Positions 1 to 40,186 of a stretch of DNA of 40,186 nt are shown piece by piece. This stretch comes from Bradymonadales bacterium. GTDB taxonomy: Bacteria > Bdellovibrionota > UBA2394. The notes under the pieces were generated by a model, which was not told the origin of the DNA, made no database searches, and saw only the letters and a program-made list of their open reading frames with translations. Within the stretch, counting starts at the first letter, position 1. Each line of letters opens with the position of its first letter. Location of the stretch: positions 1-40,186 of the forward strand of contig REDG01000044.1 of the NCBI GenBank assembly GCA_007693605.1, given 5' to 3'. A program made the position numbers and the translations under genes.

Positions 1-155
1 AGCGAGCATCGCAGTGTGGTTTAGATGCCACTCGAGAAGCGCAGCGACGCAGCCGACACTGCAACGCGGGAAAGGAGCGTTGCAGCCATCCTCAAATCAT
101 GTCGACCGAAGGTCGACCAGAGTGTAGGGGCAGATGGGCCTTTAGCGACACTCCC
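1..155 (+). repeat. Structured dispersed repeat, copy 1 (MITE-like; left end cut off by the window edge)
   Basis: Near-identical to 10042-10194; ends in GGGCAGATGGGCCTTTAGCGACACTCCC, also present at 18738-18765; several internal hairpins. Confidence 0.9.
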
Positions 156-158
156 TCT

Positions 159-1370
159 TTAGGCCGGTGTCTGAGGGCGATAAGCGCGAAGCACTCGAGA
201 GAGCATTCGGTGCCTAGAATCATAAACCCTCAGCTCGATGGATTTGATGTCCAATCCGACAAGATGCTCCGGCAATTCTTGATCGAAAACGATCTTTTGA
301 GGAACTCCCAGCTCTGTCTGCAAACTCTCATCAAAAAAATGTCCGTTCTGAAAGTGAAGCCCGTTGTGAAAGTGAACCCGGTAGCGAACAACAAAAAACT
401 GATCTCGCTCCAGATTCATCTGATAACTCAGCTGCAAATGAACCCTTTCATCATTTCGCTGCAAATCATACGACTCCAAAAGAAAGAAATCATCTACCTC
501 AGAGACTGCTCTGGGCTGAAGACGATTCAGAATAGGCATCAAATTTGGCATCCGATAGGCGATCTCATTCTCAATCCAAACAATTTGCTCGCGAAGCTTG
601 GTGATTCTCTCTGACTGGGGTCGATTGAGCCTCGCTCTCGACAGTTGAGACACCGCCCTTCGAAGCTGAGCCTGGGTGTCGTCGAAGTGCCCCTGTTCTA
701 GAAAGCCCTTCGCGGTGTCGATAAAATACTGAGTATCCATCACGGCCACATGATAGTTAGCCGCTCTCAACTGCTCCCCAAGCGCCGCTATTTCTTCTGA
801 CACATCGTGAACTCGAAAAAGAAGAACAGAGTCAAATTCTAGGCGAGCCTTTCGAAGTTCAGCGCTAGCCTCTCGATACCTTCCTTCTTCTAACAAGGTC
901 TTTCCTGTCTCATACAGTCGCCGCGCAGAATCCCTTCGCCTACTTGAGGCAACAATGGCCATCGCCTCTCTCGCTCGATCTTCATATGCTGGCTCTTGCT
1001 GCAATCGCAAAAAGAGCGCTTCAGCTTCATCATGAAAGCCGTTTTCTAGAAGCCCTTCTGCAATTCGAAAGACGGCCTCGTTATACTCACGAATCAGAAC
1101 CGGATCTTCTGTCCAAATAGACTCTAAGGCCTCCAGATTTCTTTGTGCTGCAAGAAAATGATTCAGCTTCAAATTTTGATAGACCCGAGCAAGCACCAGG
1201 CGATACTGGTCTTCCATCGCTCGGCGATCCTCTAACCTTTGCTCCCTCCGCTCTTCGATTTCATCGATGCGAGACTTTTGTTGAAGGACAAAGCCCAAAG
1301 CGATCATCGCCGTGAGAAACACGCCCCCTAGCGAGATTGACCATGCCATGACTGTCTTCCGTTCCACCAC
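159..1370 (-). CDS. Membrane-anchored helical (TPR-like) hypothetical protein
   Basis: 403-aa ORF; N-terminal hydrophobic helix followed by repeated A/L/E-rich helices; start codon uncertain. Confidence 0.7.
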   Translation of the reverse strand: MVERKTVMAWSISLGGVFLTAMIALGFVLQQKSRIDEIEERREQRLEDRRAMEDQYRLVLARVYQNLKLNHFLAAQRNLEALESIWTEDPVLIREYNEAVFRIAEGLLENGFHDEAEALFLRLQQEPAYEDRAREAMAIVASSRRRDSARRLYETGKTLLEEGRYREASAELRKARLEFDSVLLFRVHDVSEEIAALGEQLRAANYHVAVMDTQYFIDTAKGFLEQGHFDDTQAQLRRAVSQLSRARLNRPQSERITKLREQIVWIENEIAYRMPNLMPILNRLQPRAVSEVDDFFLLESYDLQRNDERVHLQLSYQMNLERDQFFVVRYRVHFHNGLHFQNGHFFDESLQTELGVPQKIVFDQELPEHLVGLDIKSIELRVYDSRHRMLSRVLRAYRPQTPA

Positions 1371-1460
1371 CCCCAGTATAGCCTAAGCCCATTCAGCAAG
1401 CCTGCCGGAAACTCCTAATTTAATTGAAGTTTTTGATCGCATTTGATGATATGTCGCATT

Positions 1461-3239
1461 ATGGGGAATAAGAACACAAAATCAGCGAAAAAGCCGGCTA
1501 AACCGATCTCTCCGAGACCTGGCAGCCTGAAACGAAAAAGATCCAAGGCTGAGGTTTCGATGCCAGAGACCGAGTTGAAGACGAAACAAACTCGAAGAGC
1601 CGCCAAACCGATGCGAGAAAATGCAGAAAGCATGGCCAAAAGGCAGAGAGAAATCTCGGTCTCAGAGTTTTTTGCAAAGAACAGACACCTTCTTGGTTTC
1701 GACAACCCTAGAAAGGCTTTGCTCACTGCGGTAAAAGAGGCGATCGACAACAGCCTTGACGCCTGCGAAGAGGCCGGAATTTTGCCCGAGCTTCGGGTGG
1801 AGCTAAAGAGAATTGGAGCAAAGATTGTTGAAGAAAGCGAATCTGAATCGGAGAACACGAAGCCCAAGAAGAGAAAGGGTCCCGTTCCGACCGAAAGATT
1901 TGAGCTGAAGATCATCGACAATGGTCCGGGCATTCTGACCACTCAGATTCCAAAAATCTTCGGTAAACTTCTCTATGGCTCTAAGTTTCACCGACTCAAA
2001 ATGTCTCGGGGTCAGCAGGGCATCGGAATTTCGGCTGCCGGCATGTATGGCCAGATGACCACGGGAATTCCTGTTCGCATCCTCTCGAAGCTCCCCAAAA
2101 AAGATAAGGCCTATCAAGTCGATCTTAAAATTGACACCAAGACCAACAAGCCCATTGTCCTCTCAGAGAAGGAAGTACCTTGGCCAGAGAAAACGGAGTC
2201 AGGGACTTCGGTGTGTATTACTCTTGAGGGAAGGTACCAGCGCGGTCGGCAATCGATCGACGAGTTCATTCTTCAGAACACCCTGAGCAATCCCCATGCG
2301 AGCTTCCTCTTTATCGATCCAGATGCTGAAAAGTTTGAGTACCCAAGAAGCACAAGCGAAATGCCCGAGCTGCCAGCAGAAATCAAACCTCACCCCTACG
2401 GAGTCGAGCTTGGCAACTTTCACCGCCTTGCACAAGACAGCTCAGCCAAGACGCTCAAAGACTTTTTAGTGAAGGATTTCTCAAGGGTGTCTGAAAAAGT
2501 CGCTTCAGAGATTCTGACAGAAGCCGGCCTGAAGAATTCTAAACTGAAAACGCTTAGTTCTGAGAATCTGAATCTGGTGCATCAAGCCATTCCGAAAGTG
2601 GACATTAAAAACCCGCCAACTCATTGCGTCATCCCCATCGGTGAAGACCTACTGACCGAAACACTGCGGCAAAAGACCGCGGCCGAATTTTTTGTGGCCA
2701 CAACACGCAGCCCAAGCGTCTATCGCGGCAACCCCTTTATTGTGGAAGCCGCGCTTGCTTTCGGGGGTGAGCTTTCATCCGAAGAGCCCATGCAGGTTTT
2801 TCGCTTTGCCAATCGGGTGCCGCTTCTCTTTCAACCCGCCGCTTGCGCATCCGTTCGCGTTCTCACCAAAATTGAATGGAAGAAGTACGGCTTAAGTCAG
2901 TCGAAGGGCTCTCTTCCCATTGGCCCGGTGGCCGTAATCATTCATGTCGGAAGTGTGTGGGTGCCATTCACTTCTGAAAGCAAAGAAGCCATTGCCGACT
3001 ACCCTGAAATCAAACAAGAGATTCGACTGGCCATCTTAGAATGCGCTCGCAAGATGAATCTTTATCTGTCTAAAAGGCGTCGCGCTGCCGAAGCCGCCAG
3101 AAAGGCGAACTATATTGATACCTATATTCCCTATATCGGTGAAGCTCTTCAAGACATGCTAAAACTCAAAGAGGGGCAAAAAGAGAAGGTCATTATGACT
3201 TTGAGAGAAACTTTAGAAAAAACCCGAATCGAGGTGTGA
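1461..3239 (+). CDS. top6B: DNA topoisomerase VI subunit B
   Basis: GHKL motifs [55 protein letters not shown]; start uncertain. Confidence 0.95.
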
Positions 3240-3240
3240 A

Positions 3241-4356
3241 GTGGCCGTGCGAAGCAAAAAGAAAGAACCGACCGATAGGACTGCCTTAGGCAATATTGAA
3301 AAAACCGCGAAGGATGTTTACGAAAAGGCCTTGAAGAAACAGAAGCCTCAACTAAAACTTCCCGTTCGTTCTTTGAGCAATGTCCGTTATCGATCAAAAT
3401 CTGGGTTTTTAGAACTGGCCAACCAGTACAAGACCAGAACTCTGACATACAACACCGTCAAGGGCTTTGCCCAAACTCTTAAGATGATGTCCGTCTCAAA
3501 AGAACTGATCGAAACCAACGACCATGCTTCGAAGAGGGAGATGTATTATATTTCAAAAAACTGGGGGCCGGCCCGATTTGACGAACAGCCAGAGAGCGAC
3601 ACCGTCATGGACGACATTGAGGCCATGATGACGGTGAATCGAGAGCAGCTCCGATTCATTCCCGAAGAAAAGGGCGGCGAGGTTGCTGGCAAGCTGTTGG
3701 TGATTGACCGAGACCGAGAGACCAAAAAACCGATTCGCATTGACTGTACAGGCTTCGGATCTGGAGCTTACAGCATTCCCATTTCTGTGGAGCACCTTCA
3801 GTTTGAAACCAAAGCGAAGTTCATTCTGTGCATTGAAACTGCGGGAATGTTTCAAAGGCTGGTGGCGCACAACTACTGGAGAAAGGCGAACTGCATTCTC
3901 ATTTCAATGGGAGGCGTTCCGACTCGAGCATGTCGCAGGTTCGTCCGACGCTTGGCAGACGAAATGAAGCTTCCGGTTTATACATTCGTCGACGGTGATC
4001 CCTACGGAATTGCAAACATCTACCGCACTCTGAAGGTGGGATCAGGAAATGCAGCCCATATTAACCGATTCTTTTGCGTTCCTCAGGCGAAGTTCTTGGG
4101 GGTGACCCCGCAAGATATCGTTGACTACGAGCTGCCAACTCACCCTCTGAAAGATGTTGATATCAAGCGCGCCAAAGACGCTCTGAAGAATGACCCCTTT
4201 TTCAAGGCCCATCGGGAGTGGGTCAAAGCCATCGAGCAAATGCTGAAGATGGGCGTTCGGGCAGAACAGCAGGCCCTGGCAAAACACGGCTTGAACTATG
4301 TGATTGATGAATATCTTCCGAGAAAGATTAAAAGTGCCTCTAAATTTCTTCCATGA
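3241..4356 (+). CDS. top6A: DNA topoisomerase VI subunit A (Spo11-like)
   Basis: REMYY catalytic Tyr motif, IETAG, Toprim DGDPYG, AEQQAL; starts 1 nt after the top6B stop. Confidence 0.95.
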   Translation: MAVRSKKKEPTDRTALGNIEKTAKDVYEKALKKQKPQLKLPVRSLSNVRYRSKSGFLELANQYKTRTLTYNTVKGFAQTLKMMSVSKELIETNDHASKREMYYISKNWGPARFDEQPESDTVMDDIEAMMTVNREQLRFIPEEKGGEVAGKLLVIDRDRETKKPIRIDCTGFGSGAYSIPISVEHLQFETKAKFILCIETAGMFQRLVAHNYWRKANCILISMGGVPTRACRRFVRRLADEMKLPVYTFVDGDPYGIANIYRTLKVGSGNAAHINRFFCVPQAKFLGVTPQDIVDYELPTHPLKDVDIKRAKDALKNDPFFKAHREWVKAIEQMLKMGVRAEQQALAKHGLNYVIDEYLPRKIKSASKFLP

Positions 4357-4360
4357 GAGC

Positions 4361-4885
4361 TTGAAGATTCCACTGAAAGCTCGTCTCGTGCTGATTGAGG
4401 ACTCTTCGACGAGTCGGGCCTCTGCTCAAAAGCTCATTCAACTTTTGGGGCTGGCACTTTGCCTGCTTTTGGGGACGGCCTGTCAGAGCGCGCGCTCTCC
4501 GGATTCCGCCCATGCGGCTGCCGCCTCGGCTGGTGGGAGCGATGCCTCTGTTTCAGAGCTTCAGTCCTTTTTCTGGGAGATCCTATCTCAAGCAGAAACC
4601 AGGCTCCAAGAGGTCATTGATGCCCAGTTCTTCACTGGCGTGAATCCTGCCTTTAGCAGCGGCCAAGTGGAGATGAGGGCGGTCGAGCGAAGGCTCTCGG
4701 TTGGGCTTGCACCGAAGCCCCCAGAGTCTGAGCAGAAAGCTCTTCTGCTGAAGGCCCATGAGGAACTTCTTGGCGTTTTGAAAAGCCTCTCTGGCGAGCA
4801 GGGCCTAGATCGAAGAGATCAAGCCTACTTTCGGCAACTGGCCATGGAGCTCGAACAAAGCCTAATGCGCTTGAGTTTCGATTGA
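4361..4885 (+). CDS. Hypothetical lipoprotein
   Basis: Hydrophobic stretch ending in the lipobox-like LLGTAC; start approximate. Confidence 0.55.
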   Translation: MKIPLKARLVLIEDSSTSRASAQKLIQLLGLALCLLLGTACQSARSPDSAHAAAASAGGSDASVSELQSFFWEILSQAETRLQEVIDAQFFTGVNPAFSSGQVEMRAVERRLSVGLAPKPPESEQKALLLKAHEELLGVLKSLSGEQGLDRRDQAYFRQLAMELEQSLMRLSFD

Positions 4886-4910
4886 TTGAAGGCTCTATGG
4901 CCACTAAGCT
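4882..4910 (+). promoter_or_regulatory. Putative sigma70 promoter, probably leaderless, for the ABC operon
   Basis: TTGATT-17 nt-TAAGCT, then 6 nt to ATG 4917. Confidence 0.45.
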
Positions 4911-4916
4911 AGAGGC

Positions 4917-6614
4917 ATGAATTTTCATTCCTATCGGCTTATCCCCCTTCTGATTGTAACCCTTTTCTTCGTCAGCTCTTGTCAGCGCTCTGATCAGTCT
5001 GAATCGGTCTGGCGAGACGCTTCTACCTACGAAGGCCCCGCCGTCAAAAACGATTGGATGGTCACCCAAATTGGAGCAAGTCCGAGTATTCTGAACCCCG
5101 TCTTGTCGTCTGACCTCTACGCCACCCAAGTGGAAGACTGGATTTTTGATCAATTGATTAGGCCAAACTACCAAACGGGAGAGCCCATCGGATCGCTCGC
5201 AAGCTCTTGGACCGTCAGTGAGAATGGTTTGACCTATGATTTCTTTATTCGAGAAAATGCCAAGTTCCATGATGGCACTCCCCTCACGGCAGAGGATGTC
5301 AGATTTTCTTTTGATATTATCAAAGATCCGAATGTCGATGCCGCTCATCTTCAAAATTATTATGCGGCCTTGGATAGAGTAGAAGTCATAGGTCCCCATC
5401 ACCTTCGCTTTCATATGAATGATCGCTACTATAGAAACCTGATTGTTTTGGGAACCACCAAGATCATGCCGAAACATATCTACGGGGAGGGGAATTTCAA
5501 TCAAAACCCTGCCAATCGAGCACCAGTAGGGAGTGGCCCCTATCGCTTTCTGCGTTGGGATACCGGCCGGATGATCGAACTCGAGAGAACTGAAGATTGG
5601 TGGGGAACAGAAGTGCCTTATTGGAAGGATCGTTATAATTTCGATCGGATTCTTGTACGAATTATCACAGAAAACTCCGTTGCCTCGATGGCCACTCGTC
5701 GAGGAGAGATTGATGTCATTGAACCGCTGCCAGAGCAGTTTGTGGATGATTTTTCTAGCCCAGAAATTGAGGAGAGATTCTATCGTTTACAGTTTTCTAC
5801 TATGGATGGGGCCGGCTATCGCTATGTGGGCTGGAATCTAAAGAAAGAAGTCTTTTCAGATCGCCGAGTTCGCCAGGCTCTGGCACACGCCTTTCCTGCC
5901 GATCTGATTAACCAACGAGTTTTTAAAGGCATCATGCGGCAGGCTGTGGGGCCTTTTCCGAAAGCCAGCCCGAAGACGCATCCCGATCTGAAGCCCTATG
6001 CTTTTGACGAGGCTCGAGCAGCACAACTTCTCGACGAGGCGGGTTGGAAGCGCCCGAATCCTGGGGCCCTAAGACAAAAAGACGGGAAAAACTTTGAGTT
6101 CGGCTTTATGTATGTCGCCAACAACCCCACTTTAGATCGCCTGGCTTTGATTTATCAGAGAACGCTGGCGGATCTTGGCATTCGAATGAATCTTCGAACT
6201 CTAGAGTGGACGGTTTTTCTAGAAAATATGAACGACGGAAATTTCGATGCGATTATGCTTTCTTGGTCGAGCAGCTGGGATAGTGACCCCTTTCAGATTT
6301 GGCATTCGACTCAATACGCCAATCGCGGCAGCAACCGAATTGCATTCTCGAACAAAAGAGTGGATCAGCTGTTGGAAAAGGCGCGCATCACCCTCGATCG
6401 AGAAGAGAGAAATCTTCTGTATCAGGAGTTCACAAAGATTATTCACGAAGAGACTCCCTATCTCTTTGTCTTTGAAAGGCCTGAGCTTCTGATTGTCAAT
6501 CGACGAATGCAGGGCGTTGAACCTGTTGGGAAGATGGGGCCAGACATTCCTGCCTTCTTCACTCCTCCGGGCTTTGAGCGATACGGCAGGAGTGGAGCTT
6601 CCGCATCAAGATAG
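4917..6614 (+). CDS. Peptide ABC transporter substrate-binding lipoprotein (family 5, OppA/AppA-like)
   Basis: Lipobox FVSSC; KFHDGTPLTAEDVRFS; PVGSGPYRF; DRRVRQAL. Confidence 0.92.
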   Translation: MNFHSYRLIPLLIVTLFFVSSCQRSDQSESVWRDASTYEGPAVKNDWMVTQIGASPSILNPVLSSDLYATQVEDWIFDQLIRPNYQTGEPIGSLASSWTVSENGLTYDFFIRENAKFHDGTPLTAEDVRFSFDIIKDPNVDAAHLQNYYAALDRVEVIGPHHLRFHMNDRYYRNLIVLGTTKIMPKHIYGEGNFNQNPANRAPVGSGPYRFLRWDTGRMIELERTEDWWGTEVPYWKDRYNFDRILVRIITENSVASMATRRGEIDVIEPLPEQFVDDFSSPEIEERFYRLQFSTMDGAGYRYVGWNLKKEVFSDRRVRQALAHAFPADLINQRVFKGIMRQAVGPFPKASPKTHPDLKPYAFDEARAAQLLDEAGWKRPNPGALRQKDGKNFEFGFMYVANNPTLDRLALIYQRTLADLGIRMNLRTLEWTVFLENMNDGNFDAIMLSWSSSWDSDPFQIWHSTQYANRGSNRIAFSNKRVDQLLEKARITLDREERNLLYQEFTKIIHEETPYLFVFERPELLIVNRRMQGVEPVGKMGPDIPAFFTPPGFERYGRSGASASR

Positions 6615-6632
6615 ACGAGTGAAGCATATTCC

Positions 6633-7646
6633 ATGAAGCGATACCTCATCACGCGAGCCTTTCTTTTTCTCTTTACCCTTTGGGGAATCACGATCGTTAC
6701 ATTTGGAATGCTTCAGCTCGCGCCCGGATCTCCGCTTGAGATGAAGCTCCTCTCGGACCCCACGGGAGGAATGGGAGATCGCTCGATGATTACAGAAGAC
6801 CAGATCGAGCGGCTTCGAGCTCAGTATCATCTCGATAAACCGATTTTGCATCGCTATGTTCTCTGGCTCAAAGACATTGCGGTTTTGGATTTTGGGACCT
6901 CATTCGTTGATCACCGTCCGGTAATTGAAAAAATCGGTGAGCGACTTCCTATTTCTCTGATTTTTGGTGGCTCCGCCATTTTTTTGGCCCTCTTTTTGGG
7001 AATTCCCCTGGGCCTTCTCAGTGGTCGCTTTCACAACCGACCTCTTGATCGGGGCATCGCCTTTTTTAGCATCGCCCTCTATGCGATGCCCTCCTATGTT
7101 TTGGGGATTTTGCTTCTGACTTTTTTGGGGAGTGATGAGTTTCTGAATATCTTTCCGATTTACGGAATCCAATCGGATAATTATCGGGAGTTGAGTCTTT
7201 TTGGAAAGGCCTTCGACCGTTTACATCACTTCGTTCTGCCCTGTGTTTGCTACAGTATCGGAGGCTTGGCTTATATCACCCAGCAACAGCGGGCCTCGAT
7301 TTTGGAGTGCCTGCATCAGGATTATGTGCGAACGGCTCGCGCCAAGGGGCAGACCGAGCGAGTGGTTTTTTATCGCCATGCCTTTCGCAATAGTTTGATT
7401 CCAATCGTCACTATTCTTGGCGCACTCATTCCGGGCATCGTGGGTTCGAGCATTATCATTGAGAGTTTGTTTTCGATTCCCGGCTTAGGGCTTTTGGTCT
7501 TTGAGTCTTTGCTGGCTCGTGATTACCCAACCATTATGGCGAATTTTGTCATCGGGGGCGTACTCACTCTATCGGGGATTCTTCTCTCAGATATTTTGTA
7601 TGTGGTGGTCGACCCCAGAATTCATTTTGGGAGCGCGAATTCATGA
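6633..7646 (+). CDS. Peptide ABC transporter permease (OppB/DppB-like)
   Basis: DYVRTARAKG...HAFRNSLIP; IIESLFSIPGLG; several TM helices. Confidence 0.92.
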   Translation: MKRYLITRAFLFLFTLWGITIVTFGMLQLAPGSPLEMKLLSDPTGGMGDRSMITEDQIERLRAQYHLDKPILHRYVLWLKDIAVLDFGTSFVDHRPVIEKIGERLPISLIFGGSAIFLALFLGIPLGLLSGRFHNRPLDRGIAFFSIALYAMPSYVLGILLLTFLGSDEFLNIFPIYGIQSDNYRELSLFGKAFDRLHHFVLPCVCYSIGGLAYITQQQRASILECLHQDYVRTARAKGQTERVVFYRHAFRNSLIPIVTILGALIPGIVGSSIIIESLFSIPGLGLLVFESLLARDYPTIMANFVIGGVLTLSGILLSDILYVVVDPRIHFGSANS

Positions 7647-8518
7647 TGCATCGAGTTCCTAAAATGACATGGATTTCAGGCTTCTTCGTGCTGATTTTTT
7701 TGCTTTGCGCCTTCTTTGCCCCATGGGTTGCGAACGAGCCTGGGGTTCGATCTTTTCAACTCTATCCGATAGGGCCCGACACCCCTCCGATCGCGCAGAT
7801 GCTCGACCGAGAGCCTCCGGGGACGATGAGCCTCGACGGTCGCCAGTATATTCTTGGTACGGATCATGTGGGGCGCGACCTTTTCGCTCGAATCGTGCAT
7901 GGAATTCGAAACTCCCTTCTGTTTGCCCTGGCCGTTGTGAGCATTTGTATTTTCTTGGGCATTGTTCTTGGGGGCATTATGGGGCTCTATGGGGGCAAGG
8001 TTGATCTCATTCTTCAAAGATTTATGGAGATTGTGGGAAACTTTCCGATCTTCCTTCTGCAGCTCACTCTGCTCGCCTTTTTTGAGCGGAATTATTGGAT
8101 ACTTTTGTTTGTGATGATTTTGGCGGGATGGATTCCCTACTGTCGATTTGTGAGAGCAGAATTTTTAAAGCTCAGGTCTCAGGACTTCGTGCAATCCGCC
8201 TACGCTTTGGGGGCGAGTCGATTCCGAATTTTTCGAAAGCATCTGCTGCCCAACTCTTTGACCCCGGTGATCACCTTTGTTCCTTTTGACCTGGCACAGG
8301 TCATTGTTGTTTTGGGAGCCCTGTCTTTCTTGGGCTTTGGAGAGCCCATTGATCAGGCGAGTTTGGGCGAGCTTCTGCGACAGGCGAAAGACAATTTTCG
8401 AGTAGCCTGGTGGATTGCCGTTTTTCCGGCTTCCGCCATCTTCCTGCTAACGCTGTCTCTGGCACTCTTTGGGTCCTCCATTCGAGATCTTCTTGATCCG
8501 CGATATGCAGAAAATTAA
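7643..8518 (+). CDS. Peptide ABC transporter permease (OppC/DppC-like)
   Basis: LGTDHVGRDLFARIVHG; DFVQSAYALGAS...HLLPN; RDLLDPR. Confidence 0.92.
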   Translation: MMHRVPKMTWISGFFVLIFLLCAFFAPWVANEPGVRSFQLYPIGPDTPPIAQMLDREPPGTMSLDGRQYILGTDHVGRDLFARIVHGIRNSLLFALAVVSICIFLGIVLGGIMGLYGGKVDLILQRFMEIVGNFPIFLLQLTLLAFFERNYWILLFVMILAGWIPYCRFVRAEFLKLRSQDFVQSAYALGASRFRIFRKHLLPNSLTPVITFVPFDLAQVIVVLGALSFLGFGEPIDQASLGELLRQAKDNFRVAWWIAVFPASAIFLLTLSLALFGSSIRDLLDPRYAEN

Positions 8519-8522
8519 GATC

Positions 8523-8562
8523 GGATGGGCCCTTAGCGATTCGGTGGGGAGTGTGATAAAGG
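8523..8562. repeat. Degenerate remnants of both termini of the dispersed repeat, adjacent to each other
   Basis: GGATGGGCCCTTAGCGA resembles the right end; GGGGAGTGTGATAAAGG resembles the left end (10004 GGGAGTGGTGATAAGGG). Confidence 0.5.
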
Positions 8563-8568
8563 AAGGCC

Positions 8569-9044
8569 TGAGTTGAAGGCTATAAGCCGGGTTCTGTCGA
8601 CTCCGAGAGGAGGCCATTCTTAGTTTCCTCTCAGGAGTGGACGATCATCAATCTGGAGAGTCTGTTACCAAACTCCCTCAAGCGACCTACCTCAGAACCT
8701 CAGAAATTTCATCAAGAGAGAGTCTTCTCTTGTCCGCTCACGCGGAAAGGTTCTTGTTTTGGTCTTGCACCCCATGGGGTTTAGCGCAACTGTCGTCACC
8801 GACAGAAGCCGTGAGCTCTTACCTCACGATTTCAACCTTACCTGATCCCTTGCGGGCCATCGGCGGTATATTTTCTGTGCCACTTTCCGTATCTGCCGAA
8901 GCAGACCCAGGCCGTTAGCCTGCATGGTGACTCCGCAGGAGTCTCTCCTTCTGTCGAAGAGAGATCAACCCGCCGGTGCCCGGACTTTCCTCCAGCTAAG
9001 TGCGAGTCTCCTCGACCAGCCAGCGACCGTCCACCTTCAACTCA
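8569..9044 (-). ncRNA. rnpB: RNase P RNA (bacterial A-type, with insertions)
   Basis: Minus strand has GAGGAAAGTCCGGGC, GGTAAGAGC and ACAGAACCCGGCTTAT; P1 = TGAGTTGAAGG/CCTTCAACTCA. Confidence 0.97.
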
Positions 9045-9076
9045 TAAAAGCATTTGTAGCAGAACTGGGCCTAAGA

Positions 9077-9853
9077 TCAAGAGCCCACTCCGCGAAGGAG
9101 CCGTTCAGTCTCTAGGGCCTCCGGAAGCTCAGATTCTGGAAACAAGATTCGAGAGCAACTGGAGCATGTAATCAACTGATTCAATTTCTTAAGATTTCCC
9201 CTAGTCTGAGGAGGTATCTCGACAAAACAGCCATGACAAATGCTGTCTCGGACAATCGCCACCCCAGAACCCCGTCTAAGCTTCTGAACCCTCTCGTACA
9301 TCGAAAAGATGCTTTCATTGACCTTCGAGATATAACCTTCTCGCTCTTTCATTAATCGAGCCGTCTCATTAGAGCTTTCTGCCAGCTCCTTCTGTCTCTG
9401 ATCCTGGTGTTCTTGGAAGAGTTTTTGGCACTCTTCCACCGCCGCCTTTTTTTCAGCGGTCAGCTTCGATCGCTCTTCGGTGGCCAGAGTCTTTTCTTCC
9501 AACATCTTTTTGACTTCAATCAGTTTTTTTTGAAAATTTTCAAGCTCTCGACCCGCTGAGAAATCTTCTTTGGTGTTTCGAACTTCTCGTCTCTTGACTT
9601 CAGCCTTCTTCACATCTTCTTGAAGGGTAATATGCCGAAGCTCTAAGGACCTTCTCTCTCGCTCAATCTCTCTCTCTGATTTCTCAGCCAGTTTTAGATC
9701 TCTTTGAGCTTCGTTTAACTTCTTCTCAGCCGCCAAGAAGTCGGGAGCGGGCTCGCGCTCCTTTTCTCGAAGCTGAAACAAAAGAGCATCGATCTCTTGT
9801 AGTCGAATTAAACTTAGAATGGACTCTTTTAGCTCTGCGGGCTCGAATTCCAC
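9077..9853 (-). CDS. C4-type zinc-ribbon coiled-coil protein (DUF164/CT398-like)
   Basis: LQEID N-terminus, long coiled coil, CHGC...CSSCSRIL; AGGAG SD before GTG 9853. Confidence 0.88.
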   Translation of the reverse strand: MEFEPAELKESILSLIRLQEIDALLFQLREKEREPAPDFLAAEKKLNEAQRDLKLAEKSEREIERERRSLELRHITLQEDVKKAEVKRREVRNTKEDFSAGRELENFQKKLIEVKKMLEEKTLATEERSKLTAEKKAAVEECQKLFQEHQDQRQKELAESSNETARLMKEREGYISKVNESIFSMYERVQKLRRGSGVAIVRDSICHGCFVEIPPQTRGNLKKLNQLITCSSCSRILFPESELPEALETERLLRGVGS

Positions 9854-9888
9854 GAGGACTCTCCTTTTCAACAATTGAATTCGGGGGC

Positions 9889-9917
9889 AGTTTAAGAGTT
9901 GACATAATAAATGTCTA
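9889..9917 (-). promoter_or_regulatory. Putative sigma70 promoter for the zinc-ribbon gene and rnpB
   Basis: TAGACA-17 nt-TAAACT on the minus strand; overlaps the palindrome GACAT-N5-ATGTC. Confidence 0.5.
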
Positions 9918-10003
9918 TTGTTGAGTCACAGAATCCTTCGCTTGCGCGCAGGGACCCGCTAGCCGTAGGCTCTGAGGAGATTGTCGCGCGACTCCTGACT
10001 ATA

Positions 10004-10194
10004 GGGAGTGGTGATAAGGGTCCAGATACGCGAAGGCAAGGAGCGAGCATCGCAGTGTGGTTTGACGCCACTCGAGAAGCGCAGCGACGCAGCCGCCACT
10101 GCAAGGCGGGAAAGGAGCCTTGCAGCTATCCGCAAATCAAGTCGACCGAAGGTCGACCTGAGAGTGGAGGCAGATGGGCCTTTAGCGACACCTC
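10004..10194 (+). mobile_element. Complete ~190-bp structured MITE-like repeat, copy 2
   Basis: Imperfect terminal inverted repeats GGGAGTGGTGATAAGGGTCCA / TGGGCCTTTAGCGACAC; body matches 1-155; no transposase in the window, so mobility is inferred. Confidence 0.7.
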
Positions 10195-10201
10195 ACAGGG
10201 G

Positions 10202-10274
<73 letters not shown>

Positions 10275-10317
10275 CTGTCAGGGCGGCGGCTCTACACCAT
10301 GGCCAGCTCAACGGCTG

Positions 10318-10356
10318 TTGACAGATAGAATGAATTGTCATACTATTTTAGTATGA
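10318..10356 (+). promoter_or_regulatory. Sigma70 promoter with operator palindromes for the TA operon
   Basis: TTGACA-17-TACTAT; inverted repeats TGACA..TGTCA and TCATACTA-N3-TAGTATGA; ATG lies 6 nt after the -10. Confidence 0.75.
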
Positions 10357-10595
10357 AAGCCACTACCATTAAGCTCGAAGGACCTCTTCTTAAAGCCATT
10401 GAGACATCTAAGCCCAAATCAGAATCAATCTCTTCCTTTGTGCGTCGAATCATCGAGAAGTCCATTCGTCAAGACCGTATGATCGAAGCTGGAAGCGCTT
10501 ACAAAAAGTTTCTTACGGCGAATCCTGAGGAATCGAGCTGGTTAGTTGATTGGGAGGATGCTGATTTGGATGGTGGATTTGAGACTGCCCGTTGA
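10353..10595 (+). CDS. Putative antitoxin (ribbon-helix-helix-like N-terminus, acidic C-terminus)
   Basis: 80 aa; TTIKL...SISSFVRRII; WEDADL tail; overlaps the toxin start. Confidence 0.75.
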   Translation: MKATTIKLEGPLLKAIETSKPKSESISSFVRRIIEKSIRQDRMIEAGSAYKKFLTANPEESSWLVDWEDADLDGGFETAR

Positions 10596-10915
10596 GAAGG
10601 GGTGCGATTTGTTGGATTCAATTGGGTAAGGGCTCTCCGCCAGAGTTTGGCAAAACCAGGCCCGGACTCATTGTTTCGAATACGCAGCAAAATGAGATTT
10701 TGGATTCCGTCGTTGTAATCCCTCTCTCTAGTCAGCCACCCGAGATATGGCCTCTTCGAGTTAAGATTAATTTGCCGAAAAAGAAGCCTTCGTTCGTGGT
10801 CATTCCAGGAATGCGTCAGGTTAGCAAAGGTCGTTTGGGGGAGATCATTGGGTTTCTTTCTGCGAATGCAATGTCTGGAATTGATGAAGCTTTATTGACC
10901 TATCTTAACGATTAG
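10592..10915 (+). CDS. PemK/MazF family toxin
   Basis: RRGAICWI...EFGKTRPGLIVSN...VVVIPLSS. Confidence 0.88.
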   Translation: MRRGAICWIQLGKGSPPEFGKTRPGLIVSNTQQNEILDSVVVIPLSSQPPEIWPLRVKINLPKKKPSFVVIPGMRQVSKGRLGEIIGFLSANAMSGIDEALLTYLND

Positions 10916-11084
10916 GTCAGCTGACTCGGTGCAGATTTCTGAAGCAAGTTACACAAAATTGTTTATGCTCCCTTAAAATGCGCTCAATGAAGCTACTTTG
11001 CTCCACGAAGCTTCTGTTACCTATTGGAAGGACACACAGTATTCAGAATGCTGCATTCAGTACAAAACACGGAATGAGAGTCGG

Positions 11085-13244
11085 CTATTCTTTTTCGCCG
11101 CCGGTAAAGGTCTTGAGTTTTTTTGCACGAGAGGGGTGTCGAAGCTTCCGCAGGGCCTTGGCTTCGATCTGCCGAATCCGCTCGCGAGTGACCTCAAAAT
11201 CTTGTCCAACCTCTTCAAGGGTGTGGTCCGACTTCTCTCCGATTCCAAATCTCATTCGAAGAACCTTCTCTTCTCTTGGGGCAAGAGTGGCTAAAACCTT
11301 TCTAGTCTGAGCCGCCAAATTGTAATTCACGACCGCGTCTGTGGGCGAAACGGCGTTGGCGTCTTCGATGAAATCCCCCAAATGCGAATCTTCTTCTTCT
11401 CCAATGGGAGTGTCGAGAGAAATGGGCTCTTTCGCAATTTTCAAAACCTTTCTGACTTTCGACAGAGGCATCTCCATCTTTTCAGCGATCTCCTCGGGCG
11501 TGGGCTCTCGACCCAACTCCTGAACTAAATGCCTCGATGTGCGAATGAGTTTGTTGATCGTCTCGATCATATGAACCGGAATTCGAATCGTCCTTGCCTG
11601 ATCCGCAATGGCTCGAGTGATCGCCTGCCGAATCCACCAAGTGGCATAGGTAGAAAACTTATAACCCCGACGATACTCAAACTTGTCGACGGCCTTCATC
11701 AATCCAATATTGCCCTCTTGAATCAAATCCAAAAACTGAAGGCCTCGATTGGTATACTTCTTCGCGATACTGACCACCAAGCGAAGATTGGCCTCGACCA
11801 ATTCATTTTTGGCCAATTCGGTCTTAAGCTCTCCGCTTTTCACCTGCTTGTGAATCCGTTTGATATCACCCGACTGAAGGTGAACTTCTTTCTCAATCAA
11901 TTCGATTCGACGAGCCGCCGCTTTGTAGATTTCTATGGCCTCTGCCAAAGTCTCGCCACTGATCTTTAGTCTGGCTGAAACTTTTTTGGGATCTTCCTTC
12001 CCTTTGTCTAGAGTGACGACCAAATCTTTAATCTGATCTTCTTTCTGCCCCAGCTTCCTTTCGGCGAGTTGCACCGATTGACGACTCTTCTCAATTCGAG
12101 TCACTAAATTCTTTAGTTTGGCAGAGATTTTGTTGATGAACTTTCTGTTGAGATCAATCTCTTTCAAAATGGCAAAGATATCATCGCGAAGCTTGATGAC
12201 CTTGGCTTCAAGAGCTTCTTTCTCTTTTTTGTTTACAGACGGCATCTTCTCTCGGTTGGTGTTGATGTCGTTGTATTTTCTTCTGGCCTTTGCGATCAGT
12301 TTTAAAACTCGATCAGTTTGATCGGCTGCCGCCGCCGCCTCAGCGCTCGACTGAGCTTCTTCGTCGTCTTCGTCGACCGCCTCTTGATCTTGATTATTAG
12401 CGTTCTCGTCGTATCCCCGAATGATGTCATTGACACGAATGGTCTTTCTCTTCAATCGGTCTTCTAGCATGAGGATCTCTTTGATTCCAAAGTCCGATCT
12501 CAAAACAACACTGAGAACTTCGCTCTCACCATCTTCGATTCGCTTCGCAATCTCAACCTCTCCGTCTCGCGTGAGAAGAGAGACCTGCCCCATCTTGCGA
12601 AGGTACATTCGTATGGGATCATTGCTTCGACTCAGCGACTCGGCCTCGTCTTCGTCGTCCGTATCCATTGCGTGTTCTTGAGACTTTCTAGTCGACGGAA
12701 CGGGAGCGTCTTCTTTGGGCTTGAAGTCTTCAGCCTCATCCACCACCTCGATGTCCATCTCATCGAGCATCAACATGACATCGTCAATATCTTGATCTGA
12801 AGTCACATCTTCCGGCAAAGCCTCGTTCACCTCTTCGAAAGTCAGAAAGCCCTTTTCCTTGCCGGCGGCAATAAGCTGCTTCACTTCTTTCATTTCTTTT
12901 TGACGCTTTTTAAACTTTTTAGGCTTCTCTTTGGGCTCAGCCGACTTGGCCGCTTTCTTTTTACGAACGGCGCCAACCTCAAAACTTCGATCAGAAATGG
13001 TCGTCGCAAGTATCTTGCTAAGATCAACAGAAGGCTCTGCTCCAGCCGCTAACTTCATGCTCGAAGCAAGCCCCTTAGTTTTTTTTGCGGGTTTAGAGGA
13101 AACTTTTTTCTTCGGCTTTGCCACTGAAACGGCCGCAATCTTTTTTACTGAAGAGGCTTTCTTCTTCTGAACTTTCTTGTTTTTAGAAAGCTTTCTCGTA
13201 AGTTTCTTCTGTGTGCTGACTCGCTTCTTCTTTTTTTTCGTCAT
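11085..13244 (-). CDS. rpoD: RNA polymerase sigma factor RpoD
   Basis: [54 protein letters not shown]. Confidence 0.98.
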
Positions 13245-13285
13245 GATCAAAAATCCTTAAAATTCTCCGTTAAAACCTAAACAAA

Positions 13286-15049
13286 CTAAACCACTGAACT
13301 CTCGTCGAGAAGTCGAACTAGATCTTGCTTCTCTCTTAAAATTGCCTTCACCGTCTTCACATCATTTGCTGCCTCAGCTGATTCCAAGGCAGTTTGAAGC
13401 CTCATCCCTTCTCGTTTTATAAACTCCGATTTTAGTCGCTTCCTGATTTGCGTCCAGACGAAGTCTAGGCTTTCTTGGTCGGAATCTTTTGTCCTTTCCT
13501 CGATTAACCATTCCCGAACTTCTGCCTGCATCTCCTCCGATTCGGTCTCAAGCCACTTCAAAGATGAGATGTCTTCCCCCTCTGCTAAGAGCTTCCTTAG
13601 GAGTTTCGACCATGGGCCCTGATCTTCAACGAAACTCAAGATTTCTGTTGCCTGAAGCTCTAGATCATTACCCCAGAGGATCATGAATTTCAAGGCCTCC
13701 CTGTAAATCGGGGGCTCCTGGGCATTCCGACCATGATCCTGCTCTCTAAAGCCCCCTGAGGGCTTAAACGGGGCTTCAGGAGGCCTGTTTTCAAGCATTT
13801 CCCAGGGGATTTTGAAGCGACTCGATATCTCGCGCTTCAGGGCGGTTCTCTGAAGCGGATCTGGGGACCGATCAAGAAGCTCAACCAGATCTCGAAGCCT
13901 CTTGGCTCTCAAAACGCTATCCGTCTCTGAGAGCACCCGATGTTGAATGAGAAAGTCTAAGGCGGGCTGAGCCCCCTTCAGAGCCTGGCGCCAGGCCTTC
14001 AATCGATCTTCCCCTTTGAGCCTCAGACTCTCAAAGAAAGAGTCAGGGTCTTTGGCCCCCCCTGGCAGGATCAAAACCTTGGCATTGACGGCCTCTCGAA
14101 TATACAGATCTAGACTTCGCTCCGTCGCTTTCAATCCGGCCTCATCCCCGTCAAAAAGTGAAAGCAAGCGATGAGTCCATCGCTTTAGTTTACGAATCTG
14201 ATCAGCCGTCAGAGCCGTACCCATACTTCCGACGGCATTGCGAATTCCCTCTCGATGCAGAGCGATCACATCCATATAGCCTTCAACCAAGATCACATAG
14301 TCTCGCTTTCTGATTAAATCAGAAGCAAGGCTCATGCCATAAAGGAGCTTTTTCTTGTCAAAGAGCGCCGAGGCCGGCGAATTGATGTACTTGGGTTGCT
14401 CATTTCCAAGGCTTCGGGCCCCAAAGCCCCGAATTCGTCCTCTCTCGTCTGCAATGGGAAAGATGAGCCGACCACGCCATCGGTCGCTCCAATCGCTAGG
14501 CGGCTTGCGACCCACAATCCCCAGTTTCGAGGCAATGTCCCGAGAAAGCTGCGCCCTCTTCAAAAAGGAAAGGACCTCTTGTGAACCCCCAAGATGGGCA
14601 CCCAAACGAAAATCTTTGGCGACAGACTTAGGAATGCCGCGAGTTTTTAGATAGTCTTGAAAGGCCTTTGCCTTCGAGCTCCAAAGTTGCTCTTCGAAAA
14701 ACTCGGCCGTCTTTTCAAGAATCGCCAGGCTCTCATCCCAATCCCCTGATCGATCTGATTGAGACAGAGACACCCCCGCTCTCTTGGCGAGCTCTTCGAC
14801 CGCCTGTCGAAAGTCATAGCGATGATACAGCTGAACAAACTTGAAAAGATCCCCGCCAGCCTTACACCCGAAGCAATGAAAGAGCTGCCTCTCTCCCGAG
14901 ACCGAAAATGAAGCGGTCTTCTCTGCGTGAAACGGACAGCAGCCGAAATAGTTGTTGCCCTTTTTCTGAAGGGGAACCACTTCTCCGATGACCTGAATAA
15001 TGTCTAAATTCGATTTTATTTGCTCAAGCTGAGAGCTTGGGACGGCCAC
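13286..15049 (-). CDS. dnaG: DNA primase
   Basis: CPFHAEKTASF...CFGC zinc finger; PKYINSP; VEGYMD; FDGDEAG. Confidence 0.97.
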   Translation of the reverse strand: MAVPSSQLEQIKSNLDIIQVIGEVVPLQKKGNNYFGCCPFHAEKTASFSVSGERQLFHCFGCKAGGDLFKFVQLYHRYDFRQAVEELAKRAGVSLSQSDRSGDWDESLAILEKTAEFFEEQLWSSKAKAFQDYLKTRGIPKSVAKDFRLGAHLGGSQEVLSFLKRAQLSRDIASKLGIVGRKPPSDWSDRWRGRLIFPIADERGRIRGFGARSLGNEQPKYINSPASALFDKKKLLYGMSLASDLIRKRDYVILVEGYMDVIALHREGIRNAVGSMGTALTADQIRKLKRWTHRLLSLFDGDEAGLKATERSLDLYIREAVNAKVLILPGGAKDPDSFFESLRLKGEDRLKAWRQALKGAQPALDFLIQHRVLSETDSVLRAKRLRDLVELLDRSPDPLQRTALKREISSRFKIPWEMLENRPPEAPFKPSGGFREQDHGRNAQEPPIYREALKFMILWGNDLELQATEILSFVEDQGPWSKLLRKLLAEGEDISSLKWLETESEEMQAEVREWLIEERTKDSDQESLDFVWTQIRKRLKSEFIKREGMRLQTALESAEAANDVKTVKAILREKQDLVRLLDESSVV

Positions 15050-15064
15050 GCGGTCCTCCCCTCT

Positions 15065-15514
15065 TTAAGCGAGCTTTTTCTTCACAAGATCGCTGAGCAC
15101 TTTTCCGTCAACACGACCCAATGTCTGCGGACCCAAGTCCTTCATTACCGCCCCCATATCTTTCATGGTCGACGCGCCCAGTTTTTTTATGCTGGCCTGA
15201 ACCAGTTCTGCCAGCTCCGAGTCAGTCAAAGCCTTGGGCAAGTAGCTGGAAATCACTTCCAGCTCTTTCCGCTCTTTTTCTGCCGACTCAGACTTGCCCG
15301 CCGCCTCATACTGCTCAATGGCTTCTTTGCGCTGTTTGACCAAGCTCTGAAAGATGGCAAGGCAATCTGCCTCTGAAAGAGACTCGGCCTTCTTCTCAAC
15401 CAGTTTATACTTGAACGCAGACTTCATCGAGCGCAAGCAATCGAGACGAACTTGATCTCGAGCGCGCATCGCATCCTTTATTTCTTGGGACAGTCTTTCG
15501 TCAAAGGGGGTCAA
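15065..15514 (-). CDS. GatB/YqeY domain protein
   Basis: [28 protein letters not shown]; lies between rpsU and dnaG. Confidence 0.92.
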
Positions 15515-15711
15515 ATTCCCCGTTCCTTGGTCTTGTTTCTCTGAGCTCTTTTGATCGCTGCAACCTGTTTGCGCTTTCTTCGCACGGAAGGTTTCTCAAA
15601 AAACTCTCGTTTTCTCAATTCCGTCAAAATGCCAGCTTTCTCCACGATCTTTTTGAAGCGCTTTAAGGCTACCTCAAAGTACTCACCATCTTTTACTCGT
15701 ACTGATGTCAT
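15511..15711 (-). CDS. rpsU: 30S ribosomal protein S21
   Basis: ALKRFKK...[14 protein letters not shown]. Confidence 0.96.
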
Positions 15712-15781
15712 GTGGACCTTCTAGAAAAGCCCTAGGCCCAAGTCAAAGCCTTTTCCTCTGGGACTGGAGCATATTGGACCA

Positions 15782-17080
15782 CTAGAGAAGGCGCGATGAA
15801 AAAACGGCCTCGTGGGCCATAAAGCCCTCCGTCTCAGAGAGCTCTAAAGAGGCTTTCTGAAAGCGCTGTAGAGCCTCCTTCTGGATCTCCACGACACTAA
15901 ACTGCCGACTAAAGGTCGCAGGGGTGGTCAGACTAAAATGAGAGGCACTCCCCAATGTTGAGACTAAGCCCGTCGCTCCTCCAATCAGATCCAAACTGAC
16001 CGGAGTCGTGTAATGCCCCAAAAGCAGACTGCCGCAAGAAGACACCCGACCGATATGCTCAGCCGCGTTATCCAAGACGAGGCAAAGAAGCCCGGGCGAC
16101 AGGCGATTCACGACCTGAAAACTATCCTCCAATCTCTTCATTAGAAGAAGATGGGTATTCGACTCCAAACAGTTTCTGACCGCATCCCGACTCTCGTGAC
16201 TCTTGAGATTCTGAATCAACAAAATGATTTCTTCAATCAGACTTTGAAGCCATCGCTCTTGTTGATGGAAAACAAAGACCTCCGCATTGGGATTGTGATC
16301 CGAAAGTCCCACAATATCGGCCGCTACAGATCTCACAGAACTTGAGGTGTCACAGACGAAGGCCACTTCGGTGGGACCCGGAAATCCGTCAATGCCCACC
16401 TCTGAAGAGAGCCTTTGCTTCGCCACCACCCCGAGCTTGCTGGTGGCCCCGACTAGTTTCTGCACGGCTTCGGTGTCTTGAGTCCCAAGCGCCAGTGCCG
16501 AAAGACCGCCCACCCCGCCGGCCAATAGAATCTTGTCAATCTCGAATACCTTTGCCGCATACAAGAGCGCCGGATCGACGAAGGGCGGGCCCATTCGCTT
16601 GTCAGGTGGAGTGGCCACCAGTAGTTCTTCGACTCCGGCAATGCGGGCTGGCACAGCGTTTAAAATCATGGTCAAAAAATAGGCCTTCGGCACATAAATT
16701 CCCACCCGATCGAGCGGTCGGACTTCAACCCCCCAGTACAGGCCGGCCTCTTCTTGGGTTTGAAAAGCACTGGGACGAAGCTCCTTCTGAAATCGCTCCA
16801 CCCGAAGGATTAGGGCATCGATGGATTGCCGAAGCTTTCCTGACACGAGCTTGTGTGCATTTCGAATCTGATCGGGCTGAACCCACAACTCTGCCTCTTC
16901 AATTTCCACATGGTCAAAGCGCTTCGCGAACTCAATCAGAGCCCCCTCTTTCTTCTCGCGATATTCTGCAATCAAGGCGTCGGCCTCAAGAAAGTACTTT
17001 TCTTGAACTCTTTGCCTTCGATTTAAAAAATTCTGAAAACTCTCTTCGAAGTTGTCGTGACTCTGATCAATGATTCTCAC
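15782..17080 (-). CDS. Histidinol dehydrogenase-like protein with degenerate active site
   Basis: PLDRVGIYVP, PARIAGV, IDGFPGPTE; catalytic motifs altered (see findings). Confidence 0.85.
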   Translation of the reverse strand: MRIIDQSHDNFEESFQNFLNRRQRVQEKYFLEADALIAEYREKKEGALIEFAKRFDHVEIEEAELWVQPDQIRNAHKLVSGKLRQSIDALILRVERFQKELRPSAFQTQEEAGLYWGVEVRPLDRVGIYVPKAYFLTMILNAVPARIAGVEELLVATPPDKRMGPPFVDPALLYAAKVFEIDKILLAGGVGGLSALALGTQDTEAVQKLVGATSKLGVVAKQRLSSEVGIDGFPGPTEVAFVCDTSSSVRSVAADIVGLSDHNPNAEVFVFHQQERWLQSLIEEIILLIQNLKSHESRDAVRNCLESNTHLLLMKRLEDSFQVVNRLSPGLLCLVLDNAAEHIGRVSSCGSLLLGHYTTPVSLDLIGGATGLVSTLGSASHFSLTTPATFSRQFSVVEIQKEALQRFQKASLELSETEGFMAHEAVFSSRLL

Positions 17081-18396
17081 TGAGGAGCCCTCCAGATTCT
17101 TGCTCCTAGGCCTTGAAGATTCTCTTCAATATTTTCGTAGCCCCGATCGAGATGGTAGACTCTTAGAACTTGAGTCTTTCCCTTTGCCGCCAGACCCGCC
17201 AAAACAAGAGAAGCCGAAGCCCTCAGATCGCTGGCCATGACCGAGGCCCCACTCAAGCCCTTCACCCCTTTGATGGTCGCCACCGCAGCGTTGAGCTTAA
17301 TCTGAGCCCCCATTCTCTTCAACTCGCTCACATGCTGAAACCGATTTTCGAATACGGTCTCGTGAATCTGGCTCGATCCGTCGGCAATCGACAAGCACGC
17401 CATGAACTGAGCTTGAGCATCTGTCGGAAAGCCCGGAAAGGGCGCCGTTTCAATGTCGGTCGCCTTCAGCGAATCCGCACTCAAGCTGACCTCTAAGTAC
17501 TCCCTTGCCTTCGCTCCCTGCCAAAGTTGAGAATGGGTTGAATGGAGGTTTCCCACACGAGAGAGCATTTCCTCTCTGCGCTCTTCCACCTGACAACTCA
17601 TGTCTTTGAACTTCTGAATGACTGCACCAAGGCTGCTCTGATCGTAAGGGCGACAACGGATCTCTCCACCCGTGATGGCCGCAGCGGCCAAATAAGTTAA
17701 AAGTTGAATTCGATCTGGAGGAACTCGCCAATTCAGTCCAGAAAGCTGTGAGACTCCCTCAATCCTTAACTGAGCCGTCCCCTCACCTTCAATTTTCGCA
17801 CCCATCGCCTTGAGAGCATGAGCGACTTCTGTCACCTCTGGCTCTTGAGCCATATTTTCAAAATGACTCACTCCCTCTGCCAAACTGGCTGCCATCATCA
17901 AATTGATACTGCCTGTGACCGTTGGAAAGGGAAGACTGAAGTGACAGCCCTTCAATCGAGAGGCACTCGCGAAGATGTAACCTCCCTCAATTTCGATTTT
18001 CGCTCCCATTTCTCGCAGCCCTTCCAAATGAATATCGATGGGTCGATCCCCGATATTACACCCGCCTGGCAGAGAAACTTCAGCCCGACCCTCTCTGGCC
18101 AGCAGTGGCCCCAAAACCAAGATAGAGGCTCGCATTTTTCGAACGATTTCGTAGTCCGCCCGAATCGATCGGATGTTTTTCGTCTGAAATTGTCCTGGCG
18201 CAGCCTCCTCAGCACCCAAATCTTTCAAGAGAGCCCGCATGCTCTCAATATCTGCCACAGCCGGAAGAGCTTCCAAACTAACGGGAGCCGAAGTCATCAA
18301 TGACAGGCACATCAGCGGAAGGGCGGCGTTCTTAGAACTCGGCACCTCAAGGGTTCCAGAGAGCCTCTTTCCGCCCTCAATCCACAAGCAGTCCAT
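17077..18396 (-). CDS. murA: UDP-N-acetylglucosamine 1-carboxyvinyltransferase
   Basis: KNAALP, KMRASILVLGPLL, LPGGCNIGDRP, PGFPTD, DLRASASL, HLDRGYE; SD GAGGA before ATG 18396. Confidence 0.97.
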   Translation of the reverse strand: MDCLWIEGGKRLSGTLEVPSSKNAALPLMCLSLMTSAPVSLEALPAVADIESMRALLKDLGAEEAAPGQFQTKNIRSIRADYEIVRKMRASILVLGPLLAREGRAEVSLPGGCNIGDRPIDIHLEGLREMGAKIEIEGGYIFASASRLKGCHFSLPFPTVTGSINLMMAASLAEGVSHFENMAQEPEVTEVAHALKAMGAKIEGEGTAQLRIEGVSQLSGLNWRVPPDRIQLLTYLAAAAITGGEIRCRPYDQSSLGAVIQKFKDMSCQVEERREEMLSRVGNLHSTHSQLWQGAKAREYLEVSLSADSLKATDIETAPFPGFPTDAQAQFMACLSIADGSSQIHETVFENRFQHVSELKRMGAQIKLNAAVATIKGVKGLSGASVMASDLRASASLVLAGLAAKGKTQVLRVYHLDRGYENIEENLQGLGARIWRAPQ

Positions 18397-18480
18397 TCTG
18401 TTTCCTCTCTCAGACCCGGGTCTGAAGTTTGAATATAGAAAATGCCCGTCCAAAACTCAATGGCCGTATCCCCAAAGCAG

Positions 18481-18765
18481 ATGGTCTACTAAATCCAGTT
18501 CCTTTGCGAAGGGGCGTTGGCAGGTGAAGCAGTGACTGTGCTCTTTGGCATGAGTTTTGGAAGACAGCCGATGGGGCTCTCCGAGCGGCTGGGCCAAGTA
18601 ACGAAGTAAAGTGTTTACAGCGCGAGGAGGAGCGGGCCCTGGACGATATCGAAGTTATCTGAAATTCTAGGCGGTCCCCAGCGGATGCTTCCAAAACTCA
18701 TGCTGAACTCTGAGGTCATGGGACTTGACTGAAGCGAGGGCAGATGGGCCTTTAGCGACACTCCC
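18481..18765 (+). repeat. Third member of the repeat family: same right terminus, different structured interior
   Basis: 28-nt identity with 128-155 at 18738-18765; perfect 16-bp inverted repeat at 18548-18563/18688-18703; left boundary approximate. Confidence 0.65.
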
Positions 18766-19603
18766 AAAGCAGAAAGCAATCTTGCTGCCTAAGACCATTA
18801 ACCCCAAGGCCAGAAGCAAAAGACAAAAGACGGCTTCTTTGAGCTTCGTCCTTTGTTTCGAGAATCATCAAGCCCGGTGTCTTGAGTGCGCCCGACCATC
18901 GATTGAGAATCGATTTGAGAATCTCATCACCGTGATCCCCTGAACACAAAGAGATTCGAGGCTCATAGTTTTTGATCTCTGGCTCCAATGTCTCCAAGAA
19001 GTCCTCGCTCAAATAAGGCGGATTGGAAACGATCAGATCGAAGGAGCTCTTGGGCTCATAAGCACGAAGGTCCGAATGAATCCAGTTAACCTTCTTCAGG
19101 CCAAGTCTGTCCGCATTGATTTGAGCGAGCTTCAAGGCCTCTGAACTAATATCTAGCGCGTGATAGGCCCAAGCCTCTCCAAGTCTTTTCGCCAGACTCA
19201 AGACAATGCAACCCGAACCCGTCCCGAGATCAATCAGTTCCCCTGACTTCAAGCCCTTTTCTTTCACCCAATCTAGAGCAATTTCTATCAGAGCCTCAGT
19301 CTCAGGACGGGGGGTCAGCACTGAGGAGTTCACCCGAAAACGAAGACCAAAAAACTCCTTCTCTTGCCGGAGATGAGAGAAGGGCTCTCGGTTTAATCGT
19401 CGTGAGAGAAGCTCTCTCCAGACTTTCTCAGTATCAAAGCTCAGGTTGGCATCCGTCTTGAGAACTAAGTCTTCAACAGAAATGTCCAAGGCCAAGGCCA
19501 TCAACAGGCGGGCTTCTCGGTGAGGGTTCTCGACCCCCTTGTCTTTTAAAGAATTCGCGCCTTCTTGCAAATGCGCAAGAATGGTCTTTGAATCTTGCGC
19601 CAT
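18752..19603 (-). CDS. prmC: Release factor glutamine methyltransferase
   Basis: PRPETE, DLGTGSG, SNPPY; follows prfA. Confidence 0.95.
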   Translation of the reverse strand: MAQDSKTILAHLQEGANSLKDKGVENPHREARLLMALALDISVEDLVLKTDANLSFDTEKVWRELLSRRLNREPFSHLRQEKEFFGLRFRVNSSVLTPRPETEALIEIALDWVKEKGLKSGELIDLGTGSGCIVLSLAKRLGEAWAYHALDISSEALKLAQINADRLGLKKVNWIHSDLRAYEPKSSFDLIVSNPPYLSEDFLETLEPEIKNYEPRISLCSGDHGDEILKSILNRWSGALKTPGLMILETKDEAQRSRLLSFASGLGVNGLRQQDCFLLWECR

Positions 19604-20682
19604 TACGACTCTTCGTTCGCGAGAGCAAGTCGGCGAGCATAGTCTTCTTGCTGAAGTTTCTCGACTACCTCAGAGAGGTTTCCCTCCATGACGCTACTCA
19701 GTTTTTTCAGAGTTAGGCCGATCCGATGATCTGTCACTCGCTCTTGAGGAAAGTTGTAGGTCCGTATTCTTTCACTGCGATCTCCAGTTCCTACCTGAGC
19801 CTTGCGATTGGCCGATCGCTCTTTCTCTGCAGTCTCTTGCTTGGCTTGCAAAAGCCGGGCCCGCAAGACCTTCATTGCCTTGGCCTTATTCTTAATTTGG
19901 CTTCTCTCATCCTGACAAATCACCACCGTATTTGTGGGCAAATGCGTGATTCGAACGGCCGAATCCGTCGTGTTAACTCCCTGGCCCCCTTTTCCTCCCG
20001 CACGAAAGACATCAATTCGAAGATCTTTAGAGTCGATCTCCACCTCTTCTTCGGTGGCCTCCGGCATGATCGCCACGGTGACCGTTGAGGTGTGAATTCG
20101 ACCTCCAGCCTCCGTCACCGGAATCCGCTGAACTCGGTGCACGCCTGATTCGTACTTCAACTGCCTGAAAACATTCTGCCCCTCGATACTCGCCACGACT
20201 TCTTTGTAGCCTCCTTGTCCAGAAAAAGACTCGCTTAGAATCTCAAGCCTCCACCCCATCTGGTTTGCATAGCGGCTGTACATTCGAAACAAGTCTTGCG
20301 CAAAAAGTGAGGCCTCATCTCCTCCGGCTCCGGCCCGAATCTCCAAAAGAGCATTCTTTTCTTCGTCAGGATCTTTCGGCAAAAGCTCCAATTGAATGGA
20401 CTGCTCAAGACTTTCCATTCGGGGTCTCAGCTGATCTAAATCATCTTGAGCCAGCTCAGACAACTCTCCACCCTGCTCTAAGACCTCCTTAGAGGACTCC
20501 AGATCTTTTAAAACTTTAAGATATTGTCTGCCCAAATCGACAAGAGCTTCAATGCGAGCTCTTTCTTGGGAGATCTTTTGAAACTGCTCAGAGCTGCCAA
20601 TCACACTTGGCTCATTCAATTGCGCCGTCAGATGTTCGTAGCGATCAATCGCCGCCTGTAACCGATCCTTCAAACTCTCCAC
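19603..20682 (-). CDS. prfA: Peptide chain release factor 1
   Basis: PVT motif, GGQ, RIRTYNFPQ. Confidence 0.97.
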   Translation of the reverse strand: MESLKDRLQAAIDRYEHLTAQLNEPSVIGSSEQFQKISQERARIEALVDLGRQYLKVLKDLESSKEVLEQGGELSELAQDDLDQLRPRMESLEQSIQLELLPKDPDEEKNALLEIRAGAGGDEASLFAQDLFRMYSRYANQMGWRLEILSESFSGQGGYKEVVASIEGQNVFRQLKYESGVHRVQRIPVTEAGGRIHTSTVTVAIMPEATEEEVEIDSKDLRIDVFRAGGKGGQGVNTTDSAVRITHLPTNTVVICQDERSQIKNKAKAMKVLRARLLQAKQETAEKERSANRKAQVGTGDRSERIRTYNFPQERVTDHRIGLTLKKLSSVMEGNLSEVVEKLQQEDYARRLALANEES

Positions 20683-20706
20683 TCAAAACAGCCTCTCACT
20701 GATGGA

Positions 20707-20982
20707 TCAGGAAGGCTTCTTCTTTTTCTTGGAGTAGAGGCCAGACTTGTACTTCTTCTGGAACTTCTCCACTCGACCTTCTGTATCCAAAACCCTCATC
20801 GTTCCGGTGTAGAAGGGATGAGAAGCGGAAGAGATCTCCACCTTCGCCATGGGATAAGTATTTCCGTCCTCCCACTTCACCGTCTCTTTGGTGGATATGG
20901 TCGAACGAGTTAAAATTGCAAAGTCGCTCGCATTGTCTTGAAAGACAACGGGCCGGTAGGCGGGATGGGTGTTCTTTTTCAT
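20707..20982 (-). CDS. rpmE: 50S ribosomal protein L31 type B (no zinc-binding cysteines)
   Basis: [11 protein letters not shown]...[10 protein letters not shown]...GRVEKF. Confidence 0.95.
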
Positions 20983-22529
20983 TGGTTCATACTCTCCAGG
21001 AACTCATCATTTGTCTTGGTTTTCGAGACTTTATCGAGCAAAAACTCCATGCTGTCAATCGGAGAGAGCGGCGATAGAAGCTTCCTAAGAATCCACACCC
21101 TCTGAAGAGTCTTCTCATCCAGTAGAAGCTCTTCTTTTCGCGTCCCAGAGCGGTTGATGTCCATGGCCGGAAAGACCCTCTTATCGGCAACCTTACGGTC
21201 CAGGACAATCTCCATATTACCCGTTCCCTTGAACTCTTCAAAAATGACTTCATCCATTCGACTGCCAGTTTCAATCAGGGCCGTGGCAATAATCGTCAAA
21301 CTACCCCCTTCTTCAATATTTCTGGCCGCCCCAAAAAAGCGCTTTGGTCGATGTAGGGCGTTCGCGTCGACCCCTCCCGAAAGAATCTTTCCGGAAGCAG
21401 GCTCGCAGGTGTTGTAGGCCCGAGCCAAACGAGTGATCGAATCCAACAGAATCACAACATCGTGACCATGCTCAACCAAGCGCTTCGCCTTCTCGATCAC
21501 CATTTGGGCGACTTGCACATGGCGATGAGCCGGCTCGTCAAAGGTGGAAGACACCACTTCTGCATCTACATTTCTAGACATATCGGTCACTTCTTCAGGT
21601 CGCTCATCGATAAGAAGAACCAACATCTTAATCTCCGGATGATTCTTAGAAATCGAGTTAGCAATGCTCTGAAGCAGCATGGTTTTACCCGTTCTTGGGG
21701 GCGCCACAATCAGGCCCCTCTGCCCCTTGCCAATTGGGCAAAGTAAATCCATCACCCGGCCGCCGTACTGATCCGGAAGAACCTCAAGCTTGATCTTCTC
21801 TCGGGGATAGAAGGGCGTCAGGTTGTCAAAAAGCACCCGGTGTAAAGACTTCTCGGGATGCTGGCCATTAATCTTTAGAACCTTGAGCAGGGCAAAGTAT
21901 CTCTCACCCTCTTTGGGGTTTCGAATCTGCCCACTCACGGTGTCTCCCGTCTTGAGATTCAAACGACGAATCTGATTCGGAGACAAATAGACATCATCCG
22001 GTCCGGGCAGATAACTAAAATCAGGTGATCTTAAGAAGCCATACCCGTCTGGAAGAACCTCTAAGACTCCCTCAGAATAAACGGCAATATTCTGTCTAAC
22101 GCTGGCCTTCAAGAGATCATAAATGAGATCCTGCTTTCGCATGGCGCTCGCGCCCTCAATCCCTTGAGCCTCTGCCATTTCGACCAACTCACTGGCCGGT
22201 TTCGCCTTCAAATCCTGCAGGTGAAGAACTTCTGAGCCCTCTTCTCCTGAAAGCTCTTCAGAGGCGATCAGGTCGGAAATGTCTCCGGGCGTATAATTTT
22301 CCCGCTCATGAAAGCCTCCGCCATGCCCGCCGTGTCCACCGTGCCCGCCACCGTGGCCACCGCCGTGGCCTCCGCGGCCCTTGCGATTACCGCCGCCTCC
22401 GCGATGCGAAGACCGTCGTCTCTTGTTTGATCCTCCACCACCGGACCTGTCTTCACCCATATTGGTTGGGGGCTGAACATCGATTGACTGGCCGCCGTTG
22501 TCGGCCTCATTTGAACTCATTTTTTTCAT
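20979..22529 (-). CDS. rho: Transcription termination factor Rho with N-terminal extension
   Basis: [36 protein letters not shown]. Confidence 0.98.
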
Positions 22530-22783
22530 TGGAAAGTCTCCATCCGATTAAAATTTTTCGTGAAAGCCCCACCTAGACCAGAAGATTTCAAGGCTGACTC
22601 CCAACGCCTGAACCGGGTATGATTTCAAGTATTGAATGCCCTCTTCGTTTTCCGATCAAAATGATGATTTTACGAAAGTACCTTATCCCAGGCTGATTCC
22701 CATCATGTATGTGGGCAAGAAAGGACTGTCAAGCCTTTATCTAATTGGATTATCAATAGAGAAGATGAAGTTTTCTTCCCTAA

Positions 22784-26900
<4,117 letters not shown>

Positions 26901-27048
26901 AGGCCTTCCTCTCCTGACTCTATCGTACACAAGCTTGAAGCAGCTTTCTAGAGGAACTGGCCTCCAGAGTTCAGTTTTCTGAAAAGATATCGACGGGTTA
27001 TAAGACTGTGACCAATCTCCTTAGAGTCAGATATTCGGGTGAGCGGGC

Positions 27049-27115
27049 CCTAGTGGTCCAACCGGTAAATTGCTTCCGTGTTGTGCTGAAAAAATTTACC
27101 GGTTGGACCACTAGG
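27049..27115. repeat. Perfect 23-bp inverted repeat with a 21-nt loop and CTAG near each end
   Basis: CCTAGTGGTCCAACCGGTAAATT / AATTTACCGGTTGGACCACTAGG. Confidence 0.9.
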
Positions 27116-27138
27116 CCTGTTCTCGTTAGAGTTTTGGA

Positions 27139-28347
27139 ATGTCGATTTTTGAAGCTTTTGTTTTGGTCGGAGCGGTGGTTTGGTTGGCCAATCTTTTGGC
27201 CCCCTGGGGGGCGTGGCGTACTAGAGAATGTCTGAATGCAGAGAGTTCTTCAGCCATGAAGCTGTCTGATTACCCCTCGGTCAGCATTTTGATTCCCGCC
27301 CGAAATGAGGCGCTCGTCATTGCCCAAACCCTTCGAGGGATTGAGAGGCAAACACCTGACATTCCCGTAAGGATTGTGAACGACCAGTCAACCGATGACA
27401 CCAAAGAAGTTTCTCTGAAATCAAAACTCCCCATTCAGGTGATTGACGGACTTCCTCCCCCCGCCGGCTGGGCAGGAAAACTCTGGGCTCTTGAGCAAGG
27501 CCTCAAGCATGTGGACACCGAGTTCGTTCTCATTATGGACGCAGACATCGATCTTCAGTCAGGAATTCTGGAGAAAATGATGCTTAAGGCAAGATCCGAA
27601 AACATCGATTTTCTTTCGCTGATGGCCGAACTGAACTTTGCGAGCTTTTGGGAGAGACTCTTAATGCCGGCCTATATTTATTTTTTCAAACTCCTCTATC
27701 CTTTCTCTCTGGCCAACTCTGCAAGGAGTAATTTTTCTTCGGGTGCTGGAGGATGCATTCTGGTTCGAAAAGCTGTTTTCGAAAGAATCGGAGGATATCG
27801 AGCGATAAAAGACGCCTTGATCGACGACTGCAGTCTTGCAAAAGCCGTCAAATCGGCCGGCTTCAAGACCTGGATCGGTCTCACTCGATCGGTTCAAAGC
27901 CATCGGGCCTACGAAGGTCTCGGAGAGATTTGGCAGCTGGTCGCGCGCTCAGCATTCACATACCTTCGGTATTCCGCCTTCTTGCTATTTGTTTGCAGTC
28001 TCTTGATGGTGGCTGCATTTTGGTTTCTGCCGCTCTCTCTATTTATTTTGCCTACAGGCTCAGTGCTGTTTTGGATCTCCTGTGCAGGATGCACGGCCAT
28101 GTTGGCCGCCTACATTCCCACTCTCCGCTTTTACGGTCTCTCTCCGCTCTGGAGCCTTTTTCTCCCCGTGTCGGGCAGCCTTTACCTGTCTATGACCTGG
28201 ACTTCTGCCATTTCGTATTGGCGAGGAAAGCGATCTGCTTGGAAGGGACGAGTTTACGACAAAAATCTTAGGGCCTCAGAAGACTCAGACCAAAAAGGTA
28301 ACGATAATGATGTGGGCAAAGGCGAAAAAATACATCAGGTAGGCTAG
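27139..28347 (+). CDS. GT2 glycosyltransferase, HpnB-like (hopanoid-associated)
   Basis: IPARNEA, GWAGKLWAL, DADI, LIDDCSLA, WKGRVY. Confidence 0.85.
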   Translation: MSIFEAFVLVGAVVWLANLLAPWGAWRTRECLNAESSSAMKLSDYPSVSILIPARNEALVIAQTLRGIERQTPDIPVRIVNDQSTDDTKEVSLKSKLPIQVIDGLPPPAGWAGKLWALEQGLKHVDTEFVLIMDADIDLQSGILEKMMLKARSENIDFLSLMAELNFASFWERLLMPAYIYFFKLLYPFSLANSARSNFSSGAGGCILVRKAVFERIGGYRAIKDALIDDCSLAKAVKSAGFKTWIGLTRSVQSHRAYEGLGEIWQLVARSAFTYLRYSAFLLFVCSLLMVAAFWFLPLSLFILPTGSVLFWISCAGCTAMLAAYIPTLRFYGLSPLWSLFLPVSGSLYLSMTWTSAISYWRGKRSAWKGRVYDKNLRASEDSDQKGNDNDVGKGEKIHQVG

Positions 28348-29676
28348 TGGTTGATGAATCCACATCCATCTTTTGAAGAAAATGTTTGCCACCTCTAGGC
28401 TTCGAATTTTTTGCTCTAGCTGAATTTGATCTAGAATCAGCTGACCTCCCAAAGCGGCACTTTCTTGACTCAGGCCCAAACGAGCAAGCTCCATCTTGAT
28501 TCTTTTGTGTCGAAACCAAAGAGAAGGAGAGAACAAAATCATCCCCCACAAATTGGGAGGTTTTTTGGGCGCAAACAATTGGGCCGAAGTCTTAAAGACA
28601 TCTTCTTCAAGCAAGAGGCTCGCTTTTCGTTCTAACTTTTGTATCTCTTGATGAATGCTCGAAACCTTTCTTCTTTCTCCCTGCAAGCTCCTCGGAATTT
28701 GAGCCGAAATCAACTGCCCGATCAATCCGGATATAATCGTTGCCACCATCGCGTAGACTCCCAGGTGGGCCACATTGTAGCCCTCGAGATAGCCTGCCGA
28801 ATGAAAGAGCACAAAAACGGCCCCCAATGACCCCAGAAACATATGAAGTCGAACAGAGTTCTGGTAGTTGATCTTCCAATGCAGCTTTCGAATCGCAAGC
28901 TTTGTAAAGCTATGAACATTCGAAAGAACGAGCAGGCAAATCCCCACAATTCCAATCGTTACATTAAACTCGCTCCCGGGATGGAATTCTCCTAGTTCTG
29001 AAAGAAACAACAAGCTGGGGGCCCAAGAAAAAATCTTCAATCGAGCAAAGGACTCAATCGCAAGAATCAGCGTTCCCAAAAACAGGCCCGACCACATGAG
29101 GGCCACCCACTGCTGTGATCTCCTCTTTTTCTTTTGCTTTTCAGCCAAAGACTCTCTTTTTTTCTCAAGCTCGCCGAGCCAGCTTGAAATGCTTCTTTGA
29201 GTCCCAGAACTTGTCAGCCACTCTTGATAGTGCTTCAAGCCTTCAGTGTCTGACGCAATCAGCTCGGAGCGTTCAAAAATCGAGTCATAAATCTCTTCAA
29301 TCATTTCAGAGAAGTTTTGCGAATTCTGAGACAGAATTTCTACGATCTCTTTGGGAATGTAGACGAGCAGACAGTTCTCTGAAGCCGCGATCAACCGATC
29401 TACCTGATAGTCTCCGATCTTAAAGGCCCGCCCCAAAAAGAACTCATCTTTGACGGCCAGACCGATTGGCTTTTCATCTTTGGTCAGAAAGAGCACCTTG
29501 CCCCTGATCACATAACCAAAGTAGTTCCTCCAAGAAGAGTCGGTCTTAAAATCAATAACGGTCTCGGCCTTGGAGTGAGAGCGAATTCTCAGATACTTTT
29601 GCGCTCGACTAAAAGCCCGTTCAGGAAGGTCTCGAAAGAAGCGAGAGTTTCGAATTCTTAAAAGATCCGGATTCAA
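28285..29676 (-). CDS. cNMP-binding-like domain fused to a His-bearing membrane domain
   Basis: FFRDLP...GYVIRGKV...EFFLG jelly-roll; TM helices HMFLGSLGAVFVLFHS and WIHQPL...FAHII. Confidence 0.7.
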   Translation of the reverse strand: MNPDLLRIRNSRFFRDLPERAFSRAQKYLRIRSHSKAETVIDFKTDSSWRNYFGYVIRGKVLFLTKDEKPIGLAVKDEFFLGRAFKIGDYQVDRLIAASENCLLVYIPKEIVEILSQNSQNFSEMIEEIYDSIFERSELIASDTEGLKHYQEWLTSSGTQRSISSWLGELEKKRESLAEKQKKKRRSQQWVALMWSGLFLGTLILAIESFARLKIFSWAPSLLFLSELGEFHPGSEFNVTIGIVGICLLVLSNVHSFTKLAIRKLHWKINYQNSVRLHMFLGSLGAVFVLFHSAGYLEGYNVAHLGVYAMVATIISGLIGQLISAQIPRSLQGERRKVSSIHQEIQKLERKASLLLEEDVFKTSAQLFAPKKPPNLWGMILFSPSLWFRHKRIKMELARLGLSQESAALGGQLILDQIQLEQKIRSLEVANIFFKRWMWIHQPLAYLMYFFAFAHIIIVTFLV

Positions 29677-29703
29677 TCTGCGCTCCCCAAACTACGAGAT
29701 CTC

Positions 29704-30135
29704 TTAACGGGGGCTTACCCGCGCAGCCCGAATTCTTTGGGCCTCTTCTGTCAGTGCGGAAAGACCATACTTCTCTACGACGAAATCAAAGACCTCTCTT
29801 GGGCCTTTTCCTGATCTCACCTGTTGGTCAATGTCCTGCTTTACTGCCTGAGCCGCAGGACTGTTGCACTCGAGCAGAGTCGCATTTGAATCACAGCCGT
29901 CAGGAAAGCCCCTCAAAGCCTGGTAGTACATATCATTTCCCATAAAGGGAGCGGCATCTGGCGCCACCGTCGGGTTTCTTGACGAAGTATGAGGGTGATA
30001 AGGCGCTTGAGAGTATGCGGGGCTTTGTCGATAACTGGATGCTCCTGAGTCTGATAGAGAAGCCTGAATCAGGGTGGCCAGCATGAGAACGGCGATGACT
30101 GAAAGTAAGATATTCGTTAAGGCAGTCGAATTCAT
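29704..30135 (-). CDS. Membrane-anchored/secreted protein with CcmH-like C-terminal domain
   Basis: N-terminal hydrophobic helix; C-x8-CNSPAAQAVKQDI...GKGPREVFDFVVEKYG. Confidence 0.6.
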   Translation of the reverse strand: MNSTALTNILLSVIAVLMLATLIQASLSDSGASSYRQSPAYSQAPYHPHTSSRNPTVAPDAAPFMGNDMYYQALRGFPDGCDSNATLLECNSPAAQAVKQDIDQQVRSGKGPREVFDFVVEKYGLSALTEEAQRIRAARVSPR

Positions 30136-30166
30136 GCCCGTATCTTCTACCGCTTCGCCAGAGGGG

Positions 30167-31840
30167 TCAACGGTCGATTCGATGAACCGATCGCAGAAGC
30201 AGTAAGACTCCCACAGCGAGTGCAATAAAGGCCGAGATAGCCGCATTTCCGACCCAAGCAAACGAGAAGAATGTCCATAAGCCTGCCGCCCAAGAAAGCG
30301 CCACCACATGATAGGCCATCTCAATCAAGCTTTGGTGAGACTTTGCCTGAAGTCCGTCTTGAAACACGCGAATTCCCTCTTTGATTTCAGACAGCGACTT
30401 TCCCTCGCTGAAGATATGAAAGTCCGCAGGCTCCTTCGCCCAGTTCGAGCGAGCCAAGAGTCCCCAGCTTAAATAGGCCTCTCTTAAGGCCGGGACATCC
30501 TGCTCTGCATTGGCAATGAACATGACCTTTGGATAAATCACATCGAGGGCCTTTTTCTTTTTCTCTGAAAGCCTTCGAATCACAGTCGCCTTCTCGATGG
30601 GCATGACGCCCGCATGAGAAAACTTCAATCCCAAATCCTTTGAAAATCGTTTGGCCACATTTTCAGCGTCACCCGTGATCAGTCCCACATCGTAACCACA
30701 ATCGATGATCTCGTTCACCGTGTCGGCAGCCTCGGGCCGATAGTCGTCACGCAAAAGAACAAGGCCAAGAACCTGAGAGTCTCGCATCACCCAAACCACT
30801 GTGTCTTCACTTCCTTCCGCTTGCCAAAGAAGATCCGCCGGAACATCAGACGAGTTCAAACCCTGTTCATAGAGCCAAACCAAATTCCCAACAATCAGAG
30901 ACTCTTCTTTGCCCTCTCGAGTGACCTGCGTTTTGACACCCTTTCCGGCTTCGAGGGATTGATTCTTTATGGGGAGCAGCGAAAGCTTCTCGCTCTCAGC
31001 CTCCTGTACGATGGCCTGAGCATAAGGGTGCGAAGCCCCCTGCTCGGCGCTTGCCGCCATCTGCAAGACCTCTTTATGAGAAATGTTTTCAACACTCACC
31101 ACTCGTACAACCTTTGGAAGCCCGAGACTCAAGGTGCCAGTCTTATCAAAAGCAATCTGATTAACCTCTTCCATTCGATCGAGAGCCTCCGGTCTTCTGA
31201 CCCAAATACCCCGAGCAAAAGCTCGAATCTGAACACTCAAACGAATCAAAGGGGAGCTGTGTCGAGAGGAGAACGGGATGCAGAGAGCATAAAATCGAGC
31301 GGCGGCCTCTAGCCCCACTTGCCAAGAATCCGAGCGAGAGGCCCAAAAGAAAGCGACCGCCAGACCGGCACCAAGGAGCATAAACAGGCTGCCCCTCGCC
31401 GTCGCCGGGCTGTTCTCAATACTTGAATCGATGAGACCCTCGGTCGCTCTTTTTGTCTTCCAAACCTCGATCCATCGATTCTTCAGAATCAACTCGAGAC
31501 TCGGAATCCAAAGGGACAGAGCCACCACCCACGAGGCCCAAAGTAAAGGCTCACTGAACTTGCTCCAAAATTGCTGTTCAGAGCAGCCGACCACAATGAG
31601 CAAGAGAGCGGTCAAAGCGACAAACGAGCTACGAGTTGGGTGATAAAAAATTTGGGGCAAGTCTCTCCAGAAATGAAATCCAAAGACAAACACAGCCGTG
31701 AATCCCAAAATCCAAAAGACTAAGGGCGTTAACTCTCCAAAACCAAGCCCCAAAAATTCTGGCCAAAACAAAACCTGCATCACCAGAGCACAGATCGTTG
31801 CCAGAAGGGCAAATAGAGAAAGCGTGCGAGAGGAATTCAT
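30167..31840 (-). CDS. Degenerate heavy-metal (P1B) P-type ATPase-like protein
   Basis: FDKTGTL, SHP and ITGD present; TGE, CPC and GDGxND absent. Confidence 0.8.
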   Translation of the reverse strand: MNSSRTLSLFALLATICALVMQVLFWPEFLGLGFGELTPLVFWILGFTAVFVFGFHFWRDLPQIFYHPTRSSFVALTALLLIVVGCSEQQFWSKFSEPLLWASWVVALSLWIPSLELILKNRWIEVWKTKRATEGLIDSSIENSPATARGSLFMLLGAGLAVAFFWASRSDSWQVGLEAAARFYALCIPFSSRHSSPLIRLSVQIRAFARGIWVRRPEALDRMEEVNQIAFDKTGTLSLGLPKVVRVVSVENISHKEVLQMAASAEQGASHPYAQAIVQEAESEKLSLLPIKNQSLEAGKGVKTQVTREGKEESLIVGNLVWLYEQGLNSSDVPADLLWQAEGSEDTVVWVMRDSQVLGLVLLRDDYRPEAADTVNEIIDCGYDVGLITGDAENVAKRFSKDLGLKFSHAGVMPIEKATVIRRLSEKKKKALDVIYPKVMFIANAEQDVPALREAYLSWGLLARSNWAKEPADFHIFSEGKSLSEIKEGIRVFQDGLQAKSHQSLIEMAYHVVALSWAAGLWTFFSFAWVGNAAISAFIALAVGVLLLLRSVHRIDR

Positions 31841-31921
31841 GGCCCCAAGACTAGACCCTTGTTGACGAGAGATACAACCCACAATTTAGAAATTTACGGC
31901 CCCAAAAGGGCGCTTAGCGAT

Positions 31922-32314
31922 TCATGGATAGAGGCGATAAGGGTCTAAAGAAGAGTGATGCTCAAGAATCTTCCATTCTTCTTCCACCTTTTTATATAGA
32001 AAATGAAAGCGGGCGAAGGCCTTCTGTTGTGAGCTGTCTGCCCCTAGATACTCTAGGGAAAACCGGCCTGAATGAATAAAAAAGTCACCAAAGTCTCGAA
32101 AGAAAGAAAGTTCAAGCTTTGCCCGCGGCGCTCGCCGAAGAAACTTCTCGAAATATTCCTCGATCTCTTGAGGCTTCGTCTTCACCTCTGAAGAAAATGT
32201 CGGAAAGAATATGGCCTCTTCGGCATAGAGACCTGCCGCCTTCTTTGGATCGCCACTTTCAAGGGCCCGCCCCCAGTCTTCAAAAAGCTTCACGGCAAGT
32301 GCTTCTCTATTCAT
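31922..32314 (-). CDS. NTF2/SnoaL-fold protein (SgcJ/EcaC, DUF4440-like)
   Basis: FEDWGRALESGD...YAEEA.FFPT...ARF...WKILEHHSS. Confidence 0.85.
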   Translation of the reverse strand: MNREALAVKLFEDWGRALESGDPKKAAGLYAEEAIFFPTFSSEVKTKPQEIEEYFEKFLRRAPRAKLELSFFRDFGDFFIHSGRFSLEYLGADSSQQKAFARFHFLYKKVEEEWKILEHHSSLDPYRLYP

Positions 32315-32337
32315 CTCTTATACTTTAACCTGAGCCC

Positions 32338-32739
32338 ATGCCTGTGACCACTGCCACTTTTTTACTCCTGCTGCCGATCTATCTTCTTCTTAGTGTCGCC
32401 GTGATACGAAGAAGGCGAAAGACCCGGGTCCCGCTGGGATTTGGAAATGATGCGATTCTGGAAAAGAGAGTGAGTGCCCACAGTAATTTCGCCCAGTACG
32501 CGCCTTTGGCTCTCATCGGAATTTTGCTTTGCGAGCTGCGGGCTCTGCCCGAATTTCTGCTGGGGGCGGCTGGCCTAGCGATCTGCCTCGGGCGACTCTT
32601 GCATGCCTATGGTTTAACTCGACAAACTGAGAACTTTCGGTTCCGAGTGGCCGGAATGTTTTTGAGCTTTCTGTCACTAGGAATTTCAGGCTTCAGCCTT
32701 CTACTCAGTTTCTTGGGGCTAAAGTTCTTGGGGCTCTAG
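32338..32739 (+). CDS. MAPEG family membrane protein
   Basis: AHSNFAQYAP, GRLLHAYG, RVAGM. Confidence 0.88.
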   Translation: MPVTTATFLLLLPIYLLLSVAVIRRRRKTRVPLGFGNDAILEKRVSAHSNFAQYAPLALIGILLCELRALPEFLLGAAGLAICLGRLLHAYGLTRQTENFRFRVAGMFLSFLSLGISGFSLLLSFLGLKFLGL

Positions 32740-32776
32740 CTTCTGCTTGCTTTGGATCCCAGGTTCATGACAGCTT

Positions 32777-33787
32777 TTGAGGCTGATGAGGGTTCGGGGA
32801 GCGATCGCATATCTACTATTATTCCTTTCTGCTTTGTTCGTTCGGCCTTTGGAGGGCAATAACTTAGCTTTCACCCCATTCCACAACCCCTGCAATCTTA
32901 TGGTTCAGGCGCTTAGCTCCTCTGAAATGCAGCGGGCTCGACAAGTCCTTGCAGAGGACAACTTTGTTGCGCGGCCACACTACCGAAGCCCTTCGTACTT
33001 TATAGAGGCTTCGGGCGAGAAGGAGATTGAGAAGATCGTCTCTGAGCTGTTGGACGGCCTAGAGCCAGACATTGAGCGGCTTGTGTTTATAGGGCGATCC
33101 ATGAGCGGAATTCAAGCCTATTTGAGGGGAAGGGCTCTGCACGATACGACGCTACCACCCGTCACAGACTTTCCGTTCTCCATTGGCCGCTCAAATCAGG
33201 CCATTTCAAACGAACAGCGAGTGGGCCTCCGAAGGCATCTTGCCGAACATCAATTGGACCCCATGACTCTTCGCTCTCAGTCGGGAAGAGTCCTTCTTTT
33301 GGACTTTGTCTACTCGGGCTCCAGCCTTGTCAGCTTGTTGGCAGAGATTTCGAAATGGGCTGATGAACTCCAACTGAACTCAATGCTTTCTCAGAAGATA
33401 GCCATTCAAGCCTACTATCCCGCAAGACTTTTGGCGGCCACTCATCTGCGCGGAATTGCCCGAGAGTCAGCGCGGGAGTTGGGGCAATGGGTTGAACCGA
33501 CAGAACTCGAGATTGAGGAGGCAACATTAAGGCTGCGGCTTCCGAGAAAAGATGAAATCAGAGCTCTAGCGAGCCAAGTCCGCGCCACAGCCATTTCAGA
33601 CGAACTCTATGTTTACGCCGGAATTCATGGGCCACAAGCTCAAGCTTCATTTACGCCCGATCTATGGGTATCAGGAACAGGCCCGAACGACTCGTTTGAT
33701 GCTCGAGCCCTTACTGAACTAGAGTACTTGTTTAGTTTAGGTGCTCGCTCCAGCAGTCCTATCGGAGCATTGCTCAGCGAGCCTTGA
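32777..33787 (+). CDS. Hypothetical secreted protein with a PRTase-like motif
   Basis: Signal-like N-terminus; LVFIGRS and VLLLDFVYSGSS. Confidence 0.6.
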   Translation: MRLMRVRGAIAYLLLFLSALFVRPLEGNNLAFTPFHNPCNLMVQALSSSEMQRARQVLAEDNFVARPHYRSPSYFIEASGEKEIEKIVSELLDGLEPDIERLVFIGRSMSGIQAYLRGRALHDTTLPPVTDFPFSIGRSNQAISNEQRVGLRRHLAEHQLDPMTLRSQSGRVLLLDFVYSGSSLVSLLAEISKWADELQLNSMLSQKIAIQAYYPARLLAATHLRGIARESARELGQWVEPTELEIEEATLRLRLPRKDEIRALASQVRATAISDELYVYAGIHGPQAQASFTPDLWVSGTGPNDSFDARALTELEYLFSLGARSSSPIGALLSEP

Positions 33788-35167
33788 AGCCTTGGTCGCC
33801 TTGTGAATCTTGTAGACCTTTAGCTTGGTATACAAATGAGAGCGGTCCATCCCAAGCTCAGCCGCCAGCTTTGAAATATTGCCTTCGCAGCGTTGATACT
33901 CATCGACAAGAATCTTTCTCTCAAAGGCCGCGACTCTCTCATAGAGCTTTCGATTTCCAGAATCCTCAACTGGCTCCCAATCACTCTCAAGCTGCTCTCC
34001 CAAAATCTGGGCAGGCAAGTCTTCTGTGTCAACGACATGCCCGTCAATGACGGCGGTCAAATACGCAATCATATTGCTCAGCTCTCGCACATTCCCCGGC
34101 CATCGATAGCTCTTCATGGTGGCCATCGCCTCGTCGGTAAAGCTGATTCTCTTTTCTCCTGAAGCGTGTTTTTCACAAAAGAAATCCACCAACTCGGCAA
34201 AGTCTTGCATTCGTTCTCTAAGCGGGGGCACGAAGAGAGGAACAACATTTAATCTCTGATACAAATCTTCTTTAAACTTCCCCTCTTTTACCAAATCCAA
34301 AAGGTTCTTGTTCGTGGCACACACAACTTGAAACTCCAGTGGAATGACCCGCGAAGAGCCCAGTCGAGTGATTTCCTTTTCTTGAATAACCCGCAGCAAC
34401 TTCGCTTGAATCTCTAAGGGCATATTGGCGATCTCATCGAAGTAGATCACTCCCCCGTTTGCTTCTTCAAACGCCCCTTTTCGAAACTCTGTCGCTCCGG
34501 TGAACGCGCCTTTTTCATGACCAAACAGCAAACTCTCGGCCACCGTGCTCTGAATGGTAGAGCTGTCAATCGCCACAAAGGGCTGCAAATTGCCTTTGGC
34601 GTCAGTTGGACGAAGCGATCTCGCAACGACTTCTTTCCCCGTCCCAGTCTCTCCCGTAATCACCACATTGACCCAAGAATTTTTGACCTTTTCGATCATT
34701 CTTCTCAACTGCTCGATCTTGGGATGAGTCCCGATCAATGATTTGCCTTGATGTTGCTTTTTGGTCTCGGCCTGAGCCTGTTCATTCTTTTCAACAAGCT
34801 GCTGCATCTCAAGCACCCGCTTTAGACTGTGGAGCAGGTCTTCAGGCTCTGAATCTTTTGGAATGTAATCAATCGCACCTAGGCGCATCGCCTCGCGAAT
34901 CACATCGAAGTCACGAAGCCCGCTGGCCATGACGATTGGAATCTCGGGGTCGGCTTCTCTTAGTTGGGGGATATACTCTAGGCCTTCTGTCTGGGTGCGC
35001 ATTCGCACATCTAGGAGGATGATCTGAAACCGCTGACTCTTCACAAGAGTCAGTGCGTCGTCACCGTTCCCCGCAAACTTCACTTCAAAGTGGTCGCGAA
35101 GAAAGGCTCGCATTGAAAGTTGAAAAATTTCCTCATCATCGACAATCAAAAGTTTTGGCTTGCTCAT
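33737..35167 (-). CDS. Sigma54-dependent response regulator (NtrC family)
   Basis: Receiver LIVDDE/LLD; GETGTGKE; GAFTGA; WPGNVREL; Fis-type HTH. Confidence 0.95.
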   Translation of the reverse strand: MSKPKLLIVDDEEIFQLSMRAFLRDHFEVKFAGNGDDALTLVKSQRFQIILLDVRMRTQTEGLEYIPQLREADPEIPIVMASGLRDFDVIREAMRLGAIDYIPKDSEPEDLLHSLKRVLEMQQLVEKNEQAQAETKKQHQGKSLIGTHPKIEQLRRMIEKVKNSWVNVVITGETGTGKEVVARSLRPTDAKGNLQPFVAIDSSTIQSTVAESLLFGHEKGAFTGATEFRKGAFEEANGGVIYFDEIANMPLEIQAKLLRVIQEKEITRLGSSRVIPLEFQVVCATNKNLLDLVKEGKFKEDLYQRLNVVPLFVPPLRERMQDFAELVDFFCEKHASGEKRISFTDEAMATMKSYRWPGNVRELSNMIAYLTAVIDGHVVDTEDLPAQILGEQLESDWEPVEDSGNRKLYERVAAFERKILVDEYQRCEGNISKLAAELGMDRSHLYTKLKVYKIHKATKASRLAEQCSDRTAGAST

Positions 35168-35392
35168 TTAACCGCCTCCTTAGCCCCTTTTTAAAGAGGC
35201 GTCAAAGGGGGCAGCTCCGATTCCTGCATCCCATTCTGTGAGCCGCCACTGAGGCTCTTCTCGTTATCGATGAAGGGATGTGAAAGAGGGTGGGTTGGGG
35301 CCTGAATGCCCCATGAGGCTCGAGTCTGCAAAAATTTCTCGCCGAATAGGCCGCGAATTTCGGCCCTAGGAGGGCTGGTCAGCTCAGAGATC

Positions 35393-35408
35393 TGGCCCCT
35401 GTCTTGCA
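35393..35408 (+). promoter_or_regulatory. Possible sigma54 (-24/-12) promoter
   Basis: TGGCCC-CTGTC-TTGCA, with GG-N10-GC spacing. Confidence 0.4.
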
Positions 35409-35441
35409 CCTTTGTTCAGACAGGTGCGCTTATATCGTTTC

Positions 35442-36659
35442 ATGCTACTCCAAGTTCTTGTGGGCTGTCTGTCTGGCTTTCTGCTCACGCCCAGCTTTGC
35501 AGAGAGCCCAAGTGAGCTTGATCAGGAATTCTGGGAGCTCTTAAACTCCGATCTCTCCCAGCCAGATGCTTGGGCTAGAAACATGAAAGCCTTTATCCAA
35601 AAGATTGACCTCTCGGATATGCCGGACTACCGCTCACTCCCCCCTTTTGAAGAAATCAGCTCGCAGTCTTTTGAAGTAAGTGAGGCTCGTCGCCGCTTCT
35701 ACAATGCCTTCGTGAGATTTAGATCGGAAGATGGCCAGCAAACGGCCTGGTATATACAAACCAGGCTTCCCCAGTATGTTGACCAAATTCTCGAAGAGAC
35801 TAAAAAGGCAGTCTGCCACTCTAGTGAACCTGCCGAGCCGTTTTTTGATGGTGTGAGGGGCCAACTACCTCAACGGCCGACTTCAAGGCCAACGAACAAA
35901 GAGCCAGAACAAATCAGTGCCGAGTTGATGGAGGACTTTCGAAGAATCCAAGAATTGAATTTGTCGGGAAGATACAAACTAAACACGAGTAATGGACGGA
36001 TAGCTGCAAGAAATGAGTTGTGGTCCAAAATTCACGAATGGCACAAAGGGGACGATGAGCGGGCGATTCAATTGGCTGTCGCCATTACGCTCTACGGAGA
36101 GTTTAGAGGCCATTGGCGAGATGCCCATGGCTATTACTTTATGAAGGTCGTCGAAAATCGAAGAGATCAGAATTTCAGAGACTACTTTGAGCATGATTAT
36201 TATACGGAGACCATCACCCTAAGACCGGATCGCAGGCCGATTAGTGAGGGCTGGCTTGTGGGCACGGTCGCACCCTATGCATTAGAGCCCAACACCATGA
36301 CCACCTGGCACTCCATCGAGGGCGGAAGAAATCTTATGGATATTCTGACCATGGACTTGGATAACTTTGTCAATAGAACGGCCCTCAATCGAATCGCCAG
36401 TTTTATCGGAGACTATTGGGCCGGCAACTATGAAATGACGGAAAACTATCCGGACATAAATGAACTGACCTCTTACGATTCTCCACGCCATCCAGGGGTC
36501 CAAGAGGAAAGCGGAAACATGCATGTCTTGCGACCACTCCCTGAGATCAAAAACTCTCGAACCGGCAAAGCTTCATCCGTCAACCCCGACAGCTTCCGCC
36601 CCGGAGACGACAAAACCGTCCGAGAAAAGCGGCAGCCCGCAAAGACCCCTAGAATGTGA
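35442..36659 (+). CDS. Secreted protein with a SleB/Hydrolase_2-like motif
   Basis: Signal peptide ending PSFA; LAVAITLYGEFRG...VVENR. Confidence 0.6.
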   Translation: MLLQVLVGCLSGFLLTPSFAESPSELDQEFWELLNSDLSQPDAWARNMKAFIQKIDLSDMPDYRSLPPFEEISSQSFEVSEARRRFYNAFVRFRSEDGQQTAWYIQTRLPQYVDQILEETKKAVCHSSEPAEPFFDGVRGQLPQRPTSRPTNKEPEQISAELMEDFRRIQELNLSGRYKLNTSNGRIAARNELWSKIHEWHKGDDERAIQLAVAITLYGEFRGHWRDAHGYYFMKVVENRRDQNFRDYFEHDYYTETITLRPDRRPISEGWLVGTVAPYALEPNTMTTWHSIEGGRNLMDILTMDLDNFVNRTALNRIASFIGDYWAGNYEMTENYPDINELTSYDSPRHPGVQEESGNMHVLRPLPEIKNSRTGKASSVNPDSFRPGDDKTVREKRQPAKTPRM

Positions 36660-36679
36660 TCTCTTTGGTGGGGATCGAT

Positions 36680-36758
36680 CAGCATTACCTGGATCAAGTT
36701 ATAGAGTCGCCGAGTTCACTCGGCCTCTCAGCCACCAATCAGTGGCTCCCCTGTGTAT
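36680..36758 (-). promoter_or_regulatory. TPP riboswitch-like aptamer, 3' part degenerate
   Basis: Minus strand reads AGGGGAGCC..GGCTGAGAGG..GACTCT..AACTTGATCCAGGTAATGCTG; the expected CGNAGG is absent. Confidence 0.7.
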
Positions 36759-36977
36759 CTGGATCATGTACAATCGAAAGCCCTCTGCCCGTCAGTTTTC
36801 TATAACTGACGAACGAGCTTATTCGGATCTCAGTGAAACCCCAAAACAACTATACAATCCTTAAGAGAGCCGAATCCGTCCATCGATAAATGGCCGGGTT
36901 AGAATAAAAAACATTATAAAACAGTATGAATAGAATTTTATACCTAACTAATTGTTATTTAATATTTATTTAAAAGG

Positions 36978-37013
36978 TTGAATAAAATTATATAAACTAA
37001 TATAGTATATATA
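36978..37013 (+). promoter_or_regulatory. Sigma70 promoter with overlapping palindrome in an AT-rich tract
   Basis: TTGAAT-17-TATAGT-6-ATG; imperfect inverted repeat 36989-37013. Confidence 0.6.
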
Positions 37014-37573
37014 TGAGAAAGCTCCCCTATTTCAACCCAATTGAGTTGATGAAAGAGTTTGATGAGTTTCTGTCTGCCCAAAGCCACAAGTTTGAGGCGG
37101 TCCTCATCGGATCCGGGGCAATGAATATTCTCGGGCTATTGGAGTCGAGAACTGTCGACTTAGACATTCTTGATCCGAAAATCCCGCCCCAGATTCTTAA
37201 GCTTGCTCTCGATTTTCGTGAATTGAAGCTGTCACAGGGTGTTGAGCTGCAGGAGAGTTGGATTAACAATGGTCCTTCCTCATTGCTCAATCATCTTCCA
37301 AAAGATTGGAGCACACGAGTTCAACCTCTATTCAAAGGAAAGGCCCTCACACTGGTCACCCTTGGTCGCCAGGAACTCTTCATGGATAAGCTCTGGGGGT
37401 ACTGTGACACTCGTACGGCAGATAAAACGGTAATTCTGAACCTTCGGCCTACGCGCAAGGAGCTTAAAACTGCTGCGGAGTGGGTTAAAAAACAAGAGGG
37501 CAACCCTGAATGGCCAAAACATGTTGATGATTGCGTGGCAGACATCGAAGAGGCGCTGGCATATGAAGAATAA
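37013..37573 (+). CDS. Pol-beta-type nucleotidyltransferase (DUF6036-like)
   Basis: LIGSGAM...RTVDLD; WINNG. Confidence 0.78.
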   Translation: MRKLPYFNPIELMKEFDEFLSAQSHKFEAVLIGSGAMNILGLLESRTVDLDILDPKIPPQILKLALDFRELKLSQGVELQESWINNGPSSLLNHLPKDWSTRVQPLFKGKALTLVTLGRQELFMDKLWGYCDTRTADKTVILNLRPTRKELKTAAEWVKKQEGNPEWPKHVDDCVADIEEALAYEE

Positions 37574-38291
37574 TCAGCTCTTTCACATCAAGACAGGTCA
37601 AGATCTTGCCAACGACTTTCATGCGATTGGAGCTAACTTCGCGGCGGACGAGAAGCGCACTGACCCAAATATTGAAGCGACACTTGTGTCCGCCTCCATT
37701 GAGGGCATCCATATGGATGATCATCGTTTTCGAGGAGTTTTGGTTGATTGGATTGATGCCCATTCACTTCGCATTAATGTCGAAAGCTTGACGAGACTTG
37801 TTCGCCAGTTGCCGGAAAAGGAATACAAATTTGTTCTAATCTTTTGGAGCGCTATAGCGCAAAGGCTCGCGAACTCAGACCCTCGCTTTCGTCGCTTAGC
37901 GGGCCTTTACAAGGGAAAGAGGCTCGACTTTCTAGACCGAAACATGAAAGGCGAAGAAAAGCGCATCACAGACATGTTCATTGACTTAAAGGGTCTGGAC
38001 GAACGCTTCGAGGGCACCTGTATTAGAGCGCCAAAAAATGCTTTCCCGCATCGCCCGTCTCAGATTTTCAAAGCCGCCTCAATAGCCAAAACTCACATGC
38101 CATTTCGCTACCGAACGATGATGGGAGCAAGTTTTCGTGCCGATGTATGGGCCCTACTTAGAAGAAAACCAGACACCACCGCCTATCAACTTGCAAAACT
38201 CGTTGGATGCTCAACCACAACTGCCTTGAGGGTAAAACATGACTATGAGATCCTAAAGAGAGACTACTCTAATCGATCTCGTGCCGCTTGA
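37563..38291 (+). CDS. Hypothetical protein with C-terminal HTH; likely partner of the nucleotidyltransferase
   Basis: Overlaps the upstream gene by 11 nt; TAYQLAKLVGCSTTTALRV is HTH-like. Confidence 0.7.
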   Translation: MKNNQLFHIKTGQDLANDFHAIGANFAADEKRTDPNIEATLVSASIEGIHMDDHRFRGVLVDWIDAHSLRINVESLTRLVRQLPEKEYKFVLIFWSAIAQRLANSDPRFRRLAGLYKGKRLDFLDRNMKGEEKRITDMFIDLKGLDERFEGTCIRAPKNAFPHRPSQIFKAASIAKTHMPFRYRTMMGASFRADVWALLRRKPDTTAYQLAKLVGCSTTTALRVKHDYEILKRDYSNRSRAA

Positions 38292-38402
38292 GGTTCCAAA
38301 AGTAGCTCCACAAAAGAGGTGTTCAGCCGACGAATATCAGGAGTAGGCAGGTGAGCAAAGGCCTGGGCATCCCGACATTTTTTACCGCCCCCACTGGACA
38401 TA

Positions 38403-39176
38403 TCAGCGAGCTCGAAGGTTTAGATTTCCACTGACGCTTCGAGCCTCGATTCTCATGGCTCCAGAGCCCACAGTTCCATCCATTCGACGCGACCCCGGGG
38501 ACCTTCGCTCAACGACTTCGCTCCAGTCTGATTTCATTCTGCCCGAGACACTGCGAGCCGAGACTCGAAACTCCTGTGATCTGTCCATCTCAAGATCGAT
38601 GCTGCCAGAGACAGTGTCGACTCTCAGCTCCTCTGGCGAGATTTCTGGGAGCCGAAGCTTAATATCTCCTGAAACAGAATTTAGGCGAAGACTTCGAGGG
38701 CTCAGATCTCTTAGGTCAATATCGCCGGACACGGTGTTTACCTGAAGAGTTTGAGCCAGGCTCCGAGGCAGCCTAAGCTCCAGTCTCGCCTCTCGACTTG
38801 AAGCTCGGCGAGAATTCCGATAGGCCTCCTTAGCGACGACGAGCCTCCCGCTACGAACCTCAGCGTATAGGGCTCTCTCTCCAGAGTTCGACACTCGGCC
38901 CACAAATTGGAGCTCGATCTCTTCTCCTTCATGATGGTCGATTGAGACATCAGCACTCACAAAACTCAATTCAATCTCTTGAATCTCAGAAGCAGGAAAA
39001 GAATATGTCTCATCATATTGACGGAGCGTTCGATCTTCTGGACGCATATTGTCTACCAAAGACAGGGGGAAGTTCATTTGAGTGCCCTCACCCGAAATGG
39101 ACGCCAACCCAAAGGATACCGCCAAACAGGCGAGACTCGCAGCTCCAAGAACAAATAAAATACCTAACTTACTCAT
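38403..39176 (-). CDS. DUF4097 beta-strand repeat protein
   Basis: Repeated [TS]VSG[DSRN] motifs; N-terminal TM helix. Confidence 0.85.
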   Translation of the reverse strand: MSKLGILFVLGAASLACLAVSFGLASISGEGTQMNFPLSLVDNMRPEDRTLRQYDETYSFPASEIQEIELSFVSADVSIDHHEGEEIELQFVGRVSNSGERALYAEVRSGRLVVAKEAYRNSRRASSREARLELRLPRSLAQTLQVNTVSGDIDLRDLSPRSLRLNSVSGDIKLRLPEISPEELRVDTVSGSIDLEMDRSQEFRVSARSVSGRMKSDWSEVVERRSPGSRRMDGTVGSGAMRIEARSVSGNLNLRAR

Positions 39177-39768
39177 AATGAGGATCTCCTTTTTTGTTCA
39201 GAACAAAGTTAAAATTCCAACGAAAGTAACGAACAAGCAGATTCACCAAGACTTCAGTAATCAGCCAAGTGGCGTAAGCCCAAAGAAGACTAAAAAAGAA
39301 GGCTGACAAAATGAGAAAGAGCGTTGAAAAGCTTCCGACGCCGAGGTTTAGGGCAAGGGCTTGAGTCCAAAACCAAACAACAAAGCCGTAGACACTTGTG
39401 CCGAGAAACACCGCGCCTAAAAGCCAGCCCACAAAGAGGCAAGAAGCAACTATCAAAAATGGTCCGAAGAACAAGAGAATATTCAGTGGAGCCAGAATGA
39501 ACACCGCCTTTAAACTCCCCACCAGAACCTTTGACCGATCTTTAGTGGAACTCGATCCACTCAAGCTTTCGAGTTGCTCTTGCGCGACATGAGATTGGGC
39601 GAGAACTTTTGGATTTCCTAATCGCTTGCAAATCTCTGCATCTGCGTGACCTCGAGATCGACCCGCATCGCAGTGTTCGCGGTAATCTGCAAGGATGACT
39701 TCCATACTCGTCTTGGGAAGAGACTTTAGGCCTGATTCCAGTTGCTCGATAAATTCTTATTCAGTCAT
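39169..39768 (-). pseudogene. DUF1700/HAAS membrane protein with a nonsense codon at position 4
   Basis: ATG ACT GAA TAA, then EFIEQLESGLKSLP...ILADYREH...LGNPK in frame. Confidence 0.7.
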
Positions 39769-40070
39769 TTTAATATCCTCGATACATTTGAGATAAATTC
39801 GTTCCAGTCTTTCATCAACCGCCTCAACGCCTTCTGCCCCTCTTTCGAGATGCGATAGTACTTCCTCGGAGGCCCACCCGACGACTCCTGCAAATAGGTC
39901 TCGCAGTAGCCATCTAAAGTGAGTCGACGAAGAATCGGGTAGATACTCCCCTCAGTGATGTCGATCGTCTTCGACATCTCCTCCACGAGTTCGTAGCCAT
40001 AGCAATCTTTCCGATTGATCAGGCTCAAAACACAGAGCTCCAGAATGCCTTTTTTAAACTGAGCGTTCAT
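39765..40070 (-). CDS. PadR family transcriptional regulator
   Basis: KKGILELCVL, YGYEL, EGSIYPILRRL, GPPRKYY. Confidence 0.95.
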   Translation of the reverse strand: MNAQFKKGILELCVLSLINRKDCYGYELVEEMSKTIDITEGSIYPILRRLTLDGYCETYLQESSGGPPRKYYRISKEGQKALRRLMKDWNEFISNVSRILK

Positions 40071-40092
40071 ACAAGATACAATCTATCAACCG

Positions 40093-40113
40093 GTACTGTG
40101 TATTGTATAGTAC
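40093..40113. promoter_or_regulatory. Possible PadR autoregulatory operator
   Basis: GTACT-N11-AGTAC just upstream of padR. Confidence 0.4.
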
Positions 40114-40186
40114 TTAATTGCTGTTTTTTGATTATCCCCTTAAACCCCCGGAATGCCTGAAAATTCTGAGAGGAGCGTATCTCTCG

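What the first reader, a model, noticed from the sequence alone, without database searches (positions are those of the whole stretch)
1..155. Dispersed repeat whose copies differ by compensatory base-pair changes
Seen: 1-155 and 10042-10194 are near-identical, and two pairs of differences preserve pairing. C65:G79 becomes G10105:C10119 in the stem CTGCAA[C/G]GC / GC[G/C]TTGCAG. ACACT(56-60):AGTGT(121-125) becomes CCACT(10096-10100):AGTGG(10163-10167). The hairpins GTCGACC-GAA-GGTCGAC and GTGG..CCAC are conserved, with changes mostly in loops. Inference: the fold is under selection, so this is a structured RNA or ssDNA element rather than a neutral duplication. It is the best candidate for an undescribed system in this window.
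Basis: partly seen in the sequence, partly recalled or inferred. Interest (0 to 1): 0.8.

Follow-up and report, generated by a model that had tools for sequence, protein, structure and literature searches.

The report
Mobile hairpin repeat resembling ERIC
The two look-alike stretches are copies of a small mobile DNA repeat that folds into one long hairpin, tends to sit right behind gene ends, has relatives in many bacterial groups, and looks like a distant cousin of the long-known ERIC repeat of gut bacteria.

Summary
The repeat is real, but it is not a two-copy element. It is a family of dozens of copies in this genome (94 right ends). The base unit is a 124-nt rod hairpin; both window copies carry an optional 72-nt insert. 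One claimed compensatory pair is real but seen in only 3 of 26 copies; the other is out of register. The fold is nonetheless strongly supported elsewhere. A model finds the unit in 43 of 151 phylum genomes, a pattern finds it in many phyla, and the top 26 covarying column pairs trace one hairpin. Six of 13 complete copies have 5-bp target duplications, and a relative's form has ends identical over 16 nt to an IS1182 element. Right ends abut stop codons (39 of 94). Reciprocal structure models link the family weakly to E. coli ERIC; sequence-only models do not. Verdict: a MITE-like, fold-selected repeat. It is not in Rfam, was probably glimpsed in Geobacter, and this scan appears to have met it before on other DNA (e1-4479079). 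No transposase or transcript was shown.

The parts
1..155 (+). Copy 1 of the repeat, with the 72-nt insert; its first ~38 nt are lost at the contig start
16..31 (+). Apical hairpin of the rod (GTGG-loop-CCAC); GTAG/CTAC and GGGG/CCCC in other copies and relatives
58..129 (+). Optional insert D in copy 1: stem 59-67:77-85 and hairpin 101-107:111-117
130..155 (+). Right end (terminal inverted repeat arm), 3 nt from the stop codon (159-161) of ORF 159-1370 on the minus strand
10004..10195 (+). Copy 2, complete rod plus insert; no outer-left end, no target duplication, last bases of the right end degenerate
10004..10029 (+). Inner-left arm, pairs with the right end
10098..10169 (+). Optional insert D in copy 2; replaces 3 nt of the base form
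   Evidence: (joint 10097-10170 skips 72 nt)
10170..10195 (+). Right end of copy 2, 6 nt before the tRNA gene
10202..10275 (+). tRNA with CAT anticodon (called Met by ARAGORN), directly behind copy 2
18545..18706 (+). Module C, a different ~160-nt inverted-repeat element attached to a right end of the family
18740..18765 (+). Third right end; supplies the TAA stop (18752-18754, minus strand) of the prmC-like ORF 18752-19603
27049..27115 (.). Miniature form of module B, whose ~270-nt form is nested inside some copies of the family elsewhere in the genome

Best explanation
A non-autonomous, MITE-like mobile repeat whose passenger is a fold-selected 124-nt rod hairpin. SHOWN: dozens of dispersed copies. 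A ~20-bp terminal stem whose letters vary while pairing is kept. One strand folds better than the other. An extra 25-nt outer-left copy of the terminal repeat, with 5-bp target duplications around the unit 'outer-left end + rod'. Optional nested inserts (D 72 nt, B ~270 nt) and tandem arrays. Right ends flush with stop codons of genes pointing into them. INFERRED: an IS1182-type DDE transposase, not now found in this assembly, moved the unit using the right end and the outer-left end. Copies survive mainly where the target is a stop codon or gene 3' end, which leaves the gene intact. The irregular hairpin is kept because one single strand must fold for spread or tolerance; whether that strand is RNA or DNA is not shown. 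Effects on neighbouring transcripts, as reported for ERIC, would be secondary. ERIC is probably a distant member of the same structural superfamily.
For: Copies: 94 right ends at <=4 mismatches and 33 outer-left ends; 73 profile hits. Target duplication: perfect 5 bp in 6 of 13 complete copies, plus one of 7 bp. Outer-left end also in G001, G008, G012 and in 26 of 172 foreign loci versus 2 on the control side; 7 of the 26 are simply longer arms, and 9 of the 26 have >=4-bp duplications. The G001 right end is identical over 16 nt to the inverted repeat of an IS1182 element in G010 (NF033551 290.5 bits, cut-off 270); similar ends flank two more IS1182-like loci of 18 examined. IS1272 of that family has a form with a tandem 25-bp left end (PMC5678879, passages). 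Covariation: in a sequence-only alignment of 67 homologs the top 26 of 7046 column pairs lie on one hairpin diagonal, 21 of 23 predicted pairs show two-sided change, and G.T outnumbers A.C 110 to 19 on this strand. Stop codons: 39 of 94 right ends lie within -1..7 nt of a stop, versus 3 of 33 outer-left ends and 1.5% of random intergenic points; 56 of 123 foreign loci within 10 nt. ERIC: a model without E. coli sequences gives only two hits in the K-12 chromosome (E 1.9e-4, 0.17), both matching the published ERIC primers. An ERIC-only model hits family members at E down to 1.7e-9, on the matching strand.
Against: No IS1182, DDE_Tnp_1 or IS256 transposase found in G000 (90% complete). This genome's right end matches the IS1182 repeat at only 11 of 17 positions (read). 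7 of 13 complete copies lack a 5-bp match, and 170 of 185 foreign loci show no duplication at the rod's own ends. No empty site was seen. Terminal letters vary more between lineages than one transposase family would be expected to allow. The rod is absent from 18 IS1182 loci. The right-versus-left stop bias in foreign loci vanishes when 35 nt are allowed (58 vs 46 of 123, p 0.16); it persists in G000 (41 of 93 vs 6 of 32, p 0.011). The ERIC link is weak for this genome's copies (E >= 0.2, 4 of 13 loci hit; none genome-wide), and a sequence-only ERIC profile finds nothing. All 67 aligned homologs were chosen by a structure-aware model and 43 by a motif pattern, which inflates covariation and motif conservation.
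Confidence: 0.68

Rival explanations
1. A cis-acting RNA element of real function to the host (3'-end processing, mRNA stability, termination or tRNA-leader processing) that spread secondarily; mobility is incidental.
For: Interior junctions are better conserved than the terminal letters. G.T is favoured over A.C on one strand. Right ends abut stop codons and tRNA/tmRNA genes in 5 of 31 foreign loci examined plus window copy 2. ERIC affects mRNA stability in Yersinia (PMC2229807 and PMC10969869, passages).
Against: Copy number ranges from none found to dozens between related genomes. Neighbours are unrelated genes. Genes that end at the right end transcribe the strand that folds less well (-53.5 vs -66.9 kcal/mol; covariation term -0.71 vs -4.24). 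Target duplications and nested inserts point to a mobile unit.
Confidence: 0.14
2. The two-sided changes are mutational: template switching between the arms copies a change from one arm to the other, so the fold is not under selection.
For: Four single copies in G000 each carry a private change in both arms of the terminal stem, which fits one-step events. Template switching is proposed to correct imperfect inverted repeats in proteobacteria (PMC5941160, abstract). The 65:79 change occurs in one small subfamily.
Against: Template switching perfects palindromes, yet fixed mismatches persist: A.G in 30 of 31 and T.G in 29 of 31 G000 copies, and tandem G.A/A.G in 62 and 61 of 67 homologs (partly built in by the search pattern). 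Length stays near 124 nt across phyla. The G.T versus A.C bias is strand-specific. This mechanism may well supply the changes while selection keeps the irregular fold.
Confidence: 0.1
3. A REPIN-like element spread by the genome's RAYT (HUH tyrosine transposase) through a single-stranded DNA hairpin.
For: G000 has one RAYT (C78:26479-27135). Its REP often lies next to copies of this family. A single-strand fold suits HUH enzymes (established knowledge).
Against: The RAYT gene is flanked by a different ~30-nt repeat. 5-bp target duplications fit DDE enzymes rather than HUH enzymes (established knowledge). The ends resemble IS1182 repeats.
Confidence: 0.08

Closest known systems
ERIC / IRU (127-bp enterobacterial repeat)
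   Same: Near-identical length, a single imperfect rod, variable paired outer stem, shared junction motifs, reciprocal structure-model hits on the matching strand. The hsdR-hsdM copy also has its right end within about 4 nt of a stop codon on the opposite strand.
   Different: No sequence-level match. Ends are GGG/CCC with 5-bp duplications rather than TA (ERIC termini from PMC2229807, passages). It has an extra outer-left end. ERIC is reported from Enterobacteriaceae and Vibrionaceae only (PMC10969869, passage).
[quoted passage not shown]
   Same: The central palindrome given in the figure legend is the reverse complement of the apical hairpin of family member L152; intergenic, multicopy, found in related deltaproteobacteria.
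   Different: Described there as a possible regulatory RNA, with no mobility analysis in the passages seen. The alignment figure could not be read as text, so identity of the whole element is not shown.
IS1182-family insertion sequences and their MITE derivatives (e.g. IS1272/IS1272L)
   Same: Terminal repeat letters in the G001 form, short target duplications, a 25-nt doubled left end, and insertion near gene 3' ends (PMC5678879, passages).
   Different: No transposase in the element. The rod does not occur in 18 IS1182 loci. IS1272 replaces stem-loop targets without duplication.
Other hairpin MITEs: Correia/NEMIS, RUP, RPE, YPAL, Bacillus bcr1, Chunjie
   Same: 100-200-nt multicopy intergenic repeats folding into long stems; bcr1 also shows compensatory changes (PMC3184786, PMC2229807, passages).
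   Different: Those are listed for single genera or narrow groups; this family spans many phyla. Sequence relationship was not tested.
REP / REPIN with RAYT
   Same: Dispersed palindromes at gene ends; a RAYT is present in the genome.
   Different: The RAYT has its own REP; this unit is a 124-nt rod with target duplications.

Membership tests
MITE (non-autonomous TIR element) | Terminal inverted repeats | tested here: met
   Imperfect 26-nt arms, plus a 25-nt outer-left copy
MITE (non-autonomous TIR element) | Target-site duplication | tested here: met
   Perfect 5 bp in 6 of 13 complete copies, one 7 bp; neither window copy can show one
MITE (non-autonomous TIR element) | Short, no transposase, many dispersed copies | tested here: met
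   79-390 nt, 15 of 31 full copies exactly 124 nt; 94 right ends
MITE (non-autonomous TIR element) | Autonomous partner with matching ends | tested here: inconclusive
   IS1182 in G010 matches the G001 form over 16 nt; none in G000
MITE (non-autonomous TIR element) | Empty orthologous sites in close relatives | not testable with these tools
   No other genome of the same genus is held
ERIC / IRU | ~127-bp imperfect palindrome | tested here: met
   124-nt rod
ERIC / IRU | ERIC consensus sequence | tested here: not met
   A sequence profile from 15 E. coli loci (14 ERIC, 1 not) gives no significant hit in G000 or foreign loci
ERIC / IRU | TA dinucleotide at the termini | tested here: not met
   Ends are GGG...CCC with varied 5-bp flanks; ERIC feature from PMC2229807 Table 1
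ERIC / IRU | Homologous secondary structure and junction motifs | tested here: inconclusive
   The family model hits 10 of 14 ERIC loci full length on the same strand, 4 at E<0.003. The ERIC model hits foreign members strongly but G000 copies only at E>=0.2
ERIC / IRU | Orientation-dependent effect on mRNA stability | not testable with these tools
   No informative RNA data
REP/REPIN (RAYT-associated) | Repeat flanks the RAYT gene | tested here: not met
   A different repeat flanks C78:26479-27135
REP/REPIN (RAYT-associated) | Short REP units in doublets | tested here: not met
   The unit is a 124-nt rod with 26-nt arms and target duplications
Any Rfam 15 family | Score above gathering threshold | tested here: not met
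   Window: only RNase P and tRNA; 9900-10201 none to E 10; 20 homolog loci: only tRNAs
Independent small-RNA gene | Own promoter and terminator, conserved gene context | tested here: not met
   No plus-strand promoter-like site before copy 2 in a simple scan; neighbours differ between copies and genomes

The most novel reading that the evidence does not exclude
ERIC, the Geobacter short-RNA repeats and this family are one pan-bacterial superfamily of ~124-127-nt rods. The fold, with fixed mismatches and tandem G.A junctions on one strand, is the selected unit. It is carried by exchangeable transposon ends (IS1182-type here, TA-ended in ERIC) and docks at stop codons. This would explain why ERIC has a conserved interior unlike ordinary MITEs, and point to candidate mobilising enzymes and a shared fold-reading host factor.
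Probability: 0.35. Interest if true: 0.75.

Novelty: new variant of a known kind. Interest (0 to 1): 0.5.

Why it matters
Hairpin MITEs are catalogued as narrow, genus-level families, and ERIC is reported only from two gammaproteobacterial families. A fold-defined relative spread over many phyla, with visible target duplications and IS1182-like ends in some lineages, makes two old questions testable: what moves ERIC-type repeats, and why their interior fold is conserved. This genome is a useful case because the family has expanded in it and carries nested modules. Practically, such repeats mimic riboswitch or small-RNA candidates in covariation screens, and here they sit at many contig ends of the assembly.

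Tried and rejected
Rfam: no match. Phage and plasmid collections: no match to copy 2 or to the G001 form; no pattern match in viral contigs. Insert D: none in 300 other phylum genomes or in the metagenome scan. Transposases in G000: IS256, DDE_Tnp_1, DUF772 and IS1182 not found; only a RAYT with its own REP. Expression: no RNA holder listed. Of two RNA runs laid on 8400-11000, one gave 0 reads and one gave 16 partial reads on RNase P only, so the organism is not shown in them and this says nothing on transcription. The DNA run may be the window's own source and its summed depth is not a copy number. First model R1 found nothing in E. coli. R2 missed the aceF-lpd ERIC and scores window copy 2 only weakly because of the insert (E 0.01). 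The ERIC-only model also gave 22 bits to a plain short hairpin on both strands, so hits under about 22 bits are not specific. The figure 61 right-only versus 11 left-only stops was set aside as overstated, because the true left boundary lies 10-27 nt further out. The claimed 56-60:121-125 helix was rejected. Geobacter supplements: 12 of 19 files were searched without a motif hit, 7 were not searched, and the one file opened was the wrong one; the alignments there may bear on prior description.

Full report
OBSERVATION. The window is the start of contig C76 of a 2.19-Mb, 79-contig assembly. Positions 1-151 match 10042-10191 at 92%, with 16 differences over 1-155. The match begins at base 1 only because the contig starts inside the repeat; contig C8 starts with the same 30 nt. 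The whole element is 10004-10195, and a third right end lies at 18740-18765. The first claimed pair, C65:G79 to G:C, is real, but among 26 copies with that stem (8 of 34 dropped) it is C:G 20, G:C 3 and broken 3. The three G:C copies share another change, and a subfamily breaks the stem. The second claimed pair compares non-homologous bases: AGTGG(10163-10167) corresponds to 123-127 of copy 1, and columns 56:125 pair in 7 of 22 copies.

THE FAMILY IN THIS GENOME. There are 94 right-end motifs at <=4 mismatches and 33 outer-left motifs, and 73 profile hits with copy 2 as seed. Of 31 copies with both arms, 15 are exactly 124 nt; longer ones carry insert D (192-194 nt) or module B (389-390 nt). 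Both window copies carry D, which replaces 3 nt of the base form. D was not found in 300 other genomes of the phylum. Tandem arrays occur. Many copies have a 25-nt outer-left end, a further copy of the terminal repeat. Where this end and a right end enclose an element, 6 of 13 show a perfect 5-bp target duplication and one a 7-bp one. Within the genome, position 5 of the terminal stem is G:C in 24 and C:G in 7 of 31 copies, never mixed, while an A.G mismatch (30 of 31) and a T.G pair (29 of 31) are fixed. In the outer-left-bearing copies listed, the right end follows the inner-left arm at this position rather than the outer-left end. Four single copies carry private changes in both arms.

POSITION. 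39 of 94 right ends lie within -1 to 7 nt of the stop codon of a gene pointing into them, against 3 of 33 outer-left ends and 1.5% of random intergenic points (own ORF calls). A second method gives 41 of 93 versus 6 of 32 (p 0.011). Copy 1 is 3 nt from the stop of ORF 159-1370, the third right end supplies the stop of the prmC-like gene, and copy 2 ends 6 nt before a tRNA gene. Convergent gene pairs hold 18 and divergent pairs 3 of 58 scored intergenic copies, against 82 and 148 of 494 long intergenic regions.

RELATIVES. The G001 form found homologs in 5 of 13 other genomes of the family, with the doubled left end in G001, G008 and G012. Model R1 (11 sequences) matched 43 of 151 phylum genomes; 24 held-out matches were 96.5% paired with two-sided change at all 31 pairs, on an alignment fitted to the structure. 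Named records came from Rokubacteria, Gammaproteobacteria, Deltaproteobacteria, Chlamydiae, CPR, Bacteroidales, Bacillota, Omnitrophota, Acidobacteriota, Verrucomicrobia and others. On a sequence-only alignment of 67 homologs (24 found by similarity or model, 43 by pattern), the top 26 of 7046 column pairs by corrected mutual information lie on one hairpin diagonal, and 21 of 23 predicted pairs show two-sided change. G.T outnumbers A.C 110 to 19 in the outer stem, so the strand as written in the window is the folding one. Selection by a structure-aware model and by motif inflates these figures. In foreign loci a stop lies within 10 nt of the right end in 56 of 123 and of the left in 17, but within 35 nt in 58 versus 46 (p 0.16). 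Flush docking at the right end is general; a direction preference is shown only in G000.

MOBILISER. G000 has no IS1182, DDE_Tnp_1 or IS256 match. Its one RAYT is flanked by a different repeat. In G010 an IS1182 element has terminal repeats identical over 16 nt to the G001 form's right end, with a 4-bp duplication; two more of 18 IS1182-like loci have similar ends. G000's own end matches at 11 of 17 positions. An outer-left copy occurs in 26 of 172 foreign loci (control side 2; 7 are only longer arms), 9 with >=4-bp duplications; at the rod's own ends 170 of 185 show none. IS1272, an IS1182-family member, has a form with a tandem 25-bp left end (PMC5678879, passages). The rod itself is not in IS1182 loci (0 of 18), so it is a passenger rather than an internal deletion of the IS. 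IS1182 mobilisation is inferred, not shown.

ERIC. The resemblance was first recalled, then tested. R1 found nothing in E. coli K-12. R2, built from the 67 non-E. coli homologs, gave two chromosome-wide hits (E 1.9e-4 and 0.17), both matching the published ERIC primers (19+19 and 17+18 of 22; PMC3696847 passage). It hit 10 of 14 ERIC loci full length on the same strand, 4 at E<0.003. R3, built from 12 ERIC copies, hit foreign members at E 1.7e-9, 2.2e-6 and 9.3e-5 among 36 loci and 6 of 64 further loci at E<0.001. Against this: G000's copies score E>=0.2, the only genome-wide G000 hit is another subfamily on C18, a plain hairpin reaches 22 bits, E-values are roughly calibrated, and a sequence-only ERIC profile finds nothing. 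The element works like ERIC and is probably a distant relative through intermediates. It is not an ERIC member, since sequence and termini fail the test.

MECHANISM. Most likely an IS1182-type transposase acting in trans moved the unit 'outer-left end + rod' and inserted it with a 4-5-bp duplication. Copies persist chiefly at stop codons and 3' ends, where the gene is left whole. One strand must fold into an irregular rod; fixed mismatches argue for selection rather than template switching alone, although switching (PMC5941160, abstract) may generate the paired changes. Unexplained: genes that end at the right end transcribe the strand that folds less well, whereas at window copy 2 and at two foreign loci the better-folding strand leads into a tRNA or tmRNA. 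RNA versus single-stranded DNA is undecided.

PRIOR WORK. Not in Rfam 15. Ten literature searches listed no paper that defines such a cross-phylum family or links it to ERIC; the library lacks most subscription papers, and the primary ERIC papers and IS reviews were not seen. The legend of Fig. S1 in PMC2700814 (passages) gives a central palindrome that is the reverse complement of the apical hairpin of member L152, so the family was probably noted in Geobacter as 24 'short RNA elements'; the alignment could not be read. Also seen as passages only: PMC3184786, PMC2229807, PMC10969869, PMC2996986, PMC2527527, bioRxiv 10.64898/2026.09.15.751765 (nothing relevant). This scan's note e1-4479079 describes what appears to be the same family, with the same stop-codon docking; it was seen after my own counts and is not independent support.

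VERDICT. Observation partly confirmed; interpretation partly supported. New variant of a known kind (hairpin MITE, ERIC-like). Interest 0.5: the window's two copies are ordinary members of a repeat family, and the value lies in the target duplications, the IS1182-like doubled end and the tentative ERIC link.

Noticed in passing
G000:C78:26339-27164 (L021, L066): A RAYT gene (NF047646, 80.1 bits at cut-off 80) flanked by an inverted ~30-nt REP; 39 matches to that REP genome-wide, often next to copies of the studied family.
   Followed up: partly
window 18545-18706 and 27049-27115; G000 C2, C12, C31, C51, C71, C75: Two further inverted-repeat families, module C (~160 nt) and module B (~270 nt, with 67-nt miniatures), nest in or attach to the studied family.
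   Followed up: partly
G000:C18:1733-2314, 22375-22565, 26848-27189; C61:23880-24123; C75:40244-41018: Tandem repeats built on tRNA-gene fragments. C18:22375-22503 is the only G000 hit of the ERIC-built model and looks like another subfamily of the same rod.
   Followed up: partly
G000 C3, C28, C42, C50, C70 (twice), fragments on C9, C33, C44: A multicopy ~340-400-aa gene family, about 80% identical in DNA, with a C-terminal HNH-like motif (label from own knowledge, no family search); the C42 copy is interrupted by a copy of the studied repeat.
   Followed up: no
window 1443-4356: Topoisomerase VI subunits B and A in a bacterial genome.
   Followed up: no
window 10318-10915: PemK/MazF-like toxin (10592-10915) behind an 80-aa ORF without a family match, with a sigma-70-like promoter at 10318-10346, just after the tRNA.
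   Followed up: no
window 8567-9042 (minus strand): RNase P RNA class A, 476 nt against a 367-position model, so it carries long insertions.
   Followed up: no
L024, L025, L092, L093, L096: Homologs lie next to tRNA-Trp, tmRNA, tRNA-Glu (two loci) and tRNA-Met genes: 5 of 31 loci examined.
   Followed up: partly
L024, L038, L045 (G007, G011, G012): Relatives carry a different ~25-nt hairpin insert in the left arm, so modular insertion is not confined to G000.
   Followed up: no
L139, L153, L157, L160 and others (Gammaproteobacteria): A multicopy variant with 30-36-bp arms whose outer part resembles IS1182 ends, several with 4-bp duplications.
   Followed up: partly
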